From assembly GCA_028712255.1 (NCBI GenBank), contig JAQTQJ010000005.1, positions 20,950 to 84,949 of the forward strand: DNA of 64,000 bases, in the 5' to 3' direction. This document shows positions 1 to 64,000 of the stretch, piece after piece. How positions within the stretch are numbered: position 1 is the first letter of the stretch; each line of letters opens with the position of its first letter. This stretch comes from Candidatus Omnitrophota bacterium (GTDB lineage: Bacteria > Omnitrophota > Gorgyraeia > Gygaellales > Profunditerraquicolaceae). The notes under the pieces are model-generated. The model worked only from the letters and a program-made list of their open reading frames with translations. It was not told where the DNA came from and did not search any database. The position numbers and the translations under genes were made by a program.

Positions 1-1
1 T

Positions 2-3000
2 TCGTTTCTTGTAGAGATAACAAAAGGAGGAAGAATATCAGATGGGGCTCTAGAAGTTTTGGCAGAGGCTTTTGGTCGGATAAATATAACCGGCGCAGAT
101 AAAGAGTTGCATCTTGCAGCACTTGTTTCAATTGTTTACCTTGTCCTTCCGGGGATAGATGTATCAGAGGTTATGTCAATTTATTTGGAGAAAGAGAAAG
201 AGTATTTGACAGGGGTTGGATTAAAAGAAAGAGTAAATTTGGCAGCGTTTGTGGGGCTCATGGCCATGCTTTATTATCAGGATAAAAACGGTAGAGATGG
301 TGTTTTGTTTAAAAATTCATTGAGTATTCTTAGAACCTTTATTTCCGAAAGTTATTTAAATGTGAGAGACGTCTTGGAGGTTGCTTTAGAGCAGGATATG
401 GAATTAGCCATGGAGTTATTTCATTGGATATTAATAGAGAAGGCTGATTTCCTTTTTTCTGCTCTGACCGCAACGGATATAGATGAAGCTGGCGAAACAG
501 ATTTTATTATCGATGGTGTATTCCTGGCGGATTATTTATTGATGCATACCATGTATCTTACAGTTATAAAACCCGATTCTAAAAGATTAGTGAAGTTATT
601 AAAAATAGACCCGCTCAATACTTTAATCAAAACAGCCATGGCAGAAGCTGTAAATCCAGCCGCTAAAGGCTTAGATTTCTTTGTAGGTTATTCTAATGTG
701 GAAAAGTTTTTCAAACGATTCTTCTATCCGGGTATGGCCTCCGAAGTAGAACTTGTTAATGAGATTAACGAAAGATTAAATAGTTTTCCGCAAAGGGATG
801 CATTAGGAGAAGCACTGGAGATTGAATTGTTAGTCAGATTTTTGTCTGATGAAGACATCGGGATTTTTAGCGATACAAGAAAAAACATCAAATCAAGAGC
901 AAGTATTTTGATTGCATCTGTTAAAGAATGTGTGAGCCCTGCGGTTATGTCAAGATCAGGCTTACAGCGTGCGGATGCAATCATAGCCGAAAAAGTTAAA
1001 AAGTTTATTGGAGGTGACGGTTTATTAAATAAGGAGGCGATGGCAGGCCTTTTAGAAGCCATAATCTATTTTTCTGAAGATGTTTTAATGGATATTTTTA
1101 GTAATGTTGTTGTGCCTTTTGCCACTAAAGGCCAGTTTAACTTTGGGGGCCGTACTTATAATGTTGAGCCAGGACAAGTGAGCAAAGCTACTGAAATATC
1201 TGTAAGTTCGCTTATCCGGGTGTATCTTGGGCATGGGCATCCTCAGTTTGAAATGCTTAAGCCGATTTTTAGGCGCAATATCAGAAAAATTTATGAACTG
1301 AGCCCGGACCCTGGGAAAAGGATAATAAGGGCAAGCATTGAAGAAGCAGGAGCTGATACCCACGAAGTGCTAGAGGTAAATGAGAGAACAATTACTTTTC
1401 ATGCGCAGTTGCCTCGGCAGCTAGTTTTAATAAATTTAGCTAAAGATAAATACGTACAGAGAAGTGATATTTTAGAGACAAGCGTAACGGAAATCAAAAG
1501 AGGCAACGCAATAACCGTAACCGCAGAGCCGCTTACTTTTAAACAGGAAGAGATTGTCCGGCAAGCAATTGTTGATGGCCTTACGCAAAATAGTGGCCGG
1601 ATGCTTACCGCTGAAGAGCTCGCTGAGCATGATCCAAAAGGGACGGTATCCAAAAATAAAACGATAGTTTATGTATTGCCAGAATTAGCTATTACAGATC
1701 ATTTTTTAGTGGCGTATGCAAATAGGCAAATGTTTGGTATGCGGGTTTTTATTTCAGAAGCCAAATGGGTATTCATTAAAGGTTTACATGAAGATACCAA
1801 AGTGGAATTTTGGAAGCACGAAGTTTTAGGGCATCTTAAACATCCGTTATGGAGCGAAGCAGAAGTTAAAGCAAAGTATCCTTCAGAGATGGTGGTGATA
1901 CCGGCGACCGATCAGGCTACTCTTCCACAGATGCTTAAATTAGCCCTGGAATATGGCGATCCAATCGCCGCCGTAACATTAACCAGGGAGAAATTCCGCA
2001 ATTACGGACCTCCTAATGAGCCTGTTAATTGGGATGAATATTTAGTTTGGTTAGTAGAAAAAAGACACACCTATGCCCTTGAGCAAATCTTGAATAGTAC
2101 ACCTGATGATAGAGAAAAAATAAAAGCTTTGATGGAAAGAATCATCTTTATTAAAACCAATAATCCCAAGTTAAGAAAAATAGAATATAGTCCAGAGATA
2201 AAGCAAAAATTATTGGATGTCTGGATATTCGCTCTCTATAGCCCGGATATAGAAAAATTAACCTCTGCTTTGGCGTTACTAGAAGAATTGAATGCGCAAT
2301 ATCCATACCAAAATGATGGATTAGAAGATGGGGATTTAGTTGTTGGTAAGACTGCAAGGCCCTGTCTTACTTTTCAAATTAAGACTCAAGTTACAAAAGA
2401 ACGCAAACGTAAATTGGTGAATTCTCTTAGAGAAGCTATAGTTGCTTTAGGTTTTGGAGAATTAAAAATCCAAGATACACAGGAATGCCCCTTATCTGCA
2501 TTTGCGGAATCTTTATTAGCTCAGAATCGTTGCATAGTTCCTGCAGGAACGCAGGTTGTATTTCAAGATATAGCCGGCCGATATGCGATTATATTAAAGC
2601 CTAATATAGGCCGAGAATATTCGGTTGCTTTTTCTGACAGACAGACATTGCAATCTGAAGATTTTACTGTAGCAGGCTCTTTTGTTCCAGGTAGTACAAG
2701 AATTCAAGATATAGAAATAGTCGTTGGTGGCATAAGAAAGAATTTACTGGATTTTATAGTTGAAAAAGGCTTTGCACCCGAAGCTATCAAAGAGAATAGT
2801 TTATTTCTTGAGGCAAGTTGTTGTTTTATTTATAACCCTTCTGATGGCAAATTACGTATGATCGAGGGGCGGCAGGTTAAACAATTTAAATACAAAGCGG
2901 ATACAGGCGAGATTACCTGGTGGAATAGTTACTTGCCTCGTTTAAAGATATTTTCTGATAATCAGACAGGATCAGCCCGGGGAGTGTTGCCCGGGGAAAA

Positions 3001-6000
3001 GGTTATTTTTGTCCATAGCCACGGCATAAAAAGAAGAAAAGAAGAGTTGAGAGCTTCTAGCATGGATGTTGATTTTGGCATAGCCTGGACAAGGTGGAGC
3101 TCTATTTTTAGAGTAGGATTATCAAATTCTCAAAGCGACCTAGTTATGGGGACAGGAGATAGCCATGATCTGATAATTAGCGAAACAAGGAATGGTTTTA
3201 AATTTCTTTTACTACATTGCAGCGTTCAAGAAAACTATGCCGTTTGTATGAGCAAAAAGTATAATTTTTCTACACACCGATGGGAGAATGAAGGAATAGA
3301 AAAAATAGAATTTGCTTCAGGTATTCCTGGCGCATCTTATGCTAAAAACGGGGGTGTAACTTTAGTTTGCAGAGATAACGCAGAGGCTTTGCCTACGGAT
3401 GCAGATTCGTGGGGACGGCGTTTAGCGTTGTCCCATGAAGCAATAAGCGCAGATTTTTTAAGTAACGGTGATTACGCCTGCGCCATAGCTGCTTTGAGGT
3501 TGGCATTAGTACATTTACCTAAAGGAGTGAAAAATAAAAATATAAGAGACAGGATTCAGGAAAAGCTAGCGCAGCTTATAGTAGGGCGGGAAGCATCTCA
3601 TCCTAATAATGGAAGCAATCATTCAGAATTAGATTTAGGCGCCTCTGGTTTCGAAGGCGAGGCAATGTTTGCAGAAAGAGCAGCAGAGGTTAAATATGCG
3701 CAGAGCCACTGCGTGAGTAAGCTTAATAATGATAATGAATTGATAGAAGGCGTACGCTGTTTCTTAAGGCAGCTTGATTTATTCCGATTGGCTGATAAAT
3801 ATAAAGAAATTGAGGTTCGGGTAATAGGAGGTATGGGATTTAAGCACCGCGGATGGTGGAATATTGAAAATGGTAGATTGATAATCTATATTAAAGAAAC
3901 ATACGCATCCGATGTTCTTGATTTACAGAAAGTAATTCTTCATGAGATACTGGCGGCAAGCAGAAATCCTGTTTTTGCCGGTAAAGAAGGGCACAATAAC
4001 AGCCTAGCCCTAGAATGTTTATATACCTCCTTCTGTTTGGATTCAAAGCAAATGACAATAGGCGAGTTATTAAGATCTTATGATCCACATGGATTGTTGC
4101 GTCGTATAATTTTCAGAGCTATTCTTTCTCATCAGGAAGTAATCGATGCGAAGCTAGATTTAGGCGCATCAGCCAAAAAACGCCAGCCTGAGCCTACCGT
4201 GTCTTCATTGTCAAGGGTAGCGAAAGTTATTTTATGTTTAATTTTAGCATCTGTAGTTATTGTAGCCCATGCGGTATGGTTATTATTGTTGATTATGTTC
4301 GGTGGTGCTTCACAATTTAATTTAATGGATATATTTGGGATAAATATTACATGGGGTTGGTTGATTATGATGGAGACTATGATTGCAGTGGGGTTAATGT
4401 TTGCTTCGTTTATCATGGATGATGGTTCTATAGTTATAAGCGATGTGAATCTGCATAAAGGCCATACATCTCCTAGGGCTACGGAGGAAGATATTGTGCT
4501 AAGCAATGAACAGGCTATAATGTGGATTCAAGTGAAGCAGGAGCAGGGAGCAAAAACAATCTCCGTTCTAGGCGGTAAACCGGTTAGTATCAAAGAAGCG
4601 ATAGAAGGTGTTAATGACGGAAGATTCGCTGGTTCTCTTACTGGAGGAGATAACAAGCTTATACTGCAGGTAAAGTATCCTTCTGAAAAATTACCTACCA
4701 ACGCTTACAATTCAGATGTTCCTTGCGCGACGCCTCCTGTCCTTACTATTATTGATACCTATGAGGCGGCAGAAGAATTCTTTATTCGCCGAGGCTGGAA
4801 ATCGTTACCGAGATGGGTGGTGGGAATATTTGTTAGCCCTTGGTATGAATTTCAATTCAAGTGGATTTTGCATCCTGTAAAATTTATAAGAGCGCACATT
4901 AATAAAAACATATGGCAGCTTATTTCGCGGATTACTGGCGTAATATTTATGTATGCGGCTATGCTATGTTTTCTATTTCCTGCCATATACCTGTTTTTAA
5001 CCGCGCCATCTTTTAACGTTCTGCCGAATATAATTCAATCCGTACTTTATGGCATCATGGCTTTTATCGGTGTGCACTTTGTATACAATATAGTATTCTT
5101 CTGGGCAATGCTAGTCTTAGGAGATGATTTGCGTTTTCATAGTGAATATAAGCGAGTTTTTACTGCTCAACAAATTCGAGGGTTTATTAGTTGGCTTATA
5201 GAAGGAGAATTGCAACATGAACGGCAGAGGATTGTTATTGGTTTTGTTGAGGGGTACTCAGAAGGTATTTTCCGGAGGGAGGGCGTACGTATTCATGTTG
5301 CCAAGGAATTTTTGGATAGTTTTAGTGAATTATTAATAAGGCAGAAATTACGAAATGCTCTTGTGGATAGGGATTACAAGGAACAGGATCAATATTCTCG
5401 CGCTTTAGAATTAATAATTCAGCAGGCCAATATTATTTTAGGGCCGCAATTGTTTGAAGATTCTTCCGTTGAAATAGTTGACTTAGCTAGGCGTTATCTT
5501 ATTGATGCAGTTGTCAAACATAGTGCTTGGCTTATTACTTTCAGCGGTATTTTGAGTGTGTGGGAAGGTGTTGTGCATAGTATGGAGAGCCAGGTAGATG
5601 CTCGCCAGTTCGGCGAATTTATGAATCGATTATACAGGATAGCTATAAAAGAGCTAGATGTTGAATGGGTTATACGTAAAGGAGCAGTATTGGACCGGGA
5701 GATAATGGTTGTTATTGGAAGAAAGATGCTTTCATTGATTCCTGATCATAATTTCGAACCCACTATTTATAGCGTTTTAATGATTACTCCGGATTTCTCC
5801 TTAGAGGAAGTTAGAAAACGCATTATGTATCTATTAAGTGATTGTATTACCGATGAAACAATTAATTCTTTAAAAGAAATTCTAGTTAAATTAGATAAGG
5901 AGAAAATTAATCCGGAAGCCCAAGCTAAAGTTATAATGGCTTTAAAATATCTTTGTTTTGATGTGAATCCTGGGATATCTAAATTTGCGCGTATTCTCTT

Positions 6001-9000
6001 AGAGGCCTTTGAGCCTAGTTTTCAAAGGGGCCAAACCAGGGTTGATTACGCAATAGTAATAGGTATGGCTTCTGTTTTAACTGCAGTTATTGGTTTAGTT
6101 TTTAATGTAGAGATTTTAGATATAATTAATCAGATCGGCTCCTGGCTTACTGTGCTTTTTCATAGCCCTCCAATACAAGTTAATTTTAATTCTTTACCCG
6201 CCATATCAATTGTAACTGCAATTCCCCTTATTTGTTTAATCGGAAATTTCACACATTTTAACTATGTTTTTGAGCCTCAAGGATATATGTTTTTACATGA
6301 AGATGAGGCTGTTCGGGGTTTAGCAAGGAGAGCATTTAATCTGGCTACAGGAGATTTCTATAGGCAGATATTTAAAGAGATTGGCTTAGGTGATAGGGTG
6401 AGAATATTAGATATCGGTTTCGGCGAAGGTTCACATGTAGCCAGCCTTCTTTCGCAAACAAGACATAAGATTGTTGGCCTTGAAGTTATGCCTGAGTATG
6501 TGAAAAAGGCAAGAGAGAAAGATCCTTTGCAGGAGGTGATTGAAAGCGGATGGTATCATATGCAATTTTCTGATAATTTTTTTAATGCAGTTAGCGGGGT
6601 TAATGCGCTTTATTTTGCCGGAAATGAAAAAGAGTTAAGATGGTTAATTACGGAAATTGACCGGGTAATTAAAGCAGGCCCTGACGGGGTAAAAAGGATT
6701 TATCAGCTTTTTGATCGGCCGCTTACCCAATATTGGTTTACTATTGAAGAATGGTCGGTAATGGAGTCTTTAGGTTTATCCACTCCTGCTTTAAGAGTGA
6801 TGAATAATGGATGGAGAAGATTCTTTACAGTCTTGAGTAGCATTTTTAATGAATTAGGTTATGAAGTTAAGCTTTCTTATGTAACCAAAGAGGCGCAAGG
6901 AGAACGCACTGTCTCTCAAAAACAATTAACTTCAAGCTCACGCGGAAATAAATTCTTCTATGATGTAAATGGCAATCGGTCAGTTGAATATAGTAGTTTG
7001 ATTAGTGAGCCCTATGTGGCAGAAGAGGTGGGCGTTTATATTGTGAGGGCATGGAGACGAGAATCCGTCACTAAAGAAGATATGGTGATTCCTTCTGTTG
7101 CCAACGGTTTCTTTGGAAAACATATAAAAATAGATCAAGCGATGGCAGAGAGGTTGATTAAAAGACTGTTTACTCCCGAAGAATTACCAATTGTTAGTTA
7201 TTCTATTGAGCGCCATGAAAATGCGGAAGCCAAAGGTAAGTCACACTGGAAAGCGATAGGTGAACAAAGGAAGGTAAGTGGATATGAATTGGTAAGGGCA
7301 AGGTTGGAATTGTTGCAGATTCTTATTTACTTAGGCTATAAGAATGAAGTGGATTTAATTTCTATGTTTACCGAAATCCAAAATTTATCTTCGCGTAAAG
7401 AATTCACTGATTTCCGGGATAAAATAAAATCAGCCAGAGATACTGAGCAATTAAGGTTAGTTCTGGATGGGTTAATTTCGGTATTCTGGGGCCAGGGTTA
7501 TAGTAATGTAAATAAATACATGCCTATCTTTGAGTTTTTGGTTAATGGTTTACTAGACAAAGATATTTTCAGATTTATAGAAAATTTAGATATACCGTTA
7601 GAAGAACAAGGGGTCCTTAAGAAATTTATAATTTCCTGCGCTACTTTCCATCAGCTAGCCTATATTATTTTTAGTCTATGGGGTATTAATGTGCAGGCTG
7701 CATTTGCTCCAAGCCATGCGTTTCTCCTTATGCCAATTAACCGGCAAAAGGCCATAATTGTTGATTACAGCCTTGAAGTGGTGCGTGTAATTGACCTTTG
7801 GAAATATACTCGGAAAGGAAGAAAATTTGTTCTAATAGAAGAATATCGGGCTCCGTTAGGAAGAGTAATTGCGATTCGTAAGCAAGTCCGCGATGGTAAT
7901 TTAAAAGACATAAGCAGCCTTTTAGACGAAGAATTACTTAGTTCATATTATCCATATATTGAAATTGTCCCAGCCTACGGTTTTACCACAGGTATTTATA
8001 ATGATGTGGGTACTGTTTATAAGGAATTGGGCATGTACCATGAAGCAGGTGGCTATTTTCAGCAAGCTATTAAATTAATGCCCAGTCTTCCTGATGTCCA
8101 CTTTAACTTAGGCGTTACCTATTGGTGTCAGAATAGACCAAGAGAAGCAGTTGAAGAATTAGAGTTAACTACTAAGTATGATCCCGATGACACCGATGCT
8201 TACTATAATCTTGGCACGATTAATTTAGAATTAGGCAGGCAACAAAAAGCAATGACGGCATTAATAAAAGCAATTGAGCTTAATCCCCTTTTAATCGAAG
8301 CCCGTTATAACTTAGCCAATATTTATATGACGCAGGGTAGGTATCTAGAAGCAATCGAACAATACGAAATAGTAATTGTAATAAAACCCGATTTTGCACA
8401 AGCCCATTATAATCTTGGTATAGCTTACTGGCAGATAGGTAATCGGGATAAGGCGTATGAGGTGTATATTCGAGCCATTATATTTTTTAGAAGATGTCTT
8501 AATACTTTACCTCCCGAGGAAGATATGGTCGGGACAAGAATAGATGATCATTCTGTTTCTGGTGCAACTGAAGATGATGTAAGGCGGGAGTTATTAAGAT
8601 TGAGGGAGTTAAGGCTGATTTCTGAATATACGTTAATAGAAGAGGATCATATAATAGAAAGAGCCAGTCAGCTCTATCAGCAATTAACTGGCAAGATAGT
8701 TGATCTTAGAATTTCCAATATTCATTTTAGAAGAGCTCCCTTCGCAAGTAGATACCGCGCTTTCTGGTTGCGCGAAGATAACAAAATAAAAATATATATA
8801 AAAGGAGAGGCTACGGCGTACGATATCCTGCATGAATTCCTGGCTATTTTAGACAAGACAGGCCATTTGTCTAATGTAATTCTTAGTTGTGCTTACCTGC
8901 CTTTATTTGCAAGGAGATTTATTTACAGAATTGTCAATGGTAGGAATAATTCTGCTGTAGATTTTGCTTCTTATGGGGGATTTGCGCGTTTAGGCAGGTT

Positions 9001-12000
9001 TTTAGTAGGGACGGTTCTTGCTCTAATTGGTAAGCTGTCCCTTAAAAGGGGCACTTCTAGCTTTGACACAAGAAACGACCCTAAAAATGTACCGCCTTTC
9101 GTTTTTATATCAGATAAATTCACTTCGCGCGAGAAGCAATTGATTCAAAAAATAACAGCCGAAGTTATTGGTTTGCTTGTCCCTCAAGAGAAGCAGCAAA
9201 AACTAGCCCTACACCCACTTTTTTTCAAGAGAGTGAATGCGTTTGATGTGCTTGTGGATCATAAATTCATATGTACTTTGTACATTCTCAGTGTGTTAAT
9301 TATGTCAGTCGTGAACATCATACTAGGCAGAGATTTATTTTTTAATATTACGACATATCTAGTTGTAGTAGCAATATTATGGGTTGTCATAAACTATAAG
9401 TTCTATAGTTCGGATTTTTCGTATTATATTCAAGGAATAAGGAGGAGGCATAAAATTCTTATTGGCTCTTATATATTTGATGAGCAACTGGTCTCTATGG
9501 TAGCGCATGAAATGTATCATTATCTGAATTCCATTGGTTTAATTAAAAATCCTGATTTAACAACAGCTTTTGACATGCTTTTTACTTTGGAACACTTTGG
9601 GGAAGAAGCTCTTGATGATCATGATTGGTTGGAAGCTGGAGAGATACTTATGGGGATTCCAAATCCGGAAGTTAGGGAAAAAATTTTGTTAAAAACTGCA
9701 AGAATCAGCAGGTTTGCTTTATTGATGAGAAAAGTTTTCGGGTATTTACCTGAGAGATCATGGGGATATATGTATGGGCGCCTCCAAGCAGCCAATGCTT
9801 ATGCATTATCGAGTGTTTTGAATGGCCCACAAGAGGTCAGTTTTATTGCTCGGGATGCCTTGGAATACATAATATTACGCGTCCATGGCTATGAGCCTGG
9901 CGCGGCAGAAGAAACCATTAGAACATATATAAATAATAGGAACAGTTCTGCTTCCATTGGAAAACCCCATCACCTGCGCCCCGTTACGCAGTGGTTGGCT
10001 GGCCAGATTCTCAGGATTGTTGCTCGTCAAAAAGATAATATTTTCTTTAAAGTCTATCGGGAAACCTACAATGCCAACTTAGCCTACATTCAAGAAATCA
10101 ATGGCAACCGAGGCCCGCCTATATTAAAGAAATTTCTTGCTTTTACTCGCCCCATTGCCCGCGGCCTTACTCCTGATGGCGCTATCTGTTGGCTTATTCC
10201 GGTTAAATTTACTACTCAAGAATACCTTTCCGATGAAACCATTGCCTCTATTAGTAAACACGAATCCCAATCTACAGAATTAGAAGGCTTAATCGCGCAG
10301 TATAAATTAGGGACAGTTCTGAAACCAATAGAGAACCGTTTCTCATTTAAGGGGCATTTTAGTTTCGGCTCAATAATCGTCTTCAATAGTTTTTTGAGGC
10401 GCCTGTTTATTTTAGCGGCATTTATAAGTTTAGGAATAGGGCTTTTTTATGCCGCGAGCATAAGCGGGTTGATGAATTGGTATTTGGAAATAAAGGGAGT
10501 TATTCCTGAAGGCTCTTTGATAGGCTCGCCGAAAGCCATATTATTAGATATGCTCACGGGGGTATTGATTTGGGGCTTGCCTGATTTAGCCGGGCAGTAT
10601 TTAAAAGGCAGCCGCATAATATTAAAACAGGCCTTTATTTTGGCTTTTGCCGGTTTCTTTATCGGCGCCCTTTTGCATTTACTTTATAATTTTCCCGAGG
10701 CCGTTCTTCCCTATTTTATGTCACTTTTGGCAAGCAATATCCTGTTGGCAAAAGTGGCAGCCATAGGCGTTGTCCTGGTGATCGGCGTAGGCATCGCCGT
10801 AAGTTATGGCCGCCTCATCTCTTATTTAAAAGCTAATTTCAGAAAAGAAGAGGAAACCGGCAGAGGAATAGAGGCTTTGAAACTTTATGAAGTGCTCTTG
10901 TATAAACTTTTTGTAACTCCAGTTGTTTTAATTTTCATCGTTTTAACGTTTGAGCCGGTATTGCGTGTATTAGTTTCATTGCCTGTTGAAATAATAAAGA
11001 TGATACCGGTAGGGTACCTTATGAACCGTAGAGAGCCGCTTTTTATCACAGGTATTATTCAAAATATTGCTAGGTTTAAGCATTCTGTTGGATATGCCCG
11101 CGGGCGCAAGGATGTTTCTTCTATGCTTGATTCTCAAACTACAAGCGGCCCGGTAAATGGGGACGCTCCCCAAGGGGACACCCTTTATTGCAGCATTATT
11201 CCGGTTGACCCCGCATTATTGGCGCGTTGGGGTAAGCTATTAGCAGGGATACTTCTTAAGCTAATCGAAAAAGTGTCCTGTATCCGTGAAGGGGACAGGT
11301 TCAGCTTTGGTGTAAGAAGCGTCCTTAAATCTATAGGTATCGTAGCGGTTTTTGTGGGCAGCGCTTTTATGATGGCGCATGGGTTAAAGTCAACTGCCGG
11401 CACTGAAGGCTCTTTTGATGTGTATAGTTATATAGTAATTTTTGCCGTTAGTTTTTTAGCAGTATTGTATTGCGTGCTGTTCTTAGGGGCAGCGCTAATA
11501 AACGCTATGACAGATGAATCCGCCAAGAGGGCTTTTGAGAATCAATCTCTCGGGGTATATTATTTGAACCGTGGGGAATACAAAATGGCAAGCTGGTATT
11601 TCAGAAGGGCTGTAGAGTTTGCTCGTAATAGCAGAAAAGACAAATTCCGTTCCGCGTTGGTTGTGGAGAATGTTATGATGGAGGTTTCACGGACAGATTT
11701 CGTAAAAGCATGTGAGCGCGCGCTGGATGCGATACGCAGGTATTTAGATTTAGGCCAGGCCAGAAAAGCAGCTGATATAAAGGTAGGCATTGATAATTCA
11801 ACAACTACAATTATAGCGAGAGAAAACGTGAGGCAGCATGGCCCATTTATGGTTACAAATGAAGAGCCTTTTTCTCATGGCTGTCTGCAATCAGAAATAG
11901 TAAACGCCGATGATCCCTGCGTGCAAAGAATATTAACTGGCGCTTTCGGCGGATTTAACGCCAACAGCCGCTATTACCTTCTCTTTGGCCATTTAGATAT

Positions 12001-15000
12001 GCCTGTTGCCTTAGCAGAAAAAAGAGGAGGCATTTTATCGGGAATAAGGCCTTATATAGAGAAAACGTCTGCAGTATCGCTTATCAGTTGCAGTATTAGG
12101 TATTATCAGATAACGCTTGCTTATTTATGCCGGTTAAGGGGGTTAGAAAATGAGCAGCCAAATAGAGAATTACTTAAAGATATAGAGAGAATCTATACCC
12201 CTAAAACGGCAGATGCATTGTATTTGATGTATTTTAAAACAGTATCCCGCCTCAGGCCTTTTGAAATAAAATTTTTCCATGCCTGGTTCCATTTCCATCC
12301 GTTTTTTAGATGGATAAAAGGGTTTGACCTTCTATATAGGGCGATGGATGATTTAATAGCGCGGGAATCGCAGGAAGTTATTTCCCAGGAAGAAGGATTA
12401 TTAAGAGAAGGGGGCAGGCTCATATATATCCTGCCTGAGCAGATTGAAGAGGTAGCAGCCCTTTGGGATAAATACCCTCGGGGCAAGCGCCAGCCTTTAA
12501 TTCAGTTTTTGGTTGAGTCCGCGCAGTTAAACAGTTATCTATGGGATAAGGAGAGTAGTTATCAGATATACGAACAATTAGCAGAAAGAATCATACCCAG
12601 GGTGTGGCTTACGGCGACATTGGATGAAGCAGGAATGCTTTGCGATTTAATATGGCTTTTATGCCTCAGCGGCTCATACCCGGTGCGCGCCAGATTAGCC
12701 CAAAGCGTATCGTCTTGTCTTTCCGGGCTAAAAACAAAACGAGAAGAAGCTCAGCAGGAAAAAGGAAAATCGCCGCTAATTAAGCTTCAGGCATATGTTC
12801 TGGAGGAGTTTCTTAAGGCCATATATGTAATGTTACTTGGAGACAGTTCGCCTGTAGTCGTAGCAGCAGCTGAAGGCGAGATACGCTTTTTGGTTGGCGC
12901 AAGAGCAATAACCCGCGAAGAATACCTAGCTATGGAAACTTTTTGCGCAGGAATAAAAACCGTACCTGAAATGTTACCAGGTATAGGATATACACCCATA
13001 ATTCCTGAAGGGGCAGAATTAAGATTGCCATATGCTGAAATGACTCAAGGCATAAGGGACATGCTTGGACTGGGTGATTTACCAATCGCCTATAGATTGT
13101 TAGATGAGGGGGTGCGGCGGATAGACCTTTTTAGCCAACAGAAACCGCGCCATCCTTTGGCTCGTCTTTTTGCTTGGCCTCGGGTGTTATTAAGAAGGCT
13201 TACTTTATTAGGCCACGGTGCTCCGAAGCAGTTGCCTGTTATCCGCGCCATCATCCTTAGCTCCCAGCGCCAGGCAGTAGAGAATGATATCATCCGTGCT
13301 CCCCCCGCTGTAATAGAAGAGGTTGACTTCCACCTTCAAGGCTTTGCCCCTGCCCACCACCAAGCCGGTAAGATTTGTTATGAGGAATTTTCTAATTTAA
13401 ATAATTTAATCGAAGCAGTGAGGCGAGCGCAGCATCCGTTCTTAATAAGCTATGCCAGCGGCAAATTTCATTTAGGAATTCTCTTAGATAAGGGGGCATC
13501 TTGGTTGTGCGGGAAGGATTATATTAAGCAAAAAAGGCAAGAGCATTATGTGGGCAGGTATTTTCGTTTAGAAGAAGAAAGAGACTTGGGCATACGAGAG
13601 CGTATATTTCAATTTGAAGCCGCGACAAGTAATCAGTTAGCAAAGGTTTTAGACGGCCAACAAGTTTTGATTATCGGCCCAGGGGATAATTTAGATGAAG
13701 CTGCATACTTTATTAGAAATTACCCGGGCTTAGCGAGAGTGGTAGTTGTAGATTGGCATCTGCCAAATATTATTGATATATTGGAAAAGATGGCAGGATT
13801 AGAGCAGCCTATTAGGGAAAAGATAGTATTGTGTTATAGCGATGCAGCAAGCATGGTTTTTGATGGGGTTTTTACTATTTGTTATTCACGGTATACAATG
13901 GTAGGCGATATCCTTTCTGATGCCGTCATTGATTCTATATGGAGCAGAATCGCCTTAGCGCTTCAGCCCGGCGGATTTTTCATCGGTTATGCGCATGAGG
14001 CTGCGGCATTTTTTGAGAGTTTTAGCAAGATTGCCGGAGGACAGAAATCAGTAAGTATTGCGGTGAGAAGAGAAGGTATCTCTAGGCCACTAGTTAAATT
14101 CGAGAGCAGGGACGGCAATGGGGACGTTTCCCAAGGGTACACCCTTCCAGCTACTGGTTTAGATGGTGAGCAAGTAGTAACTGACGGTATCGTACGTCTC
14201 AGTGCTTTTACAGGCGCGGGATTAATTATGGCCTCTGCGCAGACAGTTTTAAACAATAACTCCTATTATTTGGATCCGCTTTCAGATTCTATTTTCCAGC
14301 CTGCTTTTTTGCTCGAGCTTATGAATAGAGGCCCGCCTGTAGAGTTGTTCGGTATTTCCTCTGATTTATCAGCCCTCTTTTTAATTCCTCTTGTAGCATT
14401 CTTTGCTTTTCCCTCTTTAAGAAGATTTATAAGTACCTTCTGGGCTAGCTTAAAAAATAATCTCAGGGTGTCCCTTTTGAGGACGTCCTTAACAGTGCAA
14501 AAAATATTTGAAAGAGTATTAAATTTAATTAAATCTTTACTGCAAAGTAAAAAAACATCTAATGGCGCGTTTGCATTAGCTCTGTTGGAATTAAGAAAAG
14601 CAAAAGAAGGGCAAAATATTCCCGAAAGGTTAAGTGAAAAGTTAGCATACCTATTTGCATTAGCTGCAAAATATTCTCATTATTCATTCGAGTTTTATGA
14701 ATGGGAAGAATTGGCGCAAGCGGCGGGTTTAGAAAATCCTAAGAAAACAAGAGACTCAATGCCAGATACTAAAAAGGCAATCAGGGTAAGCGCATTTGAT
14801 GTTTATAGAATAGCTAGAAGTAATTGCGTAGAGAGAAGACATATCGAACTGTCATTCTTTAAGCGGTTAATTAGCGGTTCAAAAAGAGTTTTTCATGGCC
14901 GATATATTAAAACATATGGCATATGTGATTGCATAGCTGTAACTTTATATAACAGACAAAATAGAGTAGGGGCGTTATTGCATTTATATAGAGGTTCCAA

Positions 15001-18000
15001 AGTAGACAAGGTGGTAGATAAAGTTTCTTTAGAATTAGAAAGGGAGTTTAATTTAAGGCCTCAGGATTTCAAAGCGCAACTGGTCGGTGGTTGGTGGACG
15101 CAGTCTCAGGAGCTTGCACTAAAAATTACAAAATGCCTTGAAGAAAAACAGATAGCAATCGAAGGAATTGATGTTTTAAATAATCCCGAGAGGTTTATTT
15201 TTGATGGCAGGGACGCTTTCTACGGAGATTGTAGGATCATTTTAGATTTAGAAACAGGAGAAATATTTGATCTTATAGATTTAATAGAGCCTCACGACGG
15301 AATCTCAAGGCATATTATGCACTTTAGATATTACGCTGAATATATATTTAGGAGGATTTATAATGGAGGACAGCGAATGTTTGTTTTGGCTAAAAAAATT
15401 ACCGTTGTCCCCAATTTAAAGAAACTATTTTTAAGTTTATTAATTGCCATGTATTTTTTCTTAAGCCCCTTGCCTAGTAATATAAGTTTTATTGCTCCAG
15501 GGGTGGTTACAGCGAGTGCCCAGACGCCAACTCCTACCCAATTGTCTACTGAAGATGATTATCTAAATCGAGGTAACGAACATTTTTTTAAAAAAGAATA
15601 TGATGCGGCGATTGAAGATTATACTCAGACAATAAAATTAAACCCAACAAATGCCTTTGCTTATCATAATCGAGGAGTCTCATATAATAACAAAGTTGAT
15701 TATGATAGAGCGATTCGAGATTACGATCAGGCAATATTACTAAATCCAAAATATGCTGAGGCTTACAATAGCAGAGGTCTCGCTTATTATTTTAAAGGAG
15801 AAAATGAGAAAGCAATAAAAGATTATGATAGGGCAATAGAATTAGAACCCGATAATGTAAAGTTTAGAGATTTTCGAGCAGATGCTATAGGAAAATTATC
15901 GGTAAAACCAACTTCTACCCTTACAGCGACAGTTACGCGTACTCCTATACCTAAAACATCTACTCCTGTACTTAAATCATCTACGCCTACAGCAACAGCC
16001 ATACATACTCCCATCGTAACCAATTCGCCAACGCCAACATTTATGCCTATCGTATCTAGGGTGGCGACATGGACAGTAATACCTGTTTCCGCAGTTGAAG
16101 GCCCTGGAACGTTGGATAGGATCAAAGATCACTTGAAAGATAAGTGGTTGTGGTTAATTTTTACAATAGGACTAATAGCTATTTTTATTAAATGGAGACA
16201 GCGAATATTTATTTTTGCTCAAAAAATGGTCATTATTCCTAATTTAAAAGGATTTCTTAAATTTAAACCAGTCAGATTTTACTTAGGGTCGGGTAAAGAA
16301 ATTAATAAATTAACTATTCAAGAACGGCTATCTCTAGCCAAGCTGGCAGATCAATATTACGTTAAACAGATTAAGGATGTCCAGCCGAGCCTTATTTGTA
16401 CTGTTAAGAAAATCTTTAGCTTGAGGGGCCTGATCCTTATGTTGGCCGGAGGATTGATTACTTTTAAACTTTCTGTTTCCAATGATTGGCTTACTTTGGC
16501 CCTCGGAGCATTCTTTATGACTTTGTTGCCATACCTGCTTTCTGTCATCTATAATTTCTTCTTTTCATATATAGAACGCTATAGATTCCGTAGTGAATTT
16601 GTCAGGCAATATCTAAGAGATAAAAAAGTACAAGATAAAATAAAAGAAGAGCTTTCACAGATTAAGTCGGTGACTCAACCTTTACTTTCCATTAGAAGTT
16701 TATGGAATGATTTTACTTTAAGATCTCCTGTGTTTGCCGGTATTGTTATCTTTATTTTAGTAAAGGCCCAGATAGTTTTCTGGGGTTACTTAGCTGGTTT
16801 GGCAATTATCCCCTTGATTAGAATTGATATTGTTAACTTTACCTTAACTGGCATATTATCGACAATTTTAAAACTTATAAAATGGGAATGGTTTATCACT
16901 CCGGGTTTACAATTGGTAAATACATTAAATAATTTGGGTTTTGCTTTTACATTAGGGGATATTATTAAGTTGAGTGTAATTGCTTTAGGGTTAGCAATAC
17001 TATACACATCGCGCCACCGTAAAACATTACGTAAAATTGTTATTCATAATTTTAGGCAATTCTGGGTTAATCTAGTACACATCCTGGTTATTATTGCTAT
17101 AATGGGGAATCTCGGACTTAGTAGTTTTATGTTAAATAATTTCAAGCAAGCAACTGGAATTAGATTTCCTCAAGCGATTCATGCTCCTCTTAGCGGTAAA
17201 GTGGATGCAGGAATTTGGAATAGGGCTAATTTTATTTATCAACAGTTAAAAATAAATTCCGACTTAGCTTTGAAGATGGAGAACGGCCAGCAAGAATTGG
17301 AATTTCTATTAGAAGAATTTAAGGCGGGTAATGATATTAAAATCGAGGGGCCGACTGCTCCGGAGGTCAGGCAATTTTGTCTTTTCCTTCTGGGTCAGAA
17401 AGACAATACTCGGTCTAGAGAACTTCTTAATTTAGCTTTAAATGATCCGGATAAAGATGTACGCACGATGGCAATAATTTCTTTAAGTATAGCTGGCGAT
17501 ACGAAAGTAGCGTCTTTGCTTAATAATGCTTCGTTTAGGCAGGGAGGCCAGGTTCAGCAAGCGGCAGTTATTAGTTTGAAAAGTGTAAAGTCTTCTGAGG
17601 TAACGAATTTTCTACTAAAGAGTTTAAAGGATAATTCGCGTTCGGATATCCGTTCTGCTGCGGCAGGGGGGTTGATGGACAGAGTAAGCTTGCAGACAGT
17701 TAAAGATGCTTTGATATTCGCTTTAAATGATCCCGATCCGCTGGTAAGGAAAGCAGCGATTAAATCTTTGGCGCCGATAATCACAGCTGTAATTCCTCAA
17801 GTGGATTTAAAGACAATTGAGTCCATAAAACCACTTTTGTCTGATCCGGATTTGAATGTTCGTCAAGTTGCAATATTAGTTCTAGCTTTACGACTAGATG
17901 ATTTTCCTGGTAATTTAGGCCTTCTTATGCCTAAATTGACTGATTCTGATCAGCAGATTCGTTTGACTACCGTAGCAGCCGTAGGTTCACACCTAGATAA

Positions 18001-21000
18001 GTTTCCGCAATTAAAACAGTCATTTTCCAATATTGCTAAAGATAGTTCGCAGCCCATTGAGATTCGTAAAGCTGCAGTTTTAAGTTTAGGTAATCTAAAA
18101 GATTGGTATTATTTTGTATCTCTAGCTTCAGATCCTGATTGGCAAATACGGGAAATTGTAGCGACTTCTTTTGGCTATTTTGACCAGTTTCAAGCTTTAT
18201 CGTATCTTAGACCGTTATTAAAAGATGATTCTGCAAAAGTTAGATTAGCGGCAGTGAATTCTCTTAGTCATTTCGACGATCCTCAGGTCTCTGAGATTTT
18301 AATCTCGATATTAGAGGATCATGACTTGCAAGTCCGAGAATCTGCGCTTAATATATTAGTTGATAAGAAGCCTCTGGAATTAAAACAGGTGTTCTTGGAT
18401 GTTGGTAGGGATATCTCTCAACCTGCTGAGGTTAGGCAAGATACGCTTCTATATTTATGCAATATAGATTTCTTAAAACGCAATATTTCATCGCCCAATA
18501 GAGCTCAGTATGTTGGTGGTTATAATTTTTTAATTAGTTCAGAAAAACTTCAAAGGGTAGCCTTATTGTTAGGTAATCTGAAAGGTATAATGATTCTTGA
18601 TTTACTTAAGCCTTTAACTAAGGATCTTAATGGGCCGGTGCGGGGAGCCGCTGCTACTTCACTTGGTAATTTTGACCAACCGGAAACCATAGATTATCTT
18701 AAGCCGCTTTTAAATGATTATGAGTGGCCAGTGAGAGTGGCAGCAATGCGTTCTTTAATTAAATTTAATGATCCTCGAGTTGCTGAATTATTAATTCCCC
18801 TGTTAACTCGCCCTGTTTTAGTAGAACCAATAGGTTATAATCCGTGGGTCCGAGAATATACGATTAGCGCCTTGGCTGACAATATAAATCGACCTGAAGT
18901 AAGGGAGATTTTTTTAGGTTTATTAAAATCTTCGTTTAGGGAGGAAGACGCGATTCTGTCAATAATTTCCCAGGCAAATTTAAAGACAATTGAGTCCGTA
19001 GAACCATTTTTGTCTGATCCTAATCCAAGTGTTCGGCGAATTGCAGTATTAGTTTTAGCTTCAAGGTTAGATGATTTTCCTGAAACATTAACTTTCCTTA
19101 TTCCACTTTTTAATGATAATGATTCACAGGTTCGCTCTACCGCTGTTTCAGCCTTAGCTCCGTATATAGGTAAATTTTCGCAATTAAAGCAGCCATTTTT
19201 CAATATTGTTAAAGATGTTTCTCAGCCTATCGAGGCACGCCAGAACGCATTATTTTATTTATCGAAGCTCGATGTCCCGGAAGTAAAAGCTTTGTTAGTT
19301 AGTAATTTAAATAATACTGACTGGAAAATGCGCCAGGCTGCAGTATTAGGTTTAGGTAATCTCAAGGATTCTGAAATTCCCGATTTACTTAAGCCTTTAA
19401 TTCGGGACCCTTACGAGAATGTCAGGCAAGCCGTTGTAACCTCTCTTGGTAATTTTAATCAACCCCAGGTAATTAGTTATCTTAAACTGTTTCTAAATGA
19501 TGATTCTTCGAATGTGCGTAAAAGTGCGATATTATCTATAGGTTCAAGGTTGGATGATTTTCCTGAAAATGTAACTCTTCTTACTCCACTTTTTAATAAT
19601 AAAGATTCACAGGTTCGCTCTGCTGCTGTCTTAGCTTTAGGCCCATACCTAGATAAGTTTCCGCAATTAAAGCAGCCATTTCTGGATATTACTAAAGATG
19701 TTTCGCAACCTATCGAGGCACGCCAGAATGCATTATTTTATTTGTCGAAGCTCGATGTTCCGGAAGTAAAGGCTTTATTAACTAGTAATTTAACTAGCAC
19801 TGATTGGAAAATGCGCCAGGTTGCAGTATCAGGTTTAGGTAATTTTCGAGGCCCCGAAATCTCTGGCCTACTTCAACCTTTAACCTTAGATCCTATTTCG
19901 GCTGTACGTGTGAGTGTTGCATTATCTTTGGGCCAATTAGATGAACCCCAGGCAGCGCAATCATTAGCATTTTTATTAAAAGATAATGATGTTTCTGTTC
20001 GTCAAGCCGCGTTGACATCTTTAGGTCTAAAGTTAGATCTTTTTCCTAAGAATTTAGATCTTTTGATACCGTTTTTAACTGACCCAAATTTACAGATTCG
20101 CTCTACTGCCGTTTCAGTCTTAGGACCAAGTATAGATAAATTCCCACAATTAAAACAACCATTCCTAGATATTGCTAAGGGTCTTTCTATGCCTATTGAT
20201 ATGCGTCAAAATGCGATGTTTTCTTTATCTAAGCTTGATACTCCTGAAGTAAAAGCTCTGCTAACTAGTAATTTAGCTAATACTGATTGGAGAATGCGTC
20301 AGGTTGCAGTATTGGGCTTGGGTAATTTTAAAGGTCCTGAAATCCTAGATCTGCTTAAACCTTTAACCCTTGATCCTGCCTGGCAGGTCAGACAAGCTAC
20401 TGCAACTTCTTTTGGTAACTTCAACCAACCTCAAACTATAGATTACCTTAAGCCGCTTTTAAGTGATAGTTATTGGCAAGTACGGTCGGCTACTACGGCC
20501 TCTCTTGGTAATTTTAATAATCCTCAAGTTCTAGATTCTCTTATCCCTAGACTAAATGATCCTGCTTGGCAGGTACGCGAGAGTACGGCAGTGTCTTTGG
20601 GTCAATTCGATGAATCCAAGATGGTGGAATCATTAATGCCTTTATTAAAAGATAATAATGTTTTTGTGCGGCAAGCCGCTGTATTATCCTTAGGAGATAA
20701 AGTTAGATTGTACCCGCAGTTGTCAGGAGAATTTGTCAATATTTTAAAAACAGACAACGATCTTTGGATTAAACAAATCTCTGCTTTTTCTCTGCAAAGT
20801 ATAAATACGCCGAAGGTAGAGGAAGTAAAACCATTAATTAAACAAGCCACTTCAGAAATAAGAGTTGTCGTTATTATATCTGGAATTGATGATTGGTTAG
20901 GATTTTTTCCCTTGACGGGTCGTAAAACAGGTGAGACTGGATTGAAAAATTGGTCTTTAGTTAATATACTAAAAGCGGGTGGTTTACAGGTGGTTGAACA

Positions 21001-21796
21001 TCCTTGGTCTGGAAATCTTCCTCTTCCTGGATTTCCAGGAAGTATTACTGGAAAAGAGTTTCGGAAGTCACAATTAGATTTAGATAAAACTATTAATCAT
21101 GCATTAGATTTAGCTAATGGAGGCAAGATAGGGGTTATTCTTTATAGCGGCGGTAATTATGTCGCAGAAAGATTATTTGAATCAGATTTATCTCCAAGAA
21201 TAAGGGAGGCATTTGAAGCAGGCAGGATACATATCGATAGTTTAGGCAATCCTTCTACCAAAAACTTCGGCTTATTAGATCCTAATTGGAAAAATATTTG
21301 GTCAATGAGTGACCCTATTTCTATATTGTCTATAATACCCCTTGGTATACATGATGTTTACTTTCCCAATCTTTCCCATTTTTCATATCAATATCCTAAT
21401 GTTATTTCTTATTTAGGGAATGATATAGCTCATTGGAATTACACTCCTACAAGTGGCTCTTGGCCGGGTACCTATAATTTTAATAGCATTGCGCCTTCTG
21501 ATTATTGGAAACAGCAACAATTTCAACAACCCAATTTTGGGTTACCTCAATATCAACCCTTTCCAAGTCAATCACCGTTGAATAATTATCAGCCGCTTCA
21601 GCAGTATCAGCCGTCTATATTGCAACCACAGCAGCCTTTATATCAACCTCCGCCAAGTGAACTTTTTAAAATACAATCACCGATAAATGATTATCAGTCA
21701 TCTCAACAGTATCAATCGCCGATGAGGGATTATCAGCCTTCGATGGCTCAACCTAATCTTCCATCTCTACCTAATTTCGGTGGGATTGGGAAATAA
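2..21796 (+). CDS. Giant multidomain membrane-associated protein of at least 7,245 aa. The reading frame is open to the 5' window edge, so the first candidate start (TTG at 59) may not be the true start. It carries multiple TM clusters, a SAM-MTase motif, HEXXH, a CheD-like motif, TPR blocks, a HEAT/PBS-like repeat array, and a Q/P/Y-rich C-terminal tail.
   Basis: A single uninterrupted 21.7 kb frame in 40% GC DNA is very unlikely by chance. Six-frame track gives 59..21796. I hand-translated the frame back to position 2 and found no stop. Recognisable motifs: ILDIGFGEG (nt about 6404-6430), HEMYH (9506-9520), GICDCIAVTLYN...ALLHLYRG (about 14917-14990), TPR consensus blocks (about 7990-8470 and 15540-15870), and 30-aa LxDxDxxVRxxAxxALG repeats (about 17400-20720). 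Confidence 0.85.
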   Translation, partial: SFLVEITKGGRISDGALEVLAEAFGRINITGADKELHLAALVSIVYLVLPGIDVSEVMSIYLEKEKEYLTGVGLKERVNLAAFVGLMAMLYYQDKNGRDGVLFKNSLSILRTFISESYLNVRDVLEVALEQDMELAMELFHWILIEKADFLFSALTATDIDEAGETDFIIDGVFLADYLLMHTMYLTVIKPDSKRLVKLLKIDPLNTLIKTAMAEAVNPAAKGLDFFVGYSNVEKFFKRFFYPGMASEVELVNEINERLNSFPQRDALGEALEIELLVRFLSDEDIGIFSDTRKNIKSRASILIASVKECVSPAVMSRSGLQRADAIIAEKVKKFIGGDGLLNKEAMAGLLEAIIYFSEDVLMDIFSNVVVPFATKGQFNFGGRTYNVEPGQVSKATEISVSSLIRVYLGHGHPQFEMLKPIFRRNIRKIYELSPDPGKRIIRASIEEAGADTHEVLEVNERTITFHAQLPRQLVLINLAKDKYVQRSDILETSVTEIKRGNAITVTAEPLTFKQEEIVRQAIVDGLTQNSGRMLTAEELAEHDPKGTVSKNKTIVYVLPELAITDHFLVAYANRQMFGMRVFISEAKWVFIKGLHEDTKVEFWKHEVLGHLKHPLWSEAEVKAKYPSEMVVIPATDQATLPQMLKLALEYGDPIAAVTLTREKFRNYGPPNEPVNWDEYLVWLVEKRHTYALEQILNSTPDDREKIKALMERIIFIKTNNPKLRKIEYSPEIKQKLLDVWIFALYSPDIEKLTSALALLEELNAQYPYQNDGLEDGDLVVGKTARPCLTFQIKTQVTKERKRKLVNSLREAIVALGFGELKIQDTQECPLSAFAESLLAQNRCIVPAGTQVVFQDIAGRYAIILKPNIGREYSVAFSDRQTLQSEDFTVAGSFVPGSTRIQDIEIVVGGIRKNLLDFIVEKGFAPEAIKENSLFLEASCCFIYNPSDGKLRMIEGRQVKQFKYKADTGEITWWNSYLPRLKIFSDNQTGSARGVLPGEKVIFVHSHGIKRRKEELRASSMDVDFGIAWTRWSSIFRVGLSNSQSDLVMGTGDSHDLIISETRNGFKFLLLHCSVQENYAVCMSKKYNFSTHRWENEGIEKIEFASGIPGASYAKNGGVTLVCRDNAEALPTDADSWGRRLALSHEAISADFLSNGDYACAIAALRLALVHLPKGVKNKNIRDRIQEKLAQLIVGREASHPNNGSNHSELDLGASGFEGEAMFAERAAEVKYAQSHCVSKLNNDNELIEGVRCFLRQLDLFRLADKYKEIEVRVIGGMGFKHRGWWNIENGRLIIYIKETYASDVLDLQKVILHEILAASRNPVFAGKEGHNNSLALECLYTSFCLDSKQMTIGELLRSYDPHGLLRRIIFRAILSHQEVIDAKLDLGASAKKRQPEPTVSSLSRVAKVILCLILASVVIVAHAVWLLLLIMFGGASQFNLMDIFGINITWGWLIMMETMIAVGLMFASFIMDDGSIVISDVNLHKGHTSPRATEEDIVLSNEQAIMWIQVKQEQGAKTISVLGGKPVSIKEAIEGVNDGRFAGSLTGGDNKLILQVKYPSEKLPTNAYNSDVPCATPPVLTIIDTYEAAEEFFIRRGWKSLPRWVVGIFVSPWYEFQFKWILHPVKFIRAHINKNIWQLISRITGVIFMYAAMLCFLFPAIYLFLTAPSFNVLPNIIQSVLYGIMAFIGVHFVYNIVFFWAMLVLGDDLRFHSEYKRVFTAQQIRGFISWLIEGELQHERQRIVIGFVEGYSEGIFRREGVRIHVAKEFLDSFSELLIRQKLRNALVDRDYKEQDQYSRALELIIQQANIILGPQLFEDSSVEIVDLARRYLIDAVVKHSAWLITFSGILSVWEGVVHSMESQVDARQFGEFMNRLYRIAIKELDVEWVIRKGAVLDREIMVVIGRKMLSLIPDHNFEPTIYSVLMITPDFSLEEVRKRIMYLLSDCITDETINSLKEILVKLDKEKINPEAQAKVIMALKYLCFDVNPGISKFARILLEAFEPSFQRGQTRVDYAIVIGMASVLTAVIGLVFNVEILDIINQIGSWLTVLFHSPPIQVNFNSLPAISIVTAIPLICLIGNFTHFNYVFEPQGYMFLHEDEAVRGLARRAFNLATGDFYRQIFKEIGLGDRVRILDIGFGEGSHVASLLSQTRHKIVGLEVMPEYVKKAREKDPLQEVIESGWYHMQFSDNFFNAVSGVNALYFAGNEKELRWLITEIDRVIKAGPDGVKRIYQLFDRPLTQYWFTIEEWSVMESLGLSTPALRVMNNGWRRFFTVLSSIFNELGYEVKLSYVTKEAQGERTVSQKQLTSSSRGNKFFYDVNGNRSVEYSSLISEPYVAEEVGVYIVRAWRRESVTKEDMVIPSVANGFFGKHIKIDQAMAERLIKRLFTPEELPIVSYSIERHENAEAKGKSHWKAIGEQRKVSGYELVRARLELLQILIYLGYKNEVDLISMFTEIQNLSSRKEFTDFRDKIKSARDTEQLRLVLDGLISVFWGQGYSNVNKYMPIFEFLVNGLLDKDIFRFIENLDIPLEEQGVLKKFIISCATFHQLAYIIFSLWGINVQAAFAPSHAFLLMPINRQKAIIVDYSLEVVRVIDLWKYTRKGRKFVLIEEYRAPLGRVIAIRKQVRDGNLKDISSLLDEELLSSYYPYIEIVPAYGFTTGIYNDVGTVYKELGMYHEAGGYFQQAIKLMPSLPDVHFNLGVTYWCQNRPREAVEELELTTKYDPDDTDAYYNLGTINLELGRQQKAMTALIKAIELNPLLIEARYNLANIYMTQGRYLEAIEQYEIVIVIKPDFAQAHYNLGIAYWQIGNRDKAYEVYIRAIIFFRRCLNTLPPEEDMVGTRIDDHSVSGATEDDVRRELLRLRELRLISEYTLIEEDHIIERASQLYQQLTGKIVDLRISNIHFRRAPFASRYRAFWLREDNKIKIYIKGEATAYDILHEFLAILDKTGHLSNVILSCAYLPLFARRFIYRIVNGRNNSAVDFASYGGFARLGRFLVGTVLALIGKLSLKRGTSSFDTRNDPKNVPPFVFISDKFTSREKQLIQKITAEVIGLLVPQEKQQKLALHPLFFKRVNAFDVLVDHKFICTLYILSVLIMSVVNIILGRDLFFNITTYLVVVAILWVVINYKFYSSDFSYYIQGIRRRHKILIGSYIFDEQLVSMVAHEMYHYLNSIGLIKNPDLTTAFDMLFTLEHFGEEALDDHDWLEAGEILMGIPNPEVREKILLKTARISRFALLMRKVFGYLPERSWGYMYGRLQAANAYALSSVLNGPQEVSFIARDALEYIILRVHGYEPGAAEETIRTYINNRNSSASIGKPHHLRPVTQWLAGQILRIVARQKDNIFFKVYRETYNANLAYIQEINGNRGPPILKKFLAFTRPIARGLTPDGAICWLIPVKFTTQEYLSDETIASISKHESQSTELEGLIAQYKLGTVLKPIENRFSFKGHFSFGSIIVFNSFLRRLFILAAFISLGIGLFYAASISGLMNWYLEIKGVIPEGSLIGSPKAILLDMLTGVLIWGLPDLAGQYLKGSRIILKQAFILAFAGFFIGALLHLLYNFPEAVLPYFMSLLASNILLAKVAAIGVVLVIGVGIAVSYGRLISYLKANFRKEEETGRGIEALKLYEVLLYKLFVTPVVLIFIVLTFEPVLRVLVSLPVEIIKMIPVGYLMNRREPLFITGIIQNIARFKHSVGYARGRKDVSSMLDSQTTSGPVNGDAPQGDTLYCSIIPVDPALLARWGKLLAGILLKLIEKVSCIREGDRFSFGVRSVLKSIGIVAVFVGSAFMMAHGLKSTAGTEGSFDVYSYIVIFAVSFLAVLYCVLFLGAALINAMTDESAKRAFENQSLGVYYLNRGEYKMASWYFRRAVEFARNSRKDKFRSALVVENVMMEVSRTDFVKACERALDAIRRYLDLGQARKAADIKVGIDNSTTTIIARENVRQHGPFMVTNEEPFSHGCLQSEIVNADDPCVQRILTGAFGGFNANSRYYLLFGHLDMPVALAEKRGGILSGIRPYIEKTSAVSLISCSIRYYQITLAYLCRLRGLENEQPNRELLKDIERIYTPKTADALYLMYFKTVSRLRPFEIKFFHAWFHFHPFFRWIKGFDLLYRAMDDLIARESQEVISQEEGLLREGGRLIYILPEQIEEVAALWDKYPRGKRQPLIQFLVESAQLNSYLWDKESSYQIYEQLAERIIPRVWLTATLDEAGMLCDLIWLLCLSGSYPVRARLAQSVSSCLSGLKTKREEAQQEKGKSPLIKLQAYVLEEFLKAIYVMLLGDSSPVVVAAAEGEIRFLVGARAITREEYLAMETFCAGIKTVPEMLPGIGYTPIIPEGAELRLPYAEMTQGIRDMLGLGDLPIAYRLLDEGVRRIDLFSQQKPRHPLARLFAWPRVLLRRLTLLGHGAPKQLPVIRAIILSSQRQAVENDIIRAPPAVIEEVDFHLQGFAPAHHQAGKICYEEFSNLNNLIEAVRRAQHPFLISYASGKFHLGILLDKGASWLCGKDYIKQKRQEHYVGRYFRLEEERDLGIRERIFQFEAATSNQLAKVLDGQQVLIIGPGDNLDEAAYFIRNYPGLARVVVVDWHLPNIIDILEKMAGLEQPIREKIVLCYSDAASMVFDGVFTICYSRYTMVGDILSDAVIDSIWSRIALALQPGGFFIGYAHEAAAFFESFSKIAGGQKSVSIAVRREGISRPLVKFESRDGNGDVSQGYTLPATGLDGEQVVTDGIVRLSAFTGAGLIMASAQTVLNNNSYYLDPLSDSIFQPAFLLELMNRGPPVELFGISSDLSALFLIPLVAFFAFPSLRRFISTFWASLKNNLRVSLLRTSLTVQKIFERVLNLIKSLLQSKKTSNGAFALALLELRKAKEGQNIPERLSEKLAYLFALAAKYSHYSFEFYEWEELAQAAGLENPKKTRDSMPDTKKAIRVSAFDVYRIARSNCVERRHIELSFFKRLISGSKRVFHGRYIKTYGICDCIAVTLYNRQNRVGALLHLYRGSKVDKVVDKVSLELEREFNLRPQDFKAQLVGGWWTQSQELALKITKCLEEKQIAIEGIDVLNNPERFIFDGRDAFYGDCRIILDLETGEIFDLIDLIEPHDGISRHIMHFRYYAEYIFRRIYNGGQRMFVLAKKITVVPNLKKLFLSLLIAMYFFLSPLPSNISFIAPGVVTASAQTPTPTQLSTEDDYLNRGNEHFFKKEYDAAIEDYTQTIKLNPTNAFAYHNRGVSYNNKVDYDRAIRDYDQAILLNPKYAEAYNSRGLAYYFKGENEKAIKDYDRAIELEPDNVKFRDFRADAIGKLSVKPTSTLTATVTRTPIPKTSTPVLKSSTPTATAIHTPIVTNSPTPTFMPIVSRVATWTVIPVSAVEGPGTLDRIKDHLKDKWLWLIFTIGLIAIFIKWRQRIFIFAQKMVIIPNLKGFLKFKPVRFYLGSGKEINKLTIQERLSLAKLADQYYVKQIKDVQPSLICTVKKIFSLRGLILMLAGGLITFKLSVSNDWLTLALGAFFMTLLPYLLSVIYNFFFSYIERYRFRSEFVRQYLRDKKVQDKIKEELSQIKSVTQPLLSIRSLWNDFTLRSPVFAGIVIFILVKAQIVFWGYLAGLAIIPLIRIDIVNFTLTGILSTILKLIKWEWFITPGLQLVNTLNNLGFAFTLGDIIKLSVIALGLAILYTSRHRKTLRKIVIHNFRQFWVNLVHILVIIAIMGNLGLSSFMLNNFKQATGIRFPQAIHAPLSGKVDAGIWNRANFIYQQLKINSDLALKMENGQQELEFLLEEFKAGNDIKIEGPTAPEVRQFCLFLLGQKDNTRSRELLNLALNDPDKDVRTMAIISLSIAGDTKVASLLNNASFRQGGQVQQAAVISLKSVKSSEVTNFLLKSLKDNSRSDIRSAAAGGLMDRVSLQTVKDALIFALNDPDPLVRKAAIKSLAPIITAVIPQVDLKTIESIKPLLSDPDLNVRQVAILVLALRLDDFPGNLGLLMPKLTDSDQQIRLTTVAAVGSHLDKFPQLKQSFSNIAKDSSQPIEIRKAAVLSLGNLKDWYYFVSLASDPDWQIREIVATSFGYFDQFQALSYLRPLLKDDSAKVRLAAVNSLSHFDDPQVSEILISILEDHDLQVRESALNILVDKKPLELKQVFLDVGRDISQPAEVRQDTLLYLCNIDFLKRNISSPNRAQYVGGYNFLISSEKLQRVALLLGNLKGIMILDLLKPLTKDLNGPVRGAAATSLGNFDQPETIDYLKPLLNDYEWPVRVAAMRSLIKFNDPRVAELLIPLLTRPVLVEPIGYNPWVREYTISALADNINRPEVREIFLGLLKSSFREEDAILSIISQANLKTIESVEPFLSDPNPSVRRIAVLVLASRLDDFPETLTFLIPLFNDNDSQVRSTAVSALAPYIGKFSQLKQPFFNIVKDVSQPIEARQNALFYLSKLDVPEVKALLVSNLNNTDWKMRQAAVLGLGNLKDSEIPDLLKPLIRDPYENVRQAVVTSLGNFNQPQVISYLKLFLNDDSSNVRKSAILSIGSRLDDFPENVTLLTPLFNNKDSQVRSAAVLALGPYLDKFPQLKQPFLDITKDVSQPIEARQNALFYLSKLDVPEVKALLTSNLTSTDWKMRQVAVSGLGNFRGPEISGLLQPLTLDPISAVRVSVALSLGQLDEPQAAQSLAFLLKDNDVSVRQAALTSLGLKLDLFPKNLDLLIPFLTDPNLQIRSTAVSVLGPSIDKFPQLKQPFLDIAKGLSMPIDMRQNAMFSLSKLDTPEVKALLTSNLANTDWRMRQVAVLGLGNFKGPEILDLLKPLTLDPAWQVRQATATSFGNFNQPQTIDYLKPLLSDSYWQVRSATTASLGNFNNPQVLDSLIPRLNDPAWQVRESTAVSLGQFDESKMVESLMPLLKDNNVFVRQAAVLSLGDKVRLYPQLSGEFVNILKTDNDLWIKQISAFSLQSINTPKVEEVKPLIKQATSEIRVVVIISGIDDWLGFFPLTGRKTGETGLKNWSLVNILKAGGLQVVEHPWSGNLPLPGFPGSITGKEFRKSQLDLDKTINHALDLANGGKIGVILYSGGNYVAERLFESDLSPRIREAFEAGRIHIDSLGNPSTKNFGLLDPNWKNIWSMSDPISILSIIPLGIHDVYFPNLSHFSYQYPNVISYLGNDIAHWNYTPTSGSWPGTYNFNSIAPSDYWKQQQFQQPNFGLPQYQPFPSQSPLNNYQPLQQYQPSILQPQQPLYQPPPSELFKIQSPINDYQSSQQYQSPMRDYQPSMAQPNLPSLPNFGGIGK
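17400..20720 (+). repeat. Intragenic HEAT/PBS-lyase-like repeat array inside the giant ORF. Three tandem super-repeats of about 483 bp (161 aa) start near 19179, 19662 and 20145; an older diverged copy starts near 18005.
   Basis: Protein shows recurring DPxxxVRxxAxxxLGN units. Nucleotide stretches such as 19179-19320 and 19662-19800 are about 90% identical at a 483-bp offset. Confidence 0.75.
21490..21796 (+). repeat. Low-complexity Gln/Pro/Tyr-rich C-terminal tail of the giant protein, with YQP/QQYQ repeats.
   Basis: Translation reads KQQQFQQPNFGLPQYQPFPSQSPLNNYQPLQQYQPSILQPQQPLYQPP... Confidence 0.7.
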
Positions 21797-21935
21797 GAAA
21801 GAAGATGAAAAAAACTATTAATTTATAGGTGTTTTTTTGGAAATAAGCCTAGCGGTAACTATACCATCATACACGCTGCCATAATAGACTTATACACTAT
21901 CACCGCGCAGCGTTAAATAGAGAGGAGAGAGTATA

Positions 21936-22337
21936 ATGAATAAGATAAATTTATTTTTACTAATAGTAATAAGCTTAATAGCAATCTGCGTTGATTGTTA
22001 TGCTGGGTACTTTCTTTTTTTTATGACCGCTATGCCTATAGGGTATTATTTATCTCCAATTTTATTATTGATTATTGTTATATCGGCGCCAACCATCTTT
22101 ATTGTTTCGATTATAAATTTATTTAAATTTAAAAAATGGGCGTATTACGCATTTTTTATTATAACAGTCTTGATGCATTTGTTTTTGATAGGGTTAGATA
22201 TGTATTTTTTAAATACTAAAATAATCAAGTACCTAAAGATCGAACAGTTCATTCCCATAATTTCATTGTCATTTTTCGTTATATATTTTATGCTTCCATC
22301 TACCAAAAGCATGTTTAAATATATATCTAAAACATAA
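21936..22337 (+). CDS. Small hydrophobic membrane protein with about 4 TM helices; hypothetical.
   Basis: ORF of 133 aa, strongly hydrophobic and Ile/Leu/Phe-rich. Preceded by gagaggagagagtataATG. Confidence 0.4.
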   Translation: MNKINLFLLIVISLIAICVDCYAGYFLFFMTAMPIGYYLSPILLLIIVISAPTIFIVSIINLFKFKKWAYYAFFIITVLMHLFLIGLDMYFLNTKIIKYLKIEQFIPIISLSFFVIYFMLPSTKSMFKYISKT

Positions 22338-22394
22338 GCAGAACAAACATAAGCATAAGTAAGGACCGTCTGTTTTTATCTATTTGTAGATTAA

Positions 22395-23005
22395 TTAGTT
22401 CCAACGGAACGGTTCCGTTCTTTGAAAAGCTTGTTAGAAATATCTTCTTTCTCCGTCTATTGTCTTAGGAGGGAGGGTATATGGCAAGACAAGAGAGAAT
22501 TTACTTTGAGAATGCTGTTTACCACATAACAATAAGAGGTAATAATAAACAAAATATCTTGAAGCAAGACGAGGATAAAAAAAGTTTTCTTGAGTCTTTA
22601 GTAAGATTCAAATCTCGTTTTGGATTTAAGCTCCACGCTTTCGTTTTAATGGATAACCACGTTCATCTTATTATTGGGACTAACAGTAAGATAAATATAT
22701 CAAAGATTATGCATGCCATAACGCTGTCTTACAGCGTTAAGTTTAGGAGAAAGTATCTTTATTCTGGATACGTTTGGCAGGGAAGGTTCAAAAGTAATGT
22801 CATTGATGGTGATAGATATATTATTGAATGTTTAAACTATATCCATAACAATCCCGTAAGGGCAGGCATGGTTACAAGGGTCGAAGATTACTTTTGGAGT
22901 AGTTATCAATTTTGCAATGGATTAGAAAATAAAATTAAAGATTATATTCAGATAGATTGGTTTAAGGATAATTAAAAAGGGGACAGTTCCTTTGGAACGT
23001 TATAT
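22395..23005 (+). mobile_element. RAYT unit: tnpA(REP)-like gene bracketed by short palindromes, 22403-22419 aacggaacggttccgtt and 22979-22999 ggggacagttcctttggaacg.
   Basis: The hairpins share the GGGGAC(A/G)GTTC core with the dispersed hairpin family found elsewhere in the window. Confidence 0.6.
22481..22975 (+). CDS. REP-associated tyrosine transposase (RAYT, IS200/IS605 TnpA-like, HUH family).
   Basis: Motifs NAVYHITIRGNN, FVLMDNHVHLII (HUH), YVWQGRF (catalytic Tyr region) and NYIHNNPV. RBS ggagggagggtatATG. Flanked on both sides by GGAAC/GTTCC hairpins. Confidence 0.85.
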   Translation: MARQERIYFENAVYHITIRGNNKQNILKQDEDKKSFLESLVRFKSRFGFKLHAFVLMDNHVHLIIGTNSKINISKIMHAITLSYSVKFRRKYLYSGYVWQGRFKSNVIDGDRYIIECLNYIHNNPVRAGMVTRVEDYFWSSYQFCNGLENKIKDYIQIDWFKDN

Positions 23006-23786
23006 ATACCAAAAAGTTAGAAGGAAACGGTGCTGTGTAATAGATTATGCAAAAAATCTTCTTCAACAAGCTGAGATTTCTAGAGCAGGCAATTTAACAT
23101 TTATATTACATAGCGAAGCTAACAATGTGGCTTTTGATGGGATTTCTAGTATAGTTGATGACGCTAGAAAGAAAGGGATAAAAATCAATATTGTTAGCAT
23201 CGGATCACCGTCTCCATTTAGGACTATTGATTACCTTAAATTTTTAAAGCAGAATAAAGACATTGTAAGGTATGAAAATTTCGTTAATACAGCTGATCCT
23301 ATTGCTTGGTTGAGTCTGTCATTTTTGAATCCAGATACGCATTATATTCTTGGTTTAGATTTTATAGGAGCGCATGGGAGTTATTTTTCAGACTCAGGTG
23401 TAAGGCAAACCGCACTTTCAATGGCTACAGGAGTAAATATTCCTATTGGTTACTCTAATTTTTCTACTGGTTCTTTTTCTGATCCTTATTTTTCTGGTAC
23501 TTTTAGCGTGCGAGAGACAGTTATTTATCCTTCTCCAGATGTAAGAATTACCCAAACAAATATTACATCTAATTATGGTTCAAATTACCAGATTTTTTCG
23601 AATTCAAGTATTCCGTCTACTCAATTTGTTGCACCGCAACCATTTAATTCTTCATCAAATTATCAGGTGCCAGATTTTAGTTCTTGGAATGGTAGTAGTT
23701 TTAAACCTCTCCCAAGTATTGATTTTTCTCCGCCTAGTATTAGCATGCCCTCGAGTCCTATTCAAAGACCGGGTAATGGACCTTAA
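22992..23786 (+). CDS. Hypothetical protein with a Ser/Pro/Asn-rich C-terminal half. Start uncertain; TTG at 22992 per the ORF track.
   Basis: 264-aa ORF directly after the RAYT gene. No recognisable domain. Low-complexity S/P tail. Confidence 0.35.
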   Translation: MERYIYQKVRRKRCCVIDYAKNLLQQAEISRAGNLTFILHSEANNVAFDGISSIVDDARKKGIKINIVSIGSPSPFRTIDYLKFLKQNKDIVRYENFVNTADPIAWLSLSFLNPDTHYILGLDFIGAHGSYFSDSGVRQTALSMATGVNIPIGYSNFSTGSFSDPYFSGTFSVRETVIYPSPDVRITQTNITSNYGSNYQIFSNSSIPSTQFVAPQPFNSSSNYQVPDFSSWNGSSFKPLPSIDFSPPSISMPSSPIQRPGNGP

Positions 23787-23799
23787 AAAGGAGTGTAGA

Positions 23800-25134
23800 A
23801 TGAGTCATTTAGGGACAAAGAGATCAAAAATATTAGTAGGATTGATAATTTTATTTATGTTGTTTCAAGTTTATAATTTTTTTAAAGCTCATATCGTTAC
23901 CGTTGGCTTACCTAAAGGTAAAATTGTATTTTGTTCAGGTTTGCGTGGGGATAATGAGGTTTATCTAATGAACCTTAATGGTACTGGTTTACAAAGACTA
24001 ACAGAATACTCATTTTTTGGTCCCACATTTAACACGTGGATATCAGATTTTAGATCTTCTTTCTCTCATAATGGCAATAGAATAATATTTGAATCAGATC
24101 GCGATGATAAGAATTCCCGTAAAAAAACTATTTTTGATTATAAGGGGGAACCCATTGGGTGGGAACATGTATCTCGATTAAGTGATGTATATAGTATGGA
24201 TATAAATGGAGAACATCAGACTCGTTTAACTTATAGCTCTATAGGAAGTGGTTTGCTATTTTTTTCTTTTAATGATCAGAAGATACTGTTTCACTCAGAC
24301 CCTTTACCCGAATATCCACTTTACGAAGAACTGAAAATAATTAATTCTGATGGTTCCAATGAAATAACTTTAGCAAAGGGGTGGGGAATTTCTCAGTTGG
24401 CAAGATTTTCTCCTGATAGCCAAAAAGTTTTTTTTGTTCTTCGAGGGGATCTTCATGTGGTGGATATTTATAAAGGTACTTTAACTAGATTAACTCACTT
24501 TAATACTAGTGATATTGATCGGCCTGATAAGGTAGAAGGTTTACGATTTATTGATAATTTCGCTTTGTCTCCAAACGGAGACAAAATTACTTTGGTAACG
24601 ACAGAAAGAAATGCTTTTCGATTTGTATTTTATTCTATGGATGTAGGTGGGGCAGGTATGACACAAATTAACATATTGGATAATCCTGATCAGCATGGTT
24701 ATTTAGGCTACATTGCTGAGATGAAATATTCTCCTGATGGTAAAAAAATAACATTTATTGGTCATTTTAAAAATAGGCCATTCTATATATTAGATGAAAA
24801 TAATGATTTAAATTTTGTCAGGGATTTTTATGGTATCGATAGCGGAATTGAAGATATCGAACACGATCTTTTTGTCTTTACTCCAGATAGCAAACAAATT
24901 CTTTTCGTAGCCACGTTTCCTTATGGACCATTTAATGATTGGTTCACTTGGATTAAATCAGTAGGTTATGAGGTTTTTAGTAAATTTAAATATTTTATAA
25001 CTAAAACGATAAGTGGAACTTACGATAATAAGTATTTATGTATTATGGATATCAAAACAGGTAAGCTCAAAAAAATAGCCAGAATACTTATTTCATCTGA
25101 CCTTGGCCGTGATTTTATCCATTGGGAAAAGTGA
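23800..25134 (+). CDS. Secreted or membrane-anchored TolB-like beta-propeller protein with PD40/WD40-like repeats.
   Basis: ATG at 23800 preceded by aaaggag. N-terminal TM/signal ILVGLIILFMLFQVY. Recurring FSPDxxKxxF and YSPDGKKITF PD40-type motifs. The upstream part of the 23575 ORF translates to nonsense. Confidence 0.6.
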   Translation: MSHLGTKRSKILVGLIILFMLFQVYNFFKAHIVTVGLPKGKIVFCSGLRGDNEVYLMNLNGTGLQRLTEYSFFGPTFNTWISDFRSSFSHNGNRIIFESDRDDKNSRKKTIFDYKGEPIGWEHVSRLSDVYSMDINGEHQTRLTYSSIGSGLLFFSFNDQKILFHSDPLPEYPLYEELKIINSDGSNEITLAKGWGISQLARFSPDSQKVFFVLRGDLHVVDIYKGTLTRLTHFNTSDIDRPDKVEGLRFIDNFALSPNGDKITLVTTERNAFRFVFYSMDVGGAGMTQINILDNPDQHGYLGYIAEMKYSPDGKKITFIGHFKNRPFYILDENNDLNFVRDFYGIDSGIEDIEHDLFVFTPDSKQILFVATFPYGPFNDWFTWIKSVGYEVFSKFKYFITKTISGTYDNKYLCIMDIKTGKLKKIARILISSDLGRDFIHWEK

Positions 25135-25307
25135 CTCTATTTCCCGATTAGCTTGGAAACTGTTTCGGTGTAACATGTTGTACTGCAAATGGTTTGGAAT
25201 AAATGCGTTTGTGTAGAAAAATATTTTTTTCCTTGATTTATTCGGTGAAATAAGGGATAATATTTGTAAGTTAACTTGTCTCAGTGGCTTAGGGATGGGA
25301 GAAAATA

Positions 25308-25664
25308 ATGGATGAGCGTAGGATTGAGCCTAGATGGCAGATTAATCAGGAGGCAGAGTTAACCGTTGAAAACGGGGTTCGCGCTATCCCCTGTGTCGTA
25401 GAAGATATTAGCCCTACAGGTGTCTGTGTTTCTCTGAAGAGGAACTTATTCGATGATGTGTTTTTAAATTTTAAGTTAGCCCTGGCGCAAGATTTTGAGT
25501 TAGACATTGGCGCTCATGTGGCCTGGCGCGATCAGTCATATGAAAAAAATATCTACGGCCTTTCATTCAACAGGATTGACGATTCGGTAAAAAGTAGGAT
25601 AGGGGAATATGTTAAGAAAAATTTTCCTGGATTGTTAGTTAAGCAATGGTGGAAAGGCGTATAA
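25308..25664 (+). CDS. PilZ domain protein, a putative c-di-GMP receptor.
   Basis: RIEPR...DISPTG matches the RxxxR / D-x-S-x-x-G PilZ signature. Confidence 0.7.
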   Translation: MDERRIEPRWQINQEAELTVENGVRAIPCVVEDISPTGVCVSLKRNLFDDVFLNFKLALAQDFELDIGAHVAWRDQSYEKNIYGLSFNRIDDSVKSRIGEYVKKNFPGLLVKQWWKGV

Positions 25665-26369
25665 ATGAAAGAGCATAGAAAATTAGTCAGATCTCAGATA
25701 AATCAGCATGCCAAGCTTAAATTAGAGCAGGACGTAGGTTCAAAAGAATTATTATGTCAAGTTAAAGATATTAATGCCAGAGGCGCCAGGATTACTTTAA
25801 ACACAAAGTTACCGGAGGATAAATCGTTTAGGATAAGCTTGGAGCTTGATAATGCTTGTTCTATTGATACTGAGGTTTGGGTTGCTCGGAGTAAGGTTAT
25901 TAATGGTATTAATCATTATGGGCTTTTCTTTAGTAAGATAAAAGATGTTGATAAAGATAAAATTTATAAATTTATTAATAAGTATTCTTGTCGTAATTCC
26001 GAACAGAAACCATCTTTGGGAGCTATGGAATTAGAAAAGGAGGAAGGAGGTGAAGATATGAATGATCACCGGATATTCGAAAGGTTCAATAAGGAATTTT
26101 CCGCCCGATTTATCGGTTTAGATGGAAACGAAAGGCAGGCTCAGACTTTTGACGTGAGCGCAAAAGGCTTAGGGTTATCCACTACCGATGAATTGGAATC
26201 CAATGTTCCTTTGGAGATTTGGTTAGACGTTCCCAACAGTACTGAACCGTTATATACACGGGGCCAGGTCGTCTGGTCAAGGCTTTCGGGATCAGGGGTG
26301 GGGTATCACTCAGGTATTGAACTGGAAAGAGCTGATCTTATGGGTATTTCGCGCCTGTTACGTGCTTGA
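25665..26369 (+). CDS. Tandem PilZ domain protein (two PilZ modules), translationally coupled to the upstream PilZ gene.
   Basis: HRKLVR...DINARGARI and HRIFERF...DVSAKGLGL. ATG abuts the TAA of the previous gene. Confidence 0.7.
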   Translation: MKEHRKLVRSQINQHAKLKLEQDVGSKELLCQVKDINARGARITLNTKLPEDKSFRISLELDNACSIDTEVWVARSKVINGINHYGLFFSKIKDVDKDKIYKFINKYSCRNSEQKPSLGAMELEKEEGGEDMNDHRIFERFNKEFSARFIGLDGNERQAQTFDVSAKGLGLSTTDELESNVPLEIWLDVPNSTEPLYTRGQVVWSRLSGSGVGYHSGIELERADLMGISRLLRA

Positions 26370-26484
26370 TTTAGCCAATAAAAAACTTGACCTGCTGGCT
26401 AAAATATGTTAAATTTTAATATTACGTCTTTTTATAATCTATTCCTATTGGGTTAAGCCTCCACGACAAACGGAAGGAGATAAA

Positions 26485-27783
26485 ATGTTGTTTAAGAACG
26501 TATTTTTGGGTATTTTTGTATTGTTTTCAGTCTTAGGTTGTTCAGGCCAAAAAACAGATTCAAAACCTGCCATTAGTATCTGGCATTGGATGACTGACCG
26601 CGATGCGGCTTTCCAGGAATTAGCAAAAAAATATGAAACTTTAACAGGCATAAGGGTAAATTTTGAACTTTATGCTCCTTCAGATGCTTATTCGCAGAAG
26701 ATCCGTGCCGCTGCCCAAGGTATAAACCTTCCGGATGTCTTTGGTATTTTAGGAGAAAAGAGGGATTTTGCCTCTTTCATTAAAGCCGGACATATCTTAG
26801 ATCTTACTTTTTATATGGATGCAAACAATAATATTTGGAAGAATAATTTCTTTCCCAAGGCTTTGGCGGTAAATGAATTTACCGCAGGTAACAGTTACGG
26901 AATAAATCCCGGCATATACGGCGCGCCCATAGATATTATGACCATTCAGATGGTCTATAATAAAAAACTTTTTTCACAATTAGGCCTGAATCCTAATCGG
27001 CCGCCGAAGACTCTGCAAGAGTTTTTGGATATTGGCCCTAAGATTCAGGCTGCCGGAATGCAGGGGTTGGTTTCCGGATGGGGAGAGGTTTGGATGATTG
27101 ATTGTTTGGCCAATGATTTCGCCTTTAATATTATGGGTAAAGATAAGGTATTGGCTACGATAAGAGGGGAAGTTTCTTACACTGACCCGGATTGGATCAA
27201 GGTATTTTCTATTTTTAAGCAGATGCAGGGCTCAGGTGTTTTGGCTAAGGGCTTGGTGACGATGATTAATAAATCTGCTGAGCAGCTTTTTGCCAATGAA
27301 AAAGCAGTGTTTGCTTTTAACGGTTCATGGTGTGTAAACGTTTACAAAGGAATGAATCCTAGCCTTGAGTACGGAGCAATGCTTCCGCCACAGGTATCCG
27401 ATAAGTATCCGGTTTCTATATGGGGAGGAGCAGGCTCTTCTTTTATGGTAAACGCCCGTTCTAAAAACAAAGAAGAAGCAGTTAAGTTTTTAATCTGGTT
27501 GACCGATCAGGAGCAACAGGCATATTTATCTAAAGTTACCAATAATCTGCCTGCTAACAAAAATTGTTTAGCTAAGATTCCCGAGGTTTTGGCCCAGTTT
27601 GCCCGCGGCATGGATTATGCCACTCATCCGAATATCTGGGGGGTTTCAGAGTTTTCTCTTGTGATTGAAGCTTTTGATCGAGGAATCCAATCGATTATTA
27701 TCGGTGAAAAAACTCCCGAACAGGTTGCCAGCGAAGTGCAGCAGATTAAGGAAAGGGAATTAGATAAGAGGAAGGCCCGTTAG
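26485..27783 (+). CDS. ABC transporter substrate-binding lipoprotein (carbohydrate-type SBP, family 1).
   Basis: Lipobox VLGCSG after a signal peptide. SBP_bac_1-like sequence. RBS aaggagat. Confidence 0.85.
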   Translation: MLFKNVFLGIFVLFSVLGCSGQKTDSKPAISIWHWMTDRDAAFQELAKKYETLTGIRVNFELYAPSDAYSQKIRAAAQGINLPDVFGILGEKRDFASFIKAGHILDLTFYMDANNNIWKNNFFPKALAVNEFTAGNSYGINPGIYGAPIDIMTIQMVYNKKLFSQLGLNPNRPPKTLQEFLDIGPKIQAAGMQGLVSGWGEVWMIDCLANDFAFNIMGKDKVLATIRGEVSYTDPDWIKVFSIFKQMQGSGVLAKGLVTMINKSAEQLFANEKAVFAFNGSWCVNVYKGMNPSLEYGAMLPPQVSDKYPVSIWGGAGSSFMVNARSKNKEEAVKFLIWLTDQEQQAYLSKVTNNLPANKNCLAKIPEVLAQFARGMDYATHPNIWGVSEFSLVIEAFDRGIQSIIIGEKTPEQVASEVQQIKERELDKRKAR

Positions 27784-27858
27784 TCATTGCGAGGAGCGAT
27801 AGCGACGAAGCAATCTAAACCGGGATTGCTTCGGGCACTTCGTGCCCTCGCAATGACA
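27783..27858 (+). repeat. Composite palindromic element, family II copy 1. Structure: GTCATTGCGAGG...CGAAGCAATC..GATTGCTTCG..CCTCGCAATGAC.
   Basis: Nested inverted repeats. Sits between the SBP stop and the permease gene. Confidence 0.8.
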
Positions 27859-27877
27859 CATAATAACGATTAACCAG

Positions 27878-28756
27878 ATGAAAATAAAAAATACACTAGA
27901 GAATTATATTTTTATCCTGCCGGCAGTAACTATATTCGCCATATTTTATGTTATTCCCTTTATTTGGGTTTTTCAGTTGGGCCTGTTTGAGTGGGATGGT
28001 ATCTCCTTTACCAAAACATTTGTAGGTTTACAGAATTTTAAAGAGATTTTTCTGCAGGATAAGAATTGGTGGCAGTCGATATGGAATGCCGGTTACATTA
28101 CTTTGATTGCTCTTACCTTTCAAAATATCCTGGCTTTTATGCTTGCCTGGGCATGCGACCGTGAAATCAGAATGAAAAATTTCTACCGGGTGATTTTTTT
28201 TATTCCTCCGGTTCTTTCGGAAGTAGTCGTGGGTATGGCTTGGCGTTTTATCATTAACGATATTGATGGAGCAAATGTAGTTAACCGTATACTTACACAG
28301 ATGGGTTTTCCGCATCTGGTACATAATTGGCTTTCAGATCCTAACACTGCGCTTACCACTGTTGCTTTAGTCCATTGCTGGAAGGGTTTTGGCTGGGGGT
28401 TCCTTATTTTCTTGGCGGGGCTACAAACCATACCGCGTGAACTTTACGAAGCCGCACGTGTTGATGGAGCCAGCGCCTGGCAATCATTTAAAAAAGTAAC
28501 TATTCCCCTAATGATTCCGGTGATGGTATTGGTTGCAATCCTGACGGTTTTGGGTACGATGCAGGTGTTTGTATTGATTGTGAGCCTTGTCGGAGGAGAA
28601 TTTGCCGGCCATACTTCGGTGCCGGTCTTAAGGATTTTGGCTTCTATGCGCGGCTCTTCACGTTTCGGCTATGCCTGCGCCCAGGGGATTACCTTTGGCA
28701 TGGTGTTAATTATGATATCTTTTATTCAGTATCGTTTTTCCAAGAAAGGGCAATAG
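27878..28756 (+). CDS. Sugar ABC transporter permease (MalF/UgpA-like).
   Basis: EAA loop EAARVDGASAWQSFKKVTIP. Six TM segments. Confidence 0.85.
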   Translation: MKIKNTLENYIFILPAVTIFAIFYVIPFIWVFQLGLFEWDGISFTKTFVGLQNFKEIFLQDKNWWQSIWNAGYITLIALTFQNILAFMLAWACDREIRMKNFYRVIFFIPPVLSEVVVGMAWRFIINDIDGANVVNRILTQMGFPHLVHNWLSDPNTALTTVALVHCWKGFGWGFLIFLAGLQTIPRELYEAARVDGASAWQSFKKVTIPLMIPVMVLVAILTVLGTMQVFVLIVSLVGGEFAGHTSVPVLRILASMRGSSRFGYACAQGITFGMVLIMISFIQYRFSKKGQ

Positions 28757-28891
28757 TAAATACTGTGAAAATCTAAAGTTTGTCATCCTGAACGTCAGCG
28801 AAGGATCTCGTTTTAAAATTCTTCGTCGCCCTGCCGTTGGAGGGGTTCCTCAGAATGACGGGATTATTAAGAAAGGCCAGTAAGATAAAAA

Positions 28892-29740
28892 TTGAAGAAT
28901 TCATTTTATTATAAGAGTAAAAAATTTGTTGTAAATACTCTGATTCATATTCTTCTAATCAGCGTAGCGGTAACTTGTTTGTACCCGCTGCTTTGGATGA
29001 TCGTTTCTAGCCTGAAGACTCAAGATATGATTTTTAAAGATATTTCTTTGATTCCTCATCAGTTTCATTTTGAAAACTATACTCAGGCTTGGAAAGAGGG
29101 GGGCTTTGGCGGGAACTTCTTTAATAGTATTGTTTATACAGTATCAGTAGTTTTTGGAATAGTGATTATTTCTTCCATGGCTGCGTATGCTTTCAGCCGC
29201 CTGCGTTTTGTGGGAAGCAAATTTCTGTTTATTATGTTTATGGCGGCAATGATGATTCCTATACCGGGAAGTTTTGTTGCTCTCTATGTTTTATTGAACA
29301 AATTGCATCTAAGAAATACCCCCATTGGTTATATTTTATGTATGATTAATGTGGGTTTATCTACGAGTATATTTCTACTTAAAACTTTTTTTGACAAGAT
29401 GCCCAAAGAGTTAGAAGATGCCGCTCGCATCGACGGCTGCTCAAAGATTGGAATCTGGTGGCATGTGGCTTTGCCGCTAGCAAAACCGGTTTTGGCGGTA
29501 GTTATTGTGTTTAATGCTCTGGCCGTATGGAATGAATATATTTTAGCCTTGATTATTTTTGATAACCGTAAATTTATGCCTCTTCAGGTGGCCTTACAAT
29601 CTTTCCAGGGAGAGTTTGTTACCAACTATCCGCTATTAATGGCAGGCCTAACCATTACTGCCCTACCTATAATTTTGGTATACCTATTTATGCAAAAATA
29701 TATTATTAAAGGTGTTACTCAAGGGGCGGTGGTAGGATGA
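28892..29740 (+). CDS. Sugar ABC transporter permease (MalG/UgpE-like).
   Basis: EDAARIDGCSKIGIWWHVALPLAKP EAA motif. TTG start per ORF track. Confidence 0.8.
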   Translation: MKNSFYYKSKKFVVNTLIHILLISVAVTCLYPLLWMIVSSLKTQDMIFKDISLIPHQFHFENYTQAWKEGGFGGNFFNSIVYTVSVVFGIVIISSMAAYAFSRLRFVGSKFLFIMFMAAMMIPIPGSFVALYVLLNKLHLRNTPIGYILCMINVGLSTSIFLLKTFFDKMPKELEDAARIDGCSKIGIWWHVALPLAKPVLAVVIVFNALAVWNEYILALIIFDNRKFMPLQVALQSFQGEFVTNYPLLMAGLTITALPIILVYLFMQKYIIKGVTQGAVVG

Positions 29741-29764
29741 GTTGTTTAAAATTTGAATTTAATG

Positions 29765-29899
29765 TGTCATTGCGAGCCCGTTATATTAGTCATTACGAGG
29801 AGCGAAGCGACGAAGCAATCTCTAAAAATGGGATTGCTTCGGGCACTTCGTGCCCTCGCAATGACGGAGTTGGTTTTATTCGGCTCCTCGCAATGACAA
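29765..29899 (+). repeat. Family II palindromic element, copy 2. Extended or double unit with four CATTGCGAG/CTCGCAATG half-sites.
   Basis: Same core as copy 1. Overlaps the 5' end of ORF 29737 and supplies the ATG at 29893. Confidence 0.8.
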
Positions 29900-32172
29900 T
29901 AGTTGTGTTTTCAATGTGCCAATGTGTAAATGTCTGGGCGCAAGAATCAATTCCTCAGGCGGCCAAACCTTCCTCAGGCGAACTTACTACTCAGGCCTGG
30001 ATTGCGCATGGTAAAAAAGATATCGAAGCTACAAAAAAATATACTCAAACCTGTATAGATTTATATAAGGAAGAGGCAGATAAGGAGCAGGCTTCATTAA
30101 CTGCGTTGCCCAAAAATAAAAAAGAGATTGAGGCAGTGCAAGTTTTAAATGACGTAACTACCTGTTATTTTATCCAGGCAGAGAGCCTGATGCGCCAGGA
30201 AAAACTTGATGAGGCTAAGAAAATATTCAAGTTAATTATCGATAAATATTCTTACGGCCAGGGCTGGGATCCACGCGGATGGTTCTGGTCAATTAGGCTC
30301 GCTGCCGAACAAAGCATCAAAAAAATCGAAACCGGCTCTATCGAAATAGAGCAGAAAAAAAAGGTCAGCCAGCTTCCGACGAAATTGGTTTTGTTTAGTC
30401 CGGGCAAAGAAGAATTTGTCGATTATGTAAAATACGGTGAGTTTCAAAATATCGGCGAAAAAGATTATAAGTATGTTGTTACCGATCAGCAGGGCTTAAT
30501 CGATGCGGTAGGGGAAGGTGTTTATCCTAATAATAGCGCAGTCAGGAAGGATCCGATCTTTAAGCAGGTTATTAAAGATAAGCGTTTAGAAGGTGATGTT
30601 TGGGATTTTATCTATTCTCCTGATTTAGAGGCAGCATTTGTCAAATGGACGACCTCCAATGAGCCTGTGGGGGTTAGGTTATTTGGCACCGGCTTGATTT
30701 TAGAAAAAGCAGGATTAATTACTCAGGCGATCAAATGTTATTATTCGATAGTCGTGCATTTTCCTGCTAGCTATGGTTGGACTTATTGGCATACTCCTTG
30801 GTATGTTGGGCCTGCATCTTTAGCTAAAATAAATTTTCTTCTCAAACGTAATCCGCAGCTAGGTTATAAATTAGAAGGCGCCCAGATTGATATTGTTAAT
30901 GGTTTTGATAATGATATCTCCAATGATGTTGCCATAACTAATCCTGGGAAATTCGTGAAAGTTGACATGATCCAGGAGGCAGCCAAAGTAAAACCTACAG
31001 CTGAATCTGTGGGGATCAAACAGGAAGTTGGCACAGGTAAGGTGCGTTTAGTGCAATATAAAAATGATGACTGGCAGCTTTTGGTTGATGATAAGCCCTA
31101 TATTATCAAAGGAATTACTTATGCCCCTACCAAGGTTGGGCAGTCTCCGGATGACGGGACTCTCCAGAATTGGATGGAGGAAGACTTAAATAAAAACGGT
31201 AAAACCGATGGCCCTTATGATGCCTTTGTAGATAAAAATAGAAATAACAGCGATGATACTGATGAGCCAGCTGTCGGTGATTTTAAATTGATGCAGGATA
31301 TGGGGGTTAATACTATCAGGCTTTACCACCATCCTTTAAAGATTAATAAAGAGTTAATGCGCGATATGTATAATACTTATGGTATGCGCGTAATTATGGG
31401 TGATTTTTTAGGTAAATACGCCATTGGTAGCGGCGCTGCCTGGAATCCTGGAACCGACTATAATAACGAAGAACATAAAAAGAAAATGGTTGAGTCAGTT
31501 AAGGCGATGGTCAATGAATTTAAAGATGAACCCTATATTCTATTCTGGCTCTTGGGTAATGAAAATGTTTATGGTTATGCTTGTAATGCCAATGAATATC
31601 CGGAAGTTTATTTTAAATTTGCCAATGAAGTGGCTAAGATAATTAAGTCAATTGATCCGAATCATCCGGTAGCTATATGCAGTGGAGACATCCTATTTTT
31701 AGATAAATTTGGTAAGAATACCCCAGACATAGATATTTTTGGGACCAATGCTTACCGCGGGGATTATGGTTTTGGCGCTTTCTGGAGACAGGTTAAGGAG
31801 CAGTCGGGTAAACCAGCTTTTATTACGGAGTTTGGCTGTCCTGCATATGCTGAGGGAAAGAGTGTTGATGAGGCTGAGGAGTTTCAGGCGCAATACCACT
31901 TGGGTTCCTGGGAAGACATCCAGAATAATATGGCATTTGCAGGAGGGCAGGGTAATGCATTAGGTGGAGTGGTTTTTGAATGGCTGGATGAATGGTGGAA
32001 GGCGTATGAACCGGCGATTCATGATACAAAAGGTCTATGGGCTGGGCCATTTCCCGATGGATATATGCATGAAGAATGGCTGGGCGTGGCTGGCCAGGGG
32101 GATGGTTCACAGAGCCCATTTTTAAGGCAGTTGCGAAAAGTATATTATATGTATCAGAAGAAATGGAAATAA
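29893..32172 (+). CDS. Secreted clan GH-A (TIM-barrel) glycoside hydrolase. The start is reassigned to ATG 29893 because the longer ORF N-terminus runs through a palindromic repeat.
   Basis: Signal peptide MTIVVFSMCQCVNVWAQE. NTIRLY, LLGNENVY (acid/base NE) and FITEFG (nucleophile TE) motifs. FEWLDEWWK shared with the paralog at 33555. Confidence 0.7.
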   Translation: MTIVVFSMCQCVNVWAQESIPQAAKPSSGELTTQAWIAHGKKDIEATKKYTQTCIDLYKEEADKEQASLTALPKNKKEIEAVQVLNDVTTCYFIQAESLMRQEKLDEAKKIFKLIIDKYSYGQGWDPRGWFWSIRLAAEQSIKKIETGSIEIEQKKKVSQLPTKLVLFSPGKEEFVDYVKYGEFQNIGEKDYKYVVTDQQGLIDAVGEGVYPNNSAVRKDPIFKQVIKDKRLEGDVWDFIYSPDLEAAFVKWTTSNEPVGVRLFGTGLILEKAGLITQAIKCYYSIVVHFPASYGWTYWHTPWYVGPASLAKINFLLKRNPQLGYKLEGAQIDIVNGFDNDISNDVAITNPGKFVKVDMIQEAAKVKPTAESVGIKQEVGTGKVRLVQYKNDDWQLLVDDKPYIIKGITYAPTKVGQSPDDGTLQNWMEEDLNKNGKTDGPYDAFVDKNRNNSDDTDEPAVGDFKLMQDMGVNTIRLYHHPLKINKELMRDMYNTYGMRVIMGDFLGKYAIGSGAAWNPGTDYNNEEHKKKMVESVKAMVNEFKDEPYILFWLLGNENVYGYACNANEYPEVYFKFANEVAKIIKSIDPNHPVAICSGDILFLDKFGKNTPDIDIFGTNAYRGDYGFGAFWRQVKEQSGKPAFITEFGCPAYAEGKSVDEAEEFQAQYHLGSWEDIQNNMAFAGGQGNALGGVVFEWLDEWWKAYEPAIHDTKGLWAGPFPDGYMHEEWLGVAGQGDGSQSPFLRQLRKVYYMYQKKWK

Positions 32173-32188
32173 ATAATAGAAGACAAGG

Positions 32189-32263
32189 GTGTCATTGCGA
32201 GGAGCCGAAGGCGACGAAGCAATCCAAATCGAGATTGCTTCGCCCTGCGGGCTCGCAATGACG
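32189..32263 (+). repeat. Family II palindromic element, copy 3.
   Basis: gtgtcattgcgaggagccgaaggcgacgaagcaatcc...gattgcttcgccctgcgggctcgcaatgac. Confidence 0.8.
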
Positions 32264-32280
32264 AAATGATGGAGGTGGGT

Positions 32281-33432
32281 ATGAGGAAGTTGTTAGTGGT
32301 GTTATTGGCTTTATTTCTTTTAGCTCCGGTAATGGCCGCAGCTGAAGAAAAAGCCGCAATGTCCCCTAAGGAATTTGTGGTTTTCTTGGATAAGAATGGC
32401 AAGGATAATCATTATATTCCTAGCGGTTGGATGGGTGATTATGGCGATATTAAAATGAATGACCAGGCAGCGGATAATCCGCATAGCGGCACAAGCAGCA
32501 TTCAGTTTATTTATAGCGCTAAGAAATCACAGAATCAAGGTTGGGCTGGAGTTTACTGGCAGAATCCCTCGAACAATTGGGGAAATAAAAAAGGCGGTTT
32601 TGATCTAACCGGCATGACTAAACTTACTTTCTGGGCGCGCGGCGCAAAGGGAGGAGAGATAATTCAAAAGGTAATGGTCGGCGGGATCAAAGGTACATAT
32701 CCTGATACCGTGATGGTTGAGGATGGCCCTATTGAATTGACCAATGAATGGAAACAGTTTACGGTTAACTTAGTAGGCAAAGACCTTTCTTATGTTAACG
32801 GAGCTTTTGGTTGGACGACGACTGCGGATTTAAATCCGGAGGGCGCCACATTCTATATCGATGACATAAAGTTTGAGTCTGATGCAACTTTAAAACCTGA
32901 AGGTAAAAAGCAGCAGGCGATGCCATTTTATATTTATGCCGATCGATCAAGCGCAGCCAATCATTTTATTCCTAGTGGCTGGATGGGTGATTACGGCGAC
33001 ATAAAATATGATGGAGCCTCAAAAGAGGATGCGTATTTAGGGGATACTTGCGTTAAAATAATCTATAGTGGTAAGGCTACCCAAGGGGCGCGCTGGGCAG
33101 GAATTTTCTGGCAGAATCCGGCGAACAACTGGGGCAGTGTGGATGCGGGTATTGATCTTTCCAAAGCAACCAAGCTTACTTTCTGGGCGCGCGGCGCAAA
33201 AGGCGGTGAGCGCATCGAAGAGTTTAAGGTTGGCGGCATTATGGGAGAGTTTTCAGATTCAGATAGCGCAACCATCGGGCCAGTTCTCTTGAACAAAGAG
33301 TGGACTCAATACACTATTGATTTGAAAGGCAAAGATATGTCATATATTATCGGAGGTTTTGCCTGGTCAGCCAATGTGGATAATAACCCGGAAGGCGCAA
33401 CATTCTATCTGGATGAGATTAAGTTTGAATAA
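32281..33432 (+). CDS. Secreted protein made of two tandem carbohydrate-binding-module-like repeats of about 190 aa.
   Basis: Signal peptide MRKLLVVLLALFLLAPVMAAA. The block HFIPSGWMGDYGDIK...FWARGAKGGE...PEGATFY(I/L)D(D/E)IKFE occurs twice. Confidence 0.5.
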   Translation: MRKLLVVLLALFLLAPVMAAAEEKAAMSPKEFVVFLDKNGKDNHYIPSGWMGDYGDIKMNDQAADNPHSGTSSIQFIYSAKKSQNQGWAGVYWQNPSNNWGNKKGGFDLTGMTKLTFWARGAKGGEIIQKVMVGGIKGTYPDTVMVEDGPIELTNEWKQFTVNLVGKDLSYVNGAFGWTTTADLNPEGATFYIDDIKFESDATLKPEGKKQQAMPFYIYADRSSAANHFIPSGWMGDYGDIKYDGASKEDAYLGDTCVKIIYSGKATQGARWAGIFWQNPANNWGSVDAGIDLSKATKLTFWARGAKGGERIEEFKVGGIMGEFSDSDSATIGPVLLNKEWTQYTIDLKGKDMSYIIGGFAWSANVDNNPEGATFYLDEIKFE

Positions 33433-33455
33433 AATAACATTTTGAGTTTAGTTCT

Positions 33456-33535
33456 GTGTCATTGCGAAGAGCCAAGCGACGAAGCAATCTTTTATTAGAT
33501 TGCTTCGTCCGCCTTCGGCGGACTCGCAATGACAC
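33456..33535 (+). repeat. Family II palindromic element, copy 4.
   Basis: gtgtcattgcgaagagccaagcgacgaagcaatc...gattgcttcgtccgccttcggcggactcgcaatgacac. Confidence 0.8.
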
Positions 33536-33554
33536 AAGCATATTTAAAAAATCA

Positions 33555-34787
33555 GTGAAAAAATATTATTTTCTCGTCTTTGCGCTAATTTTTACGGTTA
33601 TCACCAGTATTTCCTGCGCCCCTTCTCCCAAGGTTTTTATTAAACAACTCAAAAACCAGCATTATCAACTTATCGTTAACGGTCGCCCGTATGTTGTCAA
33701 AGGGGTTTGTTATAACCCAATCCCGATAGGCCAGAATCATGAATATGATTGGTGGAGTGATCCGAATAAGCCCTGGATTGTTGACGGGAAACTTATGAAG
33801 GATATGGGGGTTAATACTATTCGTCTTTATCAAGCGCATGATAATCCTGAGGAGGTAAAACAAGTAATTCGAGACCTGTATAATTTGTATGGAATCCGTA
33901 CTCTTTTAGGTGATTGGTTGGGCTTCTGGGAGTATCCCTGCCCTTTTTATGGTGACAAAAAATTTCAGGATAAGGTAAAGGCCCAGGTATTGGAGATGGT
34001 TAATCTCTATAAAGATGAACCCGGAATTTTAGGCTGGATTTTGGGAAATGAGAATAATTATTCCTGCCTTGGACATGTAAATCCCTGGTCAAGCCCAGAG
34101 GTTGATCAAGAACCTGATCCACAGAAACAAAAATTGATGCGTGCAAAAATTTATTATTCTTTTGTAAATGATTTATCTAAGGAAATACATAAGGTTGACC
34201 TAAAGCATCCTGTAGGATTGGGTAATGGCGAATTAGTAGGTTTAGATTCTGCCAATAAATTTTGTCAGGATGTTGATTTTGTAGCCTGTATAATTTACCG
34301 TGGTAAAACCTTCGGCAACCTTTTTAATTCCCTCAAAGCAACATTTGATAAGCCGATGCTGTTAGCAGAATTTGGCGCGGATTGTTATGATGCTTATCTT
34401 AAGAAGGAAGATCAAAATATGCAGGCGTTTTTCTTGCAATCACAGTGGGAGCAGATTTACAAAAACTTAGCCAATAAAAAAGAAGGCGTAGGTAATTGTA
34501 TAGGCGGAACAATTTTTGAATGGGTGGATGAATGGTGGAAATATGCTTCTGATAATCCGCAAGGATGGAAAGTTCATAATACCGAGAGCGGTTGGTCTAA
34601 TGGAAGCTATTATTTTGATATCCGCGCACAAAATAATATGAATATGAATGAAGAATGGTTTGGTATTGTTGCATTAGGAGAGCAGTTGGAAAACGGTTTA
34701 AATAAGCGCATACCGCGTAAGGCTTATTATGTAATTAGGGAGTTTTGGAAGAATCCGGTAGTTAAAAAAACGCGTAAGAAGAAATAA
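33555..34787 (+). CDS. Clan GH-A glycoside hydrolase paralog. Start tentatively GTG 33555, because the ORF 5' part lies in a repeat element.
   Basis: NTIRLYQ, ILGNENNY, LLAEFGADCY, FEWVDEWWKY. Lipoprotein-like N-terminus ...ITSISCAP. Confidence 0.6.
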   Translation: MKKYYFLVFALIFTVITSISCAPSPKVFIKQLKNQHYQLIVNGRPYVVKGVCYNPIPIGQNHEYDWWSDPNKPWIVDGKLMKDMGVNTIRLYQAHDNPEEVKQVIRDLYNLYGIRTLLGDWLGFWEYPCPFYGDKKFQDKVKAQVLEMVNLYKDEPGILGWILGNENNYSCLGHVNPWSSPEVDQEPDPQKQKLMRAKIYYSFVNDLSKEIHKVDLKHPVGLGNGELVGLDSANKFCQDVDFVACIIYRGKTFGNLFNSLKATFDKPMLLAEFGADCYDAYLKKEDQNMQAFFLQSQWEQIYKNLANKKEGVGNCIGGTIFEWVDEWWKYASDNPQGWKVHNTESGWSNGSYYFDIRAQNNMNMNEEWFGIVALGEQLENGLNKRIPRKAYYVIREFWKNPVVKKTRKKK

Positions 34788-34791
34788 AACA

Positions 34792-34838
34792 AAGGGGACG
34801 GTTCTCTTAAAAAAGAGAACCGTCCCCTTTATTTTTAA
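34792..34838 (+). terminator. Terminator / REP-like hairpin aggggacggttctc-ttaaaaaa-gagaaccgtcccct + TTATTTTT.
   Basis: 14-bp perfect stem followed by a T-tract. Confidence 0.7.
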
Positions 34839-34850
34839 GACGGAGGCCGT

Positions 34851-36416
34851 ATGACAGTTTTCTTAAAATACTTATTGACAATTTTTTTAAGTTTATTTTT
34901 ATGCCTGCCTTCACTTTACTCTGTTGAGCAGACAAGCTGTTCTTCTATTGAAGAATCCAAGATAAAATATTTGGCAGTCAATCAGTATAATGAATTTATT
35001 GACTTCCTCAGCAATTTTAAAGAGAAAGATTTAGTTAACCAGCTTTGTCTTAATTATTATAAAGCGCAAGCGCGTTACCTGCAACTTAAGTATTTAGAAG
35101 AAAAGCAATCCTGGGATGATTATTTTACTAATGGCAACAGCTATCGCCAGCAGTTAGAGCAGAGCGCCCAGAAAGTTATCAGCCAGGCTCAAACCGATAA
35201 TCCCTTAAGGCTAAAAGCCAGGCTTTTACTTTGGCAATACCATCACGGCCAGCAGGATGTTCTTGCTCAGGCTGCCTTAGATGACCTGCTTACAGACGTT
35301 GGCGCTTATGCTAAAGATGAAAGAAATCCGGGGTTAATTAAAAATATTGCCGATACTCTTTTGGCTGGCGAAGAAAAGTCAAAGGCCCGCCAAATCTATA
35401 AACTTTATGTCGACCAGCTTATCGCAGGCGAGATTACTGATGCGCAGCTCAAAAGCATAGCAGGCGCTTCCTATAAGGAAGGCAATGTAGAATTAGCCGA
35501 GGTTCTTTATAATATTTATATAAATATTTGTATAGAAAAGATTTCAAAAACTCTTGAACCGGAAAAATTTATCCAGGAGTTATTTGAAGTTGCCAGCCTT
35601 TTCGTCTATAAGCCGCAAGGTTTATATGATATGGCTTATGCTGAAGAAATCTATTCCAAGATAGAAGGGTTAGGCAAAGCAGATGTTTTTAACCAGACGA
35701 CAATCTACTTGCGCGCATTTAACTTAGAGAAACTAAGAGATTATAAGGGGGCAATAAAACTTTATCTGCAGTTGATCCAGCTTTATCCCGACAGTAAAAT
35801 TTTTGACGAGGCCAATTATAAAATTGCTATGATTAATGCGTATGTATTCTCTAATATAAAAGAAGCAAAAAAATACTTTAATATACTTGCGGCAAAACAA
35901 GAGTTTAGTCCCCATGTTATTTCCAGTTTATACCAGTTAGGGTTGTTGGCGCAATGGGAAGGGGATTTAGTCAAAGCCAAAGAGTATTATGAGCTATTGT
36001 TGAAGAATGCTGTAGATCAATACCCTTCAGTTGTTGACCGGGCTAAGGAAAGGCTCAAGGAAATCCAGGAAAATAAACAGCTCGACTACAATTTAAAAAC
36101 ATTTTTAGACCTTTGTTTTAAAAATGAAAATTCTCTCAGTGAAATGGGCAAAGCAGAATTGAAATCTTCAAGTTATGTATTAAAAAAAGGAGAGCCGGTT
36201 ACAGTTTTCTCTTCTGTTAATATGCCTCAGAGTGGCTGCAACCAGGTCCAATTGCAGTATCTCTGGAGCGGTGATATAGGTGATGTTATTTCCCCGGTAA
36301 ACAATGATAGTCTTCAATGTAACTATTCCGATCCCGGGACAAAAGCAATAAATATGGTTACGATTTCACCTTCAGGGACTATAGACCGTTCTTTTACCAT
36401 GGTGGATGTCTATTAA
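34851..36416 (+). CDS. Secreted alpha-helical (TPR-like) protein; hypothetical.
   Basis: Signal peptide and helical repeat composition. Followed by a strong terminator hairpin. Confidence 0.4.
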   Translation: MTVFLKYLLTIFLSLFLCLPSLYSVEQTSCSSIEESKIKYLAVNQYNEFIDFLSNFKEKDLVNQLCLNYYKAQARYLQLKYLEEKQSWDDYFTNGNSYRQQLEQSAQKVISQAQTDNPLRLKARLLLWQYHHGQQDVLAQAALDDLLTDVGAYAKDERNPGLIKNIADTLLAGEEKSKARQIYKLYVDQLIAGEITDAQLKSIAGASYKEGNVELAEVLYNIYINICIEKISKTLEPEKFIQELFEVASLFVYKPQGLYDMAYAEEIYSKIEGLGKADVFNQTTIYLRAFNLEKLRDYKGAIKLYLQLIQLYPDSKIFDEANYKIAMINAYVFSNIKEAKKYFNILAAKQEFSPHVISSLYQLGLLAQWEGDLVKAKEYYELLLKNAVDQYPSVVDRAKERLKEIQENKQLDYNLKTFLDLCFKNENSLSEMGKAELKSSSYVLKKGEPVTVFSSVNMPQSGCNQVQLQYLWSGDIGDVISPVNNDSLQCNYSDPGTKAINMVTISPSGTIDRSFTMVDVY

Positions 36417-36436
36417 CCTGGATTCCGCTGAAAACT

Positions 36437-36495
36437 AGGGACCGTTTCTATTTTTTTTAAAAAAAATAGAAACGGTCCCTTTCCTTTTTTTGTTT
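36437..36495 (+). terminator. Terminator / REP-like hairpin gggaccgtttcta...tagaaacggtccc + TTTCCTTTTTTT. An inverted half-site tagaaccgccccc lies at 36510-36523.
   Basis: 13-bp stem with an AT loop, followed by a T-tract. Confidence 0.65.
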
Positions 36496-36636
36496 TAAAA
36501 ACAAACAAAAAATAGAACCGCCCCCTTAGATTTAAACATTCACTTTTCTTGAAATCGCTTGACTTAAGAGTTTTTTAGTAGTACAGTAAAATTAATATTT
36601 TATTTAACTTTTTAGAAAGCTAAGTAATTTTATATT

Positions 36637-37869
36637 ATGCAATTATTAGATTTACAAAAAGAAGATTTTAGCGAAAAAGAAAAACGTAATATTGAAATGC
36701 TGGGCATACTTAGAAAGCACGGGCCCATAAGCCGTCCTGATATTTCGCAAGAAATGGGCATAAATATCGTAAGTATCTCTAATTACATCGATAATTTTAT
36801 CAAAGATAATCTTGTTTATGAAAAGGAGCTCGATGTATCTGAAGGCGGCAGGCGGCCGGTATTGTTAGATTTAAATCCCCGCGCAGGTTACGCAATAGGG
36901 GTGGGGTTAAATTTAATGAATATGGTCGGACTTCTTGTGGATTTAAAAGGCAACATTATTACTAAGACCCAAATTGCCCGTCCGCAACCTTCAGTCAGAG
37001 AAGTATCTGAGTGCCTTTTAGAAATTGTGCGTGAGATTTTAAGGCGCTCTAAAGGGTATGTTGAAAATATAAAAGGTATTGGCATCGGTGTGGCCGGATT
37101 AATCAATAAGAGAGATGGCTCTATCCACTGGCCTCAAAAAATGGATCATTATTATACCTATGCTTCAGTAGATCTTCCTTTGAAGGGATTAATTGAAAGA
37201 GAATTTAACCTACCAACCTTAATTGAAAATGACGCAACCAGCGCCTGTTTTGGCGAAAATTGGCTGAATCTCGGGAAAACTTACAAAAATATTATTTATA
37301 TGTTTTCTGGAGTTGGCTGCGGTATTATGATTAATGGAGAACTTTATCGCGGCGCCCAAGGATATGCTGGAGAGGTTTCTGTATATAATTATAAAGAACA
37401 GGATCTCTTTAGCTGTGTAAGTGGGGCTCCCTGTTTTGTTAAGCGTTGGGATATGGACTTAGGGATAGTTGATGAGGTGAAGGATATCTTACTGAAAGAT
37501 AAATCAAAAGCTTTAGAGTTTTCTAAAACTACATCAACCAATATAGAGAATCTGGATTTTAAAAGTATTTTTACCGCTAGTCGGCTAAAGAACCAGGTAG
37601 CATCGACGGCACTAGAAGGTGCAGCTAAAAGATTGGGAATTAAAATTGCTTATTTAGTAAATCTACTTAATCCTCAGGTAGTGATTATTGGCGGAGGTTT
37701 TGAGGAGGCAGGTGAAGAGTTTTTAAGCAAGGTAAGAAGTACGGTTATGGATTGGGCTTTTCGAGAAGTAGCAAATGATTTAAAAATAATTTACTCCAAA
37801 TTAAGAGAGAATGCCGTGGCAATGGGGGCGGCAAGTTTGGTTTTAGAAAGAGTATTCGCCCAATTATAA
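36637..37869 (+). CDS. ROK family transcriptional regulator (NagC/XylR-like).
   Basis: N-terminal wHTH plus ROK fold motifs GIGIGVAGLIN, LIENDATSACFGE, Cys-rich CVSGAPC. Confidence 0.75.
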   Translation: MQLLDLQKEDFSEKEKRNIEMLGILRKHGPISRPDISQEMGINIVSISNYIDNFIKDNLVYEKELDVSEGGRRPVLLDLNPRAGYAIGVGLNLMNMVGLLVDLKGNIITKTQIARPQPSVREVSECLLEIVREILRRSKGYVENIKGIGIGVAGLINKRDGSIHWPQKMDHYYTYASVDLPLKGLIEREFNLPTLIENDATSACFGENWLNLGKTYKNIIYMFSGVGCGIMINGELYRGAQGYAGEVSVYNYKEQDLFSCVSGAPCFVKRWDMDLGIVDEVKDILLKDKSKALEFSKTTSTNIENLDFKSIFTASRLKNQVASTALEGAAKRLGIKIAYLVNLLNPQVVIIGGGFEEAGEEFLSKVRSTVMDWAFREVANDLKIIYSKLRENAVAMGAASLVLERVFAQL

Positions 37870-37923
37870 GCCGCAAGGCGGATGGTTTGGCTTCTACTAG
37901 CCAAAGCTATAACAGGGGGGATT

Positions 37924-39078
37924 ATGGAACAAAAAACAAAATTTATCATTATCGGCCTGATAGGTTTTTCAGTAATATGCCTTTTTCTTTTTGTACAGGT
38001 AAATAGTAAGCAGCAGGTATTGGTCAGGGAAAATGCTGATTTAAAGACTGAAAACACTAGCATGCTTAGCAAAGTCAGCCAGCTTGAGAATGATTTAAGG
38101 GCTAACCAAGGTAAGATTGAGTCTCTTAAGGCTGAAAGAGATAAAGGTGTTGATGCGCTTAGCGACCTACAAAAAAAGTATGATACGGCCACTAAGGACA
38201 GAGATGAATTGATTGAGAAACTAAAAAGACAAAGCCAACGTCAGCAAGAAATGGTTGTTACTCAAGCGCCAGCGGTTTCAGCTCCGGAAAATAATGATGC
38301 ATATTGGGGCCAGATACTTAAAGCAAAAACAGATTTGGAGATGCAGCTAGCTAGTATAAGAGTGGATTTAAGGAATCTGCAGATTAGTAACGAGGCGTTG
38401 CAGAGGCAAAAGGCCGTTTTAGAGATGGATGTCAATAGCCTGCATAATGAAAAGAAGGATCTTTTAAGGCAGCTTGATTATAATCAGAAGCTCCTTGATA
38501 GTATATCTCAAGAGGTAGTACGGGAAAAGAATGATAAGACAGGAATCCAGGATACCCTTAAAATACTTAGGGCCGAAAATGAGGCTTTTAGCCGGCAGTT
38601 AAAGAGTTTAACCAGCCGTAAAATAGCTTTGGATCAGAAGGTTCAGGGCCTTCAGGATAGTAAAGCTACGGTGGAGAAACGTTTGAGTGAAATGGATACA
38701 ATGCTTACCGATAAGATATCTCAGATTGATTCTCTTAAAAGTGAATTGGACGCGGTAAAAAGCGGCAAGCCTGCGGTTTTAGAGAGAGAAAAGGAATCCG
38801 TTGAATTGCCGGCAATAGTGGTAAAGTCTTCATCTTCTCCCGGAAAGGCACAAGCTCCGGCATCCAGCGGTAAAATCCTGGCAATAAATGCGGATAATAA
38901 TTTTGTGGTTGTAGATTTGGGTTCTTCAAGCGGGGTTAAGGTTGGAGATATGTTTAATGTTTACCGCGCAGGTAAACAAATAGGAGCGCTTGTAGTGATT
39001 CAGACAAGGGATAGTATTTCTGCTTGTGATATAAAAAGGATTAATGTACCTTTAAGAATTGGTGATAATATTAAATAG
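37924..39078 (+). CDS. Membrane-anchored coiled-coil protein; hypothetical.
   Basis: ATG 37924 after gggggg. One TM (FIIIGLIGFSVICLFLFV), then a long heptad-rich region. Confidence 0.4.
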   Translation: MEQKTKFIIIGLIGFSVICLFLFVQVNSKQQVLVRENADLKTENTSMLSKVSQLENDLRANQGKIESLKAERDKGVDALSDLQKKYDTATKDRDELIEKLKRQSQRQQEMVVTQAPAVSAPENNDAYWGQILKAKTDLEMQLASIRVDLRNLQISNEALQRQKAVLEMDVNSLHNEKKDLLRQLDYNQKLLDSISQEVVREKNDKTGIQDTLKILRAENEAFSRQLKSLTSRKIALDQKVQGLQDSKATVEKRLSEMDTMLTDKISQIDSLKSELDAVKSGKPAVLEREKESVELPAIVVKSSSSPGKAQAPASSGKILAINADNNFVVVDLGSSSGVKVGDMFNVYRAGKQIGALVVIQTRDSISACDIKRINVPLRIGDNIK

Positions 39079-39093
39079 TTTGTCTTTATACAA

Positions 39094-40119
39094 ATGACTC
39101 GTACCAAAAAAGTTCCTTCCAAAAATGTTTCTATCGTAGATGTTGCTCGTTCCAGCGGAGTATCCATAACTACCGTTTCCCGGGTTATCAATAAAATCGG
39201 AACCGTTAAAGAAGCTAATCGCATAAAAGTGATGAATGCGGTCCGTGAATTAAAATTCCAGCCGTCTATTTTCGCGCAACGCCTGGCAACTGGCAGGAGC
39301 AATGTTGTGGCCTTGGTTATTCCCCGTTATGAAGGAGTATTCTATTCTTTTTATGCCTTGGAGCTTATCCGTGGGGTAGGCACAATGTGTGAAGCTTTAA
39401 AATTAGATTTACTTTTACATTTAACTGATTCACGCACTCCGCTAGCTTTACGCGGGGTAGGCGGAATAATTTTTTCTGATATTATCGGTAATCGCGCTCA
39501 GTTAGAAGAGGCTCTAGCCAAGGGTATTCCTAGCGTTGTGATTAATTATTATGTGGATGATCTGAATGTTTCTTGTATTGCCATTGATAATGCTGGAGGG
39601 GCAGAGAGCGCGGTTAATTATTTGATTGAACTGGGACATAAAAAGATAGCGCATATTACCGGAGATATAATGACTCAGGCAGCGGCAAAACGCTTGGAGG
39701 GTTATAAGCGTGCGCTAGAAAAAAATAATATTAAGGTGCGGGAAGATTATATATTTCAAACTGATTATTCCCGCGGAGCAGCAAGAGGCGCGGCTGAGAA
39801 GTTGATTAAAGCGGCCGACCCGGCAACTGCTGTATTTGTCGCCTCTGATGCTATGGCGCTGGAGGTAATGGCAGTAGCTCGCGAATTAGGAAAAAAGATT
39901 CCGGATGATTTATCGATTGTCGGTTTTGATGATAATCCTTCCGGGCTCTATGGCCCGGTTGGGCTTACTACTGTTCGCCAGCCCTTAATCCGCATGGCTG
40001 AAGAAAGCGTTAAAGAATTAAACCGTCTGATTGCTGTAAATAAAAATTCTCCAAAAAAAATTCTGCTTCCTGCAGAATTAGTTATTCGAGAGTCCTGCAA
40101 ATCTCTTGTCGGCAGATAA
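39094..40119 (+). CDS. LacI family transcriptional regulator.
   Basis: HTH VSIVDVARSSGVSITTVSRVIN plus a periplasmic-binding-like core. Confidence 0.8.
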   Translation: MTRTKKVPSKNVSIVDVARSSGVSITTVSRVINKIGTVKEANRIKVMNAVRELKFQPSIFAQRLATGRSNVVALVIPRYEGVFYSFYALELIRGVGTMCEALKLDLLLHLTDSRTPLALRGVGGIIFSDIIGNRAQLEEALAKGIPSVVINYYVDDLNVSCIAIDNAGGAESAVNYLIELGHKKIAHITGDIMTQAAAKRLEGYKRALEKNNIKVREDYIFQTDYSRGAARGAAEKLIKAADPATAVFVASDAMALEVMAVARELGKKIPDDLSIVGFDDNPSGLYGPVGLTTVRQPLIRMAEESVKELNRLIAVNKNSPKKILLPAELVIRESCKSLVGR

Positions 40120-40183
40120 ACTTTTTCTACAATCAGTAGTATATTATGATAAATGGTTATACCATATATTGTAAAATTTTTTG

Positions 40184-40212
40184 TTGACAATAGATATCAC
40201 TTTTGTTATATT
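40184..40212 (+). promoter_or_regulatory. Sigma70-like promoter for nrdJ: TTGACA-17 nt-TATATT.
   Basis: TTGACA at 40184-40189, TATATT at 40207-40212, 47 nt before the ATG. Confidence 0.5.
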
Positions 40213-40258
40213 GCTTAAGTAATTTATCACTAATCTTCCTAATTATTCGAGGTGAAAA

Positions 40259-42583
40259 ATGGATTTAAAATTATCCCCCAATGCCGTCAAGGTTCTTGAG
40301 CGCAGGTATTTACGCAAGGACCAGGGGGGCTCGCTCATCGAGACCCCGGAGCAGTTGTTCGTTCGTGTAGCAGGCGCTATTGCTATTGCGGACAAACTTT
40401 ACGGGGCAGGAGAGCAGGAGCTAAAGCTTCTTACGGATTCATTTTTTAAGATGATGGTTAATTTAGAATTTTTGCCGAATTCTCCCTGTTTAATGAACGC
40501 GGGAAAAGAATTAGGGCAACTCTCAGCTTGTTTTACCCTTCCCATTGAAGATTCAATGGAGTCGATTTTTGAGACCTTGAAGGTCACTAGCCTTATTCAT
40601 AAATCCGGCGGCGGCACAGGTTTTAATTTTTCTCGCCTGCGCCCTAAAAATGCCGTAGTTAAAACTACAGGTGGCGTAGCAAGCGGGCCGATTTCATTTA
40701 TGCGTGTATATGATGCGGCAACTGAGGCGGTCAAACAAGGGGGAACCCGACGCGGGGCAAATATGGGGATCTTGCGCGTCGACCATCCGGATATTATGGA
40801 GTTTATTACTTGCAAGGAGAATAATAATCATATTACTAACTTTAATATTTCCGTTGCCATTACTGATGAGTTTATGCGTAGGCTTGCTCGCGGCGAAGAT
40901 TATGATTTGATTGATCCGCACACGCATAAGCCGGTGCAGAAAATCAATAGTAAGGATGTATTTAATCTAATCGTAAAACAGGCGCACAAAAATGGCGAGC
41001 CCGGAATTATTTTCATTGACCGTATTAATCAATATAATCCTACTCCAAAATTAGGGGAAATTGAAAGTACTAATCCTTGTGGCGAACAACCGCTTTTGCC
41101 TTATGAAAGTTGCGATTTGGGTTCGATAAATTTAGACCAGATGTTTAAGAAGGTTGGTACGCGTTGTGAAATTAATTGGGACAGGTTAAAAGAGGTTACA
41201 TCTTTAGCCGTACATTTTCTGGATAATTTAATTGATGTAAATAAATTTCCTCTTCCGGAAATTGAGCAGGCTACCAAGGCTACCCGTAAAATCGGCTTAG
41301 GGGTTATGGGTTGGGCGAGTTTATTGATTCGCCTGAATATTCCTTATAATAGCGAAGAGGCTGTGAATTTGGCTGAAAAAGTAATGTCATTTATTTTAGA
41401 TGAAGCAAATAAAAAATCCTTGGAGTTAGGGAAAAAGAAGGGTGTATTTCCTGCTTTTAAAGAAAGTATTTATGATAGAAAAGACGGTTCGACCAGAATG
41501 CGCAATGCTACGCTGACTACCATTGCTCCTACCGGAACCATTAGTATCATTGGCGGGCCATGTTCATCGGGAATCGAGCCTTTGTTTGCGTTATCATATT
41601 ATCGCAAAGTTATGGATAATGATAAATTAGTGGAAGTAGAGCCACTATTTGAACAGGTTGCCCATCAGAGGGGATTCTATAGTTTGAAGCTTATGGAGAA
41701 GGTTGCTGAGAGCGCGTCCATAAAAGATATTAAAGAGATTCCTGAAGATGTGCGCAGAGTTTTTGTAACTAGCCATGATATTGCTCCGGAGTGGCATGTG
41801 CGTATGCAGGCAGCTTTTCAGAAATATGTGCATAATGCCACAAGCAAAACAATTAATTTTCCGCATGAAGCAACTATTGAGGAAGTACGAAAATCTTATA
41901 TTATGGCATTTGATTTAGGCTGTAAAGGCATAACTATTTATCGTGACAGGAGCCGTGAAGAGCAGGTATTAAATGTTGGTAAGCCTAAAGAGAAGCAAGA
42001 AGAACAGGCAAAACACCTTGGCCTATCGGAAGGCCAAGTGTTCGCTCGTGCGAAAGAGATTGCCCCCCGTCCGCGTCCGGAAGTAATTATCGGTACGACT
42101 ACTAAGGTTTCGACCGGTTGTGGCAATCTTTACGTAACTATAAATATCGATGAAGACGGTAAACCGTTTGAGTTATTTACCCAGATGGGTAAAGCCGGAG
42201 GCTGCGCAGCCAGCCAGCTGGAAGCAACCGGACGCCTAGTTTCTTTGGCATTTCGCGCCAACATTGAAGTAAAATCTATTATTGAGCAATTGCGTAATAT
42301 TCGCTGTCCATCTCCTTCCTGGGAAAAAGGGCAGAGAATATTTTCTTGCGCTGATGCTATTGCCCGGGTTATCGAGCGGCGCCTTATAAATACGCAGCCA
42401 GCTGTTATTGTATCATCAGAATCGGTGACTATTCCTATGAAGCATTCACATGATGACCAGCTACAGTCATCGGATTTAGATGAGCAGGTAAATATCGTCG
42501 GCATGTGTCCTGATTGTGGAGGTGCTTTGCGTCACGAGGAAGGCTGTGTTAAGTGCCACGGCTGCGGTTATTCTAAGTGCTAA
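40259..42583 (+). CDS. nrdJ: Class II adenosylcobalamin-dependent ribonucleotide reductase.
   Basis: NPCGEQPL active-site region. C-terminal Cys cluster CPDCGG...CVKCHGCGYSKC. Overall RNR class II architecture. Confidence 0.9.
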   Translation: MDLKLSPNAVKVLERRYLRKDQGGSLIETPEQLFVRVAGAIAIADKLYGAGEQELKLLTDSFFKMMVNLEFLPNSPCLMNAGKELGQLSACFTLPIEDSMESIFETLKVTSLIHKSGGGTGFNFSRLRPKNAVVKTTGGVASGPISFMRVYDAATEAVKQGGTRRGANMGILRVDHPDIMEFITCKENNNHITNFNISVAITDEFMRRLARGEDYDLIDPHTHKPVQKINSKDVFNLIVKQAHKNGEPGIIFIDRINQYNPTPKLGEIESTNPCGEQPLLPYESCDLGSINLDQMFKKVGTRCEINWDRLKEVTSLAVHFLDNLIDVNKFPLPEIEQATKATRKIGLGVMGWASLLIRLNIPYNSEEAVNLAEKVMSFILDEANKKSLELGKKKGVFPAFKESIYDRKDGSTRMRNATLTTIAPTGTISIIGGPCSSGIEPLFALSYYRKVMDNDKLVEVEPLFEQVAHQRGFYSLKLMEKVAESASIKDIKEIPEDVRRVFVTSHDIAPEWHVRMQAAFQKYVHNATSKTINFPHEATIEEVRKSYIMAFDLGCKGITIYRDRSREEQVLNVGKPKEKQEEQAKHLGLSEGQVFARAKEIAPRPRPEVIIGTTTKVSTGCGNLYVTINIDEDGKPFELFTQMGKAGGCAASQLEATGRLVSLAFRANIEVKSIIEQLRNIRCPSPSWEKGQRIFSCADAIARVIERRLINTQPAVIVSSESVTIPMKHSHDDQLQSSDLDEQVNIVGMCPDCGGALRHEEGCVKCHGCGYSKC

Positions 42584-42663
42584 AATCTAGGGGACGGTTC
42601 TATTTTTCTGCCGTCTAGTTGAGTAGGAAAATAGAATTGCCCCCCTTGTTTTTCAATATCCCC

Positions 42664-44577
42664 ATGAAAAATTTTGATGTAATCGTTATCGGTGCCGGCC
42701 ATGCCGGTATTGAAGCAAGCCTGGCGTGCGCCCGTATGGGCGCTAGAACCCTTATGCTTACTCTGGATATTAATTCTATCGGAAGGATGAGTTGCAATCC
42801 GGCTATCGGTGGAGTAGGTAAGGGCCAGTTGGTAAAAGAGATTGATGCTTTAGGCGGACAAATAGGTATTGCTACCGATGCCTGCGCAATTCAATTTCGT
42901 ATTCTTAATTCTTCCAAAGGCCAAGCTGTTCAGTCATCGCGGGCCCAGATTGATATGCACAGATATAGCCGTTATATGCGTGGAATAGTTTTACATCAGA
43001 AGAATTTAACGGTAAAAGAAGCGCAGGTAAGAAAATTAATTGTAGAAGATGGCAGAGTTTTGGGGGTAATTACGGATAATGAAAAGATTCGTTCTAAAAG
43101 TGTAGTTATATGCCCGGGAACATTCCTAGATGGTGTAATTCATATAGGATTAAAACATTTTAGTGCCGGGCGTATCAATGAGCGTGCTTCTATAGGCCTG
43201 GCGGATAATTTAAAAAGCCTAGGTTTTAACCTATTACGTTTTAAAACCGGAACCTGCCCGCGCCTGGATAAGCGTACAATTGAATTCTCTAATCTGATAA
43301 TCCAAGAAGGTGATTTAATCCCTAAGCCTTTTTCATTCTCAACCAAACAAATAAAACAAAAACAAGTTCCTTGCCACATCACTTATACCAATAAGAGTAC
43401 TCATGAGATAATTCGCGCTAACCTTGATCGCTCGCCGCTTTATGCAGGGATAATTAAAGCTACAGGCGTTAGGTATTGCCCTTCAATTGAAGACAAGATT
43501 GTTAAATTTGCAGGCAAAGAACGCCACCAGGTATTTCTGGAACCTGAAGGTTTAGGGGTTAATGAAATTTATCCTAATGGCATATCTACCAGTTTGCCTG
43601 AAGATGCGCAGCTTAAACTTTTGCATTCTATTTCGGGCTTAGAGAAAACAAAGGTTATCCGTTTTGGTTATGGTATTGAACATACCGTAGTTGACCCCAC
43701 GCAGCTTTTCCCAACTCTGGAGACAAAGCTAATTAAAAATCTTTATTTGGCTGGCCAAATTAACGGCACAACCGGTTATGAAGAAGCAGCCGCGCAGGGA
43801 TTGGTTGCCGGAATTAATGCGGCTTTACGTTTAAAAAATAAGGAACCTCTAATTTTGGACCGCGCAAGCAGTTATATCGGCGTATTAATTGATGATTTAA
43901 CTACTAGGGGGACTCTTGAGCCATACCGGATGTTTACCTCAAGAGTAGAATATCGTCTGGTTATCCGTGAAGATAATGCGGATTTGCGCCTGGGAAAAGT
44001 AGGTTTTGAGTTGGGGTTGGTGAAAAAAAATGTTTATCGTAAAATAAAAAAGAAAGCGGATGGCATTAAAGAAGGGATGGAATTTTTAAGAAAAACGCGG
44101 ATTAATTGTCCTGTTGGCCATTCTGAGCCCGCCGCTTTAGGCGGCGAGGCGAAGAATCTAAGATTGGTAACCCTAGAAAAATTATTGAAGCGGCCGCAAA
44201 TAACGATCAAAGATTTAAAGAAGATGCATAAATTAAAAACAGGTATACCCGAATCTGCTTGGCAACAGATTCAAATCGAGGTAAAATATGCTGGATTTAT
44301 CCAGAGGCAACTTAAAGATGTAGAACGGTTTGAGCATCTAGAAAAAATTAAATTGCCGCAAGATTTTGATTATAGCAGTTTGTCTGGAATATCCCTGGAG
44401 ATAAGAGAAAAACTGGCTAAATTTAAACCGCTTAACTTGGGGCAGGCGTCGCGTATTTCAGGAGTAACCCCGGCAGCCGTATCTCTTTTGATGGTTTATT
44501 TGCGAAAATGTAACAGCTTTCGGAATTCAGCGACGAGTGTCATTGCGAGCGACCGAAGGGAGCGAAGCAATCTTTAA
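42664..44577 (+). CDS. mnmG: tRNA uridine 5-carboxymethylaminomethyl modification enzyme MnmG (GidA). The last roughly 20 codons read into a repeat element.
   Basis: MKNFDVIVIGAGHAGIEA FAD motif. GidA-family sequence throughout. Confidence 0.9.
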   Translation: MKNFDVIVIGAGHAGIEASLACARMGARTLMLTLDINSIGRMSCNPAIGGVGKGQLVKEIDALGGQIGIATDACAIQFRILNSSKGQAVQSSRAQIDMHRYSRYMRGIVLHQKNLTVKEAQVRKLIVEDGRVLGVITDNEKIRSKSVVICPGTFLDGVIHIGLKHFSAGRINERASIGLADNLKSLGFNLLRFKTGTCPRLDKRTIEFSNLIIQEGDLIPKPFSFSTKQIKQKQVPCHITYTNKSTHEIIRANLDRSPLYAGIIKATGVRYCPSIEDKIVKFAGKERHQVFLEPEGLGVNEIYPNGISTSLPEDAQLKLLHSISGLEKTKVIRFGYGIEHTVVDPTQLFPTLETKLIKNLYLAGQINGTTGYEEAAAQGLVAGINAALRLKNKEPLILDRASSYIGVLIDDLTTRGTLEPYRMFTSRVEYRLVIREDNADLRLGKVGFELGLVKKNVYRKIKKKADGIKEGMEFLRKTRINCPVGHSEPAALGGEAKNLRLVTLEKLLKRPQITIKDLKKMHKLKTGIPESAWQQIQIEVKYAGFIQRQLKDVERFEHLEKIKLPQDFDYSSLSGISLEIREKLAKFKPLNLGQASRISGVTPAAVSLLMVYLRKCNSFRNSATSVIASDRRERSNL

Positions 44578-44613
44578 AGATTGCTTCGTCGCTGTCGCTC
44601 CTCGCAATGACAC
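44537..44613 (+). repeat. Family II palindromic element, copy 5, at the mnmG 3' end.
   Basis: gtgtcattgcgagcgaccgaagggagcgaagcaatc...gattgcttcgtcgctgtcgctcctcgcaatgacac. Confidence 0.8.
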
Positions 44614-44651
44614 GATTAATTTCGAAATTTTGATTGTTATAAGAAAAGGCA

Positions 44652-45326
44652 ATGGATAAAGAAAAAAATTATATAGAGCTAGAGAAATTTTGTCTCGATG
44701 AAGGCATAGACCTTTTTGGAGTTGCTGATATAAGTAAGGTAAGGGAGGAATTTAAGCTTTCTCCTAAAATATCCCAGAATTTACAGAGCGCTATTTGTTT
44801 GGGAGTTATGCTTTCTGGAGCAGTATTATCTGAAATAGATATCGTGCCTACTAAATTATATTTTCATCATTACAAAATAGTCAATTCTTTTTTGGATCAT
44901 ATAGCATTAAGATTATGTAATATAATTCAGAAAAAGGGTTTTTTGGCTTTGGCTGTTCCTGCGACACAAATTATCGATTGGGAAAAAAATGTTGGGCATC
45001 TCTCGCATAGAAAATTAGGTGTTTTAGCAGGTTTAGGTTGGATCGGCAGGAATAATCTTCTGGTGAATGAAAAATTAGGCAGCCAATTCCGTATAGTTTC
45101 GGTATTGACCAATATTCCGCTAAAAATAGATGAATCAAACAAAAAAGACTGCGGTGAGTGTAGGCGTTGTGTTGAGGTATGCCCGTCAGGAGCGATTCAG
45201 GATAATCCTGCTGATTTTGATCATGTTAAATGCTTTGAAAAACTCAAAAGTTTTCAAAAACAGCGTCAAGCTGAACAGTTTGTCTGCGGAATATGTGTGA
45301 ATGTTTGTAAAGGCAAGAGAAATTAA
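44652..45326 (+). CDS. Short QueG-like (epoxyqueuosine reductase-related) 4Fe-4S protein.
   Basis: LGVLAGLGWIGRNNLL and CGECRRCVEVCPSGAI motifs. Only 224 aa, compared with about 380 for canonical QueG. Confidence 0.5.
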   Translation: MDKEKNYIELEKFCLDEGIDLFGVADISKVREEFKLSPKISQNLQSAICLGVMLSGAVLSEIDIVPTKLYFHHYKIVNSFLDHIALRLCNIIQKKGFLALAVPATQIIDWEKNVGHLSHRKLGVLAGLGWIGRNNLLVNEKLGSQFRIVSVLTNIPLKIDESNKKDCGECRRCVEVCPSGAIQDNPADFDHVKCFEKLKSFQKQRQAEQFVCGICVNVCKGKRN

Positions 45327-45359
45327 CAGTAACAGCTTAGTTCTCGGAAGTATCCGTCG

Positions 45360-45439
45360 GTGTCATTGCGAGTCCGCCGAAGGCGGACGAAGCAATCTAA
45401 TAAAAGATTGCTTCGTCGCTATCGCTCCTCGCAATGACA
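45360..45439 (+). repeat. Family II palindromic element, copy 6. A degenerate short relative gtcattcccgctttcgcgggaataac lies at 52398-52426.
   Basis: gtgtcattgcgagtccgccgaaggcggacgaagcaatc...gattgcttcgtcgctatcgctcctcgcaatgacac. Confidence 0.8.
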
Positions 45440-45475
45440 CAGATAATTCCAAGGGCTGAGCTGAACAATTAAAAA

Positions 45476-46168
45476 ATGAAAGAAAAAATATTAATTGTTG
45501 AAGACGAAAAAGATATTGTTAAGATGCTCAGGTATAATCTTGAAAAAGAAGGGTTTAAGGTTATTGATGCCAGAGATGGAGAGGATGCTCTAGATTTGGC
45601 TGTGCGCCAGCATCCGGATCTTATTTTGCTGGATTTAATGCTTCCGGGTATGGATGGTTTGGAGGTATGTAAGGCTTTAAAGAAGGAAAGTAAGACCGGT
45701 TCCATACCGATAATTATGCTTACTGCAAAAAGCCAGGAATCGGATAAAGTGGTAGGGCTAGAGCTGGGTGCCGATGATTATATTACTAAACCATTTAGCC
45801 CGCGCGAGCTGATTGCGCGCATTAAAGCGGTTTTACGCCGCGCAACTGAAAAAGAAAAGCTCCCTGAAATATTTCAAGTAGAAGATTTAAAAATAGATTT
45901 TGCCAAGATCTCCGTGAACGTTAAGGATAAACCGGTTGAGTTAACCTCAAAAGAGTTTGAGCTTTTAAAAACCCTGCTTAAAGCCAAAGGTAGAGTTTTA
46001 TCACGTGATTATCTCTTGGACACTATCTGGGGTTTTGATCATGCCATGGAGATTCAAACACGCACAGTGGATGTGCATATCCGCACTTTACGTAAAAAAT
46101 TAAAAAGTGCATCCAAGTATATTATAACAGTTAAGAATTACGGTTACCGTTTTGAAACCGAGGATTAA
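45476..46168 (+). CDS. phoB: OmpR/PhoB family response regulator.
   Basis: REC domain (DLILLDLMLPGMDG) plus winged-helix C-terminus. Adjacent to PhoR and pst genes. Confidence 0.85.
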   Translation: MKEKILIVEDEKDIVKMLRYNLEKEGFKVIDARDGEDALDLAVRQHPDLILLDLMLPGMDGLEVCKALKKESKTGSIPIIMLTAKSQESDKVVGLELGADDYITKPFSPRELIARIKAVLRRATEKEKLPEIFQVEDLKIDFAKISVNVKDKPVELTSKEFELLKTLLKAKGRVLSRDYLLDTIWGFDHAMEIQTRTVDVHIRTLRKKLKSASKYIITVKNYGYRFETED

Positions 46169-46170
46169 AC

Positions 46171-47277
46171 TTGTTCAATTCCCACCTAAAAAAGAAGATC
46201 TTTGAGTTAGATTCTCAGCTAGAAACATTCAAAAAACGCATTAACATTCTAGAAAACGAGAACAACCGCATACATGCCATATTAAATAGCATGGTTGAAG
46301 GGGTAATCGCGGTAGATAGGGATACGCGTGTCCTTTGGCTTAATCCGACAGCTGAAGATATTTTTAATATCTCTCAGGGCAGTGCGCAAGGCAGGATTTT
46401 TCTGGAGGTGTTTCCTAATAATGATATTGCTGCGATTATAGCTTTGGTTTTAAAAAAAGGGGAACATATCTCTAAAGAGTTAACTCTTATTTGGCCGATG
46501 CAGAAAGTATTTCAGGTGAACGCTTCGCCCATCTTTGAATCTAAAGCAACAAGTGGCTGCCTTATGGTTATACATGATATTACCGAGATAAGGCGCCTGG
46601 AAAACATGCGCCGGGATTTTGTGGCCAATGTTTCACATGAATTAAAAACTCCTCTTACTTCTATAAAGGGCTTTGTGGAGACTCTTTTAGAGGGTGCCAT
46701 CAACGATAAAGAGAATAGCGTTAACTTCCTAAAGATAATTAATGATCACGCTGATAGGCTTAGTACTTTGATTAATGATTTGCTTGATCTTTCGCATATC
46801 GAATCAAAGCAGATGCAATTAAGAAGGGATAAATTTGATTTGTTAGGGCTTATTAATGAAATTATATTGGGGTTTAATTCTCAGGCCAAAAAGAAAGAAA
46901 TAGAAATTAATTATAAATTACCTCAAAGCTTAGAGATCATCGCTGATAAGAGCAAGATCGAACAGGTATTTACCAACTTAATTGATAATGCTATTAAATA
47001 TAATAAAGAAAAAGGCTTTGTGAAGATTTATTCTGAAGAACCTGTAAACAAGATAAAGATTGTTATCGAGGACTCCGGCCCAGGAATACCTGCAAAAGAT
47101 ATCCTTCGTATTTTTGAGCGTTTCTATCGTGTAGATAAAGCCCGCTCGCGCCAGCTTGGAGGCACCGGGCTTGGGTTATCTATTGTTAAGCATATTATCG
47201 AGCTGCATGGCGGTAATGTTGGCGTTGAAAGTACTGAAGGAATAGGCTCGAAGTTTTGGTTTATACTTCCAAGGTAG
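46171..47277 (+). CDS. phoR: Sensor histidine kinase PhoR-like (PAS + HisKA + HATPase).
   Basis: H-box FVANVSHELKTPLTSI. N, G1 and G2 boxes DNAIKY and GGTGLGLSIV. Confidence 0.85.
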   Translation: MFNSHLKKKIFELDSQLETFKKRINILENENNRIHAILNSMVEGVIAVDRDTRVLWLNPTAEDIFNISQGSAQGRIFLEVFPNNDIAAIIALVLKKGEHISKELTLIWPMQKVFQVNASPIFESKATSGCLMVIHDITEIRRLENMRRDFVANVSHELKTPLTSIKGFVETLLEGAINDKENSVNFLKIINDHADRLSTLINDLLDLSHIESKQMQLRRDKFDLLGLINEIILGFNSQAKKKEIEINYKLPQSLEIIADKSKIEQVFTNLIDNAIKYNKEKGFVKIYSEEPVNKIKIVIEDSGPGIPAKDILRIFERFYRVDKARSRQLGGTGLGLSIVKHIIELHGGNVGVESTEGIGSKFWFILPR

Positions 47278-47289
47278 TTTTCTTAGTGA

Positions 47290-47378
47290 GATCCTTCGTC
47301 GCTTCGGTCATATCTAGGGCTCTTCAGGATAAATGCGCCTCTAATTAAAATAATTGGCGCATTTAGTTTTACTTACAT
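47290..47378 (+). promoter_or_regulatory. Conserved 3'/intergenic dual-hairpin element: GATCCTTCGTC...TCAGGATAAAT followed by hairpin aaatgcgcc/ggcgcattt and a TTTTACTTACA box. Copy A, after phoR.
   Basis: Relatives at 48194-48266, 58521-58618 and 61325-61423. The ATCCT/AGGAT arms and the AAAT...ATTT stems are conserved, while the loop sequences vary. Confidence 0.45.
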
Positions 47379-47533
47379 TTTACCTGCCTTTGAAGCGGAT
47401 TTAACTACCTCCTTTTATACTATCTTTAGAGTTAAAAAGGAAGGAGGTGAAATGTTTAACGAGTTAGTGTTATTGGGGATATTCTGTATATTGACAGAAT
47501 TTAAAATTAACAAGTTATTTAATAGGAGAGAAT

Positions 47534-48190
47534 ATGAAAAGGATAGTTTTGGTTGCGATAGGGGCGGTTTTGTTTTTATCAGTTAACGCCCATGCTTATG
47601 ATGATGGTGATTTTCAAATTTGGAACACTGATGTGGAAGAGATGCAACTTAAGAAAGATCTAAAGCTTGTATTTGAACAGGAGTTTCGCTGGGGGGAAAA
47701 TGCAAGTGATTTTTACTATCAGCATTATGATCTGGGGCTATTCTATAATCTAAATAAATATTGGAGTATAGGTGGTGGATACAGGCATGTTCTTAATAAA
47801 AGCAAAGGTAAATTTTTGGTTGAAAATGAGCCTTATGTTGCTGCTACTTTTACTAACCAATTTGCAGGGTTTAAATATGATGACCGCAGCCGGCTCGAAT
47901 ATAACCATTTTGATTATAAAGATGATACCTGGAGGTATCGCAATAAGCTTACCGTGAAGGCGCCGTGGAAATTCACCAAGTTAGAATTTCAACCGTTTGT
48001 TGCTGAGGAATTATTTATCCTTTTTGATGATGGACAAAGGCTAAATGAAAGCAGGTCTACTGCCGGTTTGACAATGAGTATAACTAAAAACCTCAAAGGT
48101 GAAATCTATTACATGTTCAGAACCACAAAAAGCGGCCTGAAGTGGACAGATACAAATGTGCTGGGAACTAAGTTAAAGCTTGTGTTCTAA
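47534..48190 (+). CDS. Putative outer-membrane beta-barrel protein (DUF2490-like), next to the Pho genes.
   Basis: Signal peptide ending NAHA. Alternating amphipathic pattern with aromatic residues. C-terminal F. Confidence 0.45.
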   Translation: MKRIVLVAIGAVLFLSVNAHAYDDGDFQIWNTDVEEMQLKKDLKLVFEQEFRWGENASDFYYQHYDLGLFYNLNKYWSIGGGYRHVLNKSKGKFLVENEPYVAATFTNQFAGFKYDDRSRLEYNHFDYKDDTWRYRNKLTVKAPWKFTKLEFQPFVAEELFILFDDGQRLNESRSTAGLTMSITKNLKGEIYYMFRTTKSGLKWTDTNVLGTKLKLVF

Positions 48191-48328
48191 AAAGATCTTT
48201 CGCTAACGCTTTAGGATAAATGCGCCCGTATGTTAAAAAATTATAGCGCATTTAATTTTACGTAGATTTAACATTGGTTTGGTATAAATAAGGTATAATA
48301 TACAGTAAAGATAAATGGAGGATTTAAA

Positions 48329-49180
48329 ATGTTTAAAAAGGATTTATTTATTTTAGCCGTACTTATGTTTACGGCTTCGGCGTTTGCTGGAAATGATAAA
48401 AATTCTATTCAGATTAAAGGTTCTGATACTATGGTTAATCTGGCTCAAGCCTGGGCAGAGAAATATATGGAAAAAAATTCCGAAGATTTTGTGGCAGTAA
48501 CCGGTGGTGGTTCAGGTACAGGAATAGCCGCGTTTATTAACTCAACATGTGATATTGCTGAGTGCTCTCGCTCGATGAAAAAAGAAGAGATTCAGCTTGC
48601 CGAAAATAAAGGAGTAAAACCAGTTGAGCACATTGTGGCTTTAGACGGGATTGTTGTAGTCGTGAGCCCGAAAAATCCCGTAAGTAAACTTACTATAGAA
48701 CAGCTTCGTGCAATATTTATGGGTACTATAAAAAACTGGAAGGAAGTTGGAGGGGAAGATAAAACTATAGTCATATTATCCAGGGAAATCAACTCCGGTA
48801 CGCACGTATTTTTTAAAGAGCATGTTTTGCGAGGCGGCCATGAAAAAGGCCCTGAAGAATTTGCGCCTGGTGCATTGCTTATGTCATCAAGCCAGGCAAT
48901 CGCAGACGAAGTAGCACAGAATCAAAATGCAATAGGATATTATGGTATGGGATATATCAGCCCTAAGCAGAAAGTTATTTTGGTTGCCAAAGATGAAAAA
49001 TCCGAATATATCATGCCGACAATAGAAAACGTGGTGAAAGGCAGATATCCTATATCGCGGCCTTTGTATCTTTATACTAATGGAGAAGCTTTAGGGTTAG
49101 TGAAAAAGTTTTTGGATTTTACGCTTTCTAAAGAAGGACAGGAGATTGTAGCAAAAACTGATTTTGTGCCGGTTAAATAA
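48329..49180 (+). CDS. pstS: Phosphate ABC transporter substrate-binding protein.
   Basis: GSDTMVNLAQAWAEKY and TGGGSGTGIAA motifs. Confidence 0.85.
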   Translation: MFKKDLFILAVLMFTASAFAGNDKNSIQIKGSDTMVNLAQAWAEKYMEKNSEDFVAVTGGGSGTGIAAFINSTCDIAECSRSMKKEEIQLAENKGVKPVEHIVALDGIVVVVSPKNPVSKLTIEQLRAIFMGTIKNWKEVGGEDKTIVILSREINSGTHVFFKEHVLRGGHEKGPEEFAPGALLMSSSQAIADEVAQNQNAIGYYGMGYISPKQKVILVAKDEKSEYIMPTIENVVKGRYPISRPLYLYTNGEALGLVKKFLDFTLSKEGQEIVAKTDFVPVK

Positions 49181-50043
49181 TGCGTAAGCTAAAAGAATTT
49201 ATTATTGAGAAGCTAATCCTGATTTCAGGGTTAGCTTCCATATTTTTTGTAATTTTAATATTTTTATTTTTGGCTAAGGAAGGGCTATCGGTATTTAAAT
49301 CCGTTACTCCATTTAATTTCCTCTTAGGTAAAAATTGGTATCCCATTTCTGAGCCTGCGCAATTAGGGATTTTACCGTTAATATTGGGTTCATTAATCGT
49401 AACTTTAGGAGCAGCAATTATCTCTATTCCTATAGGAGTGGCTTGTGCGGTCTATATTGCCGAAATTGCCCCATTAAAAATCAAAGAAATTTTAAAAGCT
49501 GGGATCGAATTATTAGCTGCAATTCCCAGTGTAGTTTTAGGCTTTATCGGTATGGTAACTTTAGTCCCATGGGTAAAGTCTACTTTTCATTTGCCTACAG
49601 GCCTTACTGCTTTGTCAGGAGCAATAATCTTAGCTTTTATGGCTATGCCGACGATAGTTTCAATTGCTGAAGACGCTTTATACTCGGTGCCCAAGAGTTA
49701 TAAAGAAGGTGCTTTTGCTTTAGGGGCAACACATTGGCAGACAATTTATCGGGTTTTGCTTCCGGCTGCCTCTTCAGGGATTGTTGCTGCGGTAATGCTT
49801 GGTATAGGCCGCGTAATCGGTGAGACTATGGCGGTGATGATGATTACCGGAAATGCAGCGGTTATTCCGCAAAGCATTTTTGTCCCGGTACGTACTTTAA
49901 CTGCTACTATCGCCGCTGAAATGGGGGAGGCAGTTGTAGGCAGCGAACATTATTTTGCCTTGTTTGCTATCGGTATAGTTTTATTTATTATGAGTTTTAT
50001 TATCAATGTTACTGCAGACCTATTTTTACATAAAAGGAACTGA
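49180..50043 (+). CDS. pstC: Phosphate ABC transporter permease PstC.
   Basis: Permease with an EAA-like loop. Gene order pstSCAB. Confidence 0.85.
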   Translation: MRKLKEFIIEKLILISGLASIFFVILIFLFLAKEGLSVFKSVTPFNFLLGKNWYPISEPAQLGILPLILGSLIVTLGAAIISIPIGVACAVYIAEIAPLKIKEILKAGIELLAAIPSVVLGFIGMVTLVPWVKSTFHLPTGLTALSGAIILAFMAMPTIVSIAEDALYSVPKSYKEGAFALGATHWQTIYRVLLPAASSGIVAAVMLGIGRVIGETMAVMMITGNAAVIPQSIFVPVRTLTATIAAEMGEAVVGSEHYFALFAIGIVLFIMSFIINVTADLFLHKRN

Positions 50044-50891
50044 TGCGTAATACGCAAAGATCACAAAGAATCGCATTCTTTTTTCTTTTTCTGGCAACAC
50101 TTTTAATCGTCGTACCTGTTGGCCTGATTGTGGTAATTATTATTCAGAAAGGCCTGCCTGCAATTAACTGGCAGTTTTTATTGGATGTTCCACGCCTGGG
50201 AATGCGTGCCGGAGGTATTTTTCCGGCAATTATCGGAACTTTTTACCTAGTTTTGGGTGCCATAATCTTTGCACTTCCTATAGGCTTACTTGCAGCAATT
50301 TATTTGAGCGAATATGCCAAAGATAACATACTTAACCGCATAATTAAGCTGGCAATAGTGAATCTTTCCGGTGTGCCTTCAGTTGTCTACGGTTTATTTG
50401 GTTTGGCGCTTTTTGTTGTCTTTTTAAAATTTGGGGCATCTATTTTATCCGGCTCCCTTACTTTAGGGATAATGATTCTGCCGATAATTATTACTACATC
50501 GCGGGAAGCACTGGAAAGTGTACCGCAATCATTTCGTGAGGTAAGTTTATCATTAGGCGCAAGTAAATGGCAGACTATAAGGCATATAGTTTTGCCCAAT
50601 GCAATACCCGGAATTCTGACTGGTACTATTCTTGGCTTAGGCCGTGCAGCAGGGGAAACTGCGCCGATTCTTTTTACTGTGGCTGCTTTTTATTTACCAC
50701 GGCTTCCCAAATCTATTTTTGATCAGGCAATGGCTTTACCGTATCACTTATATGTAATTTCAACTCAAGTGCCCAACGTAGATGAAAAAATACGTTATGG
50801 CACGGCTTTAGTTTTGTTATCTTTAGTTTTGTTTATGAATCTGGTTGCTATAATTATTCGTTACAATTTCAGGAAGAAAAAGAAATGGTGA
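50043..50891 (+). CDS. pstA: Phosphate ABC transporter permease PstA.
   Basis: Permease. Overlaps neighbouring genes by 1-7 nt, consistent with operon coupling. Confidence 0.85.
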   Translation: MRNTQRSQRIAFFFLFLATLLIVVPVGLIVVIIIQKGLPAINWQFLLDVPRLGMRAGGIFPAIIGTFYLVLGAIIFALPIGLLAAIYLSEYAKDNILNRIIKLAIVNLSGVPSVVYGLFGLALFVVFLKFGASILSGSLTLGIMILPIIITTSREALESVPQSFREVSLSLGASKWQTIRHIVLPNAIPGILTGTILGLGRAAGETAPILFTVAAFYLPRLPKSIFDQAMALPYHLYVISTQVPNVDEKIRYGTALVLLSLVLFMNLVAIIIRYNFRKKKKW

Positions 50892-51631
50892 AATTTAAAG
50901 CTAAAGATTTGAATATTTGGTTTGGGCAGATTCATGCTTTAAAAGGCGTGAACATCGAGGTGGAGGATAATGAGATTTTGAGTGTAATCGGTCCGTCCAA
51001 TAGCGGAAAGACAAGTTTTCTGCGTATGCTCAACCGTTTGAATGACTTACATCCGGGTTTTAAAATGGGTGGAAGTTTAGAGTTTGATCAAGAAGATATA
51101 AGAAAAATAGATATTGAAGGTTTACGTAAAAGAGTGGGAATGGTTTTTGCTTTGCCTCTACCTTTACCCTTGTCCATTTTTGAGAATGTGGCTTATGGTG
51201 TGAAAATGCATGGAGAGAAAAACCGCAATAAGATATCTGAGGTTGTTGAGGGTTCATTAAAACAAGCATATCTTTGGGAAGAAGTTAAGGACAGGCTTGA
51301 TGTGTCAGCTTTTAAATTATCTGGCGGCCAGCAACAGAGGCTTTGCATTGCCCGGACGCTGGCTGTTAGCCCCGAGGTAATTTTATTTGATGAGCCGTGT
51401 TCCGGACTGGATCCGATTTCAACCGCTAAAGTTGAAGAGGCGATTGTTAAGCTGAAGAAAGACTACACAATAGTTTTGGTGACTAATAATGTTAAGCAGG
51501 CAGCCAGAGTCGGTGATCGCACAGCTTTCTTCTTATTAGGTGAGCTAGTGGAACTGGATAAAACAGAGAAAATATTTACTGTGCCAAGTGACCAGCGTAC
51601 GGATGGATATATCAGAGGGAAATTCGGATAA
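50885..51631 (+). CDS. pstB: Phosphate ABC transporter ATPase, copy 1.
   Basis: Walker [10 protein letters not shown], signature LSGGQQQRL, Walker B ILFDEP. Confidence 0.9.
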
Positions 51632-52386
51632 TGGCGGATATTTTGGTAGATAAATTGAATTTATGGTATGGTGATTTTCAAGCGCTTATAAATGTAAACG
51701 CGCATTTCACCCAAAATCAGATTACCGCGATGATCGGGCCTTCGGGTTGTGGTAAGTCGACTTTATTACGGGTATTTAACCGGATGAACGACCTTATTGA
51801 AGGTGTACGCGTAAAAGGAGAGGTAATTATTGATGCGGAGAATATAATTTCGGATAAAACTGATCTGGTGAGATTACGTAAGAAAGTGGGAATGGTGTTT
51901 CAGCGGCCTAATCCGTTTCCCCTATCTATTTATGAAAATATTGTTTTTGGCCAGAAAGTACATGCTGAAGGGTTGACTAGATTAAAGCTGGATGAGGTAG
52001 TCGAAAGTAGTTTGAAATCCGTTCTTTTATGGGATGAATTAAAAGATAAGCTTAATAAATCAGCGCTTAGTTTATCGCTGGAACAGAAACAGCGGCTTTG
52101 TATTGCCAGATTGATTGCGGTAAAGCCTGAGATTTTACTGATGGATGAACCATGTTCTACGCTTGACCCGCAGGCAACCAGCCGTATTGAAGAATTAATG
52201 CGTGAACTCAAGAATAACTATACTATAATAATTGTTACACACAATATGCAGCAAGCAGCGCGTGTTTCCGATGATACGGGTTTTATGCTTTTAGGCGAGT
52301 TAGTTGAGTTTGCTAAAACAGAAGATATTTTTACTAGGCCAAAAGACAAGAAAACAGAAGACTATATTACCGGCCGTTACGGTTAA
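51631..52386 (+). CDS. pstB: Phosphate ABC transporter ATPase, copy 2 (tandem paralog).
   Basis: Walker [10 protein letters not shown], signature LSLEQKQRL, Walker B LLMDEP. Confidence 0.9.
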
Positions 52387-52447
52387 AGATTTAACTATGT
52401 CATTCCCGCTTTCGCGGGAATAACAATGGGAAAACAGGAGGTACTTA

Positions 52448-53116
52448 ATGTTAAGACATCTAGACGAAGAATTAAAAGAATTGCATAAAGAGATTTTGAA
52501 GATGGCGGTGTTTGCCCAGGAGGCAATCTTTAAATCTATTGAGTCATTGAAAAACCGTGATAAATACCTGGCTCAGGAAGTAATTGATACCGATAATAAA
52601 ATTGACGAACTTGAGTTGGCCATAGATGAGAAATGTATCGATCTTATTGCCCGCTACCAGCCGATGGCAGGCGATTTAAGGTATATTACAACCGGGATGA
52701 AGATAAATAACGAGCTTGAACGTATTGCCGATATAGCATTGGATATTGCGCAAAAGTCTTTAGGGTTGATTGATAAACCTTTACTTAAGCCATTAGTCGA
52801 TATTCCTAAGCTTTCCCAGGTGGCACAAAACATGGTGCATGATGCGATTGATGCTTTTGTCAAAAGGGATGCGTATTTAGCCCGTCAAGTAGTTTTGGCG
52901 GATTCAGAAGCCGATCGTTTACGTAATTTGGTGCAGGATGAATTGGTTAGTGAATATCTGGCGCGCGATGCTAAAACTGCAGACCGAGCTGTGGCGTTGA
53001 TACTTATTGCCCGTTATCTTGAGCGTATTTGCGACCATACTACTAACATTGCCGAAGATGTAATTTATATGGTTGAGGCAAAGGTAGTTAAGCATCATCC
53101 TGAAGAACTAAAATAG
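52448..53116 (+). CDS. phoU: Phosphate signalling regulator PhoU.
   Basis: Two PhoU repeats. E(N)xxERIAD and ERICDHTTNIAE motifs. Confidence 0.85.
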   Translation: MLRHLDEELKELHKEILKMAVFAQEAIFKSIESLKNRDKYLAQEVIDTDNKIDELELAIDEKCIDLIARYQPMAGDLRYITTGMKINNELERIADIALDIAQKSLGLIDKPLLKPLVDIPKLSQVAQNMVHDAIDAFVKRDAYLARQVVLADSEADRLRNLVQDELVSEYLARDAKTADRAVALILIARYLERICDHTTNIAEDVIYMVEAKVVKHHPEELK

Positions 53117-53201
53117 TCGGCTAATTTATCCTCTTGACCCTCTCTATTTAGTGGTATATAATCCTTTCATTATCTCTTGAATATAACCAAAATAATATTT
53201 C

Positions 53202-53933
53202 TTGGAGTTTAGGTGCATGAAAAATAAAATTGTTTTCTGGATCAAGAAACAGATTAAGGATTCTGGGGCCAAGGGTATTGTGATGGGGCTTTCCGGAGGG
53301 ATAGATTCTGCCGTAGTGGCTGCTTTGTGTAAAGAGGCAGTAGGTAAGAATAATATGCTGGTCCTATTTATGCCTTGTAATAGTAATATACAGGATCTAA
53401 AGGATGCTCGATTAGTTGCCAGGAAGTTTAATCTTAAATCAAAGCTGGTAGACCTTTGCGGCGTATATAATGATTTCTTAAGAGTTCTGCCTCAGGCAGG
53501 AGGCTTAGCCAGAGGGAATCTTAAGCCCCGCCTGCGTATGAGCACGCTTTATTATTTTGCTAATAAGCTAAATTACTTAGTATGCGGAACAGGAAATAAA
53601 TCTGAACTTATGGTTGGGTATTTCACCAAATATGGCGACGGCGGAGTGGATATTTTACCGATTGCGGATTTATTCAAGCGCCAGGTGCGTCAACTTGCGC
53701 AGGAGTTGAAGATACCGCAAAATATTATTACCAAGCCGCCTACTGCCGGGCTTTGGCAGGGGCAGACTGATGAAGGAGAGATGGGGATAACTTATAATGA
53801 ACTGGATGATATCTTAGATAGGTTTTGTAATAATCGAAAACAGATTGTTGGTAGCAGTAAAATTAACAAGGTAAAAAGAATGTACAAAAATTCAGAGCAT
53901 AAACGAAAAGGTGCGGATATTTGCCGCATTTAG
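53202..53933 (+). CDS. nadE: NH3-dependent NAD+ synthetase.
   Basis: PP-loop GLSGGIDSAVVAAL. YGDGG motif. Confidence 0.85.
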   Translation: MEFRCMKNKIVFWIKKQIKDSGAKGIVMGLSGGIDSAVVAALCKEAVGKNNMLVLFMPCNSNIQDLKDARLVARKFNLKSKLVDLCGVYNDFLRVLPQAGGLARGNLKPRLRMSTLYYFANKLNYLVCGTGNKSELMVGYFTKYGDGGVDILPIADLFKRQVRQLAQELKIPQNIITKPPTAGLWQGQTDEGEMGITYNELDDILDRFCNNRKQIVGSSKINKVKRMYKNSEHKRKGADICRI

Positions 53934-53947
53934 CTGGAGGAGCCAGA

Positions 53948-54433
53948 ATGGATGAGATCTTAGAGATTTTAGAAAAAGATGGCCGGGCAAGTATAGAAGA
54001 TATTGCCAAGATGACCTGCAGGAAGCCTGAGGACGTTAAAAAAGCGATTAAGAAATACGAAAAAGAGGGAGCAATTTTAAAATATAAGGCAGTAATTAAC
54101 AAGGATTTGGTTAGAGATAATGAATCTGAGGTTAGGGCTTTAATTGAAGTGAATATCGTTCCGCAGAAGGATCTGGGTTTTGAGAAGATTGCCGAGCGCA
54201 TCTATTCGTTTCCTGAGGTCACTAGCTGTTATTTAATCAGCGGCACATATGATTTACTGGTGGTTGTAGAAGGTAAGAATTTGCATACGGTTTCCAATTT
54301 TGTGGCAGAGAAGCTTTCCTGTTTAGAAAATGTGCGCGGCACAGCGACACATTTTTTATTAAAGAAATACAAGGAAGACGGAGTAATCCTGAAGCAGAAG
54401 TCGGAGAATAAGAGGATAGCGATATCCTATTAA
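53948..54433 (+). CDS. Lrp/AsnC family transcriptional regulator.
   Basis: N-terminal HTH (ILEILEKDGRASIEDIAKMT) plus a RAM domain. Confidence 0.75.
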   Translation: MDEILEILEKDGRASIEDIAKMTCRKPEDVKKAIKKYEKEGAILKYKAVINKDLVRDNESEVRALIEVNIVPQKDLGFEKIAERIYSFPEVTSCYLISGTYDLLVVVEGKNLHTVSNFVAEKLSCLENVRGTATHFLLKKYKEDGVILKQKSENKRIAISY

Positions 54434-54435
54434 AC

Positions 54436-54500
54436 AAGCTGTCAGCTGTAAGCGGTAAGTTTTAAGCTTACAGCTTATAACTTAAAGCTTATGGCTTAGT
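54436..54500 (+). repeat. Family III palindromic element (GTAAGCGG.AAGTTTTAAGCTTACAGCTTATAACTTAAA core).
   Basis: Related copies at 60886-60952 and 62910-62976. Nested inverted repeats ctgtaagc/gcttacag. Confidence 0.65.
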
Positions 54501-54518
54501 TTTTAGGGCCTATAAAAA

Positions 54519-55688
54519 ATGAAAGATCTTATTTCAAAAAAAGTTCAAGTTATGCAGCCATCCGGAATTCGGGCGTTCTTTGATTTAGTGCTTGGGATGA
54601 AGGATGTTATATCTTTGGGCGTAGGTGAGCCGGATTTTGTTACTCCTTGGCAGATTCGTGAAGCGGGAGTTTATTCTCTGGAGCAGGGGTTTACCAGTTA
54701 TACCTCAAATAAGGGGTTGTATAAACTGCGTTTGGGGATCAGCCGTTTTTTAAAAAATAAATATGGTTTAGATTATTGCCCGGATGAAGAAATATTAATT
54801 ACGGTAGGAGTTAGTGAAGGTTTGGATTTGCTCATGCGGGCGATAATTAACCCCGGTGATAAAATACTGGTTCCACAGCCAAGTTATGTTTCATATGGGC
54901 CGATTACAGAGCTTGCAGGGGGTACTCCGATTTATATCGATACTTCCAAAGATGGTTTTAAAATTACCCCTAAACTTTTGGAAAAACATATTGATAAGAA
55001 AACCAAAGGAATTGTTTTGAATTATCCCACTAATCCTACTGGAGTTTCTTATCGGCGTAAGGAATTAGAAGAGATAAATAAAGTTTTATTGAAGCATAAA
55101 ATACTTTGTATCAGCGACGAGGTTTATGGCGATTTAACCTACGATTTTGAACATGTTGCTTTTTCGACTTTGTCTGGAGCAAAGAAAAATACGGTTTATT
55201 TTAACGGATTTTCCAAATCCTATGCGATGACCGGCTGGCGGGTGGGTTTTGCTTGCGGCCCGAAAGAGATTATCGCGGCGATGACCAAGATTCATCAGTA
55301 TACGATTATGTGCGTGCCAATTACCAGCCAAATGGCAGCGGCAGAAGCTTTGATTAGCGGCGCAAGATCAGTTGAGCAGATGAAACGCGAATATAATCGC
55401 CGGAGAGAGCTTATGGTATTTGAGTTAAATTCTTTAGGATTAAAATGTTCTCGGCCGCAAGGGGCTTTCTATGTTTTTCCTTGTATTAAAAGTACAGGAT
55501 TAAGTTCAATTGAATTTTCGCGCAAGCTGCTGGAAGAAGAAAAGGTGGCGGTTGTTCCAGGCACGGCTTTTGGTACAAGCGCAGAAGGTTATATTAGAAT
55601 CTCTTATGCTTCTAGTATGGATAATTTAAAAGAAGCTTTAGTTCGCGTGAGGAGATTCTTGGATAAAATAAAACTTAAACCTAGGTAG
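54519..55688 (+). CDS. Class I/II PLP-dependent aminotransferase (aspartate aminotransferase-like).
   Basis: PLP-lysine motif FNGFSKSYAMTGWRVGF. Confidence 0.85.
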   Translation: MKDLISKKVQVMQPSGIRAFFDLVLGMKDVISLGVGEPDFVTPWQIREAGVYSLEQGFTSYTSNKGLYKLRLGISRFLKNKYGLDYCPDEEILITVGVSEGLDLLMRAIINPGDKILVPQPSYVSYGPITELAGGTPIYIDTSKDGFKITPKLLEKHIDKKTKGIVLNYPTNPTGVSYRRKELEEINKVLLKHKILCISDEVYGDLTYDFEHVAFSTLSGAKKNTVYFNGFSKSYAMTGWRVGFACGPKEIIAAMTKIHQYTIMCVPITSQMAAAEALISGARSVEQMKREYNRRRELMVFELNSLGLKCSRPQGAFYVFPCIKSTGLSSIEFSRKLLEEEKVAVVPGTAFGTSAEGYIRISYASSMDNLKEALVRVRRFLDKIKLKPR

Positions 55689-55692
55689 TAAA

Positions 55693-56190
55693 ATGTTCAT
55701 CTATGAAGATATCTTACGTGAATTTCAAAAACATAAAATTCAATATATCGTTATCGGCGGTATTGCTGTTAATTTGCATGGGGCCTTAAGAAGTACTGCT
55801 GATTTGGATATAATGCTTGAAATGAGCGAGGATAATCTTAAGAATTGTTTAATTATTCTGAAAAGAAACAATTACCGCAGCAAACAACCTATTGATTGGA
55901 TTCAGATAGCTGATAAAAAAACTAGAGAATATTTAATACGAAAGAAGAATTTAAAAGCGGTGAATTTCTATAAAAATAGTAGTTTTGAGGAAGTCGATAT
56001 AATAATAGAGGCGCCGTTTACTTTTGGAGAAGCAAGAAATGATATTATTTGGGTTAGGAGCGGGAGCATAAGAATACCATTGTTATCAATTGATGGTTTG
56101 ATTAAAATGAAAAAAAAAGCGGGACGTATTGTTGATAAGCTTGATATAGACGCATTAAAGCGGATAAAAAGATTAAGGGTGAACGCATGA
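55693..56190 (+). CDS. Nucleotidyltransferase-fold protein, possibly the toxin/antitoxin-type minimal NTase.
   Basis: YIVIGGIAVNLHGALRSTADLDIM resembles the GS...D.D NTase motif. Confidence 0.45.
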   Translation: MFIYEDILREFQKHKIQYIVIGGIAVNLHGALRSTADLDIMLEMSEDNLKNCLIILKRNNYRSKQPIDWIQIADKKTREYLIRKKNLKAVNFYKNSSFEEVDIIIEAPFTFGEARNDIIWVRSGSIRIPLLSIDGLIKMKKKAGRIVDKLDIDALKRIKRLRVNA

Positions 56191-56345
56191 TTTTTAAATG
56201 GGAGAGTGAAGATGAACGTATTCTCAGGTTCATAAGTATTCCTGTAAAAAAGAAGCTAGAGTGGCTTTATGAAATGAATAAGTTTTTAAATAATTTTTCT
56301 TCGGTAAAAATTAGAAAAATTAGGCAGAAGCTAAGGGAATCTTAA
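56187..56345 (+). CDS. Small ORF of 52 aa that overlaps the stop of the NTase gene (ATGA). Possible partner protein.
   Basis: Hand-translated as MIFKWESEDERILRFISIPVKKKLEWLYEMNKFLNNFSSVKIRKIRQKLRES. Below the ORF-track size cut-off. Confidence 0.3.
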   Translation: MIFKWESEDERILRFISIPVKKKLEWLYEMNKFLNNFSSVKIRKIRQKLRES

Positions 56346-56360
56346 ATATTAGGAGAATAG

Positions 56361-57083
56361 ATGGTGGTGAAAAAGAAGGAAAATTATGAAATATACGTAA
56401 AACAGATCGAGGCTATTTCAAAAGTGGCGAATTTGCTTACCTCGGGAATGTATTTGGAGGAAATTTTACGTTTAGTGGTGCAGGTTACCGCTGAAATTAT
56501 GAATTCTAAAATTTCTTCTTTAATGCTGCTTGACCCGGAGAAAAAAGAGCTGGTGGTTAAAGCTACCCAATCAATATCCGAGGCATATAATAAGAAGCCG
56601 AATATCCGTTTAGGCCAGGGGATAGCCGGCGCGGTGGCACAGGAGAACAAGCCGATGTGTATCTTGGATATTAAGACCGATGCGCGCTACCTGAACCAGG
56701 ATATTGCTAGAAAAGAGGGTCTTTGTTCTTTAGCCTGCGTTCCGCTGGCAGTCAAGGGAAGAGTTATTGGAGTGCTTAATTGTTATACTTCTAAAAAGCA
56801 TAAATTTTCCAAGCATGAATTGGATCTTCTGACGGCTTTGGCTAATCAGGCAGCCATTGCTATTGAAAACGCAGAGCTTGATTTACGCGCGCGCTCCGCA
56901 GAGGAGGCTCTTACCATCCGTAAATTAGTCGAACGGGCAAAGGATATTCTGTCTCAGGAAGCTAATATTTTGCCTTCAGAGGCTTATCGGCTGATTCAAA
57001 AGCAAAGCATGGATATGCGTAAATCCATGCGTGAAGTGGCAGAAGCCATAATTCTAGCTAAAGATATTAGAGGTAAGAGGTAG
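56361..57083 (+). CDS. GAF-ANTAR regulator (RNA-binding antitermination regulator with a GAF sensor domain).
   Basis: C-terminal ANTAR signature IRKLVERAKDILSQEANILPSEAYRLIQKQSMDMRKSMREVAEAII. N-terminal GAF-like domain. Confidence 0.75.
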   Translation: MVVKKKENYEIYVKQIEAISKVANLLTSGMYLEEILRLVVQVTAEIMNSKISSLMLLDPEKKELVVKATQSISEAYNKKPNIRLGQGIAGAVAQENKPMCILDIKTDARYLNQDIARKEGLCSLACVPLAVKGRVIGVLNCYTSKKHKFSKHELDLLTALANQAAIAIENAELDLRARSAEEALTIRKLVERAKDILSQEANILPSEAYRLIQKQSMDMRKSMREVAEAIILAKDIRGKR

Positions 57084-57114
57084 TTATAGGAGAGGTTGAG
57101 CTGGCTTACAATTC

Positions 57115-57762
57115 ATGGAATTTTTCCCAAAGTTAATCGATGTATTACTTCATTTTAATACCTACCTTAGTGTTTTAATCCAGCAGTGCGGTTTGTGGAC
57201 ATATCTTATACTTTTTGGGGTTATTTTTGCGGAGACCGGATTTGTGGTAACGCCGTTTCTGCCCGGGGATTCGCTTCTTTTTGTGTTAGGCGCTTTTTCC
57301 GCCCAAGGAACATTTAATCCTTTTGTTTTGTCCGGAATTCTCATGTTTGCGGCGATTTTAGGCGATAGTGTCAATTATGCTATCGGGAAATATTTAGGAA
57401 ATCGGCTGATTTCCGCTAGACACATCCCTTTTTTTAAGAAAGAACATTTGGACCGGACCCACCATTTCTATAAAAAGTATGGCGGCAAAACAATTATTTT
57501 AGCCAGGTTTATACCTATAGTAAGGATGTTTGCTCCGTTTATCGCAGGTATCGTGCGTATGGATTATGCCAAATTCTTTATCTATAATGTAATAGGGGGC
57601 ATATTATGGGTAGCAATCTTTGTGTTTGGAGGTTTTTATTTCGGAAATATTCCTATTGTGAAAGAAAATTTTTCTGTAGTTACGCTACTAATTATTAGTA
57701 TCTCGATAATACCGGTTATAGTTGAATTTATTAAAGCGAGAAGAAAAAAGAATTTACCTTGA
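57115..57762 (+). CDS. DedA/SNARE-associated family membrane protein.
   Basis: PGDSLLF and ARFIPIVRMFAPFIAGIV motifs. Confidence 0.8.
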   Translation: MEFFPKLIDVLLHFNTYLSVLIQQCGLWTYLILFGVIFAETGFVVTPFLPGDSLLFVLGAFSAQGTFNPFVLSGILMFAAILGDSVNYAIGKYLGNRLISARHIPFFKKEHLDRTHHFYKKYGGKTIILARFIPIVRMFAPFIAGIVRMDYAKFFIYNVIGGILWVAIFVFGGFYFGNIPIVKENFSVVTLLIISISIIPVIVEFIKARRKKNLP

Positions 57763-57997
57763 CAGTAGTAAAAGGTATGGTATGCTTTAATTAGATTACA
57801 GCGTTGTAGTAAAAGACACAGAAGTCTTCTAGGCGGTTAGGTTTGCTTAGGAGGCTTTTTGTTGGTCAGGACTAAGGCGTCCTTACCCGATAAAAGGGTG
57901 AGGACGTTTTTTATTGTACGGGAGATTAGTATATCTAGTAGGGACTGTCCCACGACAAGTTAAGTATAATTTGCTGCTAACGAAAAAAGGAATAGCA

Positions 57998-58519
57998 ATG
58001 AGTTTTGAGGAGCTGTATCATAAATTATCGCCAACAATTAAGCGGATTGCCTATAAGTTAAACGGACGCTACCGTTCCTTTAACCATGATGATCTGTACC
58101 AAGAGGCTTCAATCCACCTTTGGAGTAATTTCTTAAAAGGGAAACTTAACGATAAAACTGATAGCTATATTTTACAGGGGTGTTATTTTCACTTGAGGAA
58201 CCATATTCGAAAAGTAAATGAGTATTCCAATATTATTAGTATTGATACTCACCTGAGCACGAATGAGAAATCAACCATAGAGGATATTTTGGGTAAATTT
58301 TGGTCTTGTCCTGATTGCCGGGAAGATTTACACAATAAGTTTCTGGCGCAAAATATCCAAAATAACGGTTTTAGCCCAAGAGAGAAAAAGCTGCTTGCTT
58401 ATTTTAGCCAGGGCTTAACTACCAGGGATATAGGTAATCGTATGGGGATATCTCATGTTAGCGTAGTTAAGATGATGCAAAAAGTTAGAGCTAAGGCAAA
58501 AAAACATTTAGATAGATAA
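57998..58519 (+). CDS. Sigma-70 family (ECF-like) sigma factor. Start moved to ATG 57998, which has an aagga RBS.
   Basis: Region-2-like DLYQEASIHLW. Region-4 HTH LTTRDIGNRMGISHVSVVKMMQKVRAKAKK. Confidence 0.6.
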   Translation: MSFEELYHKLSPTIKRIAYKLNGRYRSFNHDDLYQEASIHLWSNFLKGKLNDKTDSYILQGCYFHLRNHIRKVNEYSNIISIDTHLSTNEKSTIEDILGKFWSCPDCREDLHNKFLAQNIQNNGFSPREKKLLAYFSQGLTTRDIGNRMGISHVSVVKMMQKVRAKAKKHLDR

Positions 58520-58588
58520 TATCCTTCGTCTCTAGATAAAAACTTATTGTAGACTCAGGATAAATTTTGCTTGGCAAAATTTAATTTG

Positions 58589-58618
58589 GTTACCAGATTT
58601 AGTTATTCTTTACTTGTA
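58589..58618 (+). promoter_or_regulatory. Promoter-like motif GTTACC-N16-TACTTGTA, upstream of the OM-protein/amt/glnB unit.
   Basis: The same bipartite motif with identical spacing recurs at 61394-61423 and 63403-63432. Confidence 0.5.
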
Positions 58619-58656
58619 GTAATGTAAAACACATTGAAGTGTAAGATTTAAACAAC

Positions 58657-58686
58657 GGCGTTCTATGAAAATAGAGCGCCTTTTTT
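58657..58686 (+). terminator. Leader intrinsic-terminator-like hairpin (ggcgttctat gaaa atagagcgcc + TTTTTT) between the promoter motif and the OM-protein gene.
   Basis: 10-bp stem followed by a T6 tract. Further hairpin/T-tract structures at about 58697-58716 and 58770-58800. Confidence 0.45.
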
Positions 58687-58841
58687 GTTTTAACCAGACG
58701 CAGGCGTCTTTTGCCCAACAAGGGCACACCCGCGCAATTCCTTATAAGCGCGGGGTGTTACTGAGAGGGGTTTAGAAAGGCGCTTTTTGTTTTTAAAAGC
58801 AATTTAAGCGCAACACGGGCATAATAATAAAAAGGAGAAAA

Positions 58842-59642
58842 ATGCGAAAATTATCAATGATTTTGTTTTTTCTGTTTTCTGTCCTCTGTTTTCTGTTCTC
58901 TGTATGTTATGCAACACCTTCAACGCTTATTTGGGCTCCTTCAACCGATATTCAACCTTATGGTTTGATCCATTTAACCGTAGATAACTACACGCCGGTT
59001 AAGAGCAGGGATCATAATGATAATCAGCTTTATGTTCAACAAGTTTATGGACCAACTTTTAGTTTGTTATCCAATAAGCCGGAAGATAACTTTTTAGGTA
59101 AATTTTGGTCGCCTTTAGGTAAAATAATGGCAGAGACTGGTTTTGATTACAAAAAGGGTTTTGGCTCCATACTGGACAAGTGGCCGGTATATTTTCATTT
59201 TAAATTCGGCGTACCTGAAAGCGCCTATTTTAACTATATGCCTGCATTTGCAATCGGTGTATATGATATGGGTTATAAGCATAATTTTACCAATAACAAT
59301 GTTTGGTACTTGAGGGCAGCAAAAACTGCTTCTATAGGTAAGTTTAATTTAGGTAGGTTCTCTGTCGGTTATTTTAACGGTAATGGCAGGACTTTGCGGG
59401 ATAAAAATGGAGAGCGTGATAATTCCGGGCCGATGATTGCTTGGGAACGCACGATTTCAGAGATAAGTGACAGGCTTTGGTTATGTGTGGATTATCAGGG
59501 AACGCAGTCATCTTACGGCGCGCTTAATTACGGATTTGCCTGGAAGTTTACGAATAATATCGTAGCGATACTTGCATATGATGTTTATAATAATCCGAAT
59601 TCAAAAAATACCGTAACGTTTCAGTTAGATGTTGATTTTTAA
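58842..59642 (+). CDS. Putative outer-membrane/secreted protein encoded upstream of amt.
   Basis: Signal peptide MRKLSMILFFLFSVLCFLFSVCYA. Aromatic-rich beta-strand-like pattern. C-terminal DVDF. Confidence 0.4.
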   Translation: MRKLSMILFFLFSVLCFLFSVCYATPSTLIWAPSTDIQPYGLIHLTVDNYTPVKSRDHNDNQLYVQQVYGPTFSLLSNKPEDNFLGKFWSPLGKIMAETGFDYKKGFGSILDKWPVYFHFKFGVPESAYFNYMPAFAIGVYDMGYKHNFTNNNVWYLRAAKTASIGKFNLGRFSVGYFNGNGRTLRDKNGERDNSGPMIAWERTISEISDRLWLCVDYQGTQSSYGALNYGFAWKFTNNIVAILAYDVYNNPNSKNTVTFQLDVDF

Positions 59643-59657
59643 CATAGGAGGAGCCAA

Positions 59658-60884
59658 ATGAATTCAGGTGATACAGCATGGGTTTTAATTTCATCAGCCC
59701 TTGTTTTACTGATGACTCCCGGCCTTGCTTTTTTCTACGGAGGCATGGTGCGGCGCAAAAATGTTTTAAGTGTTTTGATGCAATGTTTTATTATCATGTG
59801 TGTTTTAAGCCTTCAGTGGGTTTTGGTTGGTTATAGCCTATCTTTTCATCCGGGAAATGGATTTTGGGGAGGTTTACAATGGATGGGTTTAAATGGAGTA
59901 GGTTTAGAGCCTTACGCGGACTACGCAGGGTCAATACCACATCAAGCGTTTATGGTCTTTCAAGGGATGTTTGCCATAATTACACCGGCTTTGATTATTG
60001 GCGCGTTTGCCGAAAGGATGAAATTTTCCGCGTTTTTGATTTTTACTTTGCTTTGGGCAACGTTTGTTTATGATCCTTTATGCCACTGGGTTTGGGGAAT
60101 GGGTGGTTGGTTAAGAAATTTAGGCGCTTTGGATTTTGCCGGAGGTACGGTTGTGCATATCAATGCCGGTATTGCAGCTTTGGTTACGGCAATCGTATTA
60201 GGTAAAAGAAGTAACCTGGATAAAAATGTTCCTACGCCGCATAACATGCCTTTTGTGGTTTTAGGCACAGTGCTTTTGTGGTTTGGTTGGTTTGGTTTTA
60301 ATGCCGGCAGTGCGTTAGCGGCAAACGGCTTAGCGGTAAATGCGTTTGTGGTAACTAATACCGCAGCAGCGGCTGCGGGTTTAGCTTGGGCTTTGATCGA
60401 ATGGATGCATAATGGAAAGCCTACCATTTTTGGTGTCTGTTCTGGTGCAGTCGCAGGCTTAGTCGCGATTACTCCTGCAGCAGGTTTTGTGGGTGTAATT
60501 GGAGCTATAGTTATTGGTTTATTGGTGAGTGTAGTTTGTTTTATTGCCGTGACTGTAATCAAGCCGCTTTTTGGTTATGATGATTCTTTGGATGCATTTG
60601 GCGTACACTGTGTAGGAGGAATCTGGGGGGCGTTAGCTACAGGATTATTTGCTTCTAAGCTGATTAATCCTGCTGGAGCCAATGGGTTATTTTTTGGTAA
60701 TCCTAAACAATTCCTGACACAGGCTTTAGCTGTAGGTGTAACCATTGTTTATACAGGAGTTGTAACCTTTATTATTTATAAATTAGTGGATATTTTTATT
60801 GGGGTTAGGGTTGATGAGAAGTCAGAAGCTATAGGTCTTGACCTTACCCAGCATCGTGAGAGGGCATATACGATACTTGAATGA
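59658..60884 (+). CDS. amt: Ammonium transporter, copy 1.
   Basis: DFAGGTVVHINAGIAALV Amt signature. 11 TM helices. Confidence 0.9.
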   Translation: MNSGDTAWVLISSALVLLMTPGLAFFYGGMVRRKNVLSVLMQCFIIMCVLSLQWVLVGYSLSFHPGNGFWGGLQWMGLNGVGLEPYADYAGSIPHQAFMVFQGMFAIITPALIIGAFAERMKFSAFLIFTLLWATFVYDPLCHWVWGMGGWLRNLGALDFAGGTVVHINAGIAALVTAIVLGKRSNLDKNVPTPHNMPFVVLGTVLLWFGWFGFNAGSALAANGLAVNAFVVTNTAAAAAGLAWALIEWMHNGKPTIFGVCSGAVAGLVAITPAAGFVGVIGAIVIGLLVSVVCFIAVTVIKPLFGYDDSLDAFGVHCVGGIWGALATGLFASKLINPAGANGLFFGNPKQFLTQALAVGVTIVYTGVVTFIIYKLVDIFIGVRVDEKSEAIGLDLTQHRERAYTILE

Positions 60885-60885
60885 A

Positions 60886-60952
60886 AGCTCTAAGCCATAA
60901 GCCGTAAGCGGCAAGTTTTAAGCTTACAGCTTATAACTTAAAACTTAGAGCT
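60886..60952 (+). repeat. Family III palindromic element between amt1 and glnB1. An exact second copy lies at 62910-62976.
   Basis: agctctaagccataagccgtaagcggcaagttttaagcttacagcttataacttaaaacttagagct. The outer agctctaag/cttagagct and inner gtaagc/gcttac arms are inverted repeats. Confidence 0.65.
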
Positions 60953-60974
60953 AGAGTTTACAAAGGAGGATAAT

Positions 60975-61316
60975 ATGAAACTAGTGATTGCTATAATTCA
61001 ACCGTATAAGCTAGAAGAAGTAAAGGAGGAGCTGTATAAGGTAGAAGTAAACCTGATTACCGTAAGCGAAGTTTTAGGCCATGGCCGCCAGAAAGGTATC
61101 ACTGAAGTCTACCGCGGTTCTAAAGAAACCGGGAATCTCCTGCGAAAAATCCGCCTTGAGATTGCCGTAAACGATAATTATCTTGAACCGACAATCAAGG
61201 CAATTGTTAAAGGCGCCAAAACCGGTGAAACCGGAGATGGAAAAATATTTGTCCTCGATCTTAAAGAATGCATCCGTATCCGCACTGAAGAACGCGGGGC
61301 AGTGGCGATAGGGTAG
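60975..61316 (+). CDS. glnB: P-II nitrogen regulatory protein, copy 1.
   Basis: GHGRQKG and TGETGDGKIFV P-II motifs. T-loop YRGS. Confidence 0.9.
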   Translation: MKLVIAIIQPYKLEEVKEELYKVEVNLITVSEVLGHGRQKGITEVYRGSKETGNLLRKIRLEIAVNDNYLEPTIKAIVKGAKTGETGDGKIFVLDLKECIRIRTEERGAVAIG

Positions 61317-61393
61317 GAATTAGAGATCCTTCGTCTGTAGATAAAAGCTTATTGTGGACTCAGGATAAATTTTGCTTCGCAAAATTTAATTTA

Positions 61394-61423
61394 AGTTACC
61401 AAAACAGGTAGTTGTTTACTTGT
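61394..61423 (+). promoter_or_regulatory. Promoter-like motif GTTACC-N16-TACTTGTA, upstream of amt copy 2.
   Basis: See 58589-58618. Confidence 0.5.
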
Positions 61424-61481
61424 ACTATTATAGATTAATATAAGCACACAGTAGTGTTTATATTGAAGAAGCGCAATGTAA

Positions 61482-61525
61482 GCGCCAATACGGTTTATAA
61501 AATAACCGTAAAGGCGCTTTTTTTT
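61482..61525 (+). terminator. Leader terminator-like nested hairpin (gcgcc...acggtt/aaccgt...ggcgc + T8) upstream of amt copy 2.
   Basis: GC stem followed by TTTTTTTT. Confidence 0.45.
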
Positions 61526-61681
61526 CGCCAGAAATCGTGGCGAATCCGCCATGTATTATGGCGGAATTTACTTACCCTATTTTTACGCAATTGGTTATCC
61601 AGTTGAGCAAATTAATCGAAACAGTTTCCAGCCCAATCGGGAAATGGGGTTTAAGAGAAGAAACTATTTATGGGAGGTGAG

Positions 61682-62908
61682 ATGATTAATCAAGCGGATA
61701 CGTTGTTTGTTCTGATGTCGGCGGCGTTTGTAATGCTGATGACTCCCGGCCTTGCTTTTTTCTACGGAGGCATGGTCAGGCGCAAGAATATTTTAAGCGT
61801 TTTAATGCAATGTTTTGTTGCTTTATGTCTGTTGTCTTTACAATGGATAATTTTTGGTTATAGCCTATCTTTTGCTCCAGGAAATGGGTTTTGGGGAGGC
61901 CTTAGTTGGTTTGGTTTAAACGGAGTGGGGGCAGCTCCTTATGCGGGTTATTCTGTGACTATTCCGCATCAGGCATTTATGGTTTTTCAGATGATGTTTG
62001 CTGTTATAACTCCAGCGCTTATTATTGGTGCTTTTGCCGAAAGGATGAAGTTTTCGGCTTTCTTAGTTTTCACCCTACTTTGGGCAACCTTTGTTTATGA
62101 TCCTTTGTGTCACTGGATTTGGGGAGTAGGAGGTTGGCTTAGAAACCTTGGCGTGCTTGATTTTGCCGGAGGTATTGTTGTGCATACTAGCGCCGGAATT
62201 GCAGCTTTAGTTTCTACTATTATCATTGGTAAAAGAAAGAACTTGGAGCATACACCGTCTCCACATAACCTCCCTTTTGTAGTTTTAGGAACTGCGCTTT
62301 TATGGTTTGGCTGGTATGGTTTTAATGCCGGCAGCGCTTTGGCGGTAAATGGAATTGCAGTAAGCGCTTTTATTGCTACTAATACTGCTGCAGCCGCAGC
62401 CGGTTTAAGCTGGGCGTTCTTGGAGTGGATACGTAATGGCAAACCTACGGTTTTTGGTATTGTAACCGGTTCGATTGCTGGGCTTGCCACTGTTACTCCT
62501 GCTTCGGGATTTGTAAGCCCGATTTCAGCAATTATTATCGGTATTGCTGCCAGTATAATTTGTTTTATCGCGGTTGCAGTAACTAAACCGCGGTTTGGTT
62601 ATGATGATTCTTTGGATGCCTTCGGCGTGCATGGCGTAGGAGGAATACTGGGTACGCTTTTAACCGGGGTATTGGCTTCTAAAGCAATAAATCCGGCAGG
62701 AGCGGACGGTTTATTATATGGTAATCCTAAGCAGTTACTTATACAATTATTGGCGGTTACGGTTGCAGTAAGCTATACTTTTATTGCTACTTTTATTATT
62801 TATAAGCTCGTAGATATTTTCTTTAGGATGCGTGTAAGTGAGAAAGATGAGCTGGTCGGTCTTGACCTTACCCAGCATCGTGAGAGGGCATATACGATAC
62901 TTGAATGA
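61682..62908 (+). CDS. amt: Ammonium transporter, copy 2. Start set at ATG 61682, which has a ggaggtgag RBS.
   Basis: About 80% identical to copy 1. DFAGGIVVHTSAGIAALV. Confidence 0.9.
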   Translation: MINQADTLFVLMSAAFVMLMTPGLAFFYGGMVRRKNILSVLMQCFVALCLLSLQWIIFGYSLSFAPGNGFWGGLSWFGLNGVGAAPYAGYSVTIPHQAFMVFQMMFAVITPALIIGAFAERMKFSAFLVFTLLWATFVYDPLCHWIWGVGGWLRNLGVLDFAGGIVVHTSAGIAALVSTIIIGKRKNLEHTPSPHNLPFVVLGTALLWFGWYGFNAGSALAVNGIAVSAFIATNTAAAAAGLSWAFLEWIRNGKPTVFGIVTGSIAGLATVTPASGFVSPISAIIIGIAASIICFIAVAVTKPRFGYDDSLDAFGVHGVGGILGTLLTGVLASKAINPAGADGLLYGNPKQLLIQLLAVTVAVSYTFIATFIIYKLVDIFFRMRVSEKDELVGLDLTQHRERAYTILE

Positions 62909-62998
62909 AAGCTCTAAGCCATAAGCCGTAAGCGGCAAGTTTTAAGCTTACAGCTTATAACTTAAAACTTAGAGCTAGAGTTTACAAAGGAGGATAAT

Positions 62999-63340
62999 AT
63001 GAAACTAGTGATTGCTATAATTCAACCGTATAAGCTAGAAGAAGTAAAGGAGGAGCTGTATAAGGTAGAAGTAAACCTGATTACCGTAAGCGAAGTTTTA
63101 GGCCATGGCCGCCAGAAAGGTATCACTGAAGTCTACCGCGGTTCTAAAGAAACCGGGAATCTCCTGCGAAAAATCCGCCTTGAGATTGCCGTAAACGATA
63201 ATTATCTTGAACCGACAATCAAGGCAATTGTTAAAGGCGCCAAAACCGGTGAAACCGGAGATGGAAAAATATTTGTCCTCGATCTTAAAGAATGCATCCG
63301 TATCCGCACTGAAGAACGCGGGGCAGTGGCGATAGGGTAG
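62999..63340 (+). CDS. glnB: P-II nitrogen regulatory protein, copy 2. Identical nucleotide sequence to copy 1.
   Basis: Exact duplicate of 60975-61316. Confidence 0.9.
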   Translation: MKLVIAIIQPYKLEEVKEELYKVEVNLITVSEVLGHGRQKGITEVYRGSKETGNLLRKIRLEIAVNDNYLEPTIKAIVKGAKTGETGDGKIFVLDLKECIRIRTEERGAVAIG

Positions 63341-63345
63341 GAAAA

Positions 63346-63391
63346 CCAGGTGACGGTTCTCTTTCTTAAGAGAACCGTCACCTGGTTTTTA
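63346..63391 (+). terminator. Rho-independent terminator / REP-like hairpin ccaggtgacggttctc-tttcttaa-gagaaccgtcacctgg + TTTTT.
   Basis: Perfect 16-bp stem followed by a T-tract. Member of the GGGGACGGTTC hairpin family. Confidence 0.7.
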
Positions 63392-63402
63392 AGAAGATTG
63401 AA

Positions 63403-63432
63403 GTTACCAGAAATGATTCTTTTTTACTTGTA
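63403..63432 (+). promoter_or_regulatory. Promoter-like motif GTTACC-N16-TACTTGTA, upstream of glnN.
   Basis: See 58589-58618. Followed by hairpin agaggc...gcctct + T-rich at 63443-63485. Confidence 0.5.
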
Positions 63433-63537
63433 ATTAGAGAACAGAGGCGTTCTGGTGTATTAGAGAATGCCTCTTTTAATTTTTGCTGATTGTGGTAAGA
63501 TAAATCCAATATTCTTTTAATGTGCAAGGGGGGGAAA

Positions 63538-64000
63538 ATGAGCATAAGACAGAAGGTTTTATTTAAAATTAAGAGCACTGACTTGGAAAAAATTGATTCT
63601 CCGAAAAAGGTTTCTTCTTATTTTGGAGAAAATACTTTTAACACCGAAACTATGCAGAAGCATATCTCTAAGCCTACCTTTGAAGCTTTTAAGCTTTGGA
63701 TGTCTGAGGGCAAGACCATTACCATGGAACAGGCGAATGAGATTGCCGGTGCCATGAAAGACTGGGCGATGGCCAAAGGCGCCACATATTATACGCATTG
63801 GTTTCAGCCGATGACCGGCCTGACTGCAGAGAAGCACGATAGTTTCATCTCTATTACTGCTCCGGGAAAAGTAATTGAAAAATTTTCAGGCAATAAATTA
63901 ATCCAGGGTGAGCCGGATGCCTCAAGTTTTCCCTCAGGAGGAATTCGCGCGACTTTTGAAGCCAGAGGTTATACTGCCTGGGATCCTTCAAGCCCGGCAT
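63538..64000 (+). CDS. glnN: Glutamine synthetase type III, N-terminal fragment. Runs off the 3' window edge.
   Basis: Hand-translated as MSIRQK...[18 protein letters not shown]...[31 protein letters not shown], matching GSIII N-terminal motifs. Confidence 0.8.

Follow-up and report, generated by a model that had tools for sequence, protein, structure and literature searches.

A bipartite DNA motif, GTTACCA-N15-TACTTGTA, stands before the nitrogen-assimilation genes of the uncultured phylum Omnitrophota and is kept there almost letter for letter. As judged from the sequence, this motif is probably the promoter of a nitrogen-assimilation regulon, and the ECF-like sigma factor encoded next to it is the protein most likely to read it.

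Occurrence and conservation of the motif

The window, i.e. the whole stretch of 64,000 nt that was analysed, contains three exact plus-strand copies of GTTACC-N16-TACTTGTA as against 0.22 expected; none of 100 shuffles reached three, and a search of the window with up to two mismatches yielded no match beyond these. The preliminary description had listed three copies with the same boxes, and all three are indeed exact, except that the second starts one base further on (61395, not 61394). The extended consensus is GTTACCA-N13-TTTACTTGTA. The copies and the genes that follow them are:

58521..58587, + strand: dual-hairpin, terminator-like element, copy 1 (z = -2.4), preceding motif copy 1
58589..58618, + strand: putative promoter motif, copy 1, before the OM protein-amt1-glnB1 unit; 76 of 78 species have an orthologous exact copy 3' of the sigma gene
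58842..61316, + strand: nitrogen unit 1, with OM protein (58842-59642), amt1 (59658-60884) and glnB1 (60975-61316)
61326..61392, + strand: dual-hairpin, terminator-like element, copy 2, preceding motif copy 2
61395..61424, + strand: putative promoter motif, copy 2, before amt2-glnB2; orthologous copies occur in related loci
61670..63340, + strand: nitrogen unit 2, with amt2 (61670 or 61683 to 62908) and glnB2 (62999-63340)
63403..63432, + strand: putative promoter motif, copy 3, before glnN; orthologous copies precede glnN in related loci
63538..64000, + strand: 5' part of glnN, type III glutamine synthetase (GSIII_N, 197.7 bits), extending past the window

Unit 1 is recognised by Pfam through Ammonium_transp (442 bits) and P-II (92.5 bits); its OM protein has no Pfam match, and its synteny is conserved. 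The distance from motif end to start codon, previously given as 200-270 nt throughout, is 224 nt for the OM protein gene and about 246-259 nt for amt2, but only 106 nt for glnN.

Beyond the window, enrichment of the motif upstream of genes is evident: 83 loci, which total 1.15 Mb and represent about 80 Omnitrophota species, hold 144 exact copies where 0.005 would be expected. All 144 are on the gene strand and none on the other, and none of them lies inside an ORF. The units 3' of the motif are porin-amt-glnB, amt-glnB, glnN or glnA, HTH_8-gltB and permease-PII. When the -35 box was used as the anchor of a scan, TACTTGTA appeared 3' of the sigma stop codon in 76 of 78 species, with sigma identities of 44-85%; the -35 box abuts or overlaps this stop codon in most genomes. 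A motif-first metagenome scan returned 140 matches on 120 contigs. In some 85% of them, judged by eye, an attenuator leader precedes nitrogen genes (glnN, glnA, amt, porins, HTH_8-gltB, permease-PII, class I amidotransferase), and a strict P2-type hairpin is present in 95 of the 138 that could be assessed. The sigma gene is found on 43 of these contigs, in 41 of which the motif lies 6-151 nt past its stop. All these counts refer to loci around the sigma gene and to metagenome contigs, and further motif copies may lie at non-nitrogen genes far from the locus. A logo of the motif comprises two asymmetric boxes and a fixed, unconserved 16-nt spacer, with an A tract upstream and a T-rich run leading into the -10 box.

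The dual-hairpin element, which had been considered an integral part of the module, does precede motif copies 1 and 2 (67 nt, 94% identity between its copies), but only four related loci contain it (L006, L013, L031 and L120; the L006 copy has a compensatory change); as inspection of these loci indicates, it is a clade-specific insert outside the core module. As to the -10-like boxes previously reported at the Pho locus, the strings exist (47367 and 48256) but belong to TTTWAC-N5-TTTWAC direct repeats that have no GTTACC partner. They were rejected as relatives of the motif, being Pho-box-type repeats before TATAAT-like -10 elements.

The adjoining sigma factor gene

Directly upstream of motif copy 1 lies the gene of the proposed cognate sigma factor:

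57759..57786, + strand: predicted promoter for the sigma gene, of sigma70 type, TTGACA-16-TATGCT preceded by TG (10/12 matches plus TG)
57998..58519, + strand: ECF-like sigma factor gene, 173 aa, proposed cognate sigma (TIGR02937, AlphaFold2 model, PDB fold matches)

The protein scores 49.4 bits with TIGR02937 (cut-off 42.9), and its AlphaFold2 model (pLDDT 80.5) shows three helices, a linker and four helices; since the best PDB fold matches are all sigma factors, it can be described as a two-domain (sigma2-sigma4), ECF-like sigma. Family members with 44-91% identity all come from Omnitrophota. The predicted DNA-reading segments, namely DKTDSYILQGCYFHLKNYIRK (sigma2 loop plus helix 3) and GLTTRxIG..G.SHV.VVK (the sigma4 helix-turn-helix), are the most conserved parts of the protein and as invariant as the motif. 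In a deep second subfamily (28-34% identity), sigma2 reads GINESYVIKGCEFHIQNF; there, the -35 box GTTACCA is unchanged, whereas the -10 box is relaxed to TACTT-RWW (TACTTAAT, TACTTATA or similar in 10 of 12 promoters), as compared to TACTTGTA in 108 of 110 promoters of the first subfamily. This covariation was observed in six genomes and counts as one evolutionary event. The earlier suggestion that the adjoining sigma-family gene encodes the cognate factor is thus strengthened: phylum-wide adjacency, the conserved DNA-reading segments and the subfamily-tracking -10 box, i.e. evidence from adjacency and conservation, make it the best candidate. In one relative, another sigma-family gene is found near the locus (L210, 1016-1531).

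Standard TTGACA/TATAAT promoters are used elsewhere in the genome and also by the sigma gene, before which TTGACA / TAnnCT occurs at the same position in most related loci. Sigma70-like and sigma54-like sites were not found at the motifs, as had been proposed from the boxes, and sites of the sigma54 type (-24 GG / -12 GC) are not enriched here. The motif appears to behave, as was initially suggested, as a bipartite promoter of neither class before each nitrogen unit. The distance from the box to the first leader hairpin is about 10 nt, equal to that between the sigma70 -10 hexamer and the first hairpin of the sigma leader, so that the -10 element should lie in TACTTGTA; the start site anticipated about 7 nt past the box agrees with this, as a start at 6-8 nt would fit the hairpin position.

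Attenuator leaders and the GAF-ANTAR protein

About 10 nt past each motif begins an ANTAR-type attenuator, in which hexaloop hairpins, with A at position 1 and G at position 4 of the loop, overlap an intrinsic terminator. Similar structures precede the sigma gene, and a candidate regulator is encoded 1.5 kb upstream of motif copy 1:

56361..57083, + strand: GAF-ANTAR regulator gene, 240 aa, candidate nitrogen-sensing antiterminator (Pfam GAF_2, ANTAR)
57797..57916, + strand: sigma gene leader with two tandem ANTAR-type attenuators (fold z = -7.2); hairpins TAC-AGCGTT-GTA (57797-57808), AGAC-ACAGAA-GTCT (57814-57827, overlapping terminator 1 at about 57820-57864) and GGAC-TAAGGC-GTCC (57869-57882, overlapping terminator 2 at 57874-57910 plus T run)
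58629..58686, + strand: attenuator 1 of leader 1 (z = -5.1; covariation); P1 ACAC-ATTGAA-GTGT (58629-58642), P2 AAC-AACGGC-GTT (58651-58662), terminator 58657-58680 plus T6
58696..58788, + strand: putative second attenuator of leader 1, read from sequence; AGAC-GCAGGC-GTCT (58696-58709), terminator 3' arm AAAGGCGC plus T5 (58775-58788)
61435..61527, + strand: attenuator of leader 2 (z = -6.4); P1 stem 61435-61447 / 61454-61466 with loop ACAGTA, P2 GCGC-AATGTAA-GCGC (61471-61485, overlapping terminator 61480-61519 plus T8)
63439..63478, + strand: attenuator of leader 3 (z = -4.3); single P2-type hairpin GAAC-AGAGGC-GTTC (63439-63452, overlapping terminator 63443-63474 plus T4)

In an alignment of 41 sequences, P1 of leader 1 is paired in 98%, with compensatory changes in three of four pairs, and the terminator of the same attenuator in 92%, with five of ten pairs compensatory. 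The second attenuator of leader 1 carries an inserted palindromic element (about 58712-58757), and its AGACGCAGGCGTCT...AAAGRCGC-T-run unit recurs in many related leaders; the architecture of leader 2 recurs in orthologous amt2 leaders, and GGACTAAGGCGTCC with its terminator is kept across loci in the sigma leader. By pairing and covariation, the motif leaders are identified as ANTAR-type attenuators that fit the published definition (PMC3369931). The published model requires two hexaloop hairpins (PMC3369931), whereas the glnN leader has one, P1 being absent from it in this clade.

The regulator scores 87 bits with GAF_2 and 56.6 bits with ANTAR, its GAF part resembles the GAF domains of NifA and PtsP, and most related loci carry its gene close to that of the sigma (77-93% identity). 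ANTAR antitermination is known from the regulons of EutV, NasR and AmiR and from predicted nitrogen regulons (Ramesh et al. 2012, PMC3369931), which share with the leaders described here the paired stem-loops, the hexaloops, the second hairpin overlapping an intrinsic terminator, the location before PII, amt, glutamine synthetase and glutamate synthase genes, and an ANTAR-domain protein encoded nearby. In contrast to those regulons, the sensor here is a GAF domain (according to PMC3369931, no GAF-ANTAR protein has been characterised), some leaders have one hexaloop hairpin only, and a sigma factor gene, too, stands behind such attenuators. As its upstream region indicates, the sigma gene does not use the motif for autoregulation but has a sigma70 promoter and two ANTAR attenuators instead, which suggests a cascade.

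Alternative readings and the proposed cascade

Could the motif be a promoter for a different alternative sigma, the gene of which lies elsewhere, or for the housekeeping sigma aided by an activator that it cannot do without? The adjoining sigma would then be an ANTAR-controlled member of the nitrogen locus and have other targets. We consider this rather unlikely. Adjacency is circumstantial, no motif copy drives the sigma gene itself, the boxes differ from classic ECF boxes, and at least one further sigma-family gene occurs near the locus in one relative (L210); however, no other regulator is as consistently linked to the motif as the adjoining sigma (76 of 78 species, 41 of 43 sigma-bearing contigs), its DNA-reading parts are as invariant as the motif, and the -10 box changes together with its subfamily. 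Nor can TACTTGTA be used by a group-1 sigma, which would read it either as CTTGTA, which lacks the -11 A, or as TACTTG, which lacks the -7 T. It seems still less probable that the motif is the operator of a DNA-binding regulator, such as an OmpR-type factor or the small HTH_8 protein whose gene precedes gltB, and overlaps a weak sigma70 promoter. Although the HTH_8 gene is a conserved member of the locus, and GTTAC and TTTAC are 20 nt, or about two helical turns, apart, that gene itself lies downstream of a motif copy, the boxes are asymmetric, being neither palindromic nor arranged as a clean direct repeat, their spacing is rigid while the spacer is free, the orientation strictly follows the genes (144 to 0), and conserved sigma70 hexamers are absent even though the leader hairpin begins 10 nt downstream.

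The strict strand specificity would also suit a protein-binding or processing site that works as RNA in the leader of read-through transcripts; moreover, in most genomes the sigma gene and the motif are not separated by a terminator, so that the motif is probably also transcribed from the upstream promoter. Nevertheless, such a role is very improbable, as the motif has no predicted RNA structure (z = +0.33), the spacer shows no covariation, the -35 box is within the sigma coding sequence in some genomes, and copies in the window lie 3' of terminator-like hairpins. Finally, a local duplication might be invoked because amt-glnB is duplicated, 483 nt (60834-61316, i.e. glnB1 with the 3' end of amt1) being 100% identical to 62858-63340. 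This block ends before the motifs, the boxes are identical while the 16-nt spacers differ, so that the boxes are not merely part of the block, and some 80 species retain the same 14 bases specified by the motif; the chance that the copies are duplication leftovers or random matches is negligible, and the window shuffles together with the phylum-wide counts (144 copies vs 0.005 expected) rule this reading out.

ECF (group 4) sigma factors, such as sigmaE of E. coli and sigmaW of B. subtilis, recognise bipartite promoters. Like them, the Omnitrophota factor is a small sigma2-sigma4 protein whose gene is physically linked to its proposed target operon, and the motif shares with their promoters two highly specific boxes at a rigid spacing of about 16 nt. 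Atypically, the locus contains no anti-sigma gene, and transcription of the sigma gene does not start from the promoter that the factor is proposed to read; in addition, GTTACCA and TACTTGTA lack the AAC and CGT cores common in ECF promoters, and the proposed regulon concerns central nitrogen assimilation rather than envelope or stress functions. Such a group is not mentioned in the main text of the ECF reclassification paper. The regulon of sigma54/NtrC in Proteobacteria similarly assigns a dedicated alternative sigma to amt, glnK/glnB, glnA and gltB, but sigma54 belongs to an unrelated family with -24 GG / -12 GC geometry. Cyanobacterial NtcA (GTA-N8-TAC) and GlnR/TnrA sites are likewise conserved DNA signals before every nitrogen-assimilation operon; those, however, are palindromic or direct-repeat transcription-factor sites upstream of a sigma70 -10 element, whereas the motif is asymmetric and itself occupies the -35 and -10 positions. 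Comparable in its two layers is the Geobacter cascade of GnfL/GnfM and GnfK/GnfR for nitrogen fixation genes, described by Ueki and Lovley in 2010; there, initiation is reported to rely on sigma54 and an enhancer-binding protein, and a response regulator to serve as ANTAR protein. Specialised initiation would there, as here, be followed by ANTAR antitermination on the same nitrogen genes, but in Omnitrophota initiation would use an ECF-like sigma, the synthesis of which would itself be under ANTAR control.

With the adjoining sigma as the reading factor, the following scheme can be envisaged. Sigma domain 4 would bind GTTACCA as the -35 element, and sigma domain 2 would bind (T-rich)TACTTGTA as the -10 element, with transcription starting about 6-8 nt past the TACTTGTA box. 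Every transcript would open with an ANTAR-type attenuator, the last hexaloop hairpin competing with the intrinsic terminator, and read-through would need the GAF-ANTAR protein (56361-57083), presumably sensing nitrogen status via its GAF domain. Since an ordinary sigma70 promoter, behind which stand two attenuators of the same type, would drive the sigma gene, a feed-forward cascade may operate: the active antiterminator would permit sigma synthesis, the sigma would fire the motif promoters, and the antiterminator would act again on each target transcript. The regulon would thus cover ammonium uptake and glutamine/glutamate synthesis, with ANTAR antitermination as a second, RNA-level check on every transcript.

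The motif within the window and across Omnitrophota

The motif GTTACC-N16-TACTTGTA is present in the 64-kb window in three exact copies, all on the plus strand, and no other site appears when up to two mismatches are allowed. Three matches were reached in none of 100 shuffles. The three exact copies of the preliminary description stand, with the coordinates of the first and third unchanged and those of the second corrected by one base. The copies are embedded in the following gene order:

54519, aminotransferase gene
56361-57083, gene for a GAF-ANTAR protein
next, DedA gene
57998-58519, gene for a 173-aa sigma70-family protein
58589-58618, plus strand, motif copy 1
next, genes for an OM protein, amt and glnB
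61395-61424, plus strand, motif copy 2
next, second amt and second glnB
63403-63432, plus strand, motif copy 3
next, glnN

The gene-strand bias of the window is extreme: all 41 substantial ORFs in the 64 kb lie on the plus strand, the minus-strand ORFs being short and overlapping plus-strand genes, and a single giant ORF of 7245 aa spans 59-21796 (plus strand), in keeping with the taxonomy derived from the sigma family.

The 16-nt spacers of the three copies are unrelated and the boxes identical, and the duplicated amt-glnB block (60834-61316 and 62858-63340, 100% identical) stops before the motifs; therefore, the motif copies are not by-products of duplication. The identical block comprises 51 nt at the 3' end of amt, the amt-glnB spacer and the entire glnB, with the remainder of the two amt genes only ~70-73% identical, which suggests a recent gene conversion or a partial duplication. 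A palindromic spacer repeat, AAGC(T/C)GTAAGCGG.AAGTTTTAAGCTTACAGCTTATAACTTAAA..., separates amt from glnB and, in addition, precedes the aminotransferase gene (54436-54510, 60878-60976, 62902-63000), and REP-like intergenic palindromes (GTCATTGCGAG...GCAATC....GATTGCTTCG...CTCGCAATGAC) are found at 27784-27877, 32173-32265, 44578-44651 and 45327-45475.

Beyond the window, a set of 83 non-redundant loci (1.15 Mb) was compiled, of which 80 are species-level and surround sigma homologues with 44-85% identity, and three were retrieved via exact-protein look-ups. In this set, the 14 specified bases of the motif occur exactly 144 times on the gene strand and never on the opposite strand, against a composition-based expectation of 0.005 copies; all copies are intergenic, with none of the 144 inside an ORF of at least 120 aa. 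In a search anchored solely on GTTACC near the sigma stop codon, 76 of 78 species had TACTTGTA with the expected spacing. The other copies precede a second amt-glnB unit, glnN, an HTH_8-gltB (glutamate synthase) unit, and an amino-acid-permease-PII / PII / porin unit. The HTH_8 (Fis/NtrC-type DNA-binding) protein, of 60-143 aa, is always encoded directly before gltB (15703-16134 and 16941-17324 in the related loci L013 and L001, respectively, and L205-L210), and many genomes have a separate motif copy upstream of its gene; the protein may add a further regulatory layer.

A motif-first scan of metagenome contigs yielded 140 copies on 120 contigs. As judged by eye, ~85% of these have a leader like that of the window copies downstream and then nitrogen genes, including those for type I glutamine synthetase and class I glutamine amidotransferase, and ~17 appear to be matches by chance. 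With a strict regular expression, a hairpin of the P2 type (the second of the leader) was recognised at 95 of the 138 assessable copies. A sigma homologue is encoded on 43 of the contigs, and in 41 of them the motif lies 6-151 nt past its stop codon. Given this metagenome context and the phylum-wide position, random occurrence or placement inside genes, which the preliminary description had named as speaking against the motif, does not apply.

The motif as a candidate promoter

In a logo built from 149 motif instances, an A tract (-7 to -3, counted from the motif) leads into the invariant GTTACCA, after which come nine unconstrained positions, a T-rich stretch, the invariant ACTTGTA and a weakly conserved tTaaTGtAAg, where positions +6 to +9 are purines; the extended consensus can be written GTTACCA-N13-TTTACTTGTA. 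The boxes are asymmetric. As in bipartite promoters of alternative sigma factors, their spacing is rigid and the spacer free, the geometry is that of -35 and -10 elements, and the plus-strand copies are oriented with the genes that they precede. The distance to the leader offers an internal ruler: the first leader hairpin begins ~10 nt past the TACTTGTA box, and in the leader of the sigma gene the first hairpin is likewise 10 nt from a sigma70 -10 hexamer, which places the -10 element within TACTTGTA and the -35 element at GTTACCA.

Other readings of the motif can be weighed against these data. A structured RNA is discarded, as no structure is predicted for the motif (z = +0.33). A scan for sigma54 promoters (TGGCAC-N5-TTGCW, -24 GG / -12 GC, up to two mismatches) returned 22 matches as compared to 25.4 expected, none of them on the plus strand in the nitrogen intergenic regions, so that a sigma54 promoter is discarded as well. 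Housekeeping (sigma70) promoters carry TTGACA-17-TATAAT-like hexamers, with A in second and T in sixth place of the -10 hexamer. The sigma70 consensus scan detected the promoter of the sigma gene and gave no site at any of the three motifs; both scans agree with the preliminary description that the boxes resemble neither consensus. Promoters of the TTGACA/TATAAT type are in use elsewhere in the genome, and, with neither a sigma70-like nor a sigma54-like site at the motif, an alternative sigma factor is therefore needed. Taken together, the comparative sequence data strongly support the view that the motif is a promoter, and we consider this very likely.

Two extensions of the motif that had been proposed earlier did not survive comparison. 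The -10-like string TTTAC(T/G)TA had been linked to the Pho locus; the strings in that locus, however, lack a GTTACC partner and form TTTWAC-N5-TTTWAC direct repeats, which occur in the window only at 47367 and 48256 (0.11 expected). The 11-nt period continues through the arrays (47367-47410 and 48256-48300), which are followed by the sigma70 -10 hexamers TATACT or TATAAT, and a role as nitrogen -10 element is rejected. The arrays lie upstream of a DUF2490 gene and pstS, alongside genes for an OmpR-type regulator and kinase (45476-47277), pstSCAB and phoU; with 11-nt direct repeats in place of a -35 element, next to Pho genes and an OmpR-type regulator, they are probably Pho boxes, that is, candidate PhoB/PhoP sites.

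The dual hairpin noted before motif copies 1 and 2 is indeed there and folds into two hairpins. Beyond the window, however, just four close relatives have it, and in one of them (locus L006) a compensatory change, ATTC...GAAT, is seen. In other genomes the sigma stop codon touches or even shares bases with the -35 box, or different palindromes are inserted. Most genomes lack the element, which excludes it from the conserved promoter module and marks it as a terminator-like insert specific to the clade. In the window, elements of this two-hairpin family, in which (G)ATCCTTCG...CAGGATAAAT precedes a hairpin (AT-rich or GC) and ATTT, are intergenic, after stop codons, and may represent a terminator cassette or a small mobile element:

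47290-47365, two-hairpin element
48195-48255, two-hairpin element
58521-58587, two-hairpin element (dual hairpin before motif copy 1)
61326-61392, two-hairpin element (dual hairpin before motif copy 2)

Attenuator leaders and the GAF-ANTAR protein

The published ANTAR target consists of two small hexaloop stem-loops, the first loop base being A and the fourth G, and the second stem-loop overlaps an intrinsic terminator (PMC3369931). Each motif copy is followed by an attenuator that fits this definition, in leader 3 with one hairpin:

Leader 1 (before the OM protein-amt-glnB unit): hairpins ACAC-ATTGAA-GTGT and AAC-AACGGC-GTT; terminator 58657-58680; then a second unit, AGAC-GCAGGC-GTCT
Leader 2 (before the second amt-glnB unit): first hairpin (P1) with a 13-bp stem and loop ACAGTA; GCGC-AATGTAA-GCGC overlapping the terminator 61480-61519
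Leader 3 (before glnN): only GAAC-AGAGGC-GTTC, beginning 7 nt past the motif and overlapping the terminator 63443-63474; a single hairpin in this clade

These terminators and a further one at 57874-57910, in the leader of the sigma gene, share bases with hexaloop hairpins. When 41 orthologous first leaders were aligned, pairing reached 98% in P1 and 92% in the terminator, and compensatory changes were seen in three of the four P1 pairs and in five of the ten terminator pairs; the 3-bp stem of P2 is 93% paired and too conserved for covariation. Rfam searches at gathering thresholds over the whole window and with permissive settings over 57700-63600 returned chance hairpin matches only, with no curated family for the leaders or the motif. 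A palindromic element, GCCC..AGGGCACACCCGCGCAAT....TAAGCGCGGGGTG, splits the second terminator of leader 1 (~58712-58757) and is also inserted in attenuator leaders of five related loci (L001, L013, L028, L036 and L064); one possibility is a small mobile repeat able to tolerate, or take advantage of, leader regions.

The GAF-ANTAR gene, which matches PF03861 with 56.6 bits and also encodes GAF domains, is kept near the locus at 77-93% identity. The GAF domain of its product is closest to those of NifA and PtsP, which sense 2-oxoglutarate or glutamine, and by analogy one of these compounds may be the ligand here.

The sigma factor and a possible nitrogen circuit

The 173-aa sigma protein matches the sigma70-ECF profile TIGR02937 over its full length (49.4 bits at a cut-off of 42.9), with marginal Pfam matches to Sigma70_r2 (22.9 bits, below 24) and GerE (25.4 bits). 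Searching the PDB by sequence retrieved nothing beyond marginal matches to sigma28 and LuxR-type helix-turn-helix proteins, and it took a fold search to confirm that the protein is folded like a sigma factor. The AlphaFold2 model (pLDDT 80.5) comprises three helices, a disordered linker and four helices, and every top Foldseek match in the PDB is an ECF or group 3 sigma factor. Having sigma2 and sigma4 alone, a length within ~170-200 aa and an ECF profile match, the protein belongs with the ECF-type (group 4) factors. An exact-sequence look-up with the protein gave no match; two family searches returned 539 and 742 homologues, exclusively from Omnitrophota MAGs.

The most conserved segments of the family are residues 52-72, DKTDSYILQGCYFHLKNYIRK, and the helix-turn-helix of domain 4, GLTTRxIG..G.SHV.VVK. 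From what is known of ECF structures, we take residues 52-72 to be the loop and third helix of domain 2, the region that reads the -10 element. A second deep subfamily, of 28-34% identity and also from Omnitrophota (L205-L210, L106, L172, L187), retains the synteny, with a type I glutamine synthetase gene (glnA) replacing glnN, as well as the SHV helix and the GTTACCA box, and its domain-2 block is GINESYVIKGCEFHIQNF; in some of its genomes, the -35 box falls within the final codons of the sigma gene. In six sigma-anchored genomes of this subfamily, the -10 box is relaxed to TACTT-RWW, with TTTTTACTT kept and the final three bases variable (TACTTAAT and TACTTATA four times each, TACTTGTA twice, and two other variants); in the first subfamily, 108 of 110 promoters carry TACTTGTA. 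The co-change of domain 2 and the -10 box is essentially one evolutionary event. Such a paired change, with domain 4 and the -35 box unchanged, is nevertheless the best computational evidence for a cognate pair. The proposal that the adjacent gene encodes the cognate sigma factor, previously made from proximity, is now joined by the conserved DNA-reading segments and the -10 co-change, and, as far as sequences can tell, this protein is the likely reader of the motif.

The sigma gene itself is preceded by a strong sigma70-type promoter (TTGACA-16-TGgTATGCT, 57759-57786) and by a leader with two tandem attenuators, comprising the hairpins TAC-AGCGTT-GTA, AGAC-ACAGAA-GTCT and GGAC-TAAGGC-GTCC (hexaloops AGCGTT, ACAGAA and TAAGGC) with terminators (fold z = -7.2); promoter and attenuators are conserved in most loci. 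ECF (group 4) factors typically have their own genes behind the target promoter, which results in positive autoregulation. In contrast, no motif copy was found upstream of this sigma gene, where TTGACA-16-TATGCT and ANTAR attenuators stand instead, and autoregulation from the motif was not found. Likewise, a co-encoded anti-sigma factor is expected for ECF (group 4) factors, whereas none was seen at this locus: the sigma gene is flanked by DedA, GAF-ANTAR, nadE or permease genes upstream and porin or amt genes downstream, and no anti-sigma domain was seen in the window or in more than 80 loci, although a distant or novel anti-sigma could escape such a search.

The simplest reading of this arrangement is a feed-forward circuit. 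The GAF-ANTAR antiterminator would license synthesis of the sigma factor, the sigma factor would then fire the motif promoters, and the antiterminator would be required again on every target transcript. Such a cascade appears plausible from the order of the elements, and we lean towards it. In a broader proposition, for and against which we see about equal grounds, the Omnitrophota phylum would have swapped sigma54/NtrC, NtcA and GlnR/TnrA for a dedicated ECF-like nitrogen sigma factor without an anti-sigma, the amount of which would be set by attenuation, with the GAF-ANTAR protein gating both the sigma gene and all sigma-dependent transcripts. If true, one RNA-binding sensor and one sigma factor would make up a coherent feed-forward AND gate, and, as the promoter is nearly invariant across the phylum, it would form with the sigma factor an orthogonal pair that is ready for use.

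Alternative-sigma promoters and ANTAR attenuators before nitrogen genes are known kinds of elements. What seems to be new is an ECF-like sigma family putatively dedicated to central nitrogen assimilation, a candidate promoter nearly invariant over a whole phylum, an apparent lack of both an anti-sigma partner and autoregulation, and the predicted placement of the sigma gene under the same antiterminator as its targets. Searches of the open-access literature found no description of an ECF or nitrogen sigma factor of this kind in Omnitrophota and no characterised GAF-ANTAR protein, and such a system is described neither in the main text of the ECF reclassification paper nor in the main Omnitrophota genomics paper.

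Omnitrophota are a widespread phylum with almost no cultured members, and we know of nothing reported on their gene regulation. The present data outline a concrete regulon, in which one sigma factor, one 30-nt promoter and one RNA-binding sensor appear to control all genes of ammonium uptake and assimilation. This would add a new solution to the classic problem of global nitrogen control and would exemplify a sigma factor controlled by attenuation instead of an anti-sigma. In metagenomes, nitrogen-regulated genes could be tagged by the promoter sequence, which, together with the sigma factor, is also a candidate orthogonal part for synthetic biology.

Follow-up and report, generated by a model that had tools for sequence, protein, structure and literature searches.

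The two tandem amt-glnK units in the analysed window, a 64,000-nt stretch of contig JAQTQJ010000005.1 from a Candidatus Omnitrophota bacterium, share a 486-bp block that most probably records a recent gene conversion, in which the 3' part of unit 2 was overwritten by unit 1 within an ancient tandem. Positions 60834-61319 and 62858-63343 are the same base for base at an offset of 2024, which accounts for 447 of the 449 repeated 40-mers and is the sole long exact direct repeat in the whole window. The first-pass annotation had equated 60834-61316 with 62858-63340; the identity is indeed exact, but its length of 483 bp was 3 nt short, and the maximal block ends 3 nt past the stop codon of the P-II gene. 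This gene, annotated there as glnB, is better named glnK because it is linked to amt.

The locus contains, in order, a sigma-like gene, p266, amt1-glnK1, amt2-glnK2, and GSIII; the features of the two units lie on the forward strand. The ammonium transporter gene amt1 (59658..60884) encodes 408 amino acids (Pfam PF00909, E=1.9e-132; TIGR00836 above the cut-off), has orthologues at 94-95% amino acid identity in the related loci L001-L003, and falls in the a1 clade of Amt sequences. The gene glnK1 (60975..61316) encodes a P-II protein of 113 amino acids (Pfam PF00543, E=2.4e-26), which among solved structures is closest to GlnK1 and P-II chains, the GlnK subunits of the E. coli AmtB-GlnK complexes 2nuu and 2ns1 among them. 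In unit 2, amt2 (61670..62908) encodes 412 amino acids from the ATG at 61670 (Pfam PF00909, E=3.1e-129), with an alternative ATG at 61682 that follows GGAGG; its orthologues in L002, L013, L006, L081, and L082 are 92-93% identical, and it is placed in the a2 clade (100/100). It is followed by glnK2 (62999-63340) and, directly 3' of the block, by a terminator-like hairpin with a perfect 22-bp inverted repeat (100% complementary) and a T-run (63342..63395). Upstream of amt2, a promoter-like box, GTTACC-N16-TTTACTTGTA (61395-61424), and a leader with a terminator-like hairpin and a T-run (61480-61519, fold z = -7.4) lie within 61326..61525, outside the putatively converted tract, and this region is conserved at the equal position in L002, L004, L006, L081, and L082. 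In a consensus scan for sigma-70 promoters and terminators, the matches were no commoner than in shuffled sequences. Rfam gave nothing above the gathering threshold in the whole window and only chance hairpin matches in E-value mode on 58400-63600, and the tRNA scan found no tRNA.

An amt gene adjoining a co-oriented P-II gene is an arrangement conserved in 80 loci and shared with E. coli AmtB-GlnK, as is the conserved Amt C-terminal motif GLD..H.E.AY; the locus described here differs in having two tandem pairs and in continuing into a type III glutamine synthetase. Aligned to GlnK chains, with the residues numbered as in E. coli GlnK, the T-loop of the window GlnK retains the arginine of YRG and carries Glu at the position of Tyr51. 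We take the T-loop arginine to be the channel-plugging residue of GlnK, and position 51 is presumably the tyrosine that is uridylylated in enterobacterial GlnK, where the window protein has Glu.

Both copies of the block begin at GGTCTTGACCTTACCCAGC, corresponding in amt1 to codon 393 of 408. The block therefore takes in the last 16 sense codons and the stop codon of amt1 (60834-60884) and likewise of amt2 (62858-62908), in agreement with the earlier placement of both starts inside the last 17 codons. Copy 1 (60834..61319), the putative donor, consists of the amt1 tail, a 90-nt non-coding spacer, glnK1, and the 3 nt beyond its stop codon; copy 2 (62858..63343), the putative recipient, consists of the amt2 tail, the identical spacer, glnK2, and the same 3 nt. 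Its edges are sharp. Going left, the two copies first differ at 60833 (A) versus 62857 (C), and the block edge falls where the universally conserved Amt C-terminal motif GLDLTQH begins, a motif still conserved in A. fulgidus Amt-1 and in the AmtB of E. coli; on the right, the edge marks the point where homology between the units runs out. In a sliding comparison of the two units, the amt bodies show 34-55 identities per 60 nt with no gradient, the block shows 60/60, and the sequence downstream shows 19-36/60. In the amt bodies, DNA identity is about 70-72%, a divergence that the first-pass annotation had recognized, although the proteins are less similar than its figure of about 80%, with 74% identity (301/408) in the alignment of Amt1 and Amt2. 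Among the codons that specify identical residues, synonymous differences occur in 127 of 286 in the amt bodies but in 0 of 113 in glnK (Fisher p = 9e-24); together with the identical 90-nt spacer, this excludes chance as the source of the identity. The share of each unit that would have been converted is approximately a quarter.

To place the block in its history, we compared 15 related genomes with the amt1-glnK1, amt2-glnK2 tandem; a second glnK with amt2 stands at the same position in these 15 loci. The 49 Amt sequences split into position-specific a1 and a2 clades (bootstrap 100/100), and the tandem duplication of the amt-glnK unit is therefore ancient and predates the divergence of the compared species. 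In contrast to the Amt proteins, which sort by position, the glnK copies pair by genome: 200/200 in the window, 198 in L013, 200 in each of L036, L039, and L073, and 186 in both L078 and L061. Within-genome sisterhood is recovered at 133-200/200 in 10 of the 15 tandem loci, and monophyly of all the copy-1 sequences at 0/200. The four glnK sequences of L009 and L011 form one clade (200/200), and in both the L009/L011 and the L006/L082 lineages the two copies fall together in one lineage clade (199-200/200). The copies of L081 are unpaired (21/200), and the pairing in L002 is weakly supported (75/200).

The synonymous sites show the same pattern. Within genomes, the fraction of synonymous differences is 0.39-0.53 for amt, whereas for glnK it is 0 in the window, 0.04 in L039, and 0.20-0.30 in L073, L036, L013, L011, L006, and L009; in each of these eight, glnK lies below amt with p<0.003. 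Between genomes, glnK reaches 0.58 and amt 0.55, so there is no special codon constraint on glnK. In addition, the homogenised glnK tracts of the relatives are mosaic with varied endpoints, such as identical codons 1-48 in L011, identical codons 51-108 in L013, and an 89-nt exact block that begins in the spacer in L078. The amt tail is also affected, with a mean DNA identity of 85% within genomes against 75-77% between genomes. This homogenisation is most probably the work of recurrent gene conversion, and the window appears to hold its youngest tract. With Amt splitting by position, glnK pairing by genome, and mosaic tracts in the relatives, the earlier proposal of a very recent gene conversion in an old, diverged tandem is supported.

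Several features point to a transfer from unit 1 to unit 2. The window glnK encodes S49, K50, and I100, which are of the copy-1 type, in place of the A49, R50, and V100 of the copy-2 type in the closest relatives. The 17-nt motif AGAGTTTACAAAGGAGG at the 3' end of the spacer is shared, among the related loci, only with spacer 1 of L002, and spacer 2 of the closest relatives is different and shorter (9-68 nt). The window GlnK protein is also nearer to copy 1 in 8 of the 8 tandem loci that share at least 82% Amt2 identity with the window. The suggested direction rests on three amino acid positions and one 17-nt motif, with the state before conversion reconstructed from other species.

In the mechanism that we propose, non-reciprocal homologous recombination would have replaced the matching 3' part of unit 2 with the sequence of unit 1, over a stretch that begins at the conserved C-terminal tail of Amt, takes in the spacer, and ends with glnK. 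Strand exchange could have been anchored on the left by the tail encoding GLDLTQHRERAYTILE, retained in both paralogues and, in the relatives, already almost the same at the DNA level, and on the right by the 3' part of glnK, while the non-homologous spacer of unit 1 would have been carried over as a passenger with its palindromic element. Leftward extension of the tract would be halted by the amt bodies, with their identity of only about 70%, and rightward extension by the unrelated sequences that follow glnK1 and glnK2. As a presumably neutral outcome, both transporters would be paired with an identical GlnK, and each unit would keep its own promoter, leader, and transporter body.

The imperfect palindromic element in the spacer (termed family III in the first-pass annotation) occupies 60886..60952 and 62910-62976, and a third copy lies in an unrelated intergenic region (54436..54510, with an exact 27-nt core at 54457). 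It is an inverted repeat of family D6, with units of roughly 7-nt periodicity and 14-nt register shifts; its predicted RNA fold has -28.2 kcal/mol (z = -2.6), and it leaves the ribosome-binding site of glnK free. The core occurs three times, all in the window, and the element is present in 0 of 160 related loci. It had been put forward as a possible mediator of the conversion, but its position is internal to the tract, with 52 nt between it and the left edge, and the homogenisation in the relatives takes place in genomes that lack it; in L039, the flanks are homogenised though the two spacers bear unrelated palindromes. The element therefore looks like a passenger and not a mediator, and we rejected palindrome-mediated recombination. 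The sharp edges of the tract are more simply explained by the conserved Amt C-terminal motif on the left and the end of homology on the right. Intercistronic palindromes of the REP/BIME type are known in E. coli, for example between malE and malF. The element resembles these in being an imperfect palindrome at several intergenic sites, including between two cistrons of one operon, but it has no sequence relationship to them, is genome-specific with a heptamer periodicity, and would have been copied by conversion and not by its own mobility.

It is unlikely, but worth weighing, that the identity was made by the assembler, with true copies that are near-identical or mosaic and were homogenised by bubble popping or polishing, or with a mis-threaded path. 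In the threading form, a de Bruijn path would switch at the amt tail and the 3' end of glnK, use the unit-1 branch twice, and discard the unit-2 branch as a short contig. The exact anchors that this needs do exist in the relatives, with lengths of 29-80 nt for the amt tail and 20-174 nt for the 3' half of glnK, and the contig ends of related MAGs cluster just downstream of amt1 (19 of 41 within 1 kb, five of these 19 at glnK nt 100-153), so the locus is hard for assemblers. However, the usual outcome in the relatives is a contig break and not a false duplicate. A wholesale duplication artefact, which had also been raised, is likewise improbable, as the two-unit gene order is real in 15 related genomes, with amt2 orthologues and a second glnK in place, and one species was assembled twice independently (L006 and L082) with glnK copies 100% identical. 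The exact GlnK sequence was absent from the protein collection, in which there was no independent assembly of the same strain, and the only close loci from a metagenome scan with Amt2 were the three L081-L083, none of which belonged to the same species. Even under an assembler error, the true copies would still have to share long exact segments, so conversion would be the underlying biology anyway.

The end product of conversion could also arise by unequal crossing-over at the repeated tails or at the copies of glnK, through a transient triplication and a subsequent deletion. The units lie 2 kb apart as direct repeats, and the single-unit relatives L001, L003, and L007 are nested among the tandem-bearing ones, which suggests that recombination between repeats also deletes units. 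Nevertheless, this route has little probability: it calls for a pair of events, both with exact endpoints, when a single conversion would be enough, and the short internal mosaic tracts of the relatives are typical of conversion. Purifying selection with codon bias, for all that GlnK is highly conserved (88-97% amino acid identity across the relatives), and a fresh duplication of the whole unit have next to no chance of being correct, the former refuted by the identical non-coding spacer and the glnK synonymous sites that diverge freely between genomes, and the latter by the a2 placement of amt2, which is orthologous to the amt2 of other genomes and not a recent copy of amt1.

Gene conversion thus remains the preferred reading, and it has precedents. 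In the Methanococcales, the glnB (P-II) paralogues show long-lasting, recurrent concerted evolution, which was attributed to recurrent gene conversion and which, P-II proteins being homo-oligomers, can homogenise the copies without upsetting stoichiometry (Wang & Chen 2018, Commun Biol, PMC6053082). Both cases involve the same protein family, with paralogues closer within a genome than orthologues are between genomes. However, the present copies are bacterial, amt-linked, and tandem, the linked transporter genes stay diverged and so give a direct reading of the duplication's age, and the tracts, partial and mosaic, extend into the 3' tail of the transporter gene. In the case of tufA and tufB of Salmonella and E. 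coli, conversion tracts run until the bounds of homology (Paulsson et al. 2017, PMC5485169). The likeness lies in the non-reciprocal homogenisation of duplicate genes by homology-limited tracts, but the tuf copies are distant and kept alike as whole genes, whereas here direct repeats 2 kb apart are homogenised over approximately a quarter of their length and a non-homologous 90-nt spacer was carried across. Our literature search for concerted evolution of glnK found no paper under that pairing, and the search for gene conversion of glnK and amtB returned papers whose titles and abstracts concern other subjects. Because the Methanococcales already provide a published case of concerted evolution in P-II genes, the window adds a new member and not a new kind of system.

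The locus offers a clean natural example of bacterial gene conversion, in which the unconverted, linked transporter genes date the duplication and the relatives supply a series of tracts of differing ages and endpoints. Trees of glnK/P-II in this clade do not follow the history of the paralogues, and short-read assemblies are probably interrupted at this nitrogen locus by the near-identical copies of glnK. Furthermore, conversion can spread a palindromic repeat particular to one genome by carrying it along as a passenger. We consider it possible, though doubtful, that the homogenisation in this lineage is selective and not merely limited by homology, with GlnK and the C-terminal tail of the transporter kept alike since before the sampled genomes diverged, while the bodies, promoters, and leaders diverge. 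If so, selection would favour cells in which a single shared GlnK pool governs two different ammonium channels.

The locus, as assigned with Pfam, carries genes for a GAF-ANTAR protein (56361-57083), a VTT/DedA protein (57115-57762) and a sigma-70/ECF-type protein (57914-58519, also TIGR02937), and a gene for a 266-amino-acid protein without family assignment (p266, 58842-59642). These are followed by amt1 (59658-60884), a P-II gene (60975-61316), amt2 (61670-62908), a second P-II gene (62999-63340) and the N-terminus of a type III glutamine synthetase (GSIII, from 63538). Because both P-II genes, called glnB in the first-pass annotation, are amt-linked, glnK is the better name. Among solved structures, the window protein comes closest to GlnK and P-II chains, such as the GlnK chains from the AmtB-GlnK complexes 2nuu and 2ns1; its nearest database proteins belong to Candidatus Omnitrophota MAGs (88-94% identity), and an exact-sequence look-up found no database record of the window GlnK protein itself.

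The base-for-base identity of 60834-61316 and 62858-63340, originally noticed by reading the sequence, is confirmed, and the maximal exact block is slightly longer at 486 bp (60834-61319 and 62858-63343, offset 2024), ending 3 nt past the stop codon. It is the sole long exact direct repeat of the 64-kb window, with 447 of the 449 repeated 40-mers at the same offset. When unit 1 (amt1-glnK1) is aligned with unit 2 (amt2-glnK2), the amt bodies show 34-55 identities per 60 nt with no gradient, the block shows 60/60, and the sequence downstream shows 19-36/60. The two amt genes are about 70-72% identical as DNA, and their proteins are 74% identical rather than about 80% as first estimated. An amt1/amt2 exact match of 41 nt (59709-59749 and 61736-61776) lies in the part encoding the conserved LMTPGLAFFYGGMVR motif, near codon 18, and the amt bodies of relatives hold comparable isolated patches of 41-77 nt, which are possibly old micro-conversions.

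Searching species-representative genomes with Amt1 brought up 80 Omnitrophota loci that share this neighbourhood, and two further tandem loci came from metagenomes scanned with Amt2 (related loci are numbered L001-L083). The first-pass annotation had suggested comparing copy number among related genomes, and two amt-glnK units indeed stand at the same place in the tandem loci: the order amt1-glnK-amt2-glnK-GSIII is found in L002, L004 (partial), L005, L006, L009, L011, L013, L036, L039, L041, L043, L061, L073, L078, L081, and L082. The Amt protein tree (49 sequences) splits into two clades by tandem position, a1 and a2, with a bootstrap of 100/100; therefore, the duplication is older than the divergence of all these genomes. 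Single-unit genomes (L001, L003, and L007) are nested among tandem-bearing ones, and this nesting suggests repeated loss of unit 2.

The left edge of the block is the first codon of GLDLTQHRERAYTILE, a C-terminal tail kept in both Amt clades; its aligned counterparts are VGLDLSQHEEVAYTL in A. fulgidus Amt-1 and EGLDVNSHGENAYN in E. coli AmtB. Directly upstream of the tail, the a1 signature GVRVDEKSEAI and the a2 signature RMRVSEKDELV are intact in the window and relatives. Exact tail matches in relatives span 29-80 nt. Since the two tails were probably almost identical already before the event, the true left end of the tract could be anywhere along this stretch. The right edge is the end of homology between the units; glnK1 is followed by the amt2 promoter and leader region, and glnK2 by a perfect 22-bp hairpin and then the GSIII leader. 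A terminator-like hairpin family, GGGGACGGTTCTC...GAGAACCGTCCCC, is present in the window at 34785-34835 and 63342-63391, and also inside the amt-glnK spacers of L001 and L012.

Judged from the trees, the history of the glnK copies is opposite to the position-wise split of Amt. In the glnK DNA tree, same-genome copies are sisters with 200/200 support in the window, L036, L039, and L073, and with 198, 186, 186, 159, and 133 of 200 in L013, L078, L061, L041, and L005, respectively. For the close-relative pairs L009/L011 and L006/L082, the four sequences of each pair group in a single clade (200 and 199), and all first copies are monophyletic in 0/200. The fraction of identical-residue codons with a synonymous difference is 0.39-0.53 within all genomes for the amt bodies, whereas for glnK it is 0.00 in the window, 0.04 in L039, 0.20-0.30 in L073, L036, L013, L011, L006, and L009 (each p<0.003), and 0.42-0.52, not different from amt, in L002, L005, L078, L041, and L061. 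Between genomes, orthologues show 0.55 for amt and 0.58 for glnK, and hence there is no special codon constraint on glnK. The within-genome glnK differences are mosaic: codons 1-48 are identical in L011 and 36 differences follow, in L013 codons 1-50 contain 37 differences and codons 51-108 none, 10 of the 12 differences in L039 fall at codons 107-111, and the L078 copies share an 89-nt exact block beginning in the spacer. The last 48 nt of the amt tail have a mean identity of 85% within genomes versus 75-77% between genomes. The trees, synonymous sites, mosaic differences, and tail together bear out the gene conversion reading of the first-pass annotation and show that glnK and the amt tail have been converted recurrently, with the most recent and longest clean tract in the window.

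The window GlnK has S49, K50, and I100, as do the first copies of the closest relatives, while second copies carry A49 (L002, L013, L081, and L006), R50 (L013, L081, and L006), and V100 (L002, L081, and L005). In 8/8 tandem loci with an Amt2 that matches that of the window at 82% identity or more, the protein identity of the window GlnK to copy 1 exceeds that to copy 2. Apart from the window, the RBS-proximal spacer motif AGAGTTTACAAAGGAGG is confined to spacer 1 of L002, whose spacer 2 is 9 nt long, and, with one indel, to L007. The diagnostic residues, overall identity, and spacer motif point to a direction from unit 1 to unit 2, and we consider with good confidence that recent gene conversion of unit 1 into unit 2, presumably by recombination machinery, is the best explanation of the block. 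Alternatively, the identity could be made by the assembler, either because near-identical copies were made uniform by bubble popping or polishing, or because the graph path switched at short exact anchors in the tail and at the glnK 3' end and so ran through the unit-1 branch twice; jointly, these versions have a slim chance of being right. Relatives do possess anchors of this kind and the locus is hard to assemble: among 41 contig ends located up to 7 kb downstream of amt1 (L001-L080), 19 fall in the first 1 kb, five of these 19 at glnK nt 100-153, and each 500-nt bin beyond it holds 0-4. This clustering of contig ends in related MAGs suggests that short-read assemblies break on near-identical glnK copies or on unit-number variation. 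However, the usual outcome in relatives is a break and not a false copy, and even an assembler-made identity would need real copies that share long exact segments. That the whole unit was duplicated by artefact is unlikely, given that relatives carry amt2 orthologues in this position; for one species, two independent assemblies show the same two-unit structure (L006 and L082).

The palindromic element (60886-60952, 62910-62976, and 54436-54510) folds into a hairpin of -28 kcal/mol and leaves the glnK ribosome-binding site free. Its proposed role as mediator of the event is not supported, since it lies within the tract and at neither edge, its core was found in 0/160 fetched loci, relatives without it still show conversion tracts, and L039 has a homogenised amt tail (51/51) and glnK (96.5%) around two unrelated spacers. 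In the simplest reading, the element would be a passenger that gained its second local copy via conversion. The amt-glnK spacers are hypervariable among close relatives (window and L001-L082); 56 of them reach 50 nt or more, and 42 of these form very stable hairpins unrelated in sequence. The spacers may be genome-specific REP-like elements at a permissive or selected intercistronic site. By eye, many spacers are composed of ~7-nt periodic units, and a repeat search showed 14-nt register shifts in the window element.

A conserved, promoter-like box, GTTACC-N15-18-T[AT]CTTGTA, is present in each nitrogen transcription unit (window 58589-58618, 61395-61424, and 63403-63432). All 122 matches in 83 related sequences (~1 Mb) are on the gene strand, upstream of p266, amt1, amt2, GSIII, and other genes, and the box may be the promoter for the product of the syntenic ECF-type sigma gene. 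The leaders after the boxes (58619-58690, 61425-61525, and 63433-63485) contain a terminator-like hairpin and T-run, which occurs within 170 nt in 96/122 cases versus 23/122 control segments. Two short A1/G4-hexaloop hairpins precede the terminator in 53/122 leaders versus 3.4 ± 1.7 in shuffled leaders, the second overlapping the terminator in p266/amt1-type leaders. The arrangement resembles the antitermination targets of ANTAR proteins; the GAF-ANTAR gene is likewise syntenic with the locus. Directly upstream of the box is a 67-nt non-coding segment, ATCCTTCGTCTGTAGATAAAAGCTTATTGTGGACTCAGGATAAATTTTGCTTCGCAAAATTTAATTT (58521-58587 and 61326-61392, 94% identical to each other), also found in L006 (8629-8706), L082 (4755-4832), L001 (5976-6041), and L013 (3846-3898); the match to L006 and L082 is ~99%, although the coding DNA of these genomes matches at only ~77-82%. 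Elsewhere in the window, a dispersed repeat family with GTCATTGCGAGG...CGAAGCAATC occupies 27783-27860, 29806-29865, 32189-32242, 33475-33535, 44537-44621, and 45360-45448, including a 100% complementary 61-nt pair (33475-33535 and 45360-45420), and a giant ORF (59-21796, 7245 aa) contains, near 19054-20319, internal tandem repeats with a period of 483 nt and 73-85% identity.

Homogenisation does not require selection: no parts of the units other than glnK and the tail are alike enough for recombination, and conversion maintains this likeness. Selection for a common GlnK pool may nevertheless play a part, as a less likely reading. A literature search for "concerted evolution" with glnK found no paper in the library covered. 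For Methanococcales, glnB (P-II) is listed with 25 other prokaryotic genes (26 in all) whose concerted evolution is recurrent and long-lasting, and homogenisation is noted to be tolerated by homo-oligomeric proteins (Wang & Chen 2018, PMC6053082). Compared with the Methanococcales glnB, the Omnitrophota copies are tandem and amt-linked, and the diverged linked gene dates the duplication. Concerted evolution of P-II is already published, and the tandem amt-linked case in Omnitrophota adds a further example.
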